DNA from: an uncultured Nitrospiraceae bacterium
GTDB lineage: Bacteria; Nitrospirota; Thermodesulfovibrionia; Thermodesulfovibrionales; SM23-35
Length of the DNA: 64,000 nucleotides
Assembly: GCA_963727775.1 (NCBI GenBank)
Contig: CAVSHB010000003.1
Coordinates: 192,001-256,000 of the forward strand
Direction of reading: 5' to 3'
The notes below the pieces were generated by a model. The model saw nothing but the letters and a program-made list of their open reading frames with translations. It had not been told where the DNA came from and did no database searches. A program made the translations under genes and the position numbers. Shown here in pieces: positions 1 to 64,000 of this stretch (within the stretch, counting starts at the first letter, position 1; every line of letters begins with the position of its first letter).

Positions 1-1008
1 TTCAGCTACGGAACCGATCTCTCTCAAATCCCTGATGACCGAACCGGCGCCGTCCTCGATCACTTCTGCACAGCCGTTTGCATCACTCGTAACCGTATAT
101 AAACCCATTGCCAGCGCTTCAATGGAGGCACCCGCACAGGGGTCATAGAGTGTAGGCAATACAGAAGCATCGGAAACCTGGAGAAAAGGAATGACCTCCT
201 TTTGGGGCCCGAAAAAATGGACTCTTCCTGCAAGTCCGGATTTTTCACAAAACGCTTTATATCGCTTTTCATGCTTGTCTTTGCCGACCACTATTAATTC
301 GGCATATTCGGGAAGCAACGGAAGCGCCATAATAGCTTTTATGAGCCCTTTCCTTTCATAGCCGCTACCTAAAAACAGGTAGTAAAATTTGTCAGGTGCC
401 AGACTTAGCTTTTTTAGTATATTATTCCTTTCTATAAGTCCTTCTTCAAATGTTTCTGAAAATTCATGCCATTCAGCGCTATTATGAACAACAGTTATCT
501 TTTTTTCTATTTGGGGATAAAAGTGCAATATCTCATTTTTAACAAGGTTCGAATTGCAGAAAATTCTTTTGAGGGCATTGGAAAAAAGCGCCCGGCGCTC
601 TATTTCTACCGTGGCCCTGTGAAAGGGATTAATTTTAAAACTAAAACATTTTAATTGAGAACACTCTTTGCATCTCCTCTGGATCCAAGCCCTATGGCAG
701 CCGCCTCCTAACCATAAATGCGTCTGATTCTCTGTACGATCCATCCCCAGGATACAGTCATAACGCTCATTTTTTAGATGCCGGTTGACCGAGGAATTGA
801 ATGTTAAGAGTCTCAGGAGATTATTGTACCGGAATTGTCTCAGTGCCACCGGCTTGACACCCTGGGGAAAACCATCCCATCTGCCATGCTCTGAAGTAAG
901 CACATCCACTTCGACATTGTTTTCAACAAATGCATTTATCAGCCGGGTTGTATATTTTTCGGCGCCTCCGTAAAATGAATAATTGCTCTTAATTATTGCG
1001 GTACGCAT
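1..1008 (-). CDS. GT4 glycosyltransferase, WaaG/RfaG-like (runs off the window edge, missing from the ORF track)
   Basis: Manual translation from ATG at 1008: MRTAIIKSNYSFYGGAEKY...GSGYERKG...LPTLYDPCAGASIEALAMG, open to base 1. Starts 1 nt after the sulfatase stop. Confidence 0.85.
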   Translation of the reverse strand, partial: MRTAIIKSNYSFYGGAEKYTTRLINAFVENNVEVDVLTSEHGRWDGFPQGVKPVALRQFRYNNLLRLLTFNSSVNRHLKNERYDCILGMDRTENQTHLWLGGGCHRAWIQRRCKECSQLKCFSFKINPFHRATVEIERRALFSNALKRIFCNSNLVKNEILHFYPQIEKKITVVHNSAEWHEFSETFEEGLIERNNILKKLSLAPDKFYYLFLGSGYERKGLIKAIMALPLLPEYAELIVVGKDKHEKRYKAFCEKSGLAGRVHFFGPQKEVIPFLQVSDASVLPTLYDPCAGASIEALAMGLYTVTSDANGCAEVIEDGAGSVIRDLREIGSVAE

Positions 1009-1009
1009 G

Positions 1010-2425
1010 TCAGCGGGTTTCCCCGAGCAGTTGCAACAGCTTCCGCTTTTGCCCGGTGTATGAGGGGTCATTACTGAGCTCCTGTGTCTCATATAAATCC
1101 CTGTTGAGGTCGTATATCTCTGCGTGGCCGTCAGCGCGTTTGATGATTTTAATCATCTCGTCTGTAATTAAAGACGTCTGCGGCTGCATGAAGTCTTGCA
1201 GGACGAATGAAGGGCTCTCCCTCCGGAATTTATTAAGCGTGTGATCACAACTGGGCAGTTGCGAATATGCGATTTTTCTCGGAGTTGAAGACAGCAGTGA
1301 ATGTGAACTGTCCGGTATCGGCAAAGGAGAACCGGTCACATCCGTAATGGTGGAAAATATGTCATGAAGCTGAACTAGTGTATCCTTATGGCCTCTCAAC
1401 GCAAAATCCTTAGGAAATTTAATGAGTAAAGGTATATGCAACAGTTCGTTGTAGAGCGTGAAAATATGATTAACCTGACCGTGCTCTCCCAGGAGCTCTC
1501 CGTGGTCACTCGTTATAATGAGAAGGGTATTGTCGAGTATCTTTTTGTCCTTTAAGAAAGAATAGAAATCCCACAGGATAGAATCGAGAAACAGAACTTC
1601 CCGGTCGTAGAGGACGTTCAGTGTCTCGAAGGTGTCCGCAGAGAAAGGAGAGCGGGCATAATGATGCCACTCATATTTCTTGAGCGCAGCATCCCTTGTT
1701 TTTGGACTGATTTTCCCGAAAGCGGTAATTTCGTGAGGCGGATTGTATTGGTTATGAGTTTCCATAATGTTCATAAATAGAAAAAACGGAACCTGAACAT
1801 TTCTTGAATTTATAATTTTTTTTGCTGTTTTAATTGTTCTCTGGGTGGCATGGACCGATTTCTTGATGATCGCATAAATTTTTTTATAGGTACTATCGAT
1901 TAATTTTTTCAAAGGGAACGTATAGGCTCGTTGAGACGAAACTAATCGCAATAACATAAGGAATCTTCCCAACTCGCATTTAACATCCTTCTTGGACCTG
2001 CTGAAGACCTGCTCTATCTTCAAGAAATCACCTGAATTGAAGAAATGCCACATCTCAAAGAATTCATCAAACCCTTTGTGAAAATTAAGTAAGTGGGATA
2101 CAAGACCATTGCTTGTCACCCCGAATGTTTCATACTCCAGGTATTTTAGGATTTCGGTAAGACAGTATATGTTGTCAGGCAGGCAGACTTGGTCGTCACC
2201 GACTCCATGCTCGTTTGGGTAAAGTCCTGTAAAAAAAGATACATGCGATGGTATAGTCCATGAAGCAGGGGAGAAACATCTGTTATATACCATAAAAACG
2301 TCATCTTCCACCATTCTCTCAAGGTAGGGGGTCGTCCGTCTCTCATATCCGTGAAGGGACATATGTTTTGCTCCAAGTGTGTCACATACCACCAGGATTA
2401 TATTCGGCAGGCGATGATGGCCCAT
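1010..2425 (-). CDS. Sulfatase-like hydrolase/transferase (alkaline phosphatase superfamily)
   Basis: PNIILVVCDTL, WTIPSHVSFFTGLYP, TSDHGE and HIPLLIK motifs. Thr occupies the nucleophile position instead of Cys/Ser. Confidence 0.85.
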   Translation of the reverse strand: MGHHRLPNIILVVCDTLGAKHMSLHGYERRTTPYLERMVEDDVFMVYNRCFSPASWTIPSHVSFFTGLYPNEHGVGDDQVCLPDNIYCLTEILKYLEYETFGVTSNGLVSHLLNFHKGFDEFFEMWHFFNSGDFLKIEQVFSRSKKDVKCELGRFLMLLRLVSSQRAYTFPLKKLIDSTYKKIYAIIKKSVHATQRTIKTAKKIINSRNVQVPFFLFMNIMETHNQYNPPHEITAFGKISPKTRDAALKKYEWHHYARSPFSADTFETLNVLYDREVLFLDSILWDFYSFLKDKKILDNTLLIITSDHGELLGEHGQVNHIFTLYNELLHIPLLIKFPKDFALRGHKDTLVQLHDIFSTITDVTGSPLPIPDSSHSLLSSTPRKIAYSQLPSCDHTLNKFRRESPSFVLQDFMQPQTSLITDEMIKIIKRADGHAEIYDLNRDLYETQELSNDPSYTGQKRKLLQLLGETR

Positions 2426-2434
2426 AATGATATG

Positions 2435-3121
2435 TTAAAAGTATCCGGTTTCTCTTAGCCGTTCCATGACTTTCTCTTTGTCCGGATCCCTTCCCCCGCG
2501 TTCCATGCCGGTCCTGCCGAAGGGATTTGTGCAGGGTTCGCAATCGATCGAGCGATAGCCTTTTTTGTATAACTCACAATAGGGGATAGAATATTTTTTG
2601 ATATATGACCAGATATCAAGTTCTTTGAAGTGAAGGACAGGTTGCACTCTGACATGAGGCGGCTTTTCTTTGGGCATAAAAAATTGTTCATTGACCCTTG
2701 CCGACTGCTCATCCCATCGCACGGCCGTCATAAGGGCTTTCAGATTGTGATCAACGATAGCCGTGTTTAGAGGGACTACCTTACGCGTATAACAGCATTC
2801 GACCTTATCCACGGGAGGTGTGGTCATGTCCGGAATATCATTGTTTCGGAGAACTGTGAGATCGAATCCCCATTCCTCTGACAGTTTTCCCATGAATTCC
2901 TTTATTTCCTTAAATTCAGCGCCTGTATCCAGAGTAAAAACCTTCCACGGTATTTTGCCGTCGAAGGCGGCCCGTACAAGATGAAGTAAGGTGGTAGAGT
3001 CTTTCCCGCCGCTGAAAGCAACAGCAACGCGGCTTCCGAAATTCTTATATGTCTCTAGTATAATTTCCCTGCTATATTTCTCTTTTTCTTCCAAGGTCAT
3101 CTCAACAAGTTTCTTCTCCAC
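2435..3121 (-). CDS. PAPS reductase / CysD-family PP-loop protein
   Basis: SGGKDS PP-loop, LDTG, CC and CEPC. C-terminus ERGGRDPDKEKVMERLRETGYF is CysD-like; no ECGLH. Confidence 0.8.
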   Translation of the reverse strand: MEKKLVEMTLEEKEKYSREIILETYKNFGSRVAVAFSGGKDSTTLLHLVRAAFDGKIPWKVFTLDTGAEFKEIKEFMGKLSEEWGFDLTVLRNNDIPDMTTPPVDKVECCYTRKVVPLNTAIVDHNLKALMTAVRWDEQSARVNEQFFMPKEKPPHVRVQPVLHFKELDIWSYIKKYSIPYCELYKKGYRSIDCEPCTNPFGRTGMERGGRDPDKEKVMERLRETGYF

Positions 3122-3385
3122 TGTAATCCTCCTTTTAGATCACTTAGAAGCTTTGTTCCCGGAATCTGTAACGCTATATTGCTAAATCCTCTAAAAAACT
3201 TGACGGAACAGGGAACAGCAAGCAGATAGACGCTCAGATGGTAACGTTTTAACGAGATACTCTATTATAAGCATAGTGAATCGTCAAAATCAAAAATACC
3301 AAGAAATTATTATTTATGGACAGAAACATTTAGCATACCGCAAAAATGGATACCGCTTGTTAAATTGGGATGCTGATTCATTTAT

Positions 3386-4651
3386 TTAATCCGGCTCATT
3401 TTTCTTTAATATATGACTGCGTATACAGAGGCCTGATATAAGCATAAAGGAACAGATGAGCACATGAATATTAAAGAGCGACTCGGTCAGACCTGCTATT
3501 ATGAAGTGCACCGATACGGTCAGGGACAGAAATCCGAAGAGTCCTTCTTTATTGCGAAGAAGTCTGCCTGTATGCTGTAAAGTCCTGTAAAAGATAAACA
3601 GCAGCGCGAACAATCCCGTCAGGCCGGTGGTTGCAAGTGCAAAGAGATACATATTGTGCGGCTGATTATATTTCAGTATAAAATCGGGTATTCTGCCTGA
3701 TGCTACGAGTCCGACAAGAGCAATTCTGTAATCGCCGATCCCTACTCCGAAGATCGGATGTGAGAGGAAAATTTCAGAGGCGGCTTTCCACATAAAAAAG
3801 CGATCACCGAGTGAGGTCGGGGCAACGCCGGCAGAGTATTGGGCAATATCACGAAAAGCCATATCAATTCTGCTGTGCACAAGATCATTAAATAAATATA
3901 TCAGAACGCAAACGATTATTATGGAAGGTACGACTATCAGGTAAGTCCGCTTGTTTCTAAGTAGAAAATATATGCTGATTATAATTGTGAATATCATTCC
4001 AACCCATGCTGTCCTCGCCAGCGAAAGTAATACGGTGAGTGTGCCGAGCAGAATAAAGGACCAGAGCAATATTGTCATTGATAATCGTTTGAAACGCGCG
4101 GAGAAAACAAGGAGCGAAATAGCTGCATATAACCCGACCGCATTGAGATTCCCGACCCAGATATGATGCATATTCAACGGACTCAAGGGAAGAGAAAATT
4201 TTTTGTTTCCTATAAGACCAAGGTAAGTCAGAAGTCCGAGCAGGTCAAGAACAAAAACTCCGGCGACAAAAGATAACAACAGATATTCGGCATTGCGGAT
4301 TCCGGTTGTTTTATTCTGATCTGAATCAATAAGCACGGATACCATGAGATAAACCAATATGAGGTTCGAGAGCTGCAAAAGATTGTTTAAGCCTTCCATC
4401 CGGTTTTGGGAATAAAGCAGACTGAACAAAACCGTTGAAAGATAAATTCCTATTGGAAGATTTAATGGCTGCTTAACGGCCTGCATAAGCGTTTCCCTGA
4501 AATATTTGTTACAGGAAGCAGCGAAGATGCAATAAGCGTAAACAAGCCCCATCAGTATACTGCTTATGCTCTTTGATACCGGTAATGTCACCCCAAACAA
4601 TATCAGACCGGTGATGAGTATTCTGGAATGAAATGAATTATCCTTGGTCAT
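3386..4651 (-). CDS. O-antigen ligase family (WaaL/Wzy_C) membrane protein
   Basis: Multiple TM segments; SLARTAW, SLGDRFFMW, HPIFGVGIG and QPHNMYL motifs. Confidence 0.85.
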   Translation of the reverse strand: MTKDNSFHSRILITGLILFGVTLPVSKSISSILMGLVYAYCIFAASCNKYFRETLMQAVKQPLNLPIGIYLSTVLFSLLYSQNRMEGLNNLLQLSNLILVYLMVSVLIDSDQNKTTGIRNAEYLLLSFVAGVFVLDLLGLLTYLGLIGNKKFSLPLSPLNMHHIWVGNLNAVGLYAAISLLVFSARFKRLSMTILLWSFILLGTLTVLLSLARTAWVGMIFTIIISIYFLLRNKRTYLIVVPSIIIVCVLIYLFNDLVHSRIDMAFRDIAQYSAGVAPTSLGDRFFMWKAASEIFLSHPIFGVGIGDYRIALVGLVASGRIPDFILKYNQPHNMYLFALATTGLTGLFALLFIFYRTLQHTGRLLRNKEGLFGFLSLTVSVHFIIAGLTESLFNIHVLICSFMLISGLCIRSHILKKNEPD

Positions 4652-4768
4652 GTCTCTGTAAGTTGCTTATTATTTTTGATGATATAGTATACTTTAAAAA
4701 ACGGATAAGAATGTTACGCTGACTTTTCCCCTGAAAAGGGGAAAGTTTTTTTCATAACAGGAGGGTTT

Positions 4769-6070
4769 ATGCACATTGGAATTATCGGCACGGGTTATGT
4801 GGGGCTTGTGACCGGCGCCTGTTTTGCCGAATTCGGTCTGTCTGTAACGTGCGTCGACAAAGACGAAAAAAAGATAAGTTTTCTCAAGAAAGGGTTAATC
4901 CCTTTCTATGAACCCGGACTTGACGAGCTTGTCAAGAGAAATATGAAACAGGGCAGGCTCAGATTTACGACAAAGACCGGAAAGGCGGTGGAGTCGTCCC
5001 TCGTTATTTTTATAGCGGTCGGAACGCCGAGGAGGGGGGATGGCTCTGCTGATCTGAAGTATGTCGAGGAAGTCGCGGGTGAGATCGCAAAACATATGGA
5101 TGGATACAAAGTGATCGTTACAAAGAGCACCGTTCCCGTAGGGACAGGTGAGAAAATAAGGGAGATCATCGCAAAGAACCTTAAAGGGCAGACCGACTTT
5201 GACATAGTTTCAAACCCGGAGTTTTTGCGGGAAGGCTCTGCTATAGAGGATTTTATGAGGCCCAATAGGGTAGTTGTAGGCGCCAATAAGCCCCAGTCGA
5301 TTGCGATCATGAAAGACCTTTATAAACCCCTGTACCTTATCGAGGCGCCCTTTGTGATAACGAATATCGAGACAGCGGAATTAATCAAATACGCTTCAAA
5401 CTCTTTTCTCGCGACAAAGATCTCCTTTATCAATGAAATGGCCAACCTCTGTGATAGGGTCGGAGCGGACATACACATGGTGGCAAAAGGTATGGGGCTT
5501 GATCAGAGGATCGGCCCGAAATTTCTCCATCCGGGGCCCGGATACGGCGGTTCCTGTCTTCCAAAGGACACGAACGCGCTTCTCAAAATAGCGGAAGATC
5601 ATGGCGTTGAACTCGGCATTATCGGCGCAGCGGTTAGGGCGAATGAACGGCAGCGGGGATTGATGGTACGGAAGATAAAGGACGCCATGGGTGATTTAAA
5701 AGGCAGAACGGTCTCGGTCCTCGGCCTTTCTTTCAAGCCGAACACCGACGATACGAGGGACGCCCCTTCTTTGTATATTATTAATGAACTCATGAGAGAG
5801 GGAGTAAATATCAGGGCATACGATCCTATCTGTACTAAGGAAGAAAACAGGATTTTACCTAAAGTAAAGTATTGCAAGGACCCCTACGATGCTGTAAAAG
5901 GCGCCCATGCGCTTGTCATCGTGACCGAATGGAACGAATTCAGGAACCTCCAACTCGATAAGATCAAGAAACTTCTCAAGGAGCCCTATTTCTTCGACAT
6001 GAGAAATATTTACGATCCACAAAGGATGAAAGAGGCAGGGTTCCAGTACTATTGTGTAGGCAGGCCGTAG
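4769..6070 (+). CDS. ugd: UDP-glucose 6-dehydrogenase
   Basis: GTGYVG Rossmann motif, SNPEFLREG, GYGGSCLPKD catalytic Cys, FKPNTDD. Confidence 0.95.
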   Translation: MHIGIIGTGYVGLVTGACFAEFGLSVTCVDKDEKKISFLKKGLIPFYEPGLDELVKRNMKQGRLRFTTKTGKAVESSLVIFIAVGTPRRGDGSADLKYVEEVAGEIAKHMDGYKVIVTKSTVPVGTGEKIREIIAKNLKGQTDFDIVSNPEFLREGSAIEDFMRPNRVVVGANKPQSIAIMKDLYKPLYLIEAPFVITNIETAELIKYASNSFLATKISFINEMANLCDRVGADIHMVAKGMGLDQRIGPKFLHPGPGYGGSCLPKDTNALLKIAEDHGVELGIIGAAVRANERQRGLMVRKIKDAMGDLKGRTVSVLGLSFKPNTDDTRDAPSLYIINELMREGVNIRAYDPICTKEENRILPKVKYCKDPYDAVKGAHALVIVTEWNEFRNLQLDKIKKLLKEPYFFDMRNIYDPQRMKEAGFQYYCVGRP

Positions 6071-6088
6071 AAATGGTAAAATATATAT

Positions 6089-6532
6089 GTGAAGGTTGTA
6101 TGTCAGAACAGAAAGGCATACCACGATTATCATATTGAGGAGACGATAGAGTCGGGTATTTCCTTATTGGGAACAGAGGTGAAGTCGCTGAGAGAAGGTA
6201 AGGCTAATCTTAAAGACAGCTATGTCCTTATGAAGGACAAAGAGGCCTTCCTTCTGAACTGTCATATTAATCCTTACAGTCACGGAAATATTTTAAACCA
6301 TGACCCTCTGAGGACAAGAAAACTCCTCATGCATAGGGAAGAAATTGATAAGCTGAGCGAGAAAGCCGCTACAAAGGGATATACGCTGATACCGCTTAAG
6401 ATTTATTTTAAAGATTCTTTTGCTAAGGTTGAAGTTGGAGTTGCGAAGGGGAAAAAGCTCTTTGAAAAAAGGGAAACAATAAAAGAAAGAGAGGCCAAAA
6501 GAGAGATCGAAAGGGCCATGAAATCCAGATGA
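6089..6532 (+). CDS. smpB: SsrA-binding protein
   Basis: NRKAYHDY, GTEVKSLR, RTRKLLMH motifs; adjacent to tmRNA. Confidence 0.97.
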   Translation: MKVVCQNRKAYHDYHIEETIESGISLLGTEVKSLREGKANLKDSYVLMKDKEAFLLNCHINPYSHGNILNHDPLRTRKLLMHREEIDKLSEKAATKGYTLIPLKIYFKDSFAKVEVGVAKGKKLFEKRETIKEREAKREIERAMKSR

Positions 6533-6616
6533 CAGGATTTCAGATAGGGCTGCAAACAGAGATAAATTTGAATATGTTGCTCTCTGTTTATCTGTCTCTA
6601 TCTGATTTCTGTTCCC

Positions 6617-6966
6617 GGGGGCGAAAGGGCTCGACGGGGGTTACGAGGATCAGGTCGCATGTCGTGGCTCCATCACCACGTAAAAAGGTGGAAACAAACA
6701 TAAACGCCAATAACGAACTGGCACTCGCTGCTTAATTAACTAAGCAGCCGCTGCCCTGAAATTGCCTGTGTTTCAGGTCACAGCGTCATTAAGCAGGCTG
6801 GCTCCGGGGAGTTTCCCCTGACTCCGGAGTAAGACAAAGGGGGATGGGGTTTCAGGACGCCCGCCTGCCGGCAGCCTGGGATTCGAGAATCAATAAGCAG
6901 GATAAACATGTAGAAGCCTGAGAGTAGTACTTTCGGACGCGGGTTCAATTCCCGCCGCCTCCACCA
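6617..6966 (+). ncRNA. ssrA: tmRNA, tag peptide ANNELALAA (6706-6735)
   Basis: 5' GGGGGCG pairs with 3' CGCCTCC-ACCA (G3:U wobble); T-arm GCGGGTTCAATTCCCGC; tag ends LAA*; 350 nt; follows smpB. Confidence 0.97.
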
Positions 6967-6969
6967 TTA

Positions 6970-7002
6970 ATATACTTATAATTCAATGAGTTATAAGTAT
7001 AT
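6970..7002. repeat. 15-bp inverted repeat directly after ssrA (terminator- or att-associated)
   Basis: ATATACTTATAATTC-AAT-GAGTTATAAGTATAT, one G:U pair. Confidence 0.7.
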
Positions 7003-7015
7003 ATTTTACATAATC

Positions 7016-7044
7016 ACTATCCCTGGACTATCCCTGGAATCCCT
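7016..7044 (+). repeat. Tandem 11-bp direct repeats, candidate integrase arm-type sites
   Basis: ACTATCCCTGG x2 plus partial AATCCCT, about 50 bp from the ssrA 3' end. Confidence 0.55.
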
Positions 7045-7074
7045 TTGAGAAATGACTCTTTACAGTTCCCCGTC

Positions 7075-7103
7075 TTGACAGTGAACTGTCGTTCACCTAT
7101 AAT
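7075..7103 (+). promoter_or_regulatory. Perfect sigma70 consensus promoter with a palindrome in the spacer
   Basis: TTGACA-N17-TATAAT; spacer contains GTGAAC-TGTC-GTTCAC. Confidence 0.8.
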
Positions 7104-7910
7104 GTAACCGTGTTGCAAAGCATAGGCCAGAGCGAAGAAATGAAAAAAGATTTCAGTGCTACGCAAGCGGCAATCCGTGCAAGGTTACCACTTTGTAAAA
7201 TAACTGCGAATTTCGTTTCCGAATTGCTGCCAAAATCGAGTGAAATCCGCAAAAATCTAATAAAATCTGCTATATTTATGGGAGGGGTAGAGCTATGAAC
7301 CTAAATTGCTTAAAATTTGACGACAAAAGGAGCGTTCAACAGTGAGCATAGGTACGAAAAACGAGACTGCAGAGAAGAAAGAAAGCCAATCCTTTATTTG
7401 TCCTAAATGCAACAAGCCTACCGAAGTATTCTACAAGAAAAGAGGTTTTTGGAAGGTTTATGATCCAGAGATAATTTGTAGTTCCTGCAAGGCCGACATC
7501 ACGAAAGAATTTTTCCTCACTGTAGCAACTCCCAAAAAGAAGGAAAACATAACCAGAGCTGCTAAAAAGGCAATCCGAGAACAAAAAATCAAGAAAGCGA
7601 TATTTGTCGATGGGAAATCGAAGACTGAAGCCTGTCGTTTGGCAGGTTATGCTGAGACAACAGCAAGGTCAAAATCGGCAGAGATCGTGAGCGATATTGT
7701 TGAGAAAAGTGGTGGAATTGAGCAAATTCTGAATGATTTGGGAGTTTCTAAGGAAAGATTAGTTCGAAAGGTCGACGAAGGTCTCGATGCGACGAAAGTC
7801 ATCTCCGCTAATGTGATTATCGGCAGCGAAGGCGATCCTGCGGACGAAAGAGATGGTATGAAAGAGGCCGATGGCATGACTAAGGATTTCATTGATGTCC
7901 CTGATTTTAT

Positions 7911-8483
7911 AATTGATACACCCTGCGGTCTCTGCCGCAGGATCCGATGTATGTAGAGTAAATGGAGGGAAAGACCTGTAGACTGATAGAATAAAGAGAC
8001 GATGGTAATTCTTGACGACGATATATGGCGATGGTATCACAATATATCGGAGTGTTACTATCACATTCAAATAACGGTGAAATACCGCAAGTCACTTTTG
8101 AGTAAAGAAGTAGAAGGGGCTATAGTTGGAGCGCTGAAAGGATTGAAAGAAAGGTATGCGATAGAGATCAATACAGTTGGATTTGATCGAAACCATGTGC
8201 ATATTCTGTGTCGATATTTATCGAAGTATTCTGGGGGGCAGGTGATCAAGATAATAAAGAGGATAAGTGGGAAAAGAGTATTTGAAGAGGCCCCCGAGGT
8301 AAAAAAAGAACTTTGGGGTGGTGAGTTCTGGACAGATGGGTACTACATAGCAACGATCAGCGGTAAAGGGAATAAAGGAGTGATTGAGAAATACATAAAG
8401 AACCAAGGCAGAGAGAAGGATGTTGGGCAGTTGAGGTTGTTTGACTTCTGACGCCCTGCGGTCTCTGCCGCAGGGTTCTTCAC
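7911..8483 (+). mobile_element. IS200-like element (tnpA only)
   Basis: Identical subterminal hairpins CCCTGCGGTCTCTGCCGCAGG at 7921-7941 and 8454-8474; inserted after TTTAT, ends TCAC; no TSD. Confidence 0.85.
8002..8451 (+). CDS. tnpA: IS200/IS605 Y1 HUH transposase
   Basis: HVH (HUH), LWGGEFWTDGYY and KYIKNQ catalytic Tyr. Confidence 0.93.
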   Translation: MVILDDDIWRWYHNISECYYHIQITVKYRKSLLSKEVEGAIVGALKGLKERYAIEINTVGFDRNHVHILCRYLSKYSGGQVIKIIKRISGKRVFEEAPEVKKELWGGEFWTDGYYIATISGKGNKGVIEKYIKNQGREKDVGQLRLFDF

Positions 8484-9029
8484 GGCTCGGCATAAATATG
8501 TCGAGACTGGGCTGAAACTTCATGGACTTTTGCAAACAAACGTTAAGGTTGATGGAAATCTAACAGTAGAGACCTATGAACAGCGTAGAAAGCGTTTGGG
8601 CCTCGACGATATGCCACCCCGGGAAGCGCATGCGAAATTTCGAAGGGAACATCCGGAATTGGAGGAAGTGAATAGGAAGTTATTGGAGGAGGGGAAGTGA
8701 TAGAAATCGAGGTTCTCTTAGTCAGTGTTTTGTCAGACGTGGAGAGATGCGGAAGATAGATACGTAATTGGAAAGGCTGTGCAGTGTACGGTGTTCTGAT
8801 CCTACCTTCCAGGTTGCGGTGATGAGACCTTCTAATAGAAATACGGAGAGTTATGTCCTTCCTGCTATAACGCACCTTAAAGACCCGATATAATATTGCT
8901 GAGTACGACCGTCAATACACGCAACGTAGGAGTGAAGAGTATTTCCGACTGATATGGCTATTCCATATAAATTCCTTCCGATTGACATTTCTGAGGGATT
9001 ATCATTATCTATATAATTAGGATTTGTAA

Positions 9030-9806
9030 ATGAAAGACCTAAAATCGCACATTTTATGTACCACGTTGCTCTGCATTCTTTTTATCACAATACCAGAAGG
9101 TCTCATTGCTGGCCAGATGCCGGACGAAGGTCAAAAGATCGCGTCGATAATTAATAAAGTAATAGAAGCCTCTGGAGGTAAGAAGATTATTGAAATCATG
9201 CGTTCTCTTTACGCAAAAGGAGAAATTGAAGCTTTCATGCTTCATGATCAAGGTACATACGAGTTTTATTTCAAACAGAGAAGGAAGCTACGCGTTGAAA
9301 CCAGATATAAACATACCTCGGAACTTAGGATATTAAATGGGGAAAAAGGATACAGAAGCAATGACGGCCTTCCCTTTGAAGAAGTGCATGGCCCGCGATA
9401 TTTTGCAATGGTATACCAATATAAGCACATAGATATACTTCGCGGTCTCGCAAATAGTATTTATACTATAAGCCATGAAGGAGTATCTTCGGTAAACGGT
9501 CATGATGTTGACGTTCTCAAACTGAATGATAAAGAGGGTACTGTCATGGATATATATATTGGAAAGCATAATTCTCTCATTCTAAAAGTGACCGGTTATT
9601 TTAGCGAGGGAAGTAAAAAGATGAACCTTTCTTCTGAATTTTCGGATTTCAGGAAGATCCATGGGTTGGTATTGCCCTTCAAAATAACCAATTATGCGGA
9701 AGGACTAAAAATAGGTCAGACAATGATCAATAAATATATTCTGAATCCGGATATAGCAGACTCCTTGTTTGAACCATCAATCATGCAATCTCTCTTAACA
9801 AAATAA
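9030..9806 (+). CDS. Exported hypothetical protein (possible LolA-like/outer-membrane sorting fold)
   Basis: Signal peptide; C-terminal FSDFRKIHGLVLPF...NPDIADSLF pattern. Confidence 0.55.
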   Translation: MKDLKSHILCTTLLCILFITIPEGLIAGQMPDEGQKIASIINKVIEASGGKKIIEIMRSLYAKGEIEAFMLHDQGTYEFYFKQRRKLRVETRYKHTSELRILNGEKGYRSNDGLPFEEVHGPRYFAMVYQYKHIDILRGLANSIYTISHEGVSSVNGHDVDVLKLNDKEGTVMDIYIGKHNSLILKVTGYFSEGSKKMNLSSEFSDFRKIHGLVLPFKITNYAEGLKIGQTMINKYILNPDIADSLFEPSIMQSLLTK

Positions 9807-9884
9807 AGATAGCCTTCCTGTACTTCTTCCTCTTCTAAGGAAGAAGTCAAGTTTTTTTCTTGCCTTTCTCTGTTAAAGCTGAAA

Positions 9885-10060
9885 TGGTTGTGGTGTTACT
9901 TCAACCTTTTACCTTTTCACCTAACCTCTTTTGTTCTACGAGCCTTATAGCTCAACTTACCTTATTCAGGTCGAAAGGATGGTGGAAGTTGACCAAGCTG
10001 AATCCTACAAGCCTTCTTTTTAGCTTACGAAGAAGCACGGTCCTTCTTCCACCACAACCA
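9885..10060 (-). ncRNA. Candidate bridge/seek RNA of IS110 #1
   Basis: Perfect 11-bp long-range stem TGGTTGTGGTG/CACCACAACCA enclosing several hairpins. Confidence 0.5.
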
Positions 10061-10077
10061 CTGTTTACTCCCATATA

Positions 10078-11355
10078 CTAAGCAGCAATTGTTACCGTAT
10101 CCTGAAATCTCCGTTTGTCTCTTAAGAGTGCAAAGATTAGCTTGATCAGCTTTATTGCTACTGCGCACAGGATCTCTTTCTTCCTCGGCAGTTGACCAAA
10201 CCGGTTCTTTGTCTGCAATTTTCGTTGATAATATTCTTGAAAATAGTTGGTGAGGACTACCACCCTCATGCTCATAAAGAAAAGACACTTCCTTAAGAGC
10301 CAGCGTCCCTTTTTGGATATGAACTTGCGGCTTATCCTATAACCGGAATCGCTCTCCTGTGGATCATATCCTGCATATTTGACGATCTGACGGGCGTTTT
10401 GAAAATACGCCAGGTCTCCTAACTCTCCTAAGAAGATAGCGGCTGAAAGGGGGCCTATACCTGGGATGCTCAATAAATACTCCGAATAGGGGATCTCCTT
10501 TAGTGTGCTTTTCATCTGTCGGTCAATATCCTTGAGCATCAGTACGGTCCGTTTCACTTCTTCCAGACATATCTTTACCCTGTAGCGATCCGTACTGCCG
10601 ATTCGTTTTACTCCAATGCTCTTTATTGCTGCCTGCTGGAGAGCTTTTGCTTTTTCGGCTGCTCCCGCCTTCTTCCTTGAGCTGTGGGCGATCAGTTCCT
10701 TGATAACTGCGTGTTTCATCGATACCACATCCTCGGGAAACGGACACAAATCAAGGATTGCCCATAAACTCCGGGAATTCATTGACCAAAATATCTCATG
10801 CAGCTCAGGGAAATAGTCATCCAGTGCAGCATGAAGCGCATTTTTCGCTCCCACGCTATATCTCAAGAGTCTCTCCCTTACTTTCGACAATGTCCTTAGC
10901 TGTCTTACCACCCCGTCTTCAATTACGGTATCGATATATTTACCCTCTCTGGTGATATTCGCTATGGTCAATGCATCTCTTTTATCGCTCTTTGCAGAGG
11001 AACTCTCGTCAAGTTCCCGATGATGCTTCAGGGCCGTAGTCCGTACAAACCGAACTTCATAACCCTTCTCTTTTCCAAAGTAGGCAAGCTTCCTCCAGTA
11101 GTGCCCTGTCGGTTCCATCCCAATGAGCACGCTGTTCATGCCATACTTTGCTTTAAAACCCTCTGTCATCTTTACAAACTGCTCAAATCCTTCACGGTTG
11201 TTGTACAGTTTGGCGCAACTCCCCAACACGTTGCCCTCTTTGTTCATGAACCCCACCGCATTCCATGCATTCCCTACGTCCACTCCTATGACCAGGGTCT
11301 CCCTACTAATCCTTTCACGCTTTGCTACCTGCTTGTTATAATCTTTCTCAGACAT
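10078..11355 (-). CDS. IS110-family DEDD recombinase/transposase
   Basis: IGVDVG, GMEPTGHY, KSDKRDA, SIPGIG and SDSG motifs. Confidence 0.95.
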   Translation of the reverse strand: MSEKDYNKQVAKRERISRETLVIGVDVGNAWNAVGFMNKEGNVLGSCAKLYNNREGFEQFVKMTEGFKAKYGMNSVLIGMEPTGHYWRKLAYFGKEKGYEVRFVRTTALKHHRELDESSSAKSDKRDALTIANITREGKYIDTVIEDGVVRQLRTLSKVRERLLRYSVGAKNALHAALDDYFPELHEIFWSMNSRSLWAILDLCPFPEDVVSMKHAVIKELIAHSSRKKAGAAEKAKALQQAAIKSIGVKRIGSTDRYRVKICLEEVKRTVLMLKDIDRQMKSTLKEIPYSEYLLSIPGIGPLSAAIFLGELGDLAYFQNARQIVKYAGYDPQESDSGYRISRKFISKKGRWLLRKCLFFMSMRVVVLTNYFQEYYQRKLQTKNRFGQLPRKKEILCAVAIKLIKLIFALLRDKRRFQDTVTIAA

Positions 11356-11544
11356 GGTGATCTCTCCTTTCTGTTATGTTGTTTGGATATTCAACTTTAA
11401 CAGTTCGAGATTGCCATGTCTTTCCCTCTTCCTTATAGTAAGCTGTATTAAACACCATCAGAGTCTGCTATAATTCCGTTTAGTACAAAGGGTATTAGAA
11501 AAACTATCTAATCCCTGGTTAAGCAAAAAAGATAAAGTGCACAC

Positions 11545-12087
11545 ATGAAACAATTGAAAATCAGCAAAGCCTTCATGTTGATGGAATCGGGGCCGGTTGT
11601 CCTTATTACAACGAATGACGGAAAGAAGGACAACATCATGACGATTTCATGGACAATGGTTTTGGATTTCACACCAGTCTTTGCCATAACCACTGGAGAA
11701 TGGAATTATTCTTTTACGGCTCTTCGGAAAACAAAGGAGTGCGTTATTTCAATCCCCACGGTTGACATGCTTGATAAAGTCGTTGGAATAGGAACATGCT
11801 CCGGTGCCGATACAGACAAATTTACCAAATTCAAGCTCACTCCCGTAAAAGGTAGAATAGTAAAAGCGCCATTGATAAAAGAATGCCTCGCTAATATTGA
11901 GTGTAAAGTCGCCGACATCGTCAAAAAACACAACGTTGTCGTTCTCGAAGGCGTTGCGGCATACTTTGACACCTCGCGCAAAGAGAAACGAACTGTTCAC
12001 GCTGTCGGTGACGGTACATTTATCATGGATGGGCGCAAACTATCCCGAAAAAAAATGATGGCATCCAAAATTCCAAATGGGATCTAA
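11545..12087 (+). CDS. Flavin reductase-like FMN-binding protein
   Basis: GPVVLITT, NIMTISW, GTCSG and APLIKECLANIEC motifs. Confidence 0.85.
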   Translation: MKQLKISKAFMLMESGPVVLITTNDGKKDNIMTISWTMVLDFTPVFAITTGEWNYSFTALRKTKECVISIPTVDMLDKVVGIGTCSGADTDKFTKFKLTPVKGRIVKAPLIKECLANIECKVADIVKKHNVVVLEGVAAYFDTSRKEKRTVHAVGDGTFIMDGRKLSRKKMMASKIPNGI

Positions 12088-12169
12088 CCCAGACAGGCCA
12101 GAAAAACAATAATGTCTTCCTCCTACCTCACATATCAGCCGTGATATAATTGTGAGTATACAACCAGAA

Positions 12170-12529
12170 ATGAACAAAACCGACTGGGACAATAAAGACA
12201 TCTACGACGGAGGACGCATGCACTGGTATCACTACATTGCCTACTTCTTTGGTGGGGCGTTCCTTGCGAACGCGGTGCCCCACTTCGTAAGCGGAGTGTC
12301 TGGGCATTCGTTCCCCAGCCCGTTCGCGCATCCACCCGGGGAAGGGCAGTCGCCCGCGCTGGTGAACGTGCTTTGGGGCTTTGCGAACCTCATCATCGGC
12401 TACTTGCTTATCTGCAAGGTGGGAACCTTTGAGCTGCGCCGCTGGCGGCACGTCCTTGTGGCCGGGGCTGGACTCTTGATGGCCGTGATGCTCGCGCGGG
12501 CATTCGGGAAGCTCTACGGCGGGTTGTGA
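12170..12529 (+). CDS. Small hypothetical membrane protein
   Basis: Three hydrophobic segments; NAVPHFVSG...FPSPFA...NVLWG; GC-rich codon usage. Start codon uncertain. Confidence 0.65.
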   Translation: MNKTDWDNKDIYDGGRMHWYHYIAYFFGGAFLANAVPHFVSGVSGHSFPSPFAHPPGEGQSPALVNVLWGFANLIIGYLLICKVGTFELRRWRHVLVAGAGLLMAVMLARAFGKLYGGL

Positions 12530-12680
12530 TAGGTACCTCTCTCTCGACCCTCCAAATTTGGTGATCCGAAATCAATAATCCTTCCTGTACTAAACGTGCC
12601 TGAACGGGCTTCGCAGAAGGAATACTCCACATAGGAATACGCATTTCGAAAATTACTAACTCCTGTTGATTATGAAGAGA

Positions 12681-12707
12681 AGAACTAAACCGCTGCGCGG
12701 TGGTAAC
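12681..12707 (+). repeat. 27-bp exact copy of the left end of the IS91-like element (21039-21065)
   Basis: AGAACTAAACCGCTGCGCGGTGGTAAC at both positions. Confidence 0.85.
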
Positions 12708-12971
12708 CGTGTGCCATCATGAACTGGTTGATACAAGAACAATTCGTTTTCATATTGGGAGTTCTGGATACCCATTCATCCCTCCTGACAGGGAGATTTT
12801 AGAGGGAGCGGCCGACCACACCTTCTCCCTATAACTCGCGTTCGAGTCCACATCCAAAAGTTTAATCAATAGTTTGAATTAAGTGTTGATTACCAGTTAA
12901 AGGACACATAAGAAAGAGACAGGATGTCCCGGGCTATCATAATGAACTCTCCTCAAAAAGGGGCTCACCTA

Positions 12972-14153
12972 TCACGAAGCCAACATCAATCTATTTATCA
13001 TCTCTTCATATTCTGAAGTAATCTTCTCAACGGCGAAATCTTTTACCCTTTCTTTTCCCAATCTGGAAAACCTTTCTCTTAGCACCTTGTCCTTGAGTAA
13101 TTTCAATACTGCCCTTGAGAGGGCATCAATGTCATCAGTAGGAACAAGTACCCCATATTTATCATCCTGTAATATCTCACGAGGCCCTGATTTGCAATCT
13201 GTGGATACAACTGGCGTATCACACGCCATCGCCTCTAGCACAACCATTGGTAACCCCTCGTAACGGGACGAAAGAACAAAGACATCTGCCTTGGATATAA
13301 ACTTGTAAGGATTATTCTGAAATCCTAAAAAAGAAACCTTCTCTGTTATTGCCAGTTCATTAGCAAGCCTGGACAGAGATTCCTTTTCCGGCCCTTCGCC
13401 CAAGATTATTAGTCTCGCATCCATTTCTTTGATAACGTTGCTGAAAGCTTTAAGAAGTATTTCAAAACCTTTCTGGGCGACTAATCTGCCGACAGATAAG
13501 ATAACCGGAACTCCCTCCCTGAAAAAAACATGCGCTACAGGGTTATTGCATAATTCTGAGATACACTTCAGGTCTGTCGGGTTATGAATAACCTCCACAT
13601 TAGGGGGCAGGATATTAAATTCCCCAACGAGATCTGCCTTAACCCCTTCTGACACCGCGATGATTTTGTCTGAAAATCTATAAAATATCTTGACCAGAAG
13701 GGTTGTAGAAAACCATAGCATTCGTCTTCCCGCCTTTGTCTTTGCTGCCTCACTAAGAGTTATGTGCTCGCCGATGATGATTTTTTTCCTGAAGAGTAGT
13801 CCTGCGGAAATAGCCATGATATTACTGTGGGTTAACATGCTCACGATGACATGAGGTTTTTCTCTGAATACTGCCCGAAGAAAACCTGCATACTGTCTCA
13901 GCTTATCAATAGAACTGTCTGATTTCCTTTGAACAACGATCAATTTCAGCCCTCTAGGGATAAAATCTCTGTAAGGTGAATTCTCATATGGGTATAACAG
14001 GACGAGAACAGGTTTGATTCTCTCTCTATTGATATGACTGATAATCTCTACCATGACCCTCTCAGCGCCGCCACCTTCCAGAGAGGGTATAAAAAACAAG
14101 GCTTTCACTTTTTGACCATGAAGGTCTTTTGCGATAGAAGATGAGAATTTCAT
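12972..14153 (-). CDS. GT4 glycosyltransferase (PglJ/WabH-like)
   Basis: GGGAER, VGRLVAQKG and SSRYEGLPMVVLEAM motifs. Confidence 0.9.
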   Translation of the reverse strand: MKFSSSIAKDLHGQKVKALFFIPSLEGGGAERVMVEIISHINRERIKPVLVLLYPYENSPYRDFIPRGLKLIVVQRKSDSSIDKLRQYAGFLRAVFREKPHVIVSMLTHSNIMAISAGLLFRKKIIIGEHITLSEAAKTKAGRRMLWFSTTLLVKIFYRFSDKIIAVSEGVKADLVGEFNILPPNVEVIHNPTDLKCISELCNNPVAHVFFREGVPVILSVGRLVAQKGFEILLKAFSNVIKEMDARLIILGEGPEKESLSRLANELAITEKVSFLGFQNNPYKFISKADVFVLSSRYEGLPMVVLEAMACDTPVVSTDCKSGPREILQDDKYGVLVPTDDIDALSRAVLKLLKDKVLRERFSRLGKERVKDFAVEKITSEYEEMINRLMLAS

Positions 14154-14166
14154 AGTCTAAGTTTTG

Positions 14167-15285
14167 TCATCGTGCTAAAATAATGCTTTCCCATTGTTCC
14201 ATCGATGTTTCAAGATCAAAGCCCTGCGCCCTCTTGAGAGAAAGGTTTGAGAGGGTGTCTCTGAGTTTGCTATCCGATAAAACTTTTATCAGCGCATCTG
14301 CAATGGCATTAGGGTCTTCTGGCGGGACAAGGAGACCGTATTCACCGTTGTCAACAATCTCTGCAGGGCCCGAAGGGCAATCGGTAACAACCACCGGAGC
14401 CCCTGTTATCATAGCCTCCGGGATAACATTGCCGAAGCCTTCATATCTCGAAGCCAGACAAAAGACTGTTGCCATTTTCATGTATTTATAGGGATTGAGC
14501 TGCGCCCCTAAAAAAATCACGTCTTCTTCAAGTTTCAATGATCTACTGAGATTCATCAGTTCCCCTCTCTTATCTCCGTCACCGATGATCACGAGCTTGC
14601 TCGGCACTGAAGACCTGACTATTCTGAACGCCCTCAGGAGGATGTCCAATCCCTTTTGATGGACAAGCCTGCTCGCAGTGACGATAACAGGGCCATCGAT
14701 GGAGATGCCCGGGTCATCTTTGGACATCTCGGATATCATTGCATGGTTCAAGGGGTTATAAACGACCTCGACCTTTTTATCCTTGAGTCCAAAATTCTCC
14801 AAGAGGTCTTCCTTCTCTCCATTGGATACGACGATCATAGACTCGGCGTCCTGGTAGGCCATTTTTGTAAGCAAGGTCCACAGGGCCTTGAACCTCTCTG
14901 TCCTGAAATTGTCTTCGATATAGGCGGTCATATTTACCGTGTCATGCACGATATGCATAAAGTTGCATAAACTGAGCTTTCTTGCAATATAGCTGATTAT
15001 CGCGGGATACCACATGCAACTGACCACTACATCGGCCTTTAAGTGCTGCAAAGCCTTTTTGTATTTAGGGATGATAGAGGTGATCCTGGTATCGCGTGTC
15101 TCATTCAGGCTAAGCCTCTCGATATTATTTGGAAGCTCATCAAGAAAAAAGCCTCTCTCCTGAAGCAGTAAGAGCTTTGGATTGATCCTGCCCCTTTGCT
15201 TTAAGAAGGGCAAAAAGTTTCTTGCCATCTTGGCCTCTGTGCCGCCAAGGGTTAGGGAGCCGATGAAGAAAACGACATTTTTCAT
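14167..15285 (-). CDS. GT4 glycosyltransferase (PglJ/WabH-like)
   Basis: LGGTE, SRLVHQKG and SRYEGFGNVIPEAM motifs. Confidence 0.9.
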   Translation of the reverse strand: MKNVVFFIGSLTLGGTEAKMARNFLPFLKQRGRINPKLLLLQERGFFLDELPNNIERLSLNETRDTRITSIIPKYKKALQHLKADVVVSCMWYPAIISYIARKLSLCNFMHIVHDTVNMTAYIEDNFRTERFKALWTLLTKMAYQDAESMIVVSNGEKEDLLENFGLKDKKVEVVYNPLNHAMISEMSKDDPGISIDGPVIVTASRLVHQKGLDILLRAFRIVRSSVPSKLVIIGDGDKRGELMNLSRSLKLEEDVIFLGAQLNPYKYMKMATVFCLASRYEGFGNVIPEAMITGAPVVVTDCPSGPAEIVDNGEYGLLVPPEDPNAIADALIKVLSDSKLRDTLSNLSLKRAQGFDLETSMEQWESIILAR

Positions 15286-15396
15286 TATTACTCACCTTTT
15301 GAAGACTAAGTCTTGTTCGAGGAGAAATTTTCTGTCTAGTAATGATAACATTTCAATAGACATCTTTTTTTTAATTCTGGGAGAACAGACTTTAGA

Positions 15397-16674
15397 ATGA
15401 ATAATTCCACCTTATTGTTGACCTCGGCTTGGTACGGCGACAGTCCTCTAACACTGACGTTTCCATCTTCTTGGGATGTGGTGTCCATAGGGCTTAAGAA
15501 CGTCGGTACACTGAAGGAAGAAGAAATAGAAGAAGACATCAAGAATCCTTATGGATGCAACCCGTTGTGTAAGACAGTCAAAGGCAAAGAAAGGATCGTT
15601 ATTATCATAGACGATCTACAGAGACCGACCCCTCTTCACATGGTCGTCCCTCTTGTCATCAAAGAGTTAAGAAGTGGGGGTATCGGTCTTGAGAAGATAT
15701 CTCTGGTCATGGCTACGGCGTGCCACCGCCCGGCTAAAACCGAGGATTTCGCCAAGAAAGTCGGGCAAGATATTACGGAAATGGTACGTACCATTTCCCA
15801 CAACTGTAAGGACGACCTCGTTAATCTGGGCAGCTCATCACAGGGCACCCCCATTCATGTCAATCGTTGGGTAGCAGAAGCCGACTTCAGGATCGCCATA
15901 GGCGGCGTCTATCCTCACGAACGAGCCGTGTTCGGCGGAGGTTCCAAGCTTGTACACCCGGGAGTATGCGGCATTGAAACAGCGCGGCACCTTCACAAAC
16001 TTCCGAACGAAAAGTACAACGATTCCACCGGCAATTCCTTTAGAAAGGATATTGAAGAGGTTGCAGAGAAGGTTGGTCTCGATTTTTCGATAAATGTGCT
16101 CTTGAACGAAACGAGGGGCATCGGCCGTATCTTTTCCGGAGACAAACGCGCGGCGCACCTGGAGGCGATTAAGACGGCTGAGGTCCTGTATGCGGAGGAG
16201 CCGGTCTCTGACACAGACATTGTGATCACCAACACGTATCCTTTCGACACCTCTCTTCATTTTATATCAAAAGGCACATGGCCCCTAAACTATGTGCGTG
16301 AAGGAGGTTCGAAAGTTGTCATCGCTTCATGCCCTGAAGGCCTCGGCTTTCACGGACTTTCGCTGATATCGCAGCCGGGCCTCCCGGGTTTTATTCGCAG
16401 GATGAGGGCTTTATCTCGATCGGATATACGTGCTAAAATACACTCGGCATTCGGGAAAAATGACGGGATTCTTTTCCTCTCTCCAAATCTCACAAGAAAC
16501 GATGCGAGGAAGATATATCCAAAGGCACGCGTGTTTCGGGATTGGGAATCACTTTTGAAGAAATTGTGCGATAGACACAAGAGGCAAAGAGTCAGGGTTG
16601 CCGTATATAAATGTGCCCCACTCTTGTTTACGAGCCCTCTTTGCAGGATGCCCCGTGTCTTGACACGGGGATGA
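15397..16674 (+). CDS. Lactate racemase (LarA/DUF2088) family protein
   Basis: DDLQRPTP, ACHR, SHNC and PHERAVFGGGSKLVHPG...HLH match LarA N-terminal domain motifs. Confidence 0.8.
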   Translation: MNNSTLLLTSAWYGDSPLTLTFPSSWDVVSIGLKNVGTLKEEEIEEDIKNPYGCNPLCKTVKGKERIVIIIDDLQRPTPLHMVVPLVIKELRSGGIGLEKISLVMATACHRPAKTEDFAKKVGQDITEMVRTISHNCKDDLVNLGSSSQGTPIHVNRWVAEADFRIAIGGVYPHERAVFGGGSKLVHPGVCGIETARHLHKLPNEKYNDSTGNSFRKDIEEVAEKVGLDFSINVLLNETRGIGRIFSGDKRAAHLEAIKTAEVLYAEEPVSDTDIVITNTYPFDTSLHFISKGTWPLNYVREGGSKVVIASCPEGLGFHGLSLISQPGLPGFIRRMRALSRSDIRAKIHSAFGKNDGILFLSPNLTRNDARKIYPKARVFRDWESLLKKLCDRHKRQRVRVAVYKCAPLLFTSPLCRMPRVLTRG

Positions 16675-16851
16675 ATGCATGCCTTGCGCAGAGGGTTATT
16701 AGGGAAACGCGAAGGCTCCCTAATCCTCTAAGGCCATTGGCTTGTCATGGTCTGCACAGCGTCTTCATGCTGTGCTATAGATGCCCCGCTGCTTGCCGCG
16801 TGGGAGTTTCACTAAGCAATCCGAGCCACGCTTATACCTGAGGCCTTTTCA

Positions 16852-17986
16852 ATGAGCAGCCGATCCCTTGTCAGCATCCTTACTCCCGTATATAATCACA
16901 CCTATATCGAACATACGATACAGAGCGTCCTGAATCAGACCTATGAAGACTGGGAATGGATAATCCTGGATGACGGTTCCGATGACGGGAGCGCGGAAAT
17001 AATCCATAGCTTTAAAGACAGCAGGATTCACTACTCTTACCAAGACCATGTTGGCTTCCCTCATCTGTCCAGCACCTTTAATAAGGCCCTAACCTTGTGC
17101 ACGGCTGACCTGGTGGCCATGCTTGACAGCGATGACTATTGGCCTGCGTATAAGCTTGCCGTCCAGATCCCAACGCTGGACGATCCAGATGTGGTCCTCA
17201 GTTACGGAGAATCCACCCTTGTCAATCCTCAGGGCAAGAAAATAGGCACGATGGGGATTCCCGAGGACCCGAGCATCGCATTAAACGACCCCGTCGGCTC
17301 TGCCCTCAAGATCCTGCTCCTACCATACTGTTTTCTTGCCACTAGCACCATCGCACCATTTTCTCCACATGGGCAGTTTCGTGGAGGCTGAAGGGCTCTT
17401 TCAGGCATATCCCACCTGGACGCGGCTCTCAGTGGAAGGTCGGTTTGCTGCCCTGCCTATCTGCATGGGCTTTTGGCGACGGCACCCCCGCTCAATACTG
17501 CTGAATTTCGATCCGGTTCAGAGATTTATGTCTGCCACCCGTTTTATGAGGACCTTTGTGGCAGAACACGAGGATCGACTCAAGGCTTTAGGAATGCCCC
17601 ATCGCATCGAGGAACTCGAAGACCTATAGGAAGACTACGGCAAAAAGAGTCACCTCGACAATTATTACATCGCCTATAACAAATCACTGATGTTGGCACG
17701 CATGTCATGTTTTCAGGAGTCACAGAGCGAGATGCACCAGTTCTGCCGGGAACATCCGTCGGTCAAAAATCGCCTTATATGTGCCCTTGTGATACTTTCA
17801 CGCCTCATCGGGACCCGACTTGGTCAATCCCCTGGCAGATTCTTTAGCCAAGATCAGGACATTCTTCTCCAAGTAGAGGAACTGACGCTACGTCTGAGGT
17901 ACTACTTAGTGGCTGAAAGAGAGATTTTGATTTCAGACGTGGCGGGGCTTCCTCCCGATAACAGCCTCATCGCACCGTTCACCTGA
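16852..17986 (+). pseudogene. GT2 glycosyltransferase, fragmented
   Basis: VSILTPVYN, DDGSDD and LDSDD in the first ORF; the sequence continues in other frames (17336-17629, 17690-17986). Confidence 0.75.
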
Positions 17987-18254
17987 AAGTCCATATTGAT
18001 CGCTTGACACATTAGGTGAGAATTTCCAAGAGAAACTAAAGCTAAAGTATTATATAGGAGCCTGGCCCTCTTGTACGAACTGCAATAAACAAGCCTGATC
18101 CCATTGCCACGCTCCTGTCATCCCTCCTGCGGTGGTCAAATTGTTCATAATATGCCTGCTTCTGATAGCCTTTTCCCATGAAAGACCTGTCACTGTTGAC
18201 TACAAAGGGGAGGCCCATTGTCGTTAGTCCGTTAAGCCCTTGTAGGAAAATGAG

Positions 18255-18298
18255 TTGCCGTTTGCCGGTTCTCTTAACGTGAAGCCGGCAAACGGCAA
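18255..18298 (-). terminator. 14-bp perfect stem downstream of the VWA-OmpA gene
   Basis: TTGCCGTTTGCCGG ... CCGGCAAACGGCAA; weak U-tail. Confidence 0.5.
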
Positions 18299-18338
18299 TA
18301 TCGCACTGCTTATGGCTCGGGGCTTCCATGAAAAAATT

Positions 18339-20777
18339 TTAATTACCCGCCATATAATCCAAGGTAATGGTTACCGTCCGGTTGAATGCCCGGTTTTCCG
18401 ATGTCGTATTATCATACAAGGGTTCACTGGAACCGACGCCCCTGTGACGGAGACGTTCGCCGGAGTCTTCCCCGTAGGCTGCGGTCAGTAACTTGTACAC
18501 CGCCAGAGCCCTGCGCTCGGACAGCTTCATATTATAGTCGTCCTTGCCGATGTTGTCGGTATGGCCGACGATGTCAACCGTCGCCTGCGGGAGCACTTTA
18601 ATTCGCTCGACGATTGTACTAACAATCGCCTGGTTTCGGGCATCGATAGCATCGCTGTCGAAGTCGAACAGGATCAGTGCGTATTTCTCCTGAACATGGA
18701 AATCCTTCTTCTGCGCCAACAGCTGGCTGGTTTGAATGAAATTGACCTTGACCGGACCGGCCGTCATTGCCAGTGTCTGCCCCTTGCTGTCATGTACTGT
18801 CATACCGATTGTAATGTCGCCGCCAGAGGCCAGTTCATTGAGATTGCCGGTGTTCAACGGTACTTTAATCTCCGCCCCGGGCGTTCCCTCGCCGGCCACT
18901 TCAGCCAGTTTCTGCTTGCCGTTGGAGACATCCACCGTCCATTGCGCAACCCCATGGGCCGCGGTGACGGCCGGATGAAGGTTTAGCGCCGAGGTGTCGA
19001 TCCTTGTCGTGAAATATGTGCTTCTTATCAGGTCGAGGATTGCAGGATCCTCAGAGTAGATCTCGACCCGGCGGTTATCCGCCCTCCCCTCTTCCAACCG
19101 ACTCGTGCTCGGCATTTTCGGCAGGTTGCGAGCTTCGATGCGGATTCGCTCGTCGGCGATCCCCCATGCTGTCTGCAGGTAGTCCCGGACAGCCTCGGCC
19201 CGCTTTGTCGAGAGCTTGAGGTTCCCCTTCTCGACACCGATGTTGTCATTGCATCCCGTCAGAGTAATTGTAGCCTGCGGGTGGTCAATCAGGCGCTTGC
19301 CGATTATGTTCAGCACCTGATAATACTTTTCGAGAGTGTCGCGGAATCGATGTTCATCAAATACCGCTCTTTCTTCCGCCGCTGCGAGGCGTTTATATTG
19401 CGCGGCCAAGTCGCTCTCGCCCTTTGGGAAATATATGTGTCCGAGCATCGGCGAGGCATCTATGGTCTTGATCTCCTCGATGGTCAGACTGGCGGGTACA
19501 ACAGCCAGGCTCCCCGTGGTTCTGAAGTGGTTGACTTTGATCGGCGGAGCGGTCAGAACAACGTTCTGCCCTTTACTGTCCAAAACCTCCATGCTGACGT
19601 TTATGTCGCCCCCCACGGCCAACCGACCAAGGTCGTCCTTTTTGAGTGGAATCACAATTTCCACCGGAGGGTTCCCTTCACCGGCCTTGTCTGCCAGTGT
19701 GCCGCCGGTATTGGCAAGTGTCAATTTCCAGCGCGCGATGCTATAGACCGTGTCCACCACCGGGTGCAGCGTCAACTCGGAAGTATCGATGCGGCTGATG
19801 ACGGAAGCGCCTTTTGCTGCAGCAGTTCCCGCTTGCGGCGGGGCACTAATGGCTTCGATCTCATCAATGTTCAAACTGGCAGGGGCAACCGCCAGTTTCC
19901 CGGTAGTCGGAAACAGGTAGCTGACCACATAGTAGTATTGCATCTTCGAAGCAACGCTCTGGAAGATAGGCACCAGGCTGGTCTCAGACTCCGCCTTCCA
20001 GATCTGTCCGTGATTCCCCTCAGCGAAGGACTTTAGAAACGAGTCTATCGTTGCACCTGGCATGAAGTCGATCGCATAGGCATCGAAACGCGCCAGTCCT
20101 TCCGTGGACCTGATCACGGCATCTCGATTGTAGACGCTGTTGATGTCTTCCCCGTCGGAGAACACCACCATAAACCTGGGCTCGTTTTCCGGCATCGCGC
20201 GGATGAGGTCGAGACCGGCCAGCATCGCCTCGTACAACACGGTCGTTGAGGTTGTGCCGTTACGGTAGACATCCGCGACGAAGCTTTTCAACTCAACGGG
20301 CTGGTTAGACTTGAATATCCGCACATGCAGGCTGCGGCCTCCCATGTTTATCTTCTCCTCCTCAGTAAAAACCACGATCTGCACATGGTCGATCGGCCGT
20401 ACAATCTTCAGCAGTTCGTCTACTCCAGCGAGCAGTGGTTTCACGGCGTAGCGCTCGATCATGGAATATGAGTTGTCCAGAACCATGACGATATTGCGCG
20501 GCACCTCCAAGGTCTGCTCAATTGGTCGCACCGAGGTAATTTTGGCGGTTTTCCCTTTGGTCGTTACAACAAAGTCGCTGCTGGTTAAGCCGAACACTGG
20601 GTTCTTCGCAGCGTCACTTACAGAGAGGAGCACCTTGCCTTCATCGATCACATGCTCCATGGTCACGATAACGCCCGGCTTGCTCACGCTGACCTGCAGC
20701 TCTGCCCCAACGGCCACAGCAGTCTGGCCGACAAACAACAAGCTCAACAACAGAATCAAAATCCATCTCGTTCGCAT
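18339..20777 (-). CDS. Exported protein with a VWA domain and two OmpA-like peptidoglycan-binding domains
   Basis: Signal peptide; MIDAS DNSYS...T...SDGED; LSTKRAEAV...NRRVE; GHTD...LSERRA...NRTV. Confidence 0.85.
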   Translation of the reverse strand: MRTRWILILLLSLLFVGQTAVAVGAELQVSVSKPGVIVTMEHVIDEGKVLLSVSDAAKNPVFGLTSSDFVVTTKGKTAKITSVRPIEQTLEVPRNIVMVLDNSYSMIERYAVKPLLAGVDELLKIVRPIDHVQIVVFTEEEKINMGGRSLHVRIFKSNQPVELKSFVADVYRNGTTSTTVLYEAMLAGLDLIRAMPENEPRFMVVFSDGEDINSVYNRDAVIRSTEGLARFDAYAIDFMPGATIDSFLKSFAEGNHGQIWKAESETSLVPIFQSVASKMQYYYVVSYLFPTTGKLAVAPASLNIDEIEAISAPPQAGTAAAKGASVISRIDTSELTLHPVVDTVYSIARWKLTLANTGGTLADKAGEGNPPVEIVIPLKKDDLGRLAVGGDINVSMEVLDSKGQNVVLTAPPIKVNHFRTTGSLAVVPASLTIEEIKTIDASPMLGHIYFPKGESDLAAQYKRLAAAEERAVFDEHRFRDTLEKYYQVLNIIGKRLIDHPQATITLTGCNDNIGVEKGNLKLSTKRAEAVRDYLQTAWGIADERIRIEARNLPKMPSTSRLEEGRADNRRVEIYSEDPAILDLIRSTYFTTRIDTSALNLHPAVTAAHGVAQWTVDVSNGKQKLAEVAGEGTPGAEIKVPLNTGNLNELASGGDITIGMTVHDSKGQTLAMTAGPVKVNFIQTSQLLAQKKDFHVQEKYALILFDFDSDAIDARNQAIVSTIVERIKVLPQATVDIVGHTDNIGKDDYNMKLSERRALAVYKLLTAAYGEDSGERLRHRGVGSSEPLYDNTTSENRAFNRTVTITLDYMAGN

Positions 20778-21223
20778 TCCATCCTCCTTACAAATTCGGT
20801 CACTATTCCTATCGCTATCGTGATAATTATATCAAAAGAGGAAACGTAATATAGGATATATGTCTGCTTTCTTCAAAATTAGTCAATTGAACCTGGAATA
20901 ATGTCATCCTTATAGGGTGCGGGCAACGGGGTCTTTCTTCTTACGGTCAAAGCTGGAGGTTGAGTCTGCCATCACAACAGTTTCCGCTTGTACTCCAGAG
21001 ATTAGGCAGAATATTCAGAAGTCTCAGTTTCTATGCGTAGAACTAAACCGCTGCGCGGTGGTAACGAGGCGTCGATCTTTTCTGGATAAAGATAGACCTT
21101 TTTCTGAGTTGTAGAAGTTAGCCCGTTATCTCCCCCCTTGTTGAAGAGTCGAAGTCTTTTTACAATCTCCTTTGTTTCCCCGTCGGCCTTCGTCGGCGCA
21201 TATCGATTCAAAGGAGATGTAAT

Positions 21224-22066
21224 ATGAGCACGTGGAGAGAACAGATGTTGACAGACCTTTAGTTGAAAGGCATCACCCCCAGGACCCAGAATAAATATCT
21301 CAGAGAGGTTAACATGAAGGCGGATTATTTTGATAAACCGCTTGAGGAACTTAGGGAGAAAGAAGTAAAGGATTATCTGGTTCATATGCTGGATACCAGG
21401 AAGTTATCAAGAGGTACGTACAGAGGCTATGTGGCAGGAATCAAGTTTTTGTATAAGACAACCTTAAATCGTGAAGAGGTGGTAGAGAAGATCCAATATC
21501 CGAAGGCCAAAAAAACGCTGCCCGTAGTGCTGGATCTTGCTGAAATCAAGACTTTGCTTTCCGTCATGGAGAATCTTAAGCACAGGGCGCTGCTGACGAT
21601 TACCTATTCCGCAGGACTGAGAGTCAGCGAAGCAGCAAAGCTGAAGGTGACCGATATAGACAGCAAGCGGATGATGGTACGTGTGCAACAGGGCAAGGGT
21701 AGGAAGGACCGCTATAGCATCCTGTCGCAAACCGCCCTCGAGTTATTGAGGCAATACTGGCGGCAGTATCGTCCAAAGGAATGGTTATTCGAGGGACAGA
21801 AAGAAGGTACCCACATATGCTATACGGCGATACGGCAGATATTTGTTGAAGCCATGAAGAGGGCTGGCATTACAAAACCGGCGAGCCCTCATACCCTAAG
21901 GCACAGTTTTGCCACTCATCTGATAGAGGCGGGGACCAGCCTGCACCATGTCCAGTTGCTCCTGGGCCACAGGTCTCCCACAACCACAACCGTTTATCTT
22001 CATGTCAGCAAGATGAACCTCGCACAGGTCACCAGTCCCCTCGATAGTATACCCGAAGAGCTTTAA
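21224..22066 (+). pseudogene. Tyrosine recombinase (integron-integrase/XerD-like) with premature TAG at codon 13
   Basis: RBS AAGGAG, then MSTWREQMLTDL*LKG. Catalytic R (GLRVSE), K, HTLRH, LGH and Y are intact downstream. Confidence 0.8.
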
Positions 22067-23158
22067 AGCTTTTAACGGTATCATCGATGCGGACGTCTCA
22101 GGGCGTCGAGGTGGCCGATATCTTCCGTCAGTACGGTCAAGATCCCACCGGATGCCTATTAATCATCTGCGTGCTATGCACGCCATTGAGGTGTGCAGGA
22201 CTGCAATTCTTGGCGGACATAGGTATAAGTACACTTGCGGCCATGTAGACACATCTTACAACTCTTGCCGGAACAGGCACTGTCCCAAGTGTCAGACACT
22301 GCAGAAGGAAAAGTGGATAGAGGCCAGGTGTGAGAAGACCTATTGCCCATTCAATACTTCCAATGTGGGCTTCACCATACCATCAGAGTTAAATCCCCTG
22401 GTCATTATGAACCAGAGGGTCATGTACAACATATTATTCTGCTCGGTATCCGAGACACTTATGGAGCTCTCCAATAATCCGAAACACCTCGGCGCACATA
22501 CAGGCTTTATCGGCATCCTTCACACCTGGGGACAAAACCTTATGGATCATCCCCATATTCACTGTGTCGTACCCGGCGGCGGATTGTCACCTGATGGAAA
22601 ACATTGGGTATCGTGCAGGAAAGGTTTTTTCATGCCTGTAAGGGTTATGTCCTCATTGTTCAGGGGCAAGTTCCTGGACCATCTCAAAAACAGGTTTGAA
22701 TCAGGTGATCTTATCTTCCCTGGCGGTATCCGTCATCTTAAAGACCCCGGAACCTTTGAGGTGTTCAGAGGACAGTTCTACCATAAGAAGTGGGTTGTAT
22801 ATTGCAAGCCGCCTTTTGACGGCGCCGAGGGTGTCTTTAAGTATCTGGGCAGATATACCCACAGGATTGCTATCAGTAATAATCGTGTCCTAAACGTTGA
22901 AGACGGCAATGTTTCCTTCCGCTGGCGGGACTATGCCGATGGTGATAAACAAAAGATCATGACTCTTAAGGCCGATGAGTTCATAAGAAGGTTCCTTCTT
23001 CATGTGCTTCCGCATCGATTTGTGCGCATAAGATTATGTGTTTAAGCACATAACCTGATTTATGTTATATATTCACTTATGTTGCGTCGTTTGTGAAAGG
23101 CCTTGTTATTGCACAATGTCATCGTTAACGACACAACATAAGTAAATCCCTCTTCGGG

Positions 23159-24154
23159 TTAAAGTGCTTTTAAGAATGCCATCAACCCCGGCTGATCTTT
23201 CCACCGTCTTGATTGCTCTGAAGTAAATATCTCACAGTGGGCAAGTGCCTTTGCCTTCATTTCGAGATCGACCTCAGCATAGACATTTGTGGTATCTAGC
23301 GACACATGCCCCAGCCATGCACGGATTGTATTAATATCCACACCTGCGCGAAGAAGGTGAACTGCGCAGGTATGACGAATTATATGTGCACTGACTCTTT
23401 TCGTTCTCATTGAGGGGACTTTGTTGCTTGCTTTGATAACATAACGCCTAACGAGGGCATGAATGCCGAAGCGAGTGATTGTCTGCCCCCGACAGTTGAG
23501 GAAAACCTGTTCGCTATCCTGGCGATCGGCAATGAGAGTGCGTAAAGTATTGGCTGTTAAAGACCATAAAGGACAGATTCGTGTCTTGCCTCCCTTGCCT
23601 TTAATCTTGACTGAAAGCGAATAATCCAGGTCGAGATCGTCTACAGTCATATTCGCAGCTTCATGGGCGCGGGCGCCAGTATTGTAAAGAAAAAGAAGTA
23701 CGGCATAATCTCTAAAGCCTTGTTTGGTGGAAGTAACGGGAGCATTAAGCAGGGCATCCATTTCTTGTTTGTCGAGATAAGACATCGCAGCCTTTGCAGT
23801 TTTTTTGAAAGGGATAGCTCTGATCTGTCCACACCAGATGATGTGTTCCGGACATCGTTCGCCGATAAAACCGGCGAGGGCGTGAATTGCGGCAAGGCGC
23901 TGGTTGCGAGTGGCTATAGAACAGGATCGATGCTCCTCTATATAAAGCAGAAAAAGACGAATTACCTCAGGGGATATATGCTCTACAAGCAGCTTGTCTA
24001 TAGGTTTTCTGACCTTCTCAGCGATGAAAGGGAGCATCAAGGCCAGAGCATCGCGATAACTGGATTGTGTATTTAGCGACAGATTACGCTCTTCCACCAA
24101 GTATTCCATAAGGAAGCGTCGCACCCAATATCCGATAGAAGTTACGTTAGACAT
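23159..24154 (-). CDS. ritC: RIT tyrosine recombinase C
   Basis: SYRDAL, TRNQRLAAI, GAR, HIIRH and LGHVSLDTTNVY motifs. Confidence 0.9.
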   Translation of the reverse strand: MSNVTSIGYWVRRFLMEYLVEERNLSLNTQSSYRDALALMLPFIAEKVRKPIDKLLVEHISPEVIRLFLLYIEEHRSCSIATRNQRLAAIHALAGFIGERCPEHIIWCGQIRAIPFKKTAKAAMSYLDKQEMDALLNAPVTSTKQGFRDYAVLLFLYNTGARAHEAANMTVDDLDLDYSLSVKIKGKGGKTRICPLWSLTANTLRTLIADRQDSEQVFLNCRGQTITRFGIHALVRRYVIKASNKVPSMRTKRVSAHIIRHTCAVHLLRAGVDINTIRAWLGHVSLDTTNVYAEVDLEMKAKALAHCEIFTSEQSRRWKDQPGLMAFLKAL

Positions 24155-25091
24155 GATTCACGTCCGATAGAACATAATGTTCAAAACGCAAATTTGCTTC
24201 CCGCAAAAGATCAGGAGTCATGCTCAAATAGCATTGGGTCTCCGCCACATCAGTATGGCCCAAATAGGTTGATAATTGAGGCAGCAAGCGCTGGACATCA
24301 GCGCCTTCCCGGTACCAGGCTTCAAGACGGTGAACTGAAAAAGTGTGACGAAGGTCGTGAATCCTGGGATAGTATCGAGTGCCGTCCCGGCGAGGCATCC
24401 CGGATAGGTTTCGCAAACGACTGAAAGTTTTTTGCATGCGGCCATAGGATAAAGCGTGGCCAGTGCGTGTGGCAAAAAAGGCGGAATCTTCCTTAAGTCG
24501 GCAGGGCAACAGTCGCCTTTTTCCCAGATAGGAGTCAAGGTGGTCAGTTAACCGAGGGCCGATGGGTACGAGACGTGTCTTATAGAATTTGGTATTGCGC
24601 ACTGTGATAAGGCTATCCGAAACGTTAACATCAGCAATCGTTAGAGAAAGCGCTTCGCTGATACGAAGGCCTGTTCCATAAAGGGTAAGCAAAATGGTTC
24701 GGAAGGTGGTTGCCTGAAGAGGACTTATTGGGGATTTAAGCGAGTTGGTAGCGGAAAGGAGGCGGTGCAGTTCCTCGGTGGTGTAAATATATGGTTCCAG
24801 AGTCGCCGGACGTTTAGGTACCATCTTTGGAAGCGGAGACTTGTCGATATGACCATGGGTCAGAGCAAAGCGATAGAAACCACAGAGGACTTCATACTTC
24901 CGGTGCCAGAAGGTAGTGATCGGACCTTCACCTGCAAGGAATGCTGCTGCAGTATCGGGATTAACTTCTTCGATCTCTATATCGCCCATAGCTTTGCAAA
25001 AAGATCTGAGTACCACAGCATCAGACCGGTAACACATACCAATGGACTGTTTTAGCGACACATACTCGGTAACAAGTTCTGAGAGTTTCAT
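24147..25091 (-). CDS. ritB: RIT tyrosine recombinase B
   Basis: PYIYT, GLRISEAL, TKFYKTRLVP, HDLRHTF and LSTYLGH motifs. Confidence 0.9.
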   Translation of the reverse strand: MKLSELVTEYVSLKQSIGMCYRSDAVVLRSFCKAMGDIEIEEVNPDTAAAFLAGEGPITTFWHRKYEVLCGFYRFALTHGHIDKSPLPKMVPKRPATLEPYIYTTEELHRLLSATNSLKSPISPLQATTFRTILLTLYGTGLRISEALSLTIADVNVSDSLITVRNTKFYKTRLVPIGPRLTDHLDSYLGKRRLLPCRLKEDSAFFATRTGHALSYGRMQKTFSRLRNLSGMPRRDGTRYYPRIHDLRHTFSVHRLEAWYREGADVQRLLPQLSTYLGHTDVAETQCYLSMTPDLLREANLRFEHYVLSDVNHV

Positions 25092-26328
25092 TCCAGCCCT
25101 CCCATATCAAACTTAGCTACCTCGCGAAGACCTGACAGATTCACCTTGGCATAGATCCTCGTGGAGAGAGAACTTCGATGCCCTAGGTGATCGCCGACCT
25201 CCTTGAGGGAGAAGCCCTCGGCAACCAGGTGGGCGGCGCACGCATGCCGCAATGAGTGGGGCCCATGATGGTGAGTGCGTATCCCGAGCTTCACCATTCT
25301 GTTACTGACCACAGGATAAAGTGCTCCTAATGAAAAAGGACGATATGGGGGCAAGAGAGTGAGAAATATCTCTCGATATGAAGAGTGGGGACGCACTTCC
25401 TGTAAATAGCGGATTATCGCGTTGCCTACTATTGGGATCAATGGGTATGTTTGTCTTCCTCTCAGCTTAACTCGGGGTACCGACATAAGTCTCTGTTCCC
25501 AGTCGATATCGTCAAGCCTGAGAGTTGCTACCTCAGTTGATCTCAACCCATAGATCGCAAAAAGCATCACGATGGGTTTGTCTCGTATGTCACTGGCTTG
25601 ATCTGTCTCCATGCTCTCTATCAAGAGTCTCACGTTTCCCCAAGATGGTCCCGACGGCAATTGTTCTTGGGCAAAGATACGAGGGCCACGTATATCGGGG
25701 GCAATTGAAGACGAACACCACCCCCGTGAAGCCGCGTACTTGAAAAAGGCCTTCAGCGCGGTCGCCATGTGTTTAACCGATATGCGACAATTGCCCTTGT
25801 CACCGTAATGGGTAAGAAACGCGTCAATATCTTTGAGGCAAACGGCTGAGATATCACAACTCCGAGTGCCATACCAGCGTAGAAACCGTTCAACGTAAGA
25901 GCAGTTCCCTCGGATAGTCTGAGAAGTGAACCCTCGTTCGTTCTTCATCCATGTCCTGAAATCTTCAAGCAAATGACCAAACGGAATGGAAGTATCTTCT
26001 CTCCAACAGCCCAAAAAACGTAGCCACGATCTTGCTGCATTGACAAAGCGACTGCGAGTACAGTGCGGATTAAGCGCTTTTCCCCAATATCGTTCCCGTT
26101 CTGTCCATCCTCGGGCAACAGCTCGACCTGATTCAGGGTTACTCCGTTTTCAAAAGAAATACGTAGCTTCTTTGCGACCCATAAAAGTTCTCGCGCAATG
26201 TTCTGTAAAGTCGAGAGAGAATATCCTTCTTGCTCGCAGTGCTTAAGATAACGCTCCCTCTCCTCTTTGTACGGGGCCTTCTTGTGACGGGATAGAATTG
26301 AGAGTTTTGTGTAAAGCTTTTCAAACAT
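25088..26328 (-). pseudogene. ritA: RIT tyrosine recombinase A with a frameshift near 26122
   Basis: MFEKLY...ERERYLKH N-terminus in one frame; AVARGW...GLRSTE, HSLRH, LGH, TRIY in the next frame. Confidence 0.8.
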
Positions 26329-27106
26329 GACCGGACCTCCTCTAATAGAGACTTTCCAGCCATATAACGGCAATTACTTATGTGTTGTCAAATCAAAAAT
26401 AATCATTGCAAATTAAGAAAATTGACTGACTTCACAACATAAGTGAATACATAACATAAATCAGGCACTTCGGACTCCTCGCAAACAGAAAGCGTAAAGA
26501 CAACATCGCGCTATGCCGTAAGCTCATCGGCAGTTGTAAAACCGAAACAAAAGAAGAAGAAGAAGAAAAATCAGAGACCTGGCAGGATCAGTTGCTCAGA
26601 ATCTACGGTATCGATATCAATACCTGCCCGGTTTGCAAGAAGGGCACAATGGTCACGATTGAGTATTTGCTCCCTTCCAGGTGCAATAGCCCTCCGGATC
26701 GATACTGATGCACACCGGCGATAGCTCAAAAATCATAGCTCTATCAACCTGCGAAAACAGCATCCTGTTTCGCTATGCTCCCCTATTGTCTGAAATCAGA
26801 CCTTGGGATACTATCCAGCTGCAATGGTCGCAATCTCAGCCTCAATTTTCGTATCAGGATGATCTCATGCAGATCAAAATAAGACAGATGCTCCATAAAC
26901 CATATCCTCTTCGATAGAAAAAGTTCCGGGAGAATTAATCGAATCCCCATATCCGGCGCACCGGCTTAGTTATATATAGAAATGGCATAAGATCAAACTT
27001 CCCCATTCAATCATAAGGGAGACTAATTTTATAGCTATTAAAAAATAGAAACCTCCTGTAAGAATAAGTTTATGGAGAAACAAAATTCTTTTGACAGGAG
27101 GTTTCT

Positions 27107-28399
27107 ATGGAACAAGTAGATGGTATCAGACTTAGGGAGTTTCGACAAGTCAAGAAAGAGATACGTGGCTCCGATCAGTATTTGATCATCGGCATCGACG
27201 TGGCTAAAGAGAAGCACAATGCCTTTTTCGGCACGGCTAACGGCAAAACGCTGCACAAGGGAGTGATCTTTGACAACACGATTGAAGGATTCGAGAAACT
27301 GCTGACGCTGACAGAAGCGCTTAAGGTCCAGCATGACCTTACAAAGGTGGTCTTTGGTCTTGAGCCCACAGCCAATTACCATAAGCCTCTGGGAGAGCAT
27401 CTTATTAAGTGTGGGCATATGGTTGTTTTGGTAGCGGGGACGGCAGTAAAAAACAACCGCACGCTTCTGGATGGCAGATGGGATAAGCACGACACCAAGG
27501 ATTCCTCTAACGTAGCCGACCTCATTTCCCAAGGGAAATTCCTATTCTATGAATATCCGGATCCGAAGATGCGGGATCTGAGGAATCTCCTTTCCTTAAA
27601 GAGACGACTCAAGAAAGAGGAACATGGCCTCCGGGTTCGCATCCGCAATCAGCTTCTGGCCCAGTATTTCCCTGAAATGGACCGCCACTTCGGCCCAGCG
27701 GTGAGCATGGCTGTAGTCGGACGCTGTCTTAATCCCTCGGTGATCGCCGGGATGGAATTCGATGAATTCCGCAGGCACGTTGCCCTCAGCAGAATGAATA
27801 TTGCCCAACAAAAGCTGCTGCAGGCGATCTGGCAGATAGCCCCTGATTCCATTGGATGTTATGTAGGAGACGCAGTGCCGTTCGAGGCGAAGGTGATGGT
27901 ATCCATGCTTAATCAGGTGCGAGAGACGATCAAAGAGGTGGAAGATAAAATAGAGGATATGTGCCTACAGTTTCCGGAATACCCATGCCTTTTGAGTATC
28001 CCTGGCTTTGGGCCGGATGTCTCATCAAAGGTTCTCGGGGCGATAGGTAATCCCTTTCGCTTTACGAGCGACAAGCAGGTCCTGAAGATGGCTGGTTTCG
28101 ACCTTTGCGCGGAGCGAAGCGGAAAGACTTCAAACAGCGTAACGCCGGTAATCTCCAAACAAGGGAAAGCCGATCTTCGCTACGCCTTATATCAGGCTGC
28201 TCTAATCGCTTCCTTTCATAACAAAGATTTTACGATTTATTACACCAATAAGCTCAGAGGTCGGCAGAGGGAAAAGGGAATTAGTACGAAGATGCGTGTA
28301 AAGATAGCCGCAAAGCTTTTGGTTATCGCATGGACCTTGATGAAAAAGAAGGAGCTATTCGATCCAAAATATCTCAATAAGGGGGATATCCAAATATAG
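27107..28399 (+). CDS. IS110-family DEDD recombinase/transposase
   Basis: IGIDVAK, GLEPTANY, KHDTKDS, SIPGFG and ERSGK motifs. Confidence 0.95.
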   Translation: MEQVDGIRLREFRQVKKEIRGSDQYLIIGIDVAKEKHNAFFGTANGKTLHKGVIFDNTIEGFEKLLTLTEALKVQHDLTKVVFGLEPTANYHKPLGEHLIKCGHMVVLVAGTAVKNNRTLLDGRWDKHDTKDSSNVADLISQGKFLFYEYPDPKMRDLRNLLSLKRRLKKEEHGLRVRIRNQLLAQYFPEMDRHFGPAVSMAVVGRCLNPSVIAGMEFDEFRRHVALSRMNIAQQKLLQAIWQIAPDSIGCYVGDAVPFEAKVMVSMLNQVRETIKEVEDKIEDMCLQFPEYPCLLSIPGFGPDVSSKVLGAIGNPFRFTSDKQVLKMAGFDLCAERSGKTSNSVTPVISKQGKADLRYALYQAALIASFHNKDFTIYYTNKLRGRQREKGISTKMRVKIAAKLLVIAWTLMKKKELFDPKYLNKGDIQI

Positions 28400-28468
28400 G
28401 CCACATCAAAAGAACTTAACTGAGGGCTTCCTGTGAAGCCGTTTCTGTTCTGGAGGCCCCAAAAACAA

Positions 28469-28647
28469 GACGCAGAGAGCCCGAGCTTGGCTTAGTTGAG
28501 GCGAAAGACCTCGTGGAGAACAATATAGGGCCTATCACTGAACTTGAGAGTCTGGATAAGGGATGATGGGCGGTACGCTCAATGCGGAACACGTCGGATA
28601 AACGTAACTATCAGAGATCAAGTTCGATTGTAGTGAGAGAGTGCGTC
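28469..28647 (+). ncRNA. Bridge RNA of IS110 #2
   Basis: Outer stem GACGCA/TGCGTC. Target loop GGCTTAGTT-hairpin-GTGGAGAAC matches the insertion site. Second arm closed by GAACTTGA/TCAAGTTC. Confidence 0.8.
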
Positions 28648-28776
28648 GAGAAAAAATACTATCGTCCAGATGGACGTACGGCAGACTATTGTTCTTGCAA
28701 GATCTCGGATAACGATCATTGATATTTAAGTAAATTTCCCAGATGTTTTTTGTCTTGACAGGAGGCACTATAGGAT

Positions 28777-28825
28777 GTTCTCCACACGTTATTCCGCAAC
28801 TTCGCAGCGGAATAACGCTTATTCG
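28777..28825 (+). repeat. 49-bp hairpin-containing repeat, copy 1
   Basis: GTTCTCCACACGTTATTCCGCAACTTCGCAGCGGAATAACGCTTATTCG; exact inverted copy at 32026-32074. Confidence 0.9.
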
Positions 28826-29119
28826 TAATCAATAAAACCCGCCTTTTTTTGTGAAAAACATCCCCGTGTATTACGTAAAAACAGAACGAGAATCCGCAGC
28901 CCCAAACAGCCGTTATCTTTTTCAGGCGTACATCCATAGGTATCGCCTACAGCCTTTGTATGGCGGTAATTTTTACTTGCAAAAGAAAGTGGCCTTTGCT
29001 AATAATAACTCACCTTAGTTTTTAAAGGAGACCTTATATGCATGTAAAGATGAGCAGCCTGATCAAGACGTTTGGTATGGTAGCGGGGTTGATAGTGGTC
29101 TTCGCTTTGTGGGCGTCTG

Positions 29120-29635
29120 TTGCCATCGCTGGTCTTTATTGCCTGTTCAAACACACAAGCCATAGAACTTACACTCAATAATACCCCTGCCCAAGTCTAT
29201 TTCAGCCCCAGTGGTGGTGCTACGGATGCGGTTGTAAAGGAAATAGGGAAGGCTAAGTCTGAGATTTTAGTCCAAGCATACTCTTTCACAGGCAAGGAAA
29301 TCGCAAAGGCTCTTGTGGCTGCCCATAAAAGAGGAGTTCATGCAGAAATTATTCTCGATAAAAGCAACAGGTCTCAAAGATATTCCGCTGCTGATTTTAC
29401 TCGCAATATGGGTATCCCTACTTACATTGATGCTGAACACGCCATTGCCCATAACAAAATCATGATAATAGACAAGGAGACTATCATTACAGGCAGTTTC
29501 AATTTTACAAAGGCTGCTGAGGAAAAGAATGCCGAGAACTTATTAATTTTGAAAAACAGGGAACTTGCCAAACAGTATATTGATAATTGGAATAAGCATA
29601 GAAAGCATTCTGAGGAATATAAAGGCAGGGATTAA
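29120..29635 (+). CDS. Phospholipase D-family nuclease (Nuc-like, single HKD)
   Basis: YFSP, QAYSFT and HNKIMIID...TGSFNFT...NAEN. The RBS and ATG at 29038 encode a hydrophobic leader in a different frame (possible frameshift). Confidence 0.85.
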   Translation: MPSLVFIACSNTQAIELTLNNTPAQVYFSPSGGATDAVVKEIGKAKSEILVQAYSFTGKEIAKALVAAHKRGVHAEIILDKSNRSQRYSAADFTRNMGIPTYIDAEHAIAHNKIMIIDKETIITGSFNFTKAAEEKNAENLLILKNRELAKQYIDNWNKHRKHSEEYKGRD

Positions 29636-29656
29636 ATTTACCACTCGGAGGAAACC

Positions 29657-30142
29657 ATGAAAAAAATAACATATGAACCAATCGGCATAATCCACACTCC
29701 CTTTAAGGACACAAAAGAAATGCCGATACAAGCTAAAGGGGGAAAGGGCATCAAAGGAACTATAAAAATTAAACCCGCATTTGCTGAAGGACTAAAAGAT
29801 ATCGAGGGGTTCTCACACATTATATTGATTTATAATTTCCATCGGTCGAAAGGGTATTCTCTTGTGGTTAAGCCATTTTTAGATGATAAGTTGCGTGGAG
29901 TATTTGCAACAAGAGCACCCAAGCGTCCGAATTCCATAGGGATGTCGGTTGTCAGGCTCAAGAAAGTGGAAGGTAAAATCCTTTATATTGAAGATGTTGA
30001 TATCGTGGACGGGACTCCATTATTGGATATAAAGCCATATATACCTGCTGTTGATGTATTTAAAGCAACAAGTGTCGGGTGGCTTTCCAAGAAGACGAGG
30101 GGGTTCAGAAAGGCTAAGGCGGATGCGAGGTTTAAAGCATAG
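29657..30142 (+). CDS. tsaA: tRNA m6t6A37 methyltransferase TrmO/TsaA (YaeB) family
   Basis: PIGIIHTPF, GVFATRAPKRPNSIG and DGTPLLDIKPY motifs. Confidence 0.9.
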   Translation: MKKITYEPIGIIHTPFKDTKEMPIQAKGGKGIKGTIKIKPAFAEGLKDIEGFSHIILIYNFHRSKGYSLVVKPFLDDKLRGVFATRAPKRPNSIGMSVVRLKKVEGKILYIEDVDIVDGTPLLDIKPYIPAVDVFKATSVGWLSKKTRGFRKAKADARFKA

Positions 30143-30187
30143 ACTATCCTTTTAGAAATTTTACTAATTCTATTTGCGGAGGACTAT

Positions 30188-30604
30188 ATGGTATCAACAG
30201 GCAGAATATCTTTAAGCACAAAAGGCTTTAGCGATGTTCTTGATATTACCGATAAAGTTGCAAGAATGGTTGAAGATTCAGGCATTCAGAATGGCTTGGT
30301 AAATGTTTTCTGTTCTGGTTCTACAGGTGGTATTACCACAATCGAATTTGAGTCAGGTGTCATTAACGACTTAAAGAAAGCCATAGAAAAGATTGTTCCG
30401 TCAAATATCCCTTATGAACATGACAAAAGATGGGGTGACGGTAATGGATTTTCTCATGTGAGGGCAGCTCTTATGAAACCTTCCCTTACAGTCCCTATTG
30501 TCAAAGGAAAACTAACGCTGGGTACATGGCAGCAGATAGTCTTTATGGATTTTGATAATCGGGGAAGGGATAGGAAGGTTGTTGTGCAGGTTGTGGGGGA
30601 GTAA
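30188..30604 (+). CDS. yjbQ: YjbQ/UPF0047 family protein
   Basis: DITD, YEHD...GNGFSH and LGTWQQI..DFD motifs. Confidence 0.9.
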   Translation: MVSTGRISLSTKGFSDVLDITDKVARMVEDSGIQNGLVNVFCSGSTGGITTIEFESGVINDLKKAIEKIVPSNIPYEHDKRWGDGNGFSHVRAALMKPSLTVPIVKGKLTLGTWQQIVFMDFDNRGRDRKVVVQVVGE

Positions 30605-30918
30605 GCAGGTTGTTTGGTACACATAATAATTATCACATACTGCTGTGTAGCCTGATAATTCTATTTATTTCTCCAGGAAACCTATTGAACAATGAAAATT
30701 TGACTCTATTCGCATTTATTCTCTTCGCGGGATGATTACAAGAGATTACTCGTAGACGGGTTACGGCCAAGGAAAATCAAGGAAGAGGAGTCCGAAACCT
30801 GTTGCCTTGATTTGTCTTAATTTTCATGATAACTTATAACTAAATAAGGATAGGGCAATCTGATGAATGCGTCCATGCAGCCTACATTTAAAAACCACAG
30901 AAACAGAAGAGACTTGTA

Positions 30919-31068
30919 ATGTCTGTAATAGAATACTCAGATATAAAAATAAGTCTGGATGATGAAGGATATCTCGAAAATTTGGATGACTGGAAGAGAA
31001 AAGTGTCGTGAGCATTGGCAGAGAAAGAGAGTGTCGAAGAATTCACCAAAGACAGAAAGGAGGTGTAG
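30919..31068 (+). pseudogene. DsrC/TusE-family N-terminal relic
   Basis: MSVIEYSDIKISLDDEGYLENLDDWKRKVS*ALAEKESVEEFTKDRKEV*; the C-terminal Cys region is absent. Confidence 0.65.
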
Positions 31069-31136
31069 TATAAAATATTAAATATTAGCTCATAGAAAAA
31101 AGGTTGTGATTTCAAAAAAAAGAAGGAGGTATAGAC

Positions 31137-31313
31137 ATGAACTTAGAACTAACGGACAAAGAAAAAAATGCGCTTTTAGAAGTACTTAATGACTATATTC
31201 CAGAACTCAGAGGTGAGATTGCTTCGGGCGGTAAACACGATTTTAAAGAGGGACTGAAGGCTGAAGAGTCGGTATTAAAAACAATACTCGAGAAATTGAA
31301 GGCGCTGAAATAA
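31137..31313 (+). CDS. 58-aa helical hypothetical protein (below the ORF-track cutoff)
   Basis: Strong RBS AAGGAGGT; MNLELTDKEKNALLEVLNDYIPELRGEIASGGKHDFKEGLKAEESVLKTILEKLKALK. Confidence 0.7.
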   Translation: MNLELTDKEKNALLEVLNDYIPELRGEIASGGKHDFKEGLKAEESVLKTILEKLKALK

Positions 31314-31532
31314 GTATCCTATACGACGAAGCTGAATATGTAGTCTTTTTGTATCATGGAGGTGTATGCACTTCACAGCACCTGTCCCAAGGGGGGGCTT
31401 TTTAGGTGATGGTAACTCTGTGCCTATACTATCTATGTTGCCCGATCTATCAAGAGCATACACCCCTCTGTGATACAACACCTTGAAGATGACCCAGTAA
31501 ATACGAAGTATTCCTTTGCTACCAATGAAATC

Positions 31533-31564
31533 AAGGGCTTAGAGGTTTTTTCTAAGCCCTTTTT
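31533..31564 (+). terminator. Intrinsic terminator-like hairpin
   Basis: AAGGGCTTAGA-GGTTTTT-TCTAAGCCCTT followed by a T run. Confidence 0.7.
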
Positions 31565-32025
31565 GTTGTCCATTCCTACCATTTACGATTCCCAATAGAG
31601 CAAAACTTTCAATATTCGCATACGACACATTTATGCTTCGCCCCACGTTCAAAGTTGAAGCCTGTGATCAGTTGCATCTTTGTAACGAAAAGTCTCGTCT
31701 TTGATCTGCTCCCATTTTGTTTAGTACAAGAGAAAAGTGGCATTCTGATAGCTTCAGGTTCTGTGCATATTTGATGAAGGATTTAACGCATTCATCGTCT
31801 TCTTGGGAACGCGGTAGAGGTGATACTCGGTACCCTTCAGATTCAGCCTATAAAAATCGAGCCACTCTTTCATATTTCAACTAAAAATAGTCTATCGTCT
31901 GTTTGTTTGCGAAACAAAGAAACACCGGCCTCCAGATAACGGTTATTCATATCGGCTTGAAAGACTCCCTGTGCCTCGATTCCCGAGCGTTTAGTATGAA
32001 TGTCTCAGAGGTGAGTCAATCATTC

Positions 32026-32083
32026 CGAATAAGCGTTATTCCGCTGCGAAGTTGCGGAATAACGTGTGGAGAACGCTTATTCG
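32026..32083 (-). repeat. 49-bp repeat, copy 2 (inverted), extended into a 58-bp imperfect palindrome
   Basis: Reverse complement of 28777-28825; CGAATAAGCGTT...AACGCTTATTCG arms. Confidence 0.9.
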
Positions 32084-32345
32084 CACTCTTGAGTCGGTTC
32101 TTCTATTATGAGTGAGACATTGAAGCCCTGGTTAAAACGGCTCTAAATCATTGGTATCATTAGCGCCGAGGGCAACATCACCTGCCGCGGCCTCATCTCC
32201 TTCTCCCCGGCGCGACGACAGGAACCTGACGGATTGCTCAACTACCTCGAACTTGCTCCTCCGCTGACCGTCTTTCTACTACCTTCTTTCCTGGAGACGT
32301 CCCGTATGGTCGGAGGCATAGCTGGCAGTATCTTTAGACTTCCAT

Positions 32346-33446
32346 CTACTCCAGTGTTGTACGGAATCGGCGGAAGCTGGCGATCACGGTGACGACAGCC
32401 ATGACGACGAGATAAGCGATATGAGTAACAACATAGTTCGTTTCCCCGCCCTTCAGCATGATATTGCGCAGAAGCCCCATGTAATGTGCAACAGGATCGA
32501 GGTATGCTATCCAGCGAAGTGCGGCGGGCATGTTTTCTAGGGGATATATGAGTCCCGAAAACATGATCATCGGGAAAATGAAAAGAAACGCGGCAAGGCT
32601 AGCCTGCTGCTGGTTCTTGCAATAGGTGGAGATCAGTGTCCCCAAAGCCACGGCGGTGCAGACGAAGGCAAAAGCCGCGGCGAATAAAGCCAGCAGGGAA
32701 CCGCGCATCGGGACTTGAAAAACGAACACGGCAACAGCCAGGATCAGAGGCAGATTGGACATTCCGAGGACAACGTAAGGGATTGTTTTTCCATAAATGA
32801 TTTCAGACCGCGAGACAGGAGCTGAGATCAGCATTTCGAACGTTCCCATCTCTTTCTCCCGCACGATGGCGATATTAGACATCACCATCGTGGAAATAAT
32901 CATCAACATGCAGATCACTCCGGGTACCATGAATATCGAGGTTTCCAGGGCAGGGTTGAACAGCACGCGTGTACGGATCTGAATGGGAAGACTCGGGGCA
33001 GTCAGCTTCAAGTCGTCTTGGACCGTCTGTTGAACGATGTTTTGCAGATAGTTTTCAACCGACTGTGCCTTGACCACGTTCGTTGCATTCACTAGAAGCT
33101 GCAATTGAGCGTCTCCACGTCCAAGCGCGCGTGTGAACCCGCCCGAAGGTGGCACCAGCACGGCATCAGCATCGCCGGCTTCGATCATCTTATAGGGGTC
33201 ATGTTCTCTGCTTCTAACGGGAATAAACCACTTCCCAGCAATGCTTCTCTCGTATATGTCGCGTAAAACCGTGTCCCGGGAATCAAATACGGCCGCTAGA
33301 CGGATGTTCTTTACTTCGTTTGAAATGGCGACGCCGAAGATCGTAAGCTGGATGACCGGCATAATAAACAGAAGTATCTTCATCCTCGGGTCCCGGAGGG
33401 TCTGTGTCAGTTCTTTTCTAATGAATCCCATGAGCGTTTGGTTCAT
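32346..33446 (-). CDS. ABC-2 permease, YbhR-like
   Basis: KELTQTLRDPR, FNP, VREKEMGTFEML and SGLIYPLENMP motifs. Confidence 0.9.
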   Translation of the reverse strand: MNQTLMGFIRKELTQTLRDPRMKILLFIMPVIQLTIFGVAISNEVKNIRLAAVFDSRDTVLRDIYERSIAGKWFIPVRSREHDPYKMIEAGDADAVLVPPSGGFTRALGRGDAQLQLLVNATNVVKAQSVENYLQNIVQQTVQDDLKLTAPSLPIQIRTRVLFNPALETSIFMVPGVICMLMIISTMVMSNIAIVREKEMGTFEMLISAPVSRSEIIYGKTIPYVVLGMSNLPLILAVAVFVFQVPMRGSLLALFAAAFAFVCTAVALGTLISTYCKNQQQASLAAFLFIFPMIMFSGLIYPLENMPAALRWIAYLDPVAHYMGLLRNIMLKGGETNYVVTHIAYLVVMAVVTVIASFRRFRTTLE

Positions 33447-34573
33447 GGTTCAATATCCCTCTTAAAACGACGCGTGGCCATTACGATCATCACGAAACAA
33501 ATAACTGAGAGGGCCAGAAAAGATCCGCCAAGCTCCAAAAAACTCGATCCCTTCAGAAAGGTGTCCCGCGCGATCTGCATGAACCAGCGCGCCGGCAGAA
33601 GCATCGTAAAGTACTGAAAGAATACTGGCATACTTTCGATCGGAAAAACAAAACCGGAAAGCAACGTGGATGGCATCATTCCGACCATTTGGGCAACCTG
33701 CATGGCGATCACCTGCTTTCGTGTGACCACGGAAATCAGCAGCCCGAGGGCCAGGTAGGTCACCAGAAAGAGCAAACAGCCCAAACCAAAGACCGCGAGG
33801 TTACCCACGAATGGAACACGGAACACCATCCTTGCAACGATATAGACGAATATCACGCCGATGACTCCGAGAACGCCGTAGGGAGCGAGCTTCCCGACGA
33901 TGATCTCGAGCGGCTGCACCGGAGTTGACAACAACAGTTCCATCGAACCGTTTTCCCACTCGCGCGCGACCGTGAGAGCAGTCAGCAAAACCGACAGGAT
34001 CGACATAACAACGGCGGTAAGGCCCGGAACCACGAACCAACGGCTATTTAGTTCAGGATTGAATAAAAACCGGGTCCGAAGCTCATAGGTGTTCGGCGGA
34101 TTAAAATCGCCAATCCTTCTTGAAGCAATGGTTTGAATGCTGCCGACGTATCCGAGAACCGGGCCGACCGTCGAGCTATCGGACCCGTCGACCAGGATCT
34201 GCGCTTCGGCGGCCCTGCCCGCCCACAAGTCTTTTTCGAAACGCGACGGGATAATCAAAGCAGCACGGGCACGTTCAGCTGCCACGTCCGTGATCGCATC
34301 GTGAGGCGAAGCGACCCCATGCAGCAAGAAATAATCAGAACTCCCGAAGGTATCGAGCAGCCTCCGAGAGCTTTGTGTTTTATCGGAGTCGCTCACCGCA
34401 AGGGCTACGTTCTTTACGTTGAACTCTATGGCGAAACCGAACATAAGGACCATAAAGACTGGCAAACCGAGCGCAGCTGCCAGAGTAGTGGGATCGCGAA
34501 GGATGTGAAAAATCTCCTTTCGTGAAATGGCAGCTGCCCGACGCCAGACAAATAATGTTCTCAATGGCGTCAT
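33443..34573 (-). CDS. ABC-2 permease, YbhS-like
   Basis: KEIFHILRD, FNPEL and AREWENGSMELLL motifs. Confidence 0.9.
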   Translation of the reverse strand: MTPLRTLFVWRRAAAISRKEIFHILRDPTTLAAALGLPVFMVLMFGFAIEFNVKNVALAVSDSDKTQSSRRLLDTFGSSDYFLLHGVASPHDAITDVAAERARAALIIPSRFEKDLWAGRAAEAQILVDGSDSSTVGPVLGYVGSIQTIASRRIGDFNPPNTYELRTRFLFNPELNSRWFVVPGLTAVVMSILSVLLTALTVAREWENGSMELLLSTPVQPLEIIVGKLAPYGVLGVIGVIFVYIVARMVFRVPFVGNLAVFGLGCLLFLVTYLALGLLISVVTRKQVIAMQVAQMVGMMPSTLLSGFVFPIESMPVFFQYFTMLLPARWFMQIARDTFLKGSSFLELGGSFLALSVICFVMIVMATRRFKRDIEP

Positions 34574-35493
34574 TTGCCCTTGTCCTCTATCGTTTGAATG
34601 AAAACATCCTCAAGCGAAGGTTCGATTTTTCGGATTGCGAATTTCTTTTCGAATTGCTCCCTAACCTCTTCCCAATCCGCTTCGCTTCGAAGCACTGCGT
34701 GAAACCTGAGGCCGTATGGTTCAAAAAAAGAAAAGAGCTCGTGCTCGGCCAGCACAGAAACCTCCGCGAAGCTCATGGATTCCCTGGGGTCGAACTCAAG
34801 CATCGGCATCGGGAAGGTAGCCCGTTTCAGACCTTCGGGCGTATCCAGTGCGAGGATTTTCCCTTCTCGCATCAAGGCGATACGATCACATTGTTCAGCC
34901 TCGTCCATATGATGGGTCGTCACAAAGACTGTTTTTCCGCTTTCGGACAATTTACGGATCAACGACCAGAAACGAGCACGTGCGGCCGGGGTCACGCCAG
35001 CCGTAGGTTCATCGAGAAAGATGATCTCCGGATCGTGCAAAAGCGCTCCTGCGAGCGATACCTGTTGTTTCGTGCCTCCCGGCAGATCCTGGACCATGGT
35101 GTCGAGCGACCGGTCAAAGGAAATGAAATCGAACAGATACTGACGCCGCTCCAGATAGATGGTCTTGTCCAGTTTTCGCAAAGACGCAATGAAGTTCAAA
35201 TTCTCTTCAACGGTCAGGTCATTATAAAGGGAAAATTTCTGAGACATGTAGCCAACCTTGGACTTGATCGCTCGCTCCCCATCCTGGAAACCTACGCCGG
35301 CCACATTCACAGACCCTTCGCTCGGATGCAATAAGCCGCACAGCACCCGGATAGTGGTCGTCTTCCCTGCGCCGTTCGCTCCGAGAAAACCGAATGTTTC
35401 TCCGCGACGTACCGAAAAGGAAATCCGATTCACGGCATAGAAATCACCGAAGCGCACGGAAAGCTCCTTCACGTCCACTGCGGTTTCACTCAT
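34570..35493 (-). CDS. ABC transporter ATP-binding protein (YbhF C-half-like)
   Basis: GANGAGKTT, GYMSQKFSLY, LDEPTAG. Start placed at MSETAV, overlapping the upstream stop. Confidence 0.9.
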   Translation of the reverse strand: MSETAVDVKELSVRFGDFYAVNRISFSVRRGETFGFLGANGAGKTTTIRVLCGLLHPSEGSVNVAGVGFQDGERAIKSKVGYMSQKFSLYNDLTVEENLNFIASLRKLDKTIYLERRQYLFDFISFDRSLDTMVQDLPGGTKQQVSLAGALLHDPEIIFLDEPTAGVTPAARARFWSLIRKLSESGKTVFVTTHHMDEAEQCDRIALMREGKILALDTPEGLKRATFPMPMLEFDPRESMSFAEVSVLAEHELFSFFEPYGLRFHAVLRSEADWEEVREQFEKKFAIRKIEPSLEDVFIQTIEDKGK

Positions 35494-36220
35494 GGGTATT
35501 TCGTTTGAGGAAAAGTTCATCAAAGCTCCGAGCCCCCTCGCGCTCCAGCAGTTCCCGGGGTTCACCTTCAACAACGAGCTGCCCTTGCTCCAACAGATAA
35601 ACGCGTCCGCATCGCTCCGCTTCATCCATGTACGCCGTGGTCACGATAATCAGGATCCTTTGGTCCAAAAGGCGGTACAGTAGCTTCCAAAATTCTCGCC
35701 GGCTGATAGGATCTACGCCAGTCGTGGGTTCGTCCAGGAGCATGACTTTCGGAGACCGCAGAAGTGCGCACATCAAGCCCAGCTTCTTATACATCCCACC
35801 TGAGAGTTCACCTGCCAGCCGCTCGACAAATTCGGCCAGTCGAGCAATATGAAGAAGTTCGCTGCGTTTTTGTTGATACAAATCGTCGGGGATCCCATAA
35901 AGCTCACGAAAGAAATCCAGATGCTCACCGATGGAGAGATCCGGGTAAAGACTTTGCTGCTGCGGCATGTATGCGACGCCGGCCCGGACCGTTTCAAAGT
36001 CGACGGGCTTGCCGTTCTCCCGAAACTCCACTATTCCTTCCGTAGGCTTCATTAGGCCTAGGATAATACGCATCAGGGTGGTCTTTCCTGCGCCCTCAGG
36101 GCCGATCACGCCATGCATGAGTCCGCATGAAAACTCGAGAGACACTCTATCCAGCGCAAAGTTTGTACCGAAAACTTTTCGTATTTCCTGAACCGATATG
36201 GAGATAAGCTTTTCAGACAT
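35486..36220 (-). CDS. ABC transporter ATP-binding protein (YbhF N-half-like)
   Basis: GPEGAGKTT, LSGGM and LDEPTTGVDP motifs. Confidence 0.9.
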   Translation of the reverse strand: MSEKLISISVQEIRKVFGTNFALDRVSLEFSCGLMHGVIGPEGAGKTTLMRIILGLMKPTEGIVEFRENGKPVDFETVRAGVAYMPQQQSLYPDLSIGEHLDFFRELYGIPDDLYQQKRSELLHIARLAEFVERLAGELSGGMYKKLGLMCALLRSPKVMLLDEPTTGVDPISRREFWKLLYRLLDQRILIIVTTAYMDEAERCGRVYLLEQGQLVVEGEPRELLEREGARSFDELFLKRNTHE

Positions 36221-36225
36221 ATCGG

Positions 36226-36981
36226 TTACTGACGGGGCAATGCAACTTCGATGGTCATCCCAGGTTTAAGGATTTCTTGCTCGTTCGAACCCAGAAAACT
36301 TACTTTCACACCGAACACGAGACGCTCGCGTTCTGACCGGGTCTGCACGTTCTTAGGTGTGAACTCCGCTTCGTCATTAATCTTTATGATCTTCCCGTCA
36401 AATTCCCGGTTCTTCATCTCCGGCAAATATCCCTTCAGCTTCATACCAACCGCAAGCTGTGAAACCTCCGGCTGCGGAACATATATGAACGCCCAAATGT
36501 CCCTGATGTTTGCCAACGTCAGCAGTTTGGTACCCGGGTTCACCCATTCGCCAGGCTCATGATAACGGCTGAGGACAGTCCCTGTGATCGGCGACTTGAG
36601 GGAACACCAGCTTAGACGTACGTCCGTATCCTCTTTCTTGTTTCTGACCTGATCCAAGGTGTCCTGAGATGCGGTCCCCACACGATGTAAGCCTACGGTC
36701 CGATGATAGTTTTCATTGGCCAATTCCGATGCAACCTTCACGTCTTCGCAGGCAAGAACAATCAATTCCTGGGTATCCGTCACGCGGTCGCCTTCCTGGA
36801 CAGTCACTGCGCTGATGGCAGAAGATATGCGGGCGGATAAATCCACCTTGGTCGATTCAAGTGTCCCGGCATACAAAAACTCACCGCGGAAGAACAACAA
36901 TTTGGCCGCAATCACAGCAGAGATCGCGATCGCTGCTGCGATAAGGATTATCTTAAGCCTCTTCTTTTTATCGTTTATCAC
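36226..36981 (-). CDS. HlyD/YbhG-like periplasmic adaptor
   Basis: N-terminal TM, LKSPITG and AEFTPKNVQT motifs; GTG start with RBS. Confidence 0.88.
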   Translation of the reverse strand: MINDKKKRLKIILIAAAIAISAVIAAKLLFFRGEFLYAGTLESTKVDLSARISSAISAVTVQEGDRVTDTQELIVLACEDVKVASELANENYHRTVGLHRVGTASQDTLDQVRNKKEDTDVRLSWCSLKSPITGTVLSRYHEPGEWVNPGTKLLTLANIRDIWAFIYVPQPEVSQLAVGMKLKGYLPEMKNREFDGKIIKINDEAEFTPKNVQTRSERERLVFGVKVSFLGSNEQEILKPGMTIEVALPRQ

Positions 36982-37015
36982 TGGGCTCCCTTCCTGGTTT
37001 ATTATATTTCGCCAC

Positions 37016-37702
37016 TTACTTCGCAATAATCCCGCCGATGAAGATGCGAAGCGTCTGCTGAATCCACTGATGGCGATAGTTTTCGTCTGTAAGCGAATAA
37101 CCGGTAAACTTTTTCACCAACTTGTCGTTCCTCGTCTGATGGACAATATTGCTCATAAGAAATCCAGCCGCGGCGAGTGGATTCACATCAGCAGCCATTA
37201 TCCCTTTTTTCTTAGCTTGGTCAAAAAACTCCAACAATTTGCTGGCATGTTTCTGAAGCGTGTTAAGATACATTGCTTTGCTTCTTGAGCCCGACATTTC
37301 AACATCCCGCTGGATAAGACGGACAATATCTTTCTGCCGGATCATCGTTTCGATTGTCTGCCTCAGAAATATCTCCAGGCGCACTTTGAAGTCGTCGATA
37401 TTGTGTGGTTCCTGGAGCGTTCTTCTCGCGAAGTCCAGTCTTTCCGCTGCAAACTGCTGTATGATATGAACGTACAGGTTTTCCTTGGAACCGAAATGAT
37501 AATGTATGGCGGCAATGTTCACGCCTGCTGCATCGCAGATGTCCTTGACAGAAGTACCATCATACCCTTTATCCGCAAAAAGACGCGTTGCAGTGGACAA
37601 AATACGGCCTACTGTATCTTCACGGGAATTCATTTCCTGATTCGTCACTTTTATTTCTCTTTTCATCCTGACATGCAAACCCTTATCCGTCCCAGTAGAC
37701 AT
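37016..37702 (-). CDS. TetR-family regulator (CecR/YbiH-like)
   Basis: LFADKGYDGTSVKDICDAAGVNIAAIHYHFGSKENL HTH; start codon uncertain. Confidence 0.9.
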   Translation of the reverse strand: MSTGTDKGLHVRMKREIKVTNQEMNSREDTVGRILSTATRLFADKGYDGTSVKDICDAAGVNIAAIHYHFGSKENLYVHIIQQFAAERLDFARRTLQEPHNIDDFKVRLEIFLRQTIETMIRQKDIVRLIQRDVEMSGSRSKAMYLNTLQKHASKLLEFFDQAKKKGIMAADVNPLAAAGFLMSNIVHQTRNDKLVKKFTGYSLTDENYRHQWIQQTLRIFIGGIIAK

Positions 37703-37708
37703 GAACGT

Positions 37709-37774
37709 AAAATACCACAGTCCATACAATATGTCAATTATGTAATTGACAATTTCAATTAATCAATTTATACT
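37709..37774. promoter_or_regulatory. Back-to-back divergent promoters sharing a palindrome (candidate TetR operator)
   Basis: TGTCAATTA-TG-TAATTGACA (37732-37751). Plus strand TTGACA-N17-TATACT; minus strand TTGACA-N17-TATTTT. Confidence 0.7.
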
Positions 37775-37809
37775 TTTATAGTCTTTCAGCAAAGAATGGA
37801 GCGTCCGGG

Positions 37810-39291
37810 ATGAGCAGAATTTTTTGTTTAGTAGATCTGGTCGTTGCGACGATCATTAATCTATCATTAATCAGCTGTGCGGTAGGTCCCAATTATCGCG
37901 CGCCTGAAGCCCCCAGCACGATATCCTATACAGCGACGGCCTTACCGGCTGAGACCCAGTCTGCACCGGGGCTGGCTGGTGCGGCGCAGCGCTTTGCCCC
38001 GGGAGAGGACATTCCGGCCCAGTGGTGGACACTGTTTCATTCCCCGGCGCTGGACCAGCTGATCAAACAGGCGCTATCGGACAACCCGACGCTCGCAGCG
38101 GCGCAAGCCACCCTTCGCCAGGCCCAGGAAACTCTGAGCGCCCTCGCCGGCTCGGTGCTGTACCCGAAAATCGATGCAAGCGCCTCGGTTACGCGCGAGA
38201 AGGCATCGGGAGCCGAGATCGGGCTGACGAACCTCAAGATCAGCCCCTTCACGCTTTTCAATACCTCCGTGAATGTTTCCTATGCCCTAGATTTTTTCGG
38301 AGGAGCTAGGCGGGAAATCGAAGCCTTTGAGTCTCAGGTCGATTTTCAACGCTTTCTGCTGGAAGGAGCCTATCTCACTATCACGTCGAACATCGTCACG
38401 ACGGCTGTGAAGGAAGCTTCCCTGCGTGCGCAGATCCGAGCGCTGCAGGACATTGTAGCGGAGCAGCAGAAGCAGCTAGATCTGGTTCGGCTCCAGTTCA
38501 GACTCGGCGGTGCAGCACGCACCGACGTGCTTGCGCAGCGGGCGCAGCTTGACCAAACGAAGGCGAGTCAGCCGCCGCTAGATAGAGATCTTGCGCAGAC
38601 CCGGCATCTTTTGGCTGTGCTTGCCGGTCGGCTGCCCAGCGATGCGACAGCCCTTCCCGAGTTCACACTCGACGAACTCCATCTGCCGGAGGAACTCCCC
38701 GTGAGCCTCCCGTCATCGCTGGTTCGCCAACGCCCCGACATCCGGGCTTCAGAGGCATTGCTGCACGCAGCGAGCGCACAAGTCGGTGTGGCAACTGCTA
38801 ACCTATATCCGCAAATCAACCTCACCAGCAGTTTCGGGTCTGTGGCAACTTCAGGCGGGAACCTTTTCTCAAGCGGATCGAATGTGTGGAGTCTCGGCGC
38901 GGGTCTGCTGCAACCTGTTTTTCATGGTGGACAGCTGAGTGCCACGCGCAGGGCTGCAATCGCCGCATATGATCAGGCAATAGCGCAATATCGTGCCGCT
39001 GTTTTACAGGCATTTCAAAATGTTGCCGATGTGCTTCGCGCTCTGGATGCGGATGCTGATACGCTTAAGGCGCAAGCCGACGCCGAGTTGACCGCTCGCG
39101 ACACGCTCGAGCTGACCCAGAAGCAGTTCCAACTGGGCGGCGTAAGCTACCTCTCTCTACTCAATGCTGAACGTCAGCACCAGCAGTCACGGATAGGCCT
39201 ATCCCAGGCACAGGCCGCGCGCTTCGCCGATACAGCAGCGCTTTTCCAGGCGCTGGGTGGCGGATGGTGGAACCGGACTCATAAGGAGTAG
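37810..39291 (+). CDS. NodT/OprM-type outer-membrane efflux lipoprotein
   Basis: Lipobox ISC-AVGPNY, WWTLF, RQRPDIRA and LFQALGGGWW motifs. Confidence 0.92.
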   Translation: MSRIFCLVDLVVATIINLSLISCAVGPNYRAPEAPSTISYTATALPAETQSAPGLAGAAQRFAPGEDIPAQWWTLFHSPALDQLIKQALSDNPTLAAAQATLRQAQETLSALAGSVLYPKIDASASVTREKASGAEIGLTNLKISPFTLFNTSVNVSYALDFFGGARREIEAFESQVDFQRFLLEGAYLTITSNIVTTAVKEASLRAQIRALQDIVAEQQKQLDLVRLQFRLGGAARTDVLAQRAQLDQTKASQPPLDRDLAQTRHLLAVLAGRLPSDATALPEFTLDELHLPEELPVSLPSSLVRQRPDIRASEALLHAASAQVGVATANLYPQINLTSSFGSVATSGGNLFSSGSNVWSLGAGLLQPVFHGGQLSATRRAAIAAYDQAIAQYRAAVLQAFQNVADVLRALDADADTLKAQADAELTARDTLELTQKQFQLGGVSYLSLLNAERQHQQSRIGLSQAQAARFADTAALFQALGGGWWNRTHKE

Positions 39292-39782
39292 ACTCAAAGA
39301 ATTTCCGATCATTGCGACACGATTGTGCAATGTCCCCGCCATCTCCATAGAAGTCTGAACATTCTCTTCCCTGCTAGAAGAACTTCAGCCTTGTTTGCCC
39401 AGATGTTTGAAGCGGAACTATTTGAGGCGCGCCTTATGACAAAACTAAACTTGATGAATATTGATTTCGGTGAAGCTCTACGAGATAGAATTACAGAAAA
39501 TGACCTTTGTGATAAGAGGACCGGCGGAGTTTAACTTTGGTGGAGGCCGAAACCGACCTCGCAGTTAATGCCTTCCGAGCTATTTATCTGATTTTGATGC
39601 ATGTTTCTTCTGGTATTTAACGCGGAAGAAATTCGAGAGTCGGCATCCGTCTGATCGAAAATCTTGCCGCCTTATGCAGAAGCAAGTGTCATGTTGCGGG
39701 GAGTAACCTTCAGATACGGCAAATCTTAACTCGCAAGGATTACTGTGATTGAACCCCCACCGTGCCATAATTCCATTCTTTA

Positions 39783-39803
39783 TCTTATAGATATTCTATA
39801 AGA
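39783..39803. repeat. Perfect palindrome (candidate protein-binding site)
   Basis: TCTTATAGA-TAT-TCTATAAGA. Confidence 0.5.
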
Positions 39804-40154
39804 CAGGCGCACCTCCCATTTCCCGCGAATTTCCATGCCTGTCCGCTGTTGCAACGCGAATATCGACTAACCAGTGCCGCCTATTCCCTAAACTTATTAC
39901 GCCGCAGTTTCTGCTACGGAGTAGCTCGCGCTGACGGAGTACTGCGCAGCGAATTGCTATTATTGTAAAAAAGTGGGTGTAAGTAATTTGACAAACGGCC
40001 TGTCCGAATTTATATACAGTAAGGACAAAAAAGGACATATAAAAGAGAAACCATGAGGGCTCAGGTAAGAGGCCATAATGCATAATGGGCTGAACAGAAA
40101 AATGACTGATAACGCACATAGCCCTCATAAGAAAAGAAAGGAAACTTCTGATAG

Positions 40155-40430
40155 ATGAAGAGAAAGACATATGTGCTTGACACGTGCGTCTTAATCGATG
40201 ATCCTGATATCTTTTTCAAGCTCGGCAAAAGTCAGATTATTATCCCCGGCGCAGTCATCAAGGAGCTTGACGGCCTAAAGAGAAGTTGGGATCCCGACAG
40301 GGCAAAGCCCGCCAGACAGGTTACGAGGATTCTCGACAGGCTGAGCAGACGCCAGGACATTAAATTGGGGGCCATAACATCTGCAGGCTCTATTGTGAGA
40401 ATATGCAACAGTCACACGGTAATCGATGAC
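40155..40430 (+). pseudogene. PIN-domain (PhoH2-type) N-terminal half, copy A
   Basis: YVLDTCVLIDDP, VIKELDGLK; homology stops at VID, then the frame reads into the antisense of copy B. Confidence 0.8.
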
Positions 40431-40706
40431 CTTGTATTTGGTGCTTATTCTCACAGTGGACCCGGCATAAGTTTTAGCCCCTGTCGATATATCCTGACTG
40501 CTACCCAGCCGGTCAAGCATTCTGGATACTTTTCTTGCAGCTTTTGTCCTTGGTTCTTCCGGGTCGGGGTTCCTTTTAAGTCCGTCTATCTCTTTGATCA
40601 CCGCAGTCGGAATGATTATCTGATTGTCGCCGAGTTTGTAAAAAACATCCGGATCATTGATTAAGACACTTGTATCGAGTACATATGTCTTGGTTTTGTC
40701 TTTCAT
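40419..40706 (-). pseudogene. PIN-domain (PhoH2-type) N-terminal half, copy B
   Basis: YVLDTSVLINDP, VIKEIDGLK; homology stops at VID at the same ATCGAT. Confidence 0.8.
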
Positions 40707-40751
40707 GATACCTCCATAAAAAAAGTGTTAATATTAGTTCCCAAATTATCT

Positions 40752-41168
40752 CTATCCATTGCCCATTCTTCCTTTTAATATGCGGACTCTCTCGGCAAAA
40801 TCCTTTATACAGAGGATTTGTCCTTTTTCAACTACTACTATTGCCTTGCTTCTTATCAGCCAGGGCGACGGCTTCTGTTCGAGAAACCTTCCGTCTGATT
40901 CATAAAGGATATAAAGAGGCCCTATCCTCAGAGAAAGTTTCAATAATGCCTCTCTGTCCCTTTCGATCTCTAAGTCGCCGAACCATATTTTCTTGGTCTG
41001 ACTATTGAATATGTTTGCATTGAATATGGTTGTGGGCTTCCTCATGCTCTTGCTCGTATAAAGCATCCTTCCTGCCATTCCCAGAAACCCTACCGCTGGG
41101 TTGGATATCGCGGTAATTTCCTCATCGACCCAGAAAGATCCCTGAACAGCTTTTCTACAGGTCATCAT
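40752..41168 (-). CDS. Hypothetical protein
   Basis: RBS AAGGAGG; 138 aa; FNANIF...IWFGDL...LYILYESDGRF. No family recognised. Confidence 0.65.
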   Translation of the reverse strand: MMTCRKAVQGSFWVDEEITAISNPAVGFLGMAGRMLYTSKSMRKPTTIFNANIFNSQTKKIWFGDLEIERDREALLKLSLRIGPLYILYESDGRFLEQKPSPWLIRSKAIVVVEKGQILCIKDFAERVRILKGRMGNG

Positions 41169-41744
41169 ATTGCTTTTCCTCCTTTGCCTTCTTACAGGCT
41201 TTTTTGATCATGGTTTTGTTATGAACTCCCCCGATTCAATGCCCTGGACATCAAAAATCTCATCACCTACGATCTTGATCTTGGAGATGTCCTTTTCGCT
41301 TCTTTTGCTACTTGCCTTAAGAAGAACATTCGGGAACCTTTTTCGCTTTGCCTCGTCCAGCCTCATGTAGAGGCTCTCAAGATGATTGACGTCTTGCTTT
41401 TGATAGACATGTCCTCCTCCTTTCTTACCCCTTACCCATATATCTTTTGGGATGACACGAATGTCAAGTCGCTATCTATAATTTTTTAAATATTTTTTGT
41501 ACTTCGGGATATGTTGATGCGGTTGGAGGCACTCAGAACCCATCTCTTATGCCTATGTTCTACACAAGAGAGAGGCTCGTTATTGATCTGTTTCGGTAGG
41601 AATAAACACTTCATTAAACCAACGCAACGATGGCATATATTTCACTCTGTACGCCGCGGGTTTCTTGATGCTGCTCAAAATTGATGCCGAGCAACGGCAG
41701 AGATCACTTCCAACGCAGACGTACTTTACGGAGGTGCGCTCCAC

Positions 41745-41773
41745 TTGACAAAGGTTAACGTGCGGGTTAACAT
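41745..41773 (+). promoter_or_regulatory. TA operon promoter with palindromic operator
   Basis: TTGACA-N17-TAACAT overlapping GTTAAC-N6-GTTAAC; GTG at 41781 sits at the expected +1 (leaderless). Confidence 0.65.
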
Positions 41774-41780
41774 ATCGCGA

Positions 41781-42137
41781 GTGGGTAAGACTATGAAATT
41801 TTACAGAATGGCTGACAGCAAATGCCTCGTGCAAGAATTTCTCGATTCGCTGTCCGGCAAGGTAGCGCAGAAAGTTGCATGGGTGCTGAGCCTGATTGAG
41901 GATCTCGATGTTGTGCCGGCGACATATTTCAAAAAACTCGTCAACACCGGGGAGATATGGGAATGCAGGATACAATTTGGCTCGATTGCGTACCGGATAT
42001 TCTGCTTCTTCGACGGCAATTCCGTTGTTGTGCTAACCCACGGATTTATCAAGAAGACGCAAAAGACACCTCAGCGGGAGATTGAGCGGGCTGAGGCTTA
42101 CAGAAGAGACTATTTGCAGAGGAGGACAAAGAGATGA
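41781..42137 (+). CDS. RelE/ParE-superfamily toxin (HigB/Gp49-like)
   Basis: VQEFLDSL, IWECRI, YRIFCFF and LTHGFIKKTQKTP motifs; toxin-first order. Confidence 0.9.
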   Translation: MGKTMKFYRMADSKCLVQEFLDSLSGKVAQKVAWVLSLIEDLDVVPATYFKKLVNTGEIWECRIQFGSIAYRIFCFFDGNSVVVLTHGFIKKTQKTPQREIERAEAYRRDYLQRRTKR

Positions 42138-42409
42138 GTGATCTGAAGAAATATATCCAGGAGAGGAAGAAGAAGGACAAAGCATTTGCCGCAGGTTATG
42201 ACGAGGGTTACGAACAACTGAAGATCGGCGTAATACTCAAGCAGGCCCGTGAGATTGCGGGACTGACACAGGAAGAGCTTGCCCATCGAATAAAGACCAA
42301 GAAAACCGCTATTTCAAGGATCGAGAACCATGCAGAGGATATCAAGTTGTCCACACTCGAGAAGGTGGCCCATGCCCTCGGAAAAAGACTGGAAGTGAAA
42401 ATCGCTTGA
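42134..42409 (+). CDS. XRE/HTH antitoxin (HigA-like)
   Basis: GLTQEELA...AISRIEN; ATGA overlap with the toxin. Confidence 0.9.
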   Translation: MSDLKKYIQERKKKDKAFAAGYDEGYEQLKIGVILKQAREIAGLTQEELAHRIKTKKTAISRIENHAEDIKLSTLEKVAHALGKRLEVKIA

Positions 42410-42570
42410 GGTCGCCGATCTATTCCTGCTGCTCATTGCAGCCAAAGGTTGCCAGGGGCGGCAGGGAAAAAGATCGAGGCTGTTAACAAGGCAAGGCTCC
42501 ACTTTTCACCTCCTACTGAACATATATGGTATAACGTTTAAGTGGATGGGTTTTACCTGTTCATCGAAGA

Positions 42571-42706
42571 GGCAGGAGGACGTGAGTTTCACCTGGGTCT
42601 GAGAACCCTTTTTGTAGTGTGTTCCCTGTCTCCCAAAGCCATGATAGGTTGGTTGGGCCTATGAGCCCTTGTCACAATGGAGGTTTGGTTGGGAGACGTT
42701 CCTGCC
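42571..42706 (+). ncRNA. Candidate bridge RNA of IS110 #3
   Basis: Stems GGCAGGA/TCCTGCC and GTCTCCCAA/TTGGGAGAC with two internal loops; TTTCACC matches the left flank. Confidence 0.55.
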
Positions 42707-42737
42707 GTCACATTATAGATAAAAAGGAGGTATCGTC

Positions 42738-43931
42738 TTGTTTAAACAGTATGTAGGTATAGATGTATCCAAAGAATTCTCAACCGCTCAAGGTCTCGAT
42801 AACAATGGCAAGAAGCTCTTTTACTTAAGATTTACCATGAACGCTGAAGGGTTCTCTGAACTGTTAAAAGCGATGATGAAACACGCTCAGTGCATTACAG
42901 AGATAAGGGTGGCCATGGAGTCCACAGGGTGTTATCACATAAATCTCTTTTCATTTCTCTCTTCAGAGGGAGTTGCCTGTGTGGTAGTTAACCCTCTATT
43001 GATTAGTAATTTTGCGGGGCTGTCTCTGCGCAAGACAAAAACAGACAAGAAGGATGCCTTGATAATCGCTCAATTTCTGCTTTCCAACGAGAAGTCCCTC
43101 TCCGCGATAGCATTCTCACAGGATGCACAAGACCTTAAAGACCTCGCGAGAGAAAGAGAATCTCTGACAGTACTGATTGCCGGAATAAAGAACGATCTCA
43201 AGCGGCTGCTCCAGGGCACGTTTCCCGAGTTAGAAAAGCTCTGCGATCCGTGTGGGGAAACTATGTTGAATTTCCTCGTCCGGTTTCCTTCAGCGCGGTT
43301 GGTACGGACCGCGAAGAAGAGAGATATTGAGAAGGCACTTATCTGTCCCAATGAGAAACGAAAACGCGTTGCGGTTTCTGTTGACGACCTGATTGCAGCC
43401 GCAAAGACTTCTGTTGCATCACTCAGTGCCGCTAAGGAACTCATACTTTCAGAGAAGGTATCGACACTTCTCTATCTTCAGGGTAAGAAGGAGAGGATGA
43501 CCGACGTACTTATAGAGACTTGTGAATCATTGAGGATCGAGGAACTGGATATCATCAGATCCGTTGATGGCGTCAATAATATCACGGGCTCGACTTTCCT
43601 TGCAGAACTTGGAGACATCAATAATTTCACTTCATACAAGCATGTCATTGCGTTTGCCGGATTGGATCCTTCAATCCATCAATCGGGACAATATGAAGGA
43701 CACAGTACGATCTCAAAGCGTGGGAATCGCCATCTAAGAAGAGTTATTTTTCTAATGACACTCTGTGCCGTAAGAAGCAAGAATACCTTCAGAGAGTATT
43801 TTCTCAGGAGGAAACAAGAGGGCCTTCCTCCCAAAAAGGCTATCCTTGCAACCGCACATAAACTCATCAGGGTCATTTTCGCAATGCTTTCGAATAAGAC
43901 TCTCTTCAGAAAGGAGGTGGCTGCCCAATAG
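42738..43931 (+). CDS. IS110-family DEDD recombinase/transposase
   Basis: VGIDVSK, AMESTGCY, KTDKKDA, HQSG and ISKRGN motifs. Confidence 0.95.
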   Translation: MFKQYVGIDVSKEFSTAQGLDNNGKKLFYLRFTMNAEGFSELLKAMMKHAQCITEIRVAMESTGCYHINLFSFLSSEGVACVVVNPLLISNFAGLSLRKTKTDKKDALIIAQFLLSNEKSLSAIAFSQDAQDLKDLARERESLTVLIAGIKNDLKRLLQGTFPELEKLCDPCGETMLNFLVRFPSARLVRTAKKRDIEKALICPNEKRKRVAVSVDDLIAAAKTSVASLSAAKELILSEKVSTLLYLQGKKERMTDVLIETCESLRIEELDIIRSVDGVNNITGSTFLAELGDINNFTSYKHVIAFAGLDPSIHQSGQYEGHSTISKRGNRHLRRVIFLMTLCAVRSKNTFREYFLRRKQEGLPPKKAILATAHKLIRVIFAMLSNKTLFRKEVAAQ

Positions 43932-44205
43932 TTGACTGATAACCATCACCGCGGCAAGTTCTCCGATTGTGTTTGTTTCCGGTAAAATGTGTTTAAAATC
44001 GTTAGCGTGTTTCATCCCATACTCTTCACGGACCAGTTCACGACGACCAGAGCTTGAAGCTCTAATGCAATTTGTTAGGCAATGGGATACTATTTGATAT
44101 AATAAAACAAACCAACCACAAACTATGTGTATCAATCTAAACAGTCATCAGCCTTGCTATGGATGTATGCACATGGCAATACGAAAGATGAGAAAAGGAG
44201 AGGGT

Positions 44206-44655
44206 ATGATTAAAAAGATTCTTGTTCCTACAGACGGTTCAGAGACTGCGAATAAAGCCATCGAGTACGCGATAGAACTTGCAAGGCAGTTAGGTGCGAC
44301 AATAATATTCATGAGTGTTGTGGAGAATAGTTTATTGATCCCTCAGATCATTCCTTCTGTTGCAACGCCAACCCATCTTCTGGAACCGATTGAGGATTAT
44401 TTAAGGCAGACTGCTGAAGCCTATACCGACGAGGCCGAAAGATTATGCCAAAAAAGTGAAATTCAGCATACGAAGATTATCAGGTCTGGACATCCGGTGG
44501 AGGAAATTATCAAGGAGGCGATAAAATCAGAAGTCGATTTAATTGTAATCGGGGCACACGGCAAAAGCGCTTTGAAAGCGGCTCTTCTTGGAAGCATTAC
44601 CTTCGGGATTATAAATAAAGAGACAAAGGTCCCTGTACTTATAGTAAGAAAGTGA
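44206..44655 (+). CDS. Universal stress protein
   Basis: KKILVPTDGS, GHP, DLIVIGAHG...LLGS and PVLIV motifs. Confidence 0.92.
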   Translation: MIKKILVPTDGSETANKAIEYAIELARQLGATIIFMSVVENSLLIPQIIPSVATPTHLLEPIEDYLRQTAEAYTDEAERLCQKSEIQHTKIIRSGHPVEEIIKEAIKSEVDLIVIGAHGKSALKAALLGSITFGIINKETKVPVLIVRK

Positions 44656-44701
44656 CACATGAAATAAAATATCACACTGGTTCTGAGCATTATCATTTCT
44701 T

Positions 44702-45313
44702 TTGAATATTACGCCCGTTGTAGAACACTTTCCATACGTTGGACTCTTTATCCTCCTTATCCTGGGAGCGATCGGTTTACCATTCCCTGAAGACACCACT
44801 CTCATCCTGTGCGGGTTCTTAATCTCCACTGAAGTTTTGAAGCCCCTTCCCGCATTGTTTGTTGTCTATTCAGGACTGTTGACTACGGATTTCTTGCTTT
44901 ATAGTATCGGGAAAAAATATGGCCATAATATTGTCCAACATAAATATTTCCAAAAAATTATATCTCCTGCGAGGCTCGTAAAACTGGAAAATAGATTTCA
45001 TAAGGGAGAGATACTTTTTATCCTGCTCGGGAGACATCTTGTCGGACTCAGGGCTCAGATATTTATTGTGTCAGGTGTTATGAGAATGGATCCTTTGAAA
45101 TTTCTACTTACAGATGCTTTTTCTTCACTTTTTACGATTACTCTTATGGTTGGAGCAGGATATGTCGGTGGCAACAGTTTGCAGGTTATTAAAAAAGATA
45201 TTACAAAGGTTGAGCATATCGCAATCTTGCTTTCAGTCTTTCTGATTGTCATATTCATGTTTTATAAGTTTTATAGGTACAGGCATGATAAAGATTTTAG
45301 AGCCAAGACATGA
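44702..45313 (+). CDS. DedA-family membrane protein
   Basis: GLPFPED, DFLLYSIG and GRHLVGLR motifs. Confidence 0.88.
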   Translation: MNITPVVEHFPYVGLFILLILGAIGLPFPEDTTLILCGFLISTEVLKPLPALFVVYSGLLTTDFLLYSIGKKYGHNIVQHKYFQKIISPARLVKLENRFHKGEILFILLGRHLVGLRAQIFIVSGVMRMDPLKFLLTDAFSSLFTITLMVGAGYVGGNSLQVIKKDITKVEHIAILLSVFLIVIFMFYKFYRYRHDKDFRAKT

Positions 45314-45454
45314 TATATGTACATTTATAATTGGGGTAGATTTATTATGACGGACATCAAACAACAAAATCAGCTATTTCTTCGACGCTTGCGAGGCCTC
45401 TATTTCGAGTTCGTCACGAGACTTTGGCAGCTTATTTTCGGGAATACGAAGTGC

Positions 45455-46093
45455 TTATTCTCCTCCTCGTATGCGCAGGTGATCTCGCATATAAGACCGG
45501 TCGCCCATTATGTGTAATAATGGGCCATGCGCCGCAAATTCCACGATGCTGATAGAGGCCACTGGCATGCTAATGCGATCGCGAAAACGCCCCACGTCAA
45601 TGCCTAATAGTGAGCACAACATAATGCGGGTCGTGGCCTTATGAGAAACGACAAGGACATTTCCTGTAGAGTAAGTTTTCTCAATTTCCTCAAGCAAAAG
45701 TGAACTGCGCCGAGCGATATCAATGCCTTTTTGTCCTCCGGTGGGAGCATTCCATCCTGGATCAGTTAACCAGCGGACATAGTCATCATGAAACTCGCGA
45801 TTAACATCTTCGGGAGTCTTACCCTCCCATTGACCAAAAGCAATTTCTTTCAACCCTTCTTTGAGGTGCATTTGTATTCCCGCCGCCTCGCAAAGAGGTT
45901 TGGCCGTGGCTACGGCACGGCGTAGCGGACTGGAAAAAACAGCGACCCACGGAAGAGATTTATAAGCATCGGCAAAATCCTCTGCCATCTGATAACCTGC
46001 CGGGGTCAAGTCTGGGTCGAGAGTCCCGCAGTAACCTCCTGTTTGGCTGGCAGTGGTTTCCCCATGTCGCAGAAAATAGATGATTAAACTCAT
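45455..46093 (-). CDS. Histidine phosphatase (phosphoglycerate mutase family)
   Basis: LRHGET, SSPLRRA, EIAFGQWEG and VSH motifs. Confidence 0.9.
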   Translation of the reverse strand: MSLIIYFLRHGETTASQTGGYCGTLDPDLTPAGYQMAEDFADAYKSLPWVAVFSSPLRRAVATAKPLCEAAGIQMHLKEGLKEIAFGQWEGKTPEDVNREFHDDYVRWLTDPGWNAPTGGQKGIDIARRSSLLLEEIEKTYSTGNVLVVSHKATTRIMLCSLLGIDVGRFRDRISMPVASISIVEFAAHGPLLHIMGDRSYMRDHLRIRGGE

Positions 46094-46138
46094 AATTTAA
46101 GTCCTCCTCTTTGCTTTAATCGCACGACGTCTACCCAA

Positions 46139-46288
46139 TCAGGTAACAACCTTTGCTTGGTTTGCCCGCGAGTCCACATTATTTTCCGCCTCGGTTCTGT
46201 ACTGGCCAAGGTGTGCAGCACTGCTGAACCTGGCTTGATGATACAGAGCCTGGTGCGCTGCAGCTGGATTTGTCTGCTGACCCCTCCA
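46139..46288 (-). pseudogene. C-terminal relic of a second class I aldolase
   Basis: WRGQQTNPAAAHQALYHQARFSSAAHLGQY aligns by eye with [30 protein letters not shown] of the intact aldolase at 51271-52314. Confidence 0.65.
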
Positions 46289-46373
46289 TCTTTCATCTTT
46301 CCGAATATCCCGCTCCGCCTGATCCCAGTCCTGAACTGCTCGACCGTCCTGACGGCCTCGTTGCTAGTAGAGT

Positions 46374-48899
46374 TCATAGGCCCGTATGGCGCTGCGGTGT
46401 AAGATCGAGCGGCTTCTTGGCCAATAGGGGCGCGGCAGTTGGATCGAACACCCGATACGCAAGCAGTTTCAACCGATCATTCACGAGGAACCACACCAGC
46501 GCATAGCCCCAAACGGACAGCGCCCAACCCCAGCTGAGGGGTGTCATAAACAGCCCATAAACCGCTATCAACGTCGCTAGGATTTGCGTCCCGAGCACTG
46601 CCACCCATAAAATCCGCGCTGGCCGATGAGACCAGAACGGGCCGCGTGTGCGCGTTAGAAAGATCGTCAGATGTCCGGCCACGGACAGCTTCAAATACAT
46701 CAGCGTCTGGATGTGCGCACGGTCGAGGTGAAAGACACGCTCACCGAGATAAAACAGGCCGAAGGCAGAGACGACCCCGATGACGCCCAGTACCGTGGCG
46801 ACCCCCAGCACCATGCGCATATTCCATGCCTCGGGCTTGTCCTTGTACTGAACGTTGTCGTACGCAATGGACAGAATCGCCCCGTCGTTGAGCAACGCCA
46901 GCATCACGATCATCACTGCTGTCAACGGATAAAAGTTAAACACCAGGATCGCCAGCGTCATGAACAACAGCACGCGCAGCGTTTCGGCGATGCGGTATAT
47001 GGCATAGCTGTTCATCCGCTGGAAGATTTTTCGGCTCTCCTTGATAGCGTCTATGATCACCGACAGGCCAGGCGTCATCAGCACAATGGACGCCGCCGCG
47101 CGCGCCGCGTCCGTCGCGCTCGAAACGGCGATGCCACAGTCAGCCTTCTTCAGCGGGGGGGCGTCATTCACCCCGTCGCCCGTCATGCCGACAATGTGGC
47201 CGCTTTGCTGCAGGACGTCTACAATGTGGAACTTATGTTCGGGAAACACCTGGGCGAAGCCGTCCGCTTTCTCGATGGACTCCGCCAACTGCGCCGTCTC
47301 GTGATGCTTCGTGTCGCCGAAGACGCTGGCATCGAGGATATTTGTACCCATCCCCAATTTTCCAGCGGTTTCCCGTGCGATGGCCAGTGCATCGCCCGTA
47401 ACCATCTTAACGTTCACGCCCATCTGGCGCGCAGTAGCGATGGTTGTCTTGGCATCTTCCCGTGGCGGATCGAACAGGGGCAACACGCCTAGAAACTGCC
47501 ATTGGCCTTGCGCGTCCGTCCGCGCCACACCCACCGAGCGGAATCCGCGCACCGCAAATTCGTTTACGGCCTTCTCGACGGCGGGCTTTACCTCACCGGC
47601 GTTGTCTGACAATTCCAAGATCACCTGCGGCGCGCCCTTGGTCACCTTGAACTCCTTTCCGTCCGTGCCCTTGACGGTGGCTTCGGTGCGCTTATGCACC
47701 GGGTCGAACGGCTGGAAATGAACCACCTGGTAGCCATTCAAGGCCTGATCATTTTTCAGGCCGCCCAGCACGGCCAGGTCAATGGTGTCCTTATTGTCCG
47801 TGCGCGACGCCAGCGCGGCGTTGAGAATGACTTGATCGGCAGGGATGCCGTTCACGCTGAACGGATCGCCCAGCGTCAGCTTGTTCTGCGTCAGGGTGCC
47901 GGTCTTGTCCGCGCACAGTATGTCTACGCCCGCCAATTCCTCGATGGCTGCCAACCGGGTCACAATCGCCTTTTTTTTGGCCAGCAGGCGCGCGCCGACC
48001 GCCATGGTTACGGACAGCACCGTCGGCATCGCAACGGGAATCGCGGCCACGGTCAAGACCAATGCGAACTGAAGCGTGGTAAGGATCGGGTCACCGCGGA
48101 AGATTGCGACGCCCAGAATCAATACCACCAGGGTCACTGCGAGGATGATCAGGTAATTGCCGATCTTCAACACTGCGCGTTGAAAGTGGCTCGGTGTCTG
48201 CGCCTCCTGCACCAGTTGCGCTGTCTTGCCGAAGTAAGTGTTCTGGCCCGTGGCGTACACGAGCGCGTCGATTTCGCCCTGACGGATGATCGAACCGGAA
48301 AACACAGCCTCGCCAGGTTTGCGCGTGGCGGGTAACGACTCTCCCGTCAGCGCGGACTGATCTACCTCAACAGGATCGCCCTCCAGCAAGCGCGCATCCG
48401 CCGGCACGATGTCGCCCAGACGCATGTGGATGACGTCGCCCGGCACAAGCTCACGCGCCTCCTGGGTCGTCCACTTCCCATCACGTTTCACTTGGGCCTT
48501 GATCGCCAGCTTGGCCTTCAGCGCGGCGATGGCGTTGCCCGCCTGGTGTTCTTCCCAGAATCCAACCACGGCATTAGCCAGGAGCAGAACAAGGATGATG
48601 GCAAAGTCCGGCCAATGCCGGGCTACCGCCGAAAGGATCACGGCCACTTCGATCATCCACGGGATGGGACCCCAAAAATAGGTGAGAAATTTAAGCAACA
48701 GATTGGTCTTCTTTTCTTCAATCTCGTTAGGCCCATATTGGCTCAGACGTTTCTGCGCCTCGTCTTGACTTAAGCCGTCCGGCGACGACCCCAACTTTGT
48801 CTGCAGTTCCGGCATAGGAAGGGATTTTAGATCGTCCTTCGCGGTGGGCTTAGATTCCGGCTTCGGTTCGGGTTTATTTTTGCTTACGTGTTCCTTCAT
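46374..48899 (-). CDS. Plasma-membrane proton-efflux P-type ATPase (P3A)
   Basis: FWGPIPWMIE, TGES, IPVAMP, DKTGT, KGAP, TGD, GDGVND and LNDG motifs. Confidence 0.95.
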   Translation of the reverse strand: MKEHVSKNKPEPKPESKPTAKDDLKSLPMPELQTKLGSSPDGLSQDEAQKRLSQYGPNEIEEKKTNLLLKFLTYFWGPIPWMIEVAVILSAVARHWPDFAIILVLLLANAVVGFWEEHQAGNAIAALKAKLAIKAQVKRDGKWTTQEARELVPGDVIHMRLGDIVPADARLLEGDPVEVDQSALTGESLPATRKPGEAVFSGSIIRQGEIDALVYATGQNTYFGKTAQLVQEAQTPSHFQRAVLKIGNYLIILAVTLVVLILGVAIFRGDPILTTLQFALVLTVAAIPVAMPTVLSVTMAVGARLLAKKKAIVTRLAAIEELAGVDILCADKTGTLTQNKLTLGDPFSVNGIPADQVILNAALASRTDNKDTIDLAVLGGLKNDQALNGYQVVHFQPFDPVHKRTEATVKGTDGKEFKVTKGAPQVILELSDNAGEVKPAVEKAVNEFAVRGFRSVGVARTDAQGQWQFLGVLPLFDPPREDAKTTIATARQMGVNVKMVTGDALAIARETAGKLGMGTNILDASVFGDTKHHETAQLAESIEKADGFAQVFPEHKFHIVDVLQQSGHIVGMTGDGVNDAPPLKKADCGIAVSSATDAARAAASIVLMTPGLSVIIDAIKESRKIFQRMNSYAIYRIAETLRVLLFMTLAILVFNFYPLTAVMIVMLALLNDGAILSIAYDNVQYKDKPEAWNMRMVLGVATVLGVIGVVSAFGLFYLGERVFHLDRAHIQTLMYLKLSVAGHLTIFLTRTRGPFWSHRPARILWVAVLGTQILATLIAVYGLFMTPLSWGWALSVWGYALVWFLVNDRLKLLAYRVFDPTAAPLLAKKPLDLTPQRHTGL

Positions 48900-49620
48900 A
48901 GTGGGCCTCCTTAGCTCTTTCGCGAAGAGCGCGTATATTTTTCGTAACATCTCCCTTAAATACAGCGCTTCCGGCTATAAGATGGGTAGCTCCGGCCTTT
49001 ACGACCAGCGGTATAGTATTATTATTTATTCCACCATCCACTCCTACATTTATATCAAGGCCTTTTTGATATAACATTGTTTTAACAGCCGCTACTTTTT
49101 TTTCTGACCCCCTTATAAATGTCTGTCCGCCGAAGCCCGGTTCAACGGTCATGATCAAGATCATATTCACCTTATCAATGATATCTTTAATGGTATCGAG
49201 CGGCGTTTTCGGCCGTAGTGATATCCCGGCTTTCATTTTCAGGCCCTTTATCATCTCCACGGCCTTTCTGAAATTCCGGCACGCTTCCTGATGTATAATT
49301 ATGCAATCAGAACCGGCTCGTTTAAAATCCGCCACATATCGTTTCGGATGATCAATCATGAGATGCGTCTGAAGATAAAGGTCGGTATATTTTCTTATCG
49401 CTTTTATTACTACGGGGCCGATAGAGATGTTCGGCACAAAATGCCCGTCCATTACATCCAGATGCAGGCGCGAACATCCAGCCCTTTCTACTTTTTTGAT
49501 CTCTTTGCCGAGATTTGTAAAATCGGCCGATAGTATTGACGGAACTACCTCTATTCTTTGCGTAAAATACTTTTCTTCCTTTCCAATCGCATACTGTTGT
49601 TGTGGTTGTTTTTCGGTCAT
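48874..49620 (-). CDS. rpe: Ribulose-phosphate 3-epimerase
   Basis: PSILSADF, HLDVMDGHFVPN, MTVEPGFGGQ and DGG motifs. Confidence 0.95.
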   Translation of the reverse strand: MTEKQPQQQYAIGKEEKYFTQRIEVVPSILSADFTNLGKEIKKVERAGCSRLHLDVMDGHFVPNISIGPVVIKAIRKYTDLYLQTHLMIDHPKRYVADFKRAGSDCIIIHQEACRNFRKAVEMIKGLKMKAGISLRPKTPLDTIKDIIDKVNMILIMTVEPGFGGQTFIRGSEKKVAAVKTMLYQKGLDINVGVDGGINNNTIPLVVKAGATHLIAGSAVFKGDVTKNIRALRERAKEAHYEGTRKQK

Positions 49621-49624
49621 GGTT

Positions 49625-51274
49625 TTATCGCTTATGCACCAGTTTCTTGGACCTTCTATAGCGCCGGATCAAGCTGTTGGTTGAGCTATCGTGCTTGAGT
49701 TGGCACTTTGCTCCTGTCTCAAGTTCGGGAATGATGCGTGCGGCAAGCGCCTTCCCCAGTTCGACCCCCCACTGATCAAACGAATCAATCTGCCAGATGG
49801 CGCCTTGAATGAAAACGCTGTGTTCGTATAGTGCTACAAGCTTACCTAGCGCCTCCGGTGTCAAGCGCTCCAAACAAATCGTACTGGATGGACGATTACC
49901 CTCAAAGATCCGGTGCGGCAGAAGCCATTCTGGTGTACTCTCAGCCCGGAGCTCCTGAGGCGTTTTTCCAAAAGCCAGCGCCTCTGCCTGGGCAAAAACA
50001 TTAGCCAAGAGCAAGTCGTGGTGACGGCCAATAGGATTAAGAGGTTGCATAAACGCGATAAAGTCACAAGGGATGAGCTTAGTCCCCTGATGAATTAATT
50101 GGTAGAAGGAGTGCTGGCCATTGGTGCCCGGCTCTCCCCAGTAGATCGAACCGGTTTGGTAAGCGACCTCCGCCCCATCAAGCGTAACGTGCTTACCATT
50201 GCTCTCCATTGTCAACTGCTGGAGGTAAGCCGGGAAGCGCTTCAAGTACTGCTCATACGGCAGAACCGCAATGGTCTGTGTATCAAAAAAGTTGTTATAC
50301 CAAATACCTAGGAGTTCCATGAGCACCGGCAAGTTGCGCTCGAAAGGGGCAGTGCGGAAATGCTCGTCCATCTGGTGGAAACCATCGAGCATCGCACGGA
50401 AATCTTTGGGGCCAATGGCAATCATCGTAGAAAGACCAATCGCCGAATCCATTGAGTATCGTCCGCCGACCCAATCCCAAAACTCGAACATATTTGCAGT
50501 GTCGATGCCGAAATTAGCCACTGCCCCAACGTTGGTCGAGACCGCGACGAAATGCCTGGCAACAGCAGCGGGATCTTTTAAAGTCTGGAGGACCCAGTCG
50601 CGGGCCGTGTGCGCATTGGTCATCGTCTCCAGGGTCGTAAAGGTCTTGGACGAGATGATAAACAGCGTCTCCTCCGCATCGAGGTCGCGAGTGGCCTCGG
50701 CGAAGTCAGTGCCGTCGATGTTGGAGACGAAGCGGAAAGTCAGGTTGCGCTGGCTGTAATGCCGTAATGCCTCGTACACCATCACTGGCCCAAGGTCAGA
50801 CCCACCGATGCCAATATTGATGATGTTGCGGATCGACTTACCGGTGTGGCCCTTCCATTCCCCGCTGCGCACACGGGTGGAAAAGTCAGTCATTTTGTCG
50901 AGCACGGCGTGGACCTGAGGCACGACGTCTTCGCCGTCCACGACGATGGATTGCCCTTTGGGGTCGCGCAGGGCCACGTGCAGGACGGCCCGCTTCTCCG
51001 TGACGTTGATCTTCTCACCCCGGAACATGGCATCGATGCGAGCCCGCAGGCCAGACTCCTCCGTCAATTGCAAAAGGAGCCTGAGTGTCTCGTCGGTGAT
51101 GCGGTGCTTCGAATAGTCAAAGTATATGCCGACAGCCTCAGCTGTCATGCGCTCTCCGCGCTTTGGATCGTCCGCGAAGAGCTTACGAAGATGCGACTCC
51201 CGGACTTTCGGGTAATGTGCTTCGAGGGCCTGCCAGGCCGCGAGTTTCGCAAGTTGCGGGATACTTGTTGTCAT
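49625..51274 (-). CDS. pgi: Glucose-6-phosphate isomerase
   Basis: [24 protein letters not shown] and DQWGVELGK; start at MTTSI by ATGA overlap. Confidence 0.96.
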
Positions 51275-52314
51275 GCTTTTGTCCTTTCCATCGCAGCATT
51301 GTATTCGCCACGGCGCGCAGCCCGGTTGCATTTGGCTCGATGATACAAAGCTTGCTGTGCCGCTAGCACATAGGCCTCCTCGCCTTGCCAAATCTCCAAA
51401 GCCGGTTGCTGGATAGCGCGGGCAAATGAAAACGCCAACGCCCAGGGCAGTCGCGACTTGAATCTGACATTCATGGCATTCAAACGGGCCGAGGCCAGTT
51501 CGCCGGATTGCCCGCCCGACAAGAACGCAATCCCCGGAACGGCAGCGGGAACGGTGCGCAAAAGACACGTCACCGTGGCGTCAGCCACCTCGTCCACCTC
51601 TTCTTGCTTGGGGCAAGTTAATCCCGGAAGCACCATGTTGGGCTTCAGGATTATACCCTCCAGCACCACCCGTTGTGTGTAAAGCTGGTTGAAAACCGTT
51701 CGCAGCACTTTCTCCGTTACCTCGCGGCATCGCCCCAGGGTATGCTCGCCGTCCATGAGCACTTCCGGCTCGACGACTGGTACAAGTCCGGCTTCTTGGC
51801 ACAACGCGGCATAGCGAGCCAACGCCTGTGCGTTAGCCTCGATGCACCCCCCGCTGGGAATGCCAGCGCCCACGGTAATCACCGCGCGCCACTTGGCAAA
51901 GCGGGCGCCCATTTGAAAATATTCCTTGAAACGGTCGCGCAATCCGTCCAGACCTTCGGTTATTTTCTCTCCGGGATGACCTGCCATGTCCTTTGCACCG
52001 GTGTCAACTTTGATGCCGCGAATGATTCCCGCATCGGTGATTACTTTAACAAAGGGAGTGCCATCTTTCTTCTGCTGGCGGATCGTCTCGTCGTAGAGGA
52101 TCACGCCACTAATGTACTCGTAGAGACCAGGCGTGGTCACAATCAACTCCCGATAGGCGCGCCGGGCCTCCTCGGTCTGGGGTATGCCCAACCTGGCAAA
52201 TCGTTTGTTGCAGGTTGTATTACTTTCATCCATCGCCAGCAGGCCCTTGTCGCCGGCAACCAGCGTCCTCGCAGTGGCTATTAGCTCTTGTGAATGCATC
52301 TCTGATGCCTCCAA
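51271..52314 (-). CDS. fba: Class I fructose-bisphosphate aldolase (eukaryote-like Glycolytic family)
   Basis: [29 protein letters not shown] and FLSGGQ motifs. Confidence 0.95.
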
Positions 52315-52374
52315 TTATTAATGGATCATGATCTGGCAGTGTCTCTGGAATATATACAAAAGTATTTTCCCCTA

Positions 52375-52830
52375 TTAAGACTTCTTCTCTGTTTCCAATG
52401 CGGCCACTTTTGCAAGACGGCGCTTGAACCGCTCGTCCCCATTGAAATGGGCGCTCAGGAATATCTGGACCAAATCCCAGGATAGAGCATATCCGGTGAC
52501 ACGGCCGCCCAGACACATAACATTCATGTCGTCGTCCTCTACCCCCTGATGTGCGGAAAAGGAATCTGTAATCAACGCCGCGCGCACGCTGGGCACCTTG
52601 TTGGCTACAACGCAAGCACCTACCCCGCTGCCGCAGATGGCCAGGCCCCGGGTGACCTCACCCCTTGCCACCGCCCTTGCCAAGGGCACCACAAAGTCCG
52701 GATAGTCATCTCCTATAACCAACCCAAGGGCGCCAAAGTCCGCCACCTCATGACCGGCGGCCTTTAGGGCCGCAGTCAGTTGCACTTTCAAATCAAACCC
52801 GCCATGGTCTCCAGCTATACCAATGCGCAT
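52375..52830 (-). CDS. rpiB: Ribose-5-phosphate isomerase B
   Basis: DHGG, DDYPD, CGSGVG and NK motifs. Confidence 0.92.
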   Translation of the reverse strand: MRIGIAGDHGGFDLKVQLTAALKAAGHEVADFGALGLVIGDDYPDFVVPLARAVARGEVTRGLAICGSGVGACVVANKVPSVRAALITDSFSAHQGVEDDDMNVMCLGGRVTGYALSWDLVQIFLSAHFNGDERFKRRLAKVAALETEKKS

Positions 52831-52861
52831 TATTTTCCTCCTCGCTCAGTGTTTCCTCTTT

Positions 52862-55312
52862 CTACACTCTGCCCTGACTCCACTTCCAGTTCCGGATTTC
52901 CGGCATGTCTTGGCCGTGCTTGTTGATATATTGCTTGTGCTCGATGAGCTTGTCCTGTACCAGCTGTTTTAGGTAGGCCCCCTTAGCGCCCAACTGTGGT
53001 AGCCGGTCAACCACGTCTTGAACCAGGTGGAACCGGTCCAGGTCGTTCTGCACCCTTACATCAAAGGCAGTCGTGATCGTGCCCTCTTCCTTGTAGCCTC
53101 GGACATGCAGGTTGCGGTTGGTCCGGCGGTAGGTCAGGCGGTGGATCAGCCAAGGGTATCCATGGAAGCCAAAGATGATGTGCTTGTCTTTCGTGAAGAG
53201 CGAGTCGTAATCAGTGTCGGGTAGCCCGTGCGGGTGCTCTGTGTTGGGCTGGAGCTTCATGAGATCGACGACATTGATCATTCGGATTTTCAGGTCGGGC
53301 AGATGCTCACGCAGAATAGAAACAGCGGCCAAGATCTCCAGCGTGGGCGTATCTCCGCAACAGGCCATTACCACATCCGGCTCGGTGCCCTGGTCGTTGC
53401 TGGCCCATTGCCAGATGCCAAGTCCTTCCGTGCAATGTACGACTGCGGCATCCATGGTCAGCCATTGGGGCAGCGCGTGCTTTCCCGCGACTACCACGTT
53501 TACATAGTGTTGGCTGCGCAGGCAGTGATCAAAGACGGACAACAGGCAGTTGGCATCGGGCGGAAGGTAAACGCGCACGATATCGGCTTTCTTGTTGATG
53601 ACGTGGTCTAGGAAACCGGGATCCTGGTGGGTGAACCCGTTGTGATCCTGCTGCCAGACGTGGGAGGCAAGTAGATAGTTCAAAGAGGCGATCTTCCGCC
53701 GCCACGGCAATTCAGCGGTGACTTTCAGCCATTTGGCGTGCTGGTTGAACATCGAATCAATGATGTGAATAAACGCTTCGTAGCAGTTAAACAATCCGTG
53801 CCTTCCGGTCAGCAGATATCCTTCCAACCAACCTTCGGACTGGTGCTCGCTGAGCATCGAGTCCAGCACGCGTCCAGCGGGCGCAAGGAATTCATCATTT
53901 TCTACTGTTCGAGCGTTCCACTGACGATTGGTTGTTTCAAAGACCGCGCCCAGGAGATTCGAGAGTGTCTCATCGGGACCGAAGATCCGAAAATTGCGCT
54001 GATCTTGATTTAGCTTGGACACGTCACGCAGGAAATTACCCAACACAAGGGTATCTTGGCCGTCAACGGCGCCGGGCGAAGGCACCTTCACCGCATGGAT
54101 ACGGAAGTCGGGCATGCGCAGGTCGCGCAGTAGAATTCCGCCATTGGTGTGCGGATTGGCACCCATGCGCCGATCGCCCTTCGGCGCCAGCTCTGCCAAT
54201 TCCGACATAAATCGGCCATCCTCATCGAACAGTTCTTCTGCCTTGTAGCTCTTCATCCAGCTTTCAAGCTGCTTGAGATGATCGGGATGCTCGGAATCCA
54301 CCAGAAGCGGCACCTGGTGCGCCCGGAACGTGCCCTCAACTTGCAGACCATCGACGACTTTCGGTCCCGTCCAGCCCTTGGGTGACCTCAAGACGATCAT
54401 TGGCCAGCGCGGCCGGGTGGCATCTTTCTTGTTCCGCGCATTGCTTTGGATTTGCCGGATCTCCTCAATAGCCTTTTCCAAAATGGCGGCCATGAGTTGA
54501 TGCATCTTCTCCGGGTCATCGCCTTCCACAAAGTAGGGTGTCCAGCCGCAGCCTCGCAGAAATTGCTCCAATTCCTCATGCTCGATGCGGGCCAGTACGG
54601 TCGGGTTGCTGATCTTGAATCCATTAAGGTGCAGAATCGGCAGCACAACTCCGTCGGTAATTGGATTGAGAAACTTATTGGAGTGCCATGCAGTCGCCAG
54701 GGGGCCTGTTTCCGCTTCGCCATCGCCGACGACGCAGGCGACGATCAGATCGGGATTGTCGAAGGCGGCCCCGAAGGCATGGCTGAGCGAGTACCCCAGT
54801 TCGCCACCTTCGTGAATCGAGCCAGGCGTGGTCGGCGCAACATGACTGGAAATCCCACCCGGGAACGAGAACTGCGTGAACAGCTTCTTGAGTCCGGCCT
54901 CATCCTGGCTGATGTTCGGATAGACCTCACTGTAGGTGCCCTCGAGGTAAATGTGAGCCACCAGCGCCGGGCCGCCGTGACCGGGACCAGCGATGTAGAA
55001 CATATCCAGGTCATACTTTTTAATGACCCGGTTCAAATGCACGTAGATGAAGTTCTGCCCCGGTGTTGTTCCCCAGTGTCCGACCACCAGCGGCTTCACA
55101 TGAGATAGTTTCAGCGGCTGCTTCAATAGCGGATTGTCGTAGAGATAAATCTGGCCGACCGACAGGTAGTTAGCGGCGCGCCAATACGCGTTCATCTTTC
55201 GCAGCAGGTCGGGCGGTAACGGCTTGTCCGTATTGTTCTTTTTCTCCGTATCCACGGCGACGTTTTTCTTGCCCTCTTTTTTCACCTTCATAACAATGCT
55301 CCTTTCAGACAC
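52862..55312 (-). CDS. xfp: Phosphoketolase (XFP family)
   Basis: [26 protein letters not shown] and QDHNGFTHQ motifs. Confidence 0.96.
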
Positions 55313-56537
55313 CTTTATTATTTTCGCGATTATGTTCCTTTTTAATTGTAAGACCCAAGACGCAGCAGACCGTGTTGGCGATCATCCATTCCTCGTCTGT
55401 GCGAATGATGCGAACCGCGGCCCGGCTGGCCTCCGTCGAAATAACGCCCTCATTCGCGGCGTTTCGCTTTTCTTCGATTTCGATTCCAAGGAATCCCAGC
55501 CCATCGCAAATCCTGGCGCGGACCGTGGGCGCATTCTCTCCGATGCCACCAGCGAACACAAGTGTTTCCATTCCGCCCAACGCCGCCGCGAAGCCGCCGA
55601 TCCATTTCTTGACCTGGTAGCAAAACAGCGCGATCGCTTCAGCCGCCCGCACGTCATGCGTTTCACGGTCGAGCAAGTCACGCATGTCGGAACTGGTCTC
55701 CGACACGCCGAGCAGCCCGGACTGGAAATTGACCATCTCATTGAATCGTTTTGCATCAAGGCCCTCGGTGCGCGCCAGATACCAAAGCAGTCCGGGATCG
55801 AGATCGCCTGAGCGGGTGCTCATCGGCACCCCGGCCGTTGGGGTGAAACTCATGCTTGTGTCCACGGATTTGCCGTCACGCACCGCCGCCAAGCTCGCGC
55901 CATTGCCGAGATGGGCGAGGATGACCCGGCCTTGTGCCGCTTCCGTTCCGGCCAGGCGAGCCAGTTCTTCCATCAGATACGAGTATGACAAGCCGTGAAA
56001 GCCATACCGCCGTACCCCCTGCGCTTCGTAGCGGCGCGGTATCGGCAACAGCTGGGCTACACGCGGCAGGTCATGGTGAAACGCCGTGTCGAAACACGCC
56101 ACTTGCGGCAGGTCAGGAAATCGGCGATGAAACGCCTCGGTCAAAAGGATCTCCTCTGGCAGATGCTCGGGATCAAATGGACTGAGCCGGTGCAGTTCCT
56201 CAATCATTTCCGCAGTGATTCGCTGCGGCTTGCTATACCTCGGTCCGCCATGCACTACGCGATGCCCCACCGCGGTCAATGCATCATGACTGCTGCGTTC
56301 CTCGATCCAATCCATTAGAGTGCCTACCGCCACCGTGTGATCCGGCGCCGTCACTAACCGCGAAAAGTTGTCCGCCTGGTCTAAGCCCTTCACTATCAAG
56401 GTGGCCTCCGGCAGTCCAATCCGCTCAATCCCACCCTCCAGAATCCGTCGGAGCGAGTCACCGGCCTCGAACAGCGCGAACTTGATGCTCGACGAGCCGC
56501 CATTGATCGTCAGGATGCGTGGGTTAGCTGATTTCAT
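55305..56537 (-). CDS. ackA: Acetate kinase
   Basis: [33 protein letters not shown] and GGIGEN motifs. Confidence 0.95.
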
Positions 56538-56689
56538 GGATGACTCCTTCGTCATTGTGCAATCCGAACGAAGCCAGTTTCGCGCACGTAGACTTGTAAT
56601 CCGCGTGAAGAATGCTTCGAATGCCCAAACCTTCCGCGATCTGGACAAACATCGGGGTGTTGTCGATATAGACTACCTGCCGGGTTGGC

Positions 56690-56900
56690 ACCTGGGCAAT
56701 GTCTATCGCAAACCGGAAGATGTCCGATGACCGGGATAATGAAAAACAGTCTCGGCCCCTTCAGGGAACAGACCTTGCCTAACCACAATATCACCACCCT
56801 GTCCAACTGATCCGCAACCTTAATTGCGAGAGAGACAACGATGGCGATAACAAAGGCACTAACTCTAATCCACACGTTCTCCATGTTGGCTGTAACTCCA
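56690..56900 (-). pseudogene. SPFH/band-7 (slipin) N-terminal relic
   Basis: TM segment then AIKVADQLDRVVILWLGK..SLKGPRLFFIIPVI; degenerates afterwards. Bounds approximate. Confidence 0.6.
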
Positions 56901-56998
56901 TTCGAGTACCTCCCTAATTTAGGCACCTGAATTTGATGCCCAAGACTTGTTTTTTCTAATCTTGCTTGTCAATTCGACATCCTCCATTCGAAATTCAA

Positions 56999-59545
56999 TT
57001 ACCGCTGCCACAGGATCCGTGCAGCTTCCAGGGGAACCGCGATACCGTCGCAGCGCGGTATTGCTCGCACCGTATAGTCTGTCGCCGAGCGGGCTGCAGA
57101 CACAGCCACGCTATAAACATAGTCGCGCGACGCGCCCGACGGTTGTTGGGCGAGCTTCAGCTCCTGCCGCACCGAACCGCCACCGTTAACGCCATCGGCA
57201 TAAAGCTCTACACGCACCGCCTTGGGGTCGAGGTCATTGAGATAGATCTGAACCTCAAATACATGCTGCTTCCCGTTAGTCTTGATTTTCACTTCGCCGA
57301 AGTGGAGTGCGTCCCATTTTTGCTCCACCATATGCCGCCACTCAACCACCTCTCTCCCCACGGCCCCTTTACTTGCAGCCCGTTTGCAATAGGCTATAGC
57401 AGCCGGGAGGTAGTGTTGCTCAGTGTATTCGCGCACCGCGCGGTTGGCGGAGAAGCGCGGTGTCAATCGTGCCATGCTTTCACGCATTCGCGCCACCCAG
57501 ACGGTGGGGATGCCCTTCTTGTCGCGAGTATAGAACTCGGGGATTACCTTGCGTTCGAGCAGGTCATAGAGTGCCTCTGCTTCGATAGCATCCCAGGCCG
57601 GATCGTCGCCATGTTCTTGGCCGTCTCCCATTGCCCATCCTACTTCAGTCGTGTAGGCTTCCGCCCACCAGCCATCCAACTCCGACAGATTGATGCCGCC
57701 GTTGACAAGAACCTTCATCCCGCTGGTACCGCAGGCCTCCCAGGGCCGTCGCGGTGTGTTGATCCAGACATCTACCCCCTGCACCAGATGCTCCGTCAAA
57801 AGCATGTCGTAATCACTGAGGAAAATCACATGGGGGCGCGCCTCGGGCCGCCGGATAAAATGGGTCCATTCCTGAATCAGGGCCTGCCCCGCCTGGTCCG
57901 CCGGATGGGCCTTGCCGGCAAGGATAAGTTGCACCGGGTGCTCTGGATTGGTTAACAAGTGAAGCAGTCGATCCGGATCGTGCAATAAGAGATTTGGTCT
58001 CTTGTAGGTTGCGAAGCGGCGCGCAAAACCCAGCGTCAACGCATTGGGATCAAGCAGGTGCTTCGCACCGTTAACCGCCTCGGGTGAAGCACCGGAGGCG
58101 GCCAGTTGCCCGGACAAGCGTTCGCGGGCGTATTCAACGAGAGACTTGCAGGTGGCAATGCGAAATTCCCAGAGCCTGGCATCAGCGATGCGGCAAATAT
58201 CCTGCTCCAGGGTTTCTGTTGTCCCCAGCCAGCGATCTTTACCACAGGCTTCCGTCCACAAATCGTCAGATTCTGCAGAGTCCCAGCTCGGCATGTGAAC
58301 TCCGTTGGTCACATGTCCGACTGGCACTTCGTCTTGCGGCCAGTGCGGAAAAAGAGGCTCAAAGAGTTGCCGGCTCACCTTCCCATGCAAACGACTCACG
58401 CCATTCACCGCCCCGCTTCCGCGGATCGCCAGATTGGCCATGTTGAAACTTTCCGACGAGTCATTCGGGTTCTGGTGGCCCAGAGCCAGCAAATCGTGGA
58501 GCGTGATATCGAGTTTCTGCTCTGCGTAAGCACCGAGGTATTGTTCGATGAGGGCGGGAGCAAAGCGGTCAAAGCCGGCGGCCACCGCTGTGTGCGTGGT
58601 GAAGAGGTTACCCGCTCGTGTCACGGCCAGCGCGACTTCGAAGGGCTGCCCTGTATCATTCATGAAACTCCGTGCTCGTTCCAAAATGGCGAAGGCGGCA
58701 TGTCCTTCATTCAGGTGACAGACTTCCGGCTGCATACCGAGTGCGCAGAGCAAGCGCCACCCGCCAATCCCAAGCATCATCTCTTGTTTCAGCCGCAACT
58801 CCGGTCCGCCTCCGTATAGCTCGCTAGTAATGCCTCGGTGAGCGGGTAGGTTCGCAGGGTCATTGCTGTCGAGCAGGTAAAGCTGGACTCTGCCAACCTG
58901 GACCTGCCAGGCACGCAGCCAGACCGGGTAACCGGGCAAATCGAGCTTCAGCCGCAACCACTCCCCGTTCGCTTCGCGCAACGGCGTGATGGGCAATTGC
59001 CCGGGATCGTTGTACGGAAAAAGGGCCTGTTGCGCTCCATCTTTGTCGATTACCTGGCGGAAATAGCCTTGTTGGTAAAGCAGTCCTACACCGACCACTG
59101 GCACACCCAGATCACTGGCTGCTTTGAGCTGATCGCCGGCCACATTGCCCAGCCCCCCTGAGTAGATGGGCAGAGCCTCGCTCAGCATGAATTCCATGCT
59201 GAAATACGCGACACGGGTAAGAGGTGACTTGGGATGATTTTGCTGAAACCACGCAGGGGCTTTCGCCTCCTGACGCCTAGCTCGCACAAGTGCATCGACC
59301 TTCTTGCGGAAGGCTGGATCTGCTGACACGCGCTGGAGTTTCTCCCTTGAGACAGTCTGTAAGACGACCCAGGGGTTTTGAGTTAACTCCCAAAGCTCGG
59401 GATCAAGCCGCCGCCACACTTCGTCGGTAGCATGGTTCCATGACCAGCGCATATCCAGGGCAAGCTCCGCGAGGGAATCGAATCCTTCGATGTCCATAGG
59501 TAAAATACTGTAGATCGGCTTGCTGATAAGTGTTTCTTTGCTCAT
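56999..59545 (-). CDS. glgP: Alpha-glucan (glycogen) phosphorylase
   Basis: [28 protein letters not shown] and EACGTSGMK (PLP Lys). Confidence 0.96.
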
Positions 59546-61236
59546 AGGTTCTCCTTCACATTTTTATTGCTTGCAAGCCCTGACCGCTGTGGCGCCGCAG
59601 CCAAAGCATCGTTGACTATTGTTTGCGCTTCCTCTAGGATGCGGCGCAGATGATCTGATCCACGGAAGCTCTCCGCATAGATCTTGTAGATGTCTTCCGT
59701 CCCTGACGGACGCGCTGCGAACCAGCCGCTCTCCGCTATTACTTTCAACCCGCCGATGGGAGCGCCGTTGCCCGGCGCGTGAGTGAGGACAGCCTGGATT
59801 CTTTCGCCCGCCAGCTCGGTGAACTTAACCTGCTGGGGTGAGAGTTTCGCCAATAGTTCCTTTTGATCCGGAGTGGCCGGCGCCTCAACGCGGTCGTAGG
59901 CAGACTCACCGAGATCGCGGGTGAGTTCGTGGTAGATTTCTCCGGGATCTCGGTCCATCCGGGCCGTAATCTCCGCCGCGAGCAAAGCTGGGACGATCCC
60001 GTCTTTGTCCGTCGTCCAAACGCTGCCATCCAGACGAACAAACGATGCGCCTGCACTCTCTTCCCCGCCGAAGCCAAGCGAGCCGTCGAGCAGGCCATCC
60101 ACAAACCATTTGAAGCCGACCGGCACTTCGTAGAGCTTCCGCCCCAACTTCGCGGTGACGCGGTCAATCATCTGGCTGCTTACCACTGTCTTGCCAACAG
60201 CCGTTTCCATGCGCCATTTCGGTCGGTGTTGGAAGAGATAGAAGATGGCGACCGCAAGGTAGTGGTTGGGTGGCAGCAGTCCTGCGCTCCGGGTAACAAT
60301 CCCGTGGCGGTCGTGGTCGGTATCGCAGGCGAATGCGATCTTGAAGCGATCCTTCAGGCCGATTAACCTCTGCATCGCATAGGGTGAGGATGGGTCCATG
60401 CGGATCTGGCCGTCCCAATCCACAGTCATAAAACGAAAGGTCGGGTCGACGGCCTCGTTCACAACCGTGAGGTTCAACCCGTAGCACTCGGCAATCGGTG
60501 CCCAGTAATGAACTCCGGCTCCACCGAGCGGATCCACCCCCAGGCTGATCTTCGCGCCGCGAATAGCGTCCATGTCGATTATATTGCCGAGGTCGCTAAT
60601 ATAGGCATTAAGGTAGTCATGCCGGTGCGTCGTGGAGGCGCTAAAAGCCTTCTCGATAGGAATCTTTTTCACACCCAGAAGGCCGTTCTCGAGAAACTCG
60701 TTTGCCTTCGCTTCGATCCAATCGGTGACGGCGTGTTCCGCCGGTCCGCCGTTGGGCGGGTTGTACTTGAAACCACCGTCATTTGGAGGATTGTGTGAGG
60801 GCGTGATTACGATGCCGTCGGCGAGTCCTTTTTTGCGTCCGCGATTGTAAGTGAGAATCGCGTGGGAGATAACAGGCGTTGGTGTATATTCATCTTTCTC
60901 CGCGATCATGATATCCACCCCGTTGGCCGCCAGCACCTCCAGCGCACTAGCACGAGCTGGCACCGAAAGCGCGTGCGTGTCCATACCGAGAAACAGTGGG
61001 CCATCGATCTTATGCTGCTCCCGGTACAGGCAAATGGCCTGACTGATGGCGAGAATATGCCATTCGTTGAAAGCTTTCTGGAAGGCCGAGCCGCGATGCC
61101 CTGAGGTGCCGAAGGAAACCCGTTGCTCCGGCATCAAAGGGTCAGGCACCTCGGTATAATAGGCAGTGATCAGTTTAGGTACGTTAACCAGCATCGATGG
61201 TTCGGCCGGCTTTCCTGCAAAAGGACTCACTTTCAT
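59542..61236 (-). CDS. pgm: Phosphoglucomutase
   Basis: [26 protein letters not shown] and RPSGTE motifs. Confidence 0.96.
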
Positions 61237-61347
61237 TGCCATATCTCCTCGATGCAATTTAAGCATCGCTCACCAGGATCGAAAGGCAGCAAGAGAAACC
61301 GTATGCTCAATCCACCTTTATATCAGGAGTATCGCAGATAAATGCTC

Positions 61348-61815
61348 TCAATATTCACCTTTCCCCGGTTCTTCTTTAATGAGTAGAATTGAACAGGGTG
61401 TCTTTCGAATGATCTCTTCCTTAATGCGACCGAAGAGGAAATGCTCCAGGCGCCATTCTGAATGGGCAAGCATAATAATCAGGTCGATCTTCTCTTCCTT
61501 TACAACTTTCAGAATCTCCTTTATCGGCTCTCCCTCTCTGAGCATTTCTTTTATCGACATACCTTTCTTCTTCTCCTGATTTATCACCGCATCCAGTTCC
61601 TCTTTTGCTTCTTTAATAATCCTTTTGTATTCTTCTTCCAGGGATGGTATGGGCAAATTCCATCCCGCGAGATCGAAACCGAAGGGGTGATAAACTACAT
61701 GAAGAACATAAAGCTCCGTACCATATTTTTTAGATAGTGAAACTCCGTATTGAATTGCCTTTCTGCTGGATTTCGTCATACTGCTCACCACAAGTATTCG
61801 TTTTACATCTTCCAT
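61348..61815 (-). CDS. Universal stress protein
   Basis: KRILVV, ELYVLHV, GEP..EI...IDLIIM and PCSILLI motifs. Confidence 0.88.
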   Translation of the reverse strand: MEDVKRILVVSSMTKSSRKAIQYGVSLSKKYGTELYVLHVVYHPFGFDLAGWNLPIPSLEEEYKRIIKEAKEELDAVINQEKKKGMSIKEMLREGEPIKEILKVVKEEKIDLIIMLAHSEWRLEHFLFGRIKEEIIRKTPCSILLIKEEPGKGEY

Positions 61816-61877
61816 ACTTTACCTCCTCATTAATAAGAGATTTATTAAAAACTAATCGGACCAATGCTTCTCTTCAT

Positions 61878-63511
61878 CCTAAAAAAAGCAGTTAGAGATC
61901 ATGCCACACCAGTTTGAGGGAGCAATTTCCCTGAATTTATGTTCAAAGGGCCGATGATTTTTCTAAAAGCATGCATTGCTACAATCCTCATCCGCTCAGC
62001 GATATTCAACTGCTCCGCAGTGGTCCTAATATCCCCGAGGAACAGTGATAGTCGTAACAATGCTCCCCGCACCTTTTCAGCCTTTGCATGAGGACTGGTA
62101 ATAGTCAGAAAAGTCTGTCCCCCATGTTTTGTCTGTTTCGCAACTGCGTGTAACAGCAACGGTCTGCTCGTTATTGCCTCATGATGTTTATTTGGATTGG
62201 CCAGGCGCACAAACAGCGACCACCAGTTATATACAAGAGCTACCATGCGACTAATCATGCGGCATCGCTTCAAATCCTTTGTCGTATATCCGCCCCAGCC
62301 CCACTGATTCTTTAACTCGTCAAAGATATTTTCACTGTCTGCACGATCCCGGTAATGCTGTGCAATACTTGATACCTCATCAGAAAGAGAAGTCACCAGC
62401 ACCGTGTACTCATACTTAGCCACTCCCCCTTGTGTCTCGATGAAACTCATCTCCATTTGATCTTTCCCTTTTTTCTGCAAAAGAATATCCCCAGGTATAG
62501 GTCGGCGCAGCACGATCACCCGGCGACTACGGCTCCACCCAAATAACTTCAGCTCTGACTCCATTCCATAGTATCCGGCACCGGCTTTTACCCATTCTTC
62601 CATCTCAAACATTCTCTCGATCAATCTTTTTACATTCTTCGTAATCCTCAGCTTTGTGACATAATGTATACTACGTTTTTCTGCCTCTGATAACACTCCC
62701 TCTACTCCAAACGCTATATCTCCACGGATGAAGGCCGGCCGATTATCCCGGGGAATACTCTCTACCAATTCCCATAATCCAGCCGTGCTGTGACTCGATG
62801 CGGTCTCATTGCCCGCCTTCACTTCTACCTTTAACGCTAATCGTGTGTTTGCCATAAAATAACTGTGGTAACTGTGTGAGGGCCGCCCAGGTTTCTTAGG
62901 ATTATATCCCACAACTGCCCCCTCTTGTTTGCCATACAGACACTTTACCGTCGTGTCCGTATCAAGTATCCAGGAGGGGCCTGATACTGCCGATAATACA
63001 GGCATCGTGCAGCGTGCAAGCTCTGATTCAAGCCATTGTATCCCAGTCCCTTCTTCTATCTGCAATAAGGCCCGACGCGCCGCATCTTCACTGATTATCT
63101 TATCCATCCCCAATAACTCGGGATTCACTCCATCACTTCGTATCGCTGCGATATGTGCATATCGCTTATGTCCCGCAAGTATCGAAAGCATGAGAGTGCC
63201 TAACACGTTTCTCTTCTTCGGCGCATTCGGGCTGCTATAGGAGAGGGGACACTCTTTTACAAAGGAATCAAACAACCCGCTGACTTTCAGAAATTCTATG
63301 AAAAATGGCAACTGCCCCAATGGGGTAACAGCTGCATCAGGGTCCCATTCTACGTGTATCTTCCCCGCATATGTATCAATTCCTACTGAGTTGCTCCTTG
63401 CTATCGCACGCCGTTTTGCCTCACCCATTAGGTGAACCCTCCTGCCACTCTTTTTCCGTTTATTATTGCATGCTTCGCCCCTTATGTGTATCCCGTACCG
63501 CTTTTTTTAGG
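61878..63511 (-). mobile_element. IS1380-family insertion sequence, complete
   Basis: TIR CCTAAAAAAAGC(A/G)GT, 14/15 match (61878-61892, 63497-63511); 5-bp TSD TTCAT on both sides. Confidence 0.9.
61899..63428 (-). CDS. DDE transposase (IS1380-like)
   Basis: LDTDTT, GYNP, RGD and YRDRADSENIFDELK motifs. Confidence 0.9.
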   Translation of the reverse strand: MGEAKRRAIARSNSVGIDTYAGKIHVEWDPDAAVTPLGQLPFFIEFLKVSGLFDSFVKECPLSYSSPNAPKKRNVLGTLMLSILAGHKRYAHIAAIRSDGVNPELLGMDKIISEDAARRALLQIEEGTGIQWLESELARCTMPVLSAVSGPSWILDTDTTVKCLYGKQEGAVVGYNPKKPGRPSHSYHSYFMANTRLALKVEVKAGNETASSHSTAGLWELVESIPRDNRPAFIRGDIAFGVEGVLSEAEKRSIHYVTKLRITKNVKRLIERMFEMEEWVKAGAGYYGMESELKLFGWSRSRRVIVLRRPIPGDILLQKKGKDQMEMSFIETQGGVAKYEYTVLVTSLSDEVSSIAQHYRDRADSENIFDELKNQWGWGGYTTKDLKRCRMISRMVALVYNWWSLFVRLANPNKHHEAITSRPLLLHAVAKQTKHGGQTFLTITSPHAKAEKVRGALLRLSLFLGDIRTTAEQLNIAERMRIVAMHAFRKIIGPLNINSGKLLPQTGVA

Positions 63512-63572
63512 TTCATACATCCTCAAATTTCTCCTGGACAGTTACAAAAAAACAAAACAGTGAGGCGTCTTG

Positions 63573-63686
63573 TTATCGGATGATCGCGATGACGAGCAAA
63601 TTATGAATGAATCCGCGAATCGTGTGACCGCTCACCAGCCCCAAACACACTAAGCACCACGAGTATCAAAAGGTCGTCCAAAGCAT
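63573..63686 (-). pseudogene. lmo0937-like small membrane protein, frameshifted
   Basis: RBS GGAGG; MLWTTF / LILVVL / LGLVSGHTIRGFIHNLLVIAII in three frames. Confidence 0.6.
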
Positions 63687-64000
63687 TCTTGCCTCCTTCC
63701 CGGCAACAAGAGTGCCTGCCTTGTGTTATGTCATTGATTAGAAAAGCACAATATGTACCAAGAGGCAACCCATTGAATTTAATGGAATCTTAGGACAGAA
63801 GAAACAAATCAAAGCAGGCAAGTTGTCTTATCGAAAGGGAGTTTTGACTAAAGCAGATTATAAGAATAATGCTCCTGTTTTTATTGATTTGCGAAATAAT
63901 AACACGCTTTCTACGTTGCGGCTTGTACAACGAGTTTCTTCAAAAGCGTGGGCTTACTTCCTTCAGCACATTGTGGATGCAGGTCCACTATCCGTCTAAA

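Follow-up and report, generated by a model that had tools for sequence, protein, structure and literature searches.

The mechanism by which insertion sequences of the IS110 family use bridge RNAs has already been published, and the element described here leaves the understanding of how bridge RNAs work unchanged. In IS621, according to the account of guide register in PMC11208158, a 9-nt left guide and a 7-nt right guide read a 14-bp site. Elements may leave their site by being cut out, as described in part of PMC13626964, or by being copied out, as described in part of 10.1101/2025.10.25.684509. IS110-type elements whose non-coding region is 3' are already on record in section 6 of PMC11187229, together with a subgroup whose proteins are 395-455 aa long; one row of the tree table in PMC11208160 is a close relative that has no ISfinder name; and the modelling section of a 2026 preprint (10.64898/2026.10.21.760802) covers 32,190 bridge RNAs with 86 covariance models. 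A literature search, conducted largely outside the subscription journals, returned no paper on this clade or on IS110 elements that target IS91 ends. Long elements of the IS110 group that carry an IS621-type bridge RNA at the right end are a known exception.

The element considered here lies in a 64,000-nt stretch of DNA (the window; the parts of the element and of its host described below are on the + strand). It is an IS110-group insertion sequence of 1,808 bp, and its 430-aa DEDD/serine recombinase very probably uses a two-loop bridge RNA, predicted in the right end, for recombination between the joined ends and a 14-bp target with a GT core, located inside the terminal motif of integrase+IS91-type elements. 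Five relatives carry uninterrupted alleles, and the rejoined flanks agree with these at 69-80 of 90-91 columns, the hairpin among them, so the boundaries are right. The insertion is scarless, since the rejoined flanks equal the empty alleles, and surrounds a short shared GT core without target duplication. A contig in sequencing run X3 has the left target joined directly to position 28777; a search of the element's own genome for the exact empty 15-mer found none.

At the left junction, target positions 1-7 (CGGCTTA, 26962-26968), which belong to the terminal motif of the IS91-like host element, are followed by the left GT core (26969-26970) and a short left end of 136 nt (26971-27106). This end contains the right donor TATAT, the subterminal repeat arm TATAG (5 bp) and the predicted -10 box of a circle-junction promoter. 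At the right junction are the predicted -35 box of that promoter (TTGACA, 28755-28760), left donor positions 1-7 (ATAGGAT, 28770-28776), the right GT core (28777-28778) and right target positions 10-14 (TCTCC, 28779-28783). Joining the ends would give TTGACA, 18 nt and TATATA; the spacing is 17-18 nt in 46 of 48 elements, a sequence match found by a parser that is anchored on the boxes. The joined form was read by eye, and a promoter scan of the linear element gave 0 sites, as expected if the promoter arises only at the circle junction. No circle joint was found among the contigs of 8 sequencing runs (20 listed), assembled contigs being a form of data that drops rare forms; the two RNA runs among those examined contain relatives only. 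Within the left end, an inverted repeat (27048-27105; arms 27048-27059 and 27094-27105) is predicted to mask the recombinase gene's ribosome-binding site, and the pattern recurs in 69 of 77 loci. This repeat is 12 bp long, and in several homologues a TG-n-TAAGAT-like box is seen by eye at its 5' arm; from this box a transcript could start inside the loop and leave the ribosome-binding site free.

The homologue set consists of the best 80 of 196 related loci plus six copies from the element's own genome, 86 elements in all; the record titles of the related loci that were fetched are mostly Nitrospirota and Desulfobacterota. The RNA was parsed in 67 of the 86. Seventeen elements were left out as having no RNA found downstream, several of them being truncated or adjoining other DNA; L015 and L029 failed the parser, and L068, whose left guide was misparsed, was omitted. 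About six donor loops were misparsed in the first parse, and the handshake count given below was therefore redone. The junction parser is anchored on GT, TATAT and TTGAC, so that conservation of those motifs is not independent evidence and only the free positions count. One locus, L118, fits the junction pattern but contains no IS110. Some layouts depart from the common one. In L040-L043, L046 and L048, similar coding-like sequence follows the recombinase gene in place of the RNA, which suggests either a shared disruption or another layout. The left target guides of L015, L029 and L068 carry GA instead of GT at the core positions, as in the left donor guide; their left junctions were not recovered. 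L032 has an additional stand-alone arm resembling a target loop, with different guides, directly behind the stop codon and ahead of the main bridge RNA.

The initial annotation had proposed a bridge system in which the core is 3 nt long (GTT), two 9-nt guides together read 15 bp of target, and the match between donor loop and element ends is only partial. Its motifs are present at the positions it gave: GGCTTAGTT at 26963 and 28489, GTGGAGAAC at 28513, AGGGATGAT at 28559, AATGCGGAAC at 28581, and the second-arm stem GAACTTGA/TCAAGTTC at 28540/28618. In the window copy both junctions do read GTT and both 9-mers match perfectly. Across the homologues, however, this geometry is almost certainly wrong. 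At the right junction GT is followed by C in 44, A in 8, T in 7 and G in 1 (n=60, among the best 80 of 196 relatives plus the own copies), and at the left junction it is preceded by C in 40, A in 8 and T in 5 (n=53); in the donor, both neighbours of GT are T. The third base is consequently unequal between the two junctions in 53 of 60 elements, including a paralogue in the same genome that reads GT-T on the left and GT-C on the right. Because the bases flanking GT differ between target and donor across homologues, the shared core is two bases, GT. The extra matching bases of the 9-mers behave as scaffold: U28497, the last base of the left 9-mer, is T in 44 of 53 unique pairs, and target position 10 is T in just 5 of those 44, while the right 9-mer opens with G28513-U28514, and these agree with target positions 15-16 in only 4 of 53 pairs. 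Furthermore, a copy with the same guide occupies a site ending TCTCT, and the donor loop fits the IS621 layout. At the level of sequence, then, the homologues refute the GTT core and the 15-bp target for the family; the site has the 14 bp (7+2+5) of IS621.

In the IS621 register, the left target guide is 9 nt (28488-28496; seven positions plus the core, with a G-U wobble at position 1). The right target guide is 7 nt (28515-28521), is complementary to target positions 8-14, and is preceded by scaffold GU (28513-28514). The two bases that follow it (AA, 28522-28523) form the target-loop handshake guide, the first A of which would pair with donor position 7 (T) if the register given in the guide description of PMC11208158 applies. 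Two given 9-mers would be found within a 380-nt stretch by chance with a probability of ~2e-6. Among the best 80 of 196 relatives plus the own copies, left guides and target positions 1-7 have an identity of 0.78, compared with 0.44 when shuffled (46 unique guide/site pairs), and right guides and target positions 10-14 an identity of 0.79, compared with 0.50 (35 unique pairs). No shuffle in 10,000 reached the observed identity, also when one site per distinct guide was kept (32 left and 17 right guides), although this test overstates significance, as the elements are related and most relatives have a similar CAAC-GT-CCC site. By position, the right target matches at 1.00, 1.00 and 0.94 for positions 10-12 and at 0.57 and 0.46 for positions 13-14. 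The CAAC-GT-CCC(C) site is aimed at by L003-L005, L008-L014, L017-L026 and many others. Separate switches of guide and site are seen in the paralogue, L006, L056, L072-L073 and L074-L079. The paralogue, which is 89% identical and lies in the same genome, has both target guides altered in step with its site, and L074-L079 are six copies in one genome with a single common guide and six matching sites. The proposal of the initial annotation that the target guides spell the element's own insertion site is supported, and guides and sites covary across the 67 parsed elements. The annotation had named retention of the 9-mers by homologues at different targets as a refutation; on examination their guides change with the site.

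The donor loop can be read in the same way. The left donor guide is 8 nt (28558-28565). It varies together with the donor end, guide and end both reading GTAT in 15 loci and GAAT in 2, a covariation that rests on two lineage changes; in the window copy, position 2 of this guide is mismatched and position 3 pairs as a wobble. Between the two donor guides is an inner hairpin (28569-28595) of variable length, whose outer pairs covary. It contains AATGCGGAAC, which had been taken for the right donor guide; the columns of that motif are 15-73% conserved with up to 65% gaps, and it sits inside the covarying hairpin, which contains no guide. The right donor guide has the layout of the IS621 guide (28598-28608): AU (28598-99), a 4-nt bulge, and GUAAC (28604-08). 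It is 98-100% conserved in 48 sequences, and the first base of GUAAC, opposite donor T12, is G or A. Read in the IS621 register, the donor loop is a good match to the donor junction rather than the partial one originally described. The right donor guide is followed by the donor-loop handshake guide (UA, 28609-28610), complementary to target positions 7 and 6. The first of these two bases and target position 7 are complementary in 43 of 49 unique guide/site pairs (38 as G with C, 5 as U with A), which is the handshake signal known from IS621; five of the exceptions belong to one lineage.

Both loops are part of a predicted bridge RNA of ~180 nt (28468-28648), closed by a basal stem that is possible in 48 of 48 sequences; its ends are placed from the structure. 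A two-loop, bridge-type RNA of this length 3' of the recombinase gene, as first proposed, is predicted from the stems and covariation. In a five-helix structure, 93% of cells are paired and two-sided changes are present in 20 of 35 pairs, compared with 30-52% paired in slid controls, the structure having been read partly from the same alignment in which it was tested. RNAalifold alone missed the outer donor stem, and the named structure was counted afterwards. Relative to shuffled sequences, a 361-nt stretch folds no better (z -0.63) and a 186-nt stretch has a z of -2.2. A search of Rfam gave no match to the RNA region at E up to 1.

The recombinase gene (27107-28399) encodes a 430-aa protein with a RuvC DEDD domain (PF01548; D31, E86, D129 and D132), a coiled coil with a long helical variable region, and a Tnp domain (PF02371) with the catalytic S338-G339. 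It scores above the cut-off of NF033542 (NCBIfam, IS110 RNA-guided transposases). Among 47 sequences, the four DEDD residues are invariant and S338 is at least 90% conserved. The AlphaFold model (pLDDT 87.9) has extra helices between the coiled-coil arms, and IS621 and ISCro4 are the best matches by both sequence and fold. The domains, the DEDD residues, S338 and these matches uphold the original assignment to the IS110 family.

The position of the RNA raises the question of which group within the family is involved. The long non-coding region is downstream (379 nt on the right vs 136 nt on the left), as it is in the IS1111 group in the descriptions of PMC11208160 section 12 and PMC11187229 section 6, and a long upstream non-coding region, a typical but non-defining trait of the IS110 group, is absent. 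The element might on this basis be of IS1111 type, with a single-loop seekRNA and with ends recognized mainly by protein at subterminal repeats; the results part of 10.1101/2025.10.25.684509 reports that for CazIS110-1 an RNA with the target loop only makes up 90% of the bound RNA. Several observations make such an assignment very unlikely. In 44 of 48 elements the perfect subterminal repeat spans 4-6 bp (5 bp in the window element), short of the 7-17 bp of IS1111. The guide order, with the bottom-strand guide before the top-strand guide, is IS110-type by the criterion given in PMC11187229. An IS1111-group transposase is 330-350 aa and falls within the IS1111 clade, whereas in a 17-row tree the present clade is separate from that of IS4321, IS5708 and ISShdy1 (100/100; deeper nodes are open) and pairwise scores reach 108-125 bits against long IS110s but no more than 28 bits against IS1111-type proteins. 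Finally, the donor guide covaries with the donor. An IS110-type element with two loops remains the preferred reading.

The DNA that this element interrupts is itself mobile. The host element (21041-26708) has an inverted upstream end motif (21041-21055), a tyrosine recombinase (21263-22066) and an IS91-type Y2 transposase (22152 to 26708) that is split by a three-integrase block (23054-26465), which we take to be RIT-like. A near-identical three-integrase block is present at C1:340431-343843. The Y2 transposase has a zinc domain and adjoins an integron-like recombinase; such pairs are noted in the passage of 10.1101/542381 that also names RIT. On the far side of the IS110, the terminal hairpin and tip of the host element lie at 28788-28825. 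This right-flank hairpin had been considered as a REP-like host repeat, a reading abandoned once comparison with relatives identified it as the tip of the IS91-like element.

A scan of metagenomes by guide alone gave 4 hits, and all 4, as well as L001, are inserted in a CGGYTTA-GT motif (with one mismatch in L083). In four of these five, integrase or Y2 homology lies alongside, and either end of such an element may be occupied. The motif is present in 26 of 301 genomes of the class. Among 29 outside loci with the motif that were fetched, 27 are uninterrupted and one has a truncated left end of the IS110. The 27 continue as TCTTC (10), CCTTC (7), TCTCC (3), TCTAC (3), CCTAC (2) or otherwise (2), and variants of the right guide read TCTCC, TCTTC and CCTTC, mirroring these YCTWC-like continuations. 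Since five uninterrupted downstream ends match the rejoined flanks, the target lies inside the host element, ~47 nt from its tip; the contig from run X3 is concordant. Its hairpin and its location beyond the 3' end of the Y2 gene make the interrupted end a putative oriIS. Insertion of the IS110 has split a GTTC, which the relevant part of PMC13181058 gives as a known IS91-family tetranucleotide. In a second integrase+Y2 family (G000 C1:23494, C2:573843, C3:339471), the ends match the left guide but continue TCAAT, and 0 of 3 carry the IS110.

The genome holds four copies of the element with at least 99.8% identity, the 89% paralogue, whose gene is frameshifted, and one truncated copy. Three of the four near-identical copies have the same flanks on both sides, a pattern that would arise if the window copy had inserted once, been copied along with the IS91-like element, and since become weak or dead. 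The frameshift in the paralogue and the truncation of another copy fit such a history, as does A28534 in the window copy, which breaks one stem pair and is C in the other three near-identical copies. Passive copying of this kind is nevertheless unlikely. The frame and catalytic residues are whole; relatives have inserted separately at both ends of such elements; and the fourth copy, 99.8% identical, occupies an unrelated site, which requires recent movement by the IS110 itself. This copy, at C3:109146, occupies a matching 13-mer with no IS91-like end around it, so targeting follows the sequence and not the element. The initial annotation's description of the element as intact is likely right, given its open frame, DEDD residues, S338 and four near-identical copies, with the stem-breaking A28534 as a point against it. 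The site of the paralogue is the reverse complement of the IS91-like tip, and at its locus the hairpin is present alone. Two hybrid empty sites (window 32027-32085 on the - strand and G000 C2:573948) join the paralogue's left target through GT to a right target of the window type. Such sites may have arisen when IS110 copies recombined and were then excised precisely, or they may be solo IS91-like ends. A distant IS110 family (27% identity) is also present in several copies in the genome, one of them running from 11334 to ~10105 of the window (G000 C3:203334-202105).

The boundaries, the core, the covariation of guides with target and donor and of the handshake, the RNA stems, the catalytic residues and the identity of the target are all established from sequence; the steps of movement can be modelled on IS621. 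By homology, the element would form a circle whose joined ends create the TTGACA-18-TATATA promoter. The bridge RNA would be cut out of a transcript running through the gene, from its 3' part. A recombinase tetramer would then pair the two loops with their DNA partners (target loop with target, donor loop with junction), after which S338 would cut and the strands would be exchanged, with the handshake pairs assisting. The element is a real and likely functional bridge-RNA system with the corrected geometry and a specialized target. A conserved non-coding end of a multi-copy element would presumably provide repeated landing sites, and targeting such ends may give the IS110 a ride or may disable the host element.

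A broader reading, which we favour with moderate confidence, is that a long IS110 lineage has been naturally reprogrammed to track integrase+IS91-type termini, as an RNA-guided hyperparasite that rides or disables a rolling-circle element, and that it represents a deep-branching GT-core system that has kept the full IS621 pairing logic, handshake included, after its RNA moved to the right end. The tracking is based on guide variants that mirror variants of both host ends and on a second guide set, in the same genome, that hits the tip of the end interrupted here, on the opposite strand. With dozens of guide variants of known site, a native GT core and ~21% identity to IS621, the family is a natural test set and, for these same reasons, a candidate orthogonal bridge system. 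It allows the IS621 rules to be tested in long IS110 recombinases with a 3' RNA, along with the role of the long variable region. As an interaction between mobile elements, be it conflict or partnership, the targeting of IS91-like ends is unstudied.

Compared with IS621 and ISCro4 (IS622), as these are presented in the relevant parts of PMC11208160, PMC11208158 and 10.1101/2025.05.14.653916, the element shares the DEDD plus serine active site and the order of target loop, then donor loop. It also shares the 9-nt left target guide, the U linker, the GU linker and the 7-nt right guide; the 8-nt left donor guide, the AU linker, the bulged right donor guide and the handshake at position 7; and the 14-bp sites, the 2-nt core, the short ATA/TAT repeat and the junction promoter (predicted here). 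In contrast to both, its RNA is in the right end instead of the left and its basal stem encloses both loops; its protein is 430 aa instead of ~326 aa, with a long helical variable region and 21% identity; and its target is an IS91-like end instead of a REP. The natural core is GT here and CT in IS621, which tolerates GT according to the core-substitution results of PMC11208158. With the long IS110 subgroup (395-455 aa) of PMC11187229 section 6, the element has in common its length, the long variable region and a short imperfect terminal repeat, and with the IS110-type exceptions listed there it shares the downstream non-coding region. The named long IS110s ISBth13, ISRel25 and ISBma3 are 20-28% identical to it, and their branching order with the clade is open. 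From the available descriptions, IS4321/IS5075, which target Tn21 ends, and the IS1111-attC elements are likewise members of the IS110 family that aim at a conserved end or site belonging to a different mobile element. Those elements differ in belonging to the IS1111 group, with long subterminal repeats and a reversed guide order, whereas the element described here is an IS110-type system whose host is an integrase+Y2 IS91-like element.

Follow-up and report, generated by a model that had tools for sequence, protein, structure and literature searches.

Partridge and Hall reportedly found in 2003 that IS4321 and IS5075 target the ends of Tn21. Other members of the IS110 family are described with different targets. 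In the portions of PMC11187229 available, ISKpn4 and ISPst6 target attC sites, ISPa11 targets REP sequences, and ISEc21, whose non-coding region lies upstream, is aimed at the DDE codons in transposases of the IS3 family. The subterminal inverted repeats of the IS1111 group are given as 11–13 bp, and as 7–17 bp in the accessible part of PMC11208160. The element analysed here lies in a 64,000-nucleotide stretch of DNA (the window). It shares with IS621 and the IS110 group, as far as the available parts of PMC11208160 and PMC13626964 describe them, the DEDD and serine recombinase, a dinucleotide core, the lack of long subterminal repeats, and the order of target loop before donor loop and left guide before right guide. 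Its target is an end-associated motif of a second mobile element, the host, which carries a tyrosine integrase and a Y2 (IS91-like) transposase (Table 1).

Table 1. Features of the host element, the IS110-family element and its predicted RNA, with positions in the window.
Feature	Positions	Strand	Remarks
Host left end, terIS-like by analogy	21040..21058	-	small palindrome, then GGTTTAGTTC; target motif of sister guides
Host tyrosine integrase	21224..22066	+	stop at codon 13
Host Y2 (IS91-family) transposase, 5' part	22152..23045	+	NF033538, 363.7 bits
Three-integrase element	23033..26465	-	44-bp inverted repeats; splits the Y2 gene; left boundary approximate
3' remainder of host Y2 gene	26466..26708	+	aligns to the G005 element
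Left half of target and core (CGGCTTA-GT)	26962..26970	+	within the subterminal mirror motif of the host
IS110-family element	26971..28778	+	1808 bp, with the core GT included only at 28777-28778
IS110 recombinase gene	27107..28399	+	430 aa
Predicted left target guide, TGGCTTA-GT	28488..28496	+	TGGCTTAGT; co-varies with the left flank in homologues
Predicted right target guide	28513..28521	+	GTGGAGAAC; reverse complement GT-TCTCC-AC
Predicted left donor guide	28554..28564	+	variable letter is that of the element's own right end
Candidate right donor guide	28600..28608	+	final letters TAAC, complementary to GT-TA; visual assignment
Predicted -35, TTGACA	28755..28760	+	promoter formed at the computed circle junction
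Host right end, last 46 bp	28779..28824	+	TCTCC, hairpin (arms 28787-28797, 28807-28817), terminus GCTTATTC
Hybrid scar	32027..32082	-	GAATAAGC (left target of a sister guide), GT, TCTCC... of this guide, origin hairpin

The IS110-family element and its predicted bridge RNA

The boundaries of the IS110 element were set by four full copies in the genome, which had common ends and differing flanks. As is usual in the IS110 family, both junctions shared a dinucleotide core, here GT (26969–26970 and 28777–28778), and it was the same in all four copies. In-silico removal of the element restored GGCTTA-GT-TCTCCAC. The assignment of the recombinase gene to IS110 in the first-pass annotation was confirmed by domain and NCBIfam matches. 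A profile search matched the product to PF01548 and PF02371, and NF033542 gave 168.8 bits (cut-off 140). Residues D31, E86, D129, D132 and S338 aligned with the catalytic positions of IS621, and the protein showed the DEDD RuvC-like domain and the C-terminal domain with a catalytic serine that define the family.

The non-coding ends measured 136 bp on the left and 379 bp on the right, the longer one lying 3' of the gene, as in the IS1111 group and also in some IS110-type elements. The longest perfect inverted repeat between the first and last 60 nt was 5 nt. The IS1111 order, in which the top-strand match lies 5' of the bottom-strand match, was absent, and the guide order was IS110-type. Membership of the IS1111 group was rejected because of the lack of subterminal repeats above 5 nt and because of this guide order. 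A more distant IS110 family (27% identity) was also present in several copies (window 10105–11334; G000 C3:107067–108296), one of them 850 bp from a copy of the studied IS110 that lies off the host element.

Inside the 3' non-coding region, the sequence offers predicted loops complementary to target and donor, as expected of the IS110 family. The two predicted target guides match the left and the right flank, respectively, exactly over 9 letters and together spell (T/C)GGCTTA-GT-TCTCC. For 21 distinct guides from homologues in which both flanks could be read, three of them kept despite a parsing offset, the mean guide–flank identity was 8.71/12 versus 5.22 for shuffled pairs, and none of 10,000 shuffles scored as high. 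The donor-guide letter equalled the element-end letter in 57/57 parsed loci (39 G/G, 16 T/T and 2 A/A), these loci being relatives rather than independent cases. Because guide and flank covary beyond shuffles, and the donor guide covaries with the element's own end, the 3' non-coding region behaves as a bridge RNA at the sequence level. An Rfam scan of 20900–29000 returned no family, and the fold of the whole right end of the IS110 gave an uninformative z-score of −1.0. The computed circle junction showed a perfect −35 and a −10 with 4/6 letters; the promoter scan of the linear element gave no hit. Contigs of the sequencing runs examined, which are uninformative on circles, held no circle joints.

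The host element and the position of the target motif

The Y2 gene of the host was matched in 13/57 family genomes. As in the IS91 family, the transposase is a Y2 HUH enzyme, its gene being broken in this copy, and T mostly occupies position 2 beside the oriIS-like end. The Y2 gene carries indels relative to an intact relative, and the assembly held no intact Y2 of this host subgroup (a contig end truncates one copy). The three-integrase element, which we take to be RIT-like, was found inverted at the same Y2 position in the copy at C1:340431–343843.

Eleven distinct left junctions diverged directly after GTTC, so that the terIS-like palindrome lies beside a GTTC-type site. On the right, the host terminus at 28824 was followed by GTAA (reverse complement TTAC). 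Empty host copies, read in relatives L098, L101, L104, L099, L110 and L116, ran through GGCTTAGTCC-TTCACAC, then the hairpin, then CGCTTATTC. Three identical G005 host copies diverged only past CGCTTATTC, and contigs in two sequencing runs linked the same empty motif to the hairpin. The letters beside the right end fitted N-T-N-C in 15 of 18 distinct junctions, and because C was present in 18/18, the right-boundary call is ±1. By analogy with IS91, IS801 and IS1294, as presented in the available part of PMC13181058, the left end would be terIS-like and the right end oriIS-like, with nick positions assigned on the same basis. The possibility that the hairpin belongs to host chromosome entered by the Y2 element was rejected, as the left flanks lacked the hairpin's other half. 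The right flank (window 28826–29100, upstream of a phospholipase D gene) has a 97% paralogue at G000 C3:82728–83003 whose continuation differs, so the two flanks of the host may not form a simple empty site.

Since the empty relatives continue through the hairpin to CGCTTATTC, where the G005 copies diverge, the IS110 crossover lies 46 bp inside the origin-side end of the host (28824), in the mirror copy of the left motif. AGAACTAAACC at 21039–21049 mirrors the target in 10/11 letters, as the first-pass annotation had noticed. The same annotation took the target for the right terminal motif, which does not agree with the further 46 bp present in empty relatives. Its placement of the insertion in the GTTC cleavage site of the host was wrong for this copy. 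The crossover falls on neither host boundary, and the GTTC found there is on the other strand from the left-boundary GTTC. The placement does fit two sister guides described below, L001, whose crossover is at the left end, and the truncated C2 copy. The broader idea of a guide aimed at the end of another element held as to an end-associated motif and failed as to the terminus itself.

In the computed single-strand circle junction, the target motif paired with the left motif with −31.0 kcal/mol (shuffles −11.5, sd 2.4). The value was −18.6 kcal/mol with the IS110 in place and −30.2 kcal/mol for the G005 element. Among 29 loci examined, all 14 uninterrupted elements with both ends read (14/14) had the same letter after the subterminal motif as in the first host position past the left boundary; the independent support from this match is small because the elements form about three subgroups. 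Outside integrase+Y2 elements the subterminal motif was not seen. Judging from these sequence patterns, it is probably a functional recognition site of the host, so an IS110 insertion would impair some host step, though the terminal nick site is spared.

The first-pass annotation suggested that the insertion may disable the host end, and the sequence has points on either side. The outer 46 bp of the host end are intact, and the host was already broken by the integrase stop, the Y2 indels and the three-integrase insertion. In three host copies that contain the IS, the outer junctions differ (TTAC, CTTC and TAAC, bottom strand), which would mean that these copies moved before the insertion or that the end went on working after it. 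On the other side, the predicted hairpin of the circle junction loses one of its arms through the insertion. According to the available part of PMC13181058, a functional mini-IS91 used the last 82 bp of the right end, and the IS110 insertion falls inside the last 82 bp of the host.

Several further observations concern integrase+Y2 elements in general. Elements L097–L123 show a long target preference, NTNC followed by TWC-N5-GWAAT in the close subgroup and AAT/AAC in others, and this preference is mirrored by the elements' own subterminal motif. At the circle junction the fold resembles a long, imperfect hairpin; the integrase next to it is partly similar to integron integrases. Isolated 27–32 bp fragments of the host left end were found at window 12682–12708 and at G000 C1:1248422–1248453. 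Solo palindromes, presumably of the REP kind, consist of two origin ends of an integrase+Y2 element (L149–L151, L183–L187; G000 C1:630621, C3:359709). Some genomes that lack a close Y2 match have them too, and they are possibly non-autonomous derivatives.

Sister copies, wider homologues and hybrid scars

Three of the four full IS110 copies in the genome lie at the host right-end motif and one lies off the element. Same-guide homologues did not sit mostly away from IS91-like ends, and the first-pass annotation stood in this respect. After the four copies were removed in silico, three genome sites matched the guide at 11/12, all occupied and all host right ends, while 8 sites matched at 10/12, one of them occupied. 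An exact empty site of this guide was not seen in the sequences examined. A 531-bp host segment was identical in all three occupied copies, which may descend from one insertion. The two C1 copies were identical over 1808 bp, and the window copy and the off-element copy shared three clustered differences from that pair, which could be gene conversion or polishing. Single-nucleotide differences among the four copies were ambiguous on the independence of the insertions.

Three sister elements carry related guides. The C1 sister (C1:291686) is frameshifted; its guide, AATAAGC-GT-CATTC, spells the origin terminus, it lies within a solo palindrome with this sequence, and its 7 other sites at 11/12 were all unoccupied. 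The C2 sister (C2:588546) is 5'-truncated and has the guide TGGTTTA-GT-TCTTC; its left flank is lost and its right flank resembles the left-end junction of the host. L001, from another genome (84% identity), has the guide TGGTTTA-GT-CCTTC and lies exactly in the host left end of an integrase+Y2 pair. In a tree of 67 coding sequences, with the truncated C2 copy left out, the window element, the C1 sister and L001 formed a clade with support 100/93. The sister guides together cover three host end motifs, and the bridge RNAs are 84–95% alike.

Guide letters follow the host letters. In this genome the left ends have GTTC, with TC paired by the local sister guide; in the L001 genome they have GTCC, and CC is paired by the L001 guide. 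A contig from another study, about 95% identical, shows two right-guide changes, both towards GT-CCTTC of the relatives' empty sites; it is a single contig of depth 4.9 with unseen flanks and 6 of its 19 differences unlisted. For the scoring of guides we used 43 host end regions, which came from relatives and, within this genome, from left ends that are empty. At least 11/12 was reached by 3/5 in-clade guides versus 0/32 out-of-clade guides and 0/2000 random guides. The best score of the window's guide on these regions was 9/12, a value reached by 196 of 2000 random guides, so this guide fits a local host variant. The earlier description of the site as a conserved safe harbour is thereby weakened.

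The homologue set comprised the best 80 of 196 relatives found. Metagenomic homologues P0004–P0006 are closer, with 87–91% identity. Within these 80, one locus (1/80) lay at an integrase+Y2 end. The Y2 gene was present at 2/80, L001 and L068; L068 was rejected as support, since its nesting is reversed, with an integrase+Y2 element inside an IS110 gene of this family. The view of this IS110 as a specialist was thus borne out for the two nearest tree neighbours, whose guides match other end motifs of the same element family, and not for the wider relatives. As the sister guides match the host's other end motifs, the lineage likely specialises on the rival element. This specialism is recent and located in the guide, not in the protein.

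Most relatives carry an AAC-GT-CCC guide, and some of them (L037, L052) lie in terminal repeats of Y1-transposase elements. More broadly, older-guide relatives L036, L037, L045, L052, L064 and L067 were seen at Y1-transposase or miniature elements, either inside the terminal inverted repeats or at gene ends. At 4/39 sites, and additionally at L037, a mirror partner reached at least 18/22, versus 1/195 control positions, and 20/22 sites of the AAC-GT-CCC class had no mirror partner within the locus. The candidate rule that this guide always hits Y1-element repeats was accordingly borne out only in part (4/39 mirror partners). Y1 genes lay within 110 bp of the IS in 8/80 loci of the best 80 of 196, and 5 of these 8 are the profile's own seeds. 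L074–L079, six copies with the guide CACAGTT-GT-AGGTG, occupy dispersed sites with a loose left-half match and form a natural mismatch-tolerance series. The guide pattern of the window was present in its own genome only (0/400 other genomes of the phylum), and the viral collection searched held no relative of the element. Sixteen metagenome matches to the 17-letter left flank showed no integrase, Y2 or IS110 similarity and were taken as chance.

The scar in the window (Table 1) has a counterpart at G000 C2:573934–573949, where the left target of the C1 sister is followed by GT and TCTTC, the right target of another guide. Both scars join exactly at IS110 GT cores. In the C2 scar, origin letters are joined to terminus letters between halves that fit the host target preference, and its sequence looks as if a whole host element had been removed between two IS110 crossover points. 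This pattern occurred twice here and in 0/56 family genomes (12 match Y2; many are incomplete). Taken as sequence, the scars hint at IS110-mediated deletion. According to the accessible part of PMC13626964, IS621 excises DNA between hybrid junctions of this kind, and expanded IS110 composites are reported in the available part of bioRxiv 10.64898/2026.08.14.744561. The scars could also stem from joining by microhomology at GT(T), from the host integrase or, in the case of C2, from 4 letters inserted into a truncated hairpin.

A bolder picture is possible, although we hold it tentatively and think it doubtful. The IS110 clade would be at RNA-guided war with HUH transposons, having moved from terminal repeats of Y1 elements to integrase+Y2 elements and following their drift by compensatory guide changes. 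Sister copies at origin and terminus would let one recombination excise the whole rival, as a deletion or as a hijack in the form of an IS110 composite, with the C2 scar as its footprint.

Competing readings and comparison with known systems

The reading that we prefer, at a probability of roughly 0.72, is that of an intact IS110 element whose predicted bridge RNA likely steers insertion to GGCTTA-GT-TCTCC, a subterminal motif inside the origin-side end of the host, in a small clade likely retargeted onto host ends. By analogy with IS621, the element would be excised to a circle, the circle junction would supply a promoter, and strands would be exchanged at GT under RNA guidance. The clade would have been retargeted from the older AAC-GT-CCC guide, with one guide lineage directed at the inverted-repeat motif at either end and another at the origin hairpin. 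The likely gain is a landing pad that is repeated, non-coding, dispensable and possibly mobile.

It is rather unlikely that the clade uses abundant extragenic repeats, REP-like palindromes and remnants, merely as neutral pads, so that the link to a rival element is incidental and no conflict exists. The C1 sister sits in a solo palindrome rather than in a full element, and G018, G019 and G020 contain such palindromes and have no Y2 match at E ≤ 1e-60. L006, the clade's next neighbour, lies in a tandem palindromic repeat, the present host is in decay, and many IS110 elements use neutral landing pads. However, the restriction of the subterminal motif to integrase+Y2 elements, the position of L001 at the left end of such a pair in another genome and the guides that follow host variants speak for the host as the target. 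Quite improbable is the stronger form, in which the IS110 inserts into the GTTC nick site of the host and thereby disables the end. Its position is true for L001 and probably for the C2 sister, where the core is the GT of the left-boundary GTTC/GTCC, and the lost hairpin arm and the 82-bp limit of the mini-IS91 (PMC13181058, available part) would agree with it. The distance and strand of this copy's crossover, the three different outer junctions of IS-bearing copies and the independent lesions of the host argue against it. Scarcely credible is a single accident, one off-target insertion with guide drift, later duplicated with its host segment. The identical host segment and the identical C1 pair would suit such an origin, but L001, the sister guides and the variant on the 95%-identical contig are left unexplained, and the window copy shares its three clustered differences with the off-element copy and not with the C1 pair.

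The locus offers a compact natural set of near-identical bridge RNAs against three cis-sites of one mobile element, and guide changes that match host variants provide a direct route to natural IS110 guide reprogramming. The set lets one ask whether nesting harms, spares or hijacks the host, and the guides flag a likely functional subterminal motif in integrase+Y2 elements, on which little has been described. Should the scars stem from IS110 activity, a rival element can be deleted by sister guides. The literature searched, which was without subscription papers, ISfinder and supplements, gave no report of an IS110 aimed at IS91-like ends. Aiming IS110 elements at other mobile elements is an already known strategy, and what was not found in that literature is the integrase+Y2 end as a type of target. 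As the strategy is known, the advance is incremental as long as neither deletion nor hijacking is demonstrated.

Set against IS621, the present element differs in its RNA region 3' of the gene, the core GT, the length of 430 aa, the distant relationship (E 1e-15) and a target that is a transposon end motif. With IS4321 and IS5075 it shares the aim at the ends of another mobile element; those are IS1111-type elements with subterminal repeats that use Tn21's terminal inverted repeats, whereas the host here is of the HUH rolling-circle type and three end motifs are covered through sister guides. The IS1111-attC group and ISPa11, in the available part of PMC11187229, have a 3' non-coding region and a target in a foldable recombination site or palindrome, as here. 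Unlike the IS1111-attC group, this element is without subterminal repeats and has the IS110-type guide order. ISEc21 is likewise IS110-type and aimed at another insertion sequence, with natural guide redirection in relatives (PMC11187229, same part); there the target is DDE codons and the non-coding region is upstream, while here they are an end motif and a 3' region. The host resembles IS91, IS801 and IS1294, as far as described in the accessible part of PMC13181058, in its Y2 transposase, the left palindrome beside GTTC and the T-second tetranucleotide at the right end, and differs from them in having a tyrosine integrase, a target preference that is longer and, close to the right end, a mirror of the left motif.
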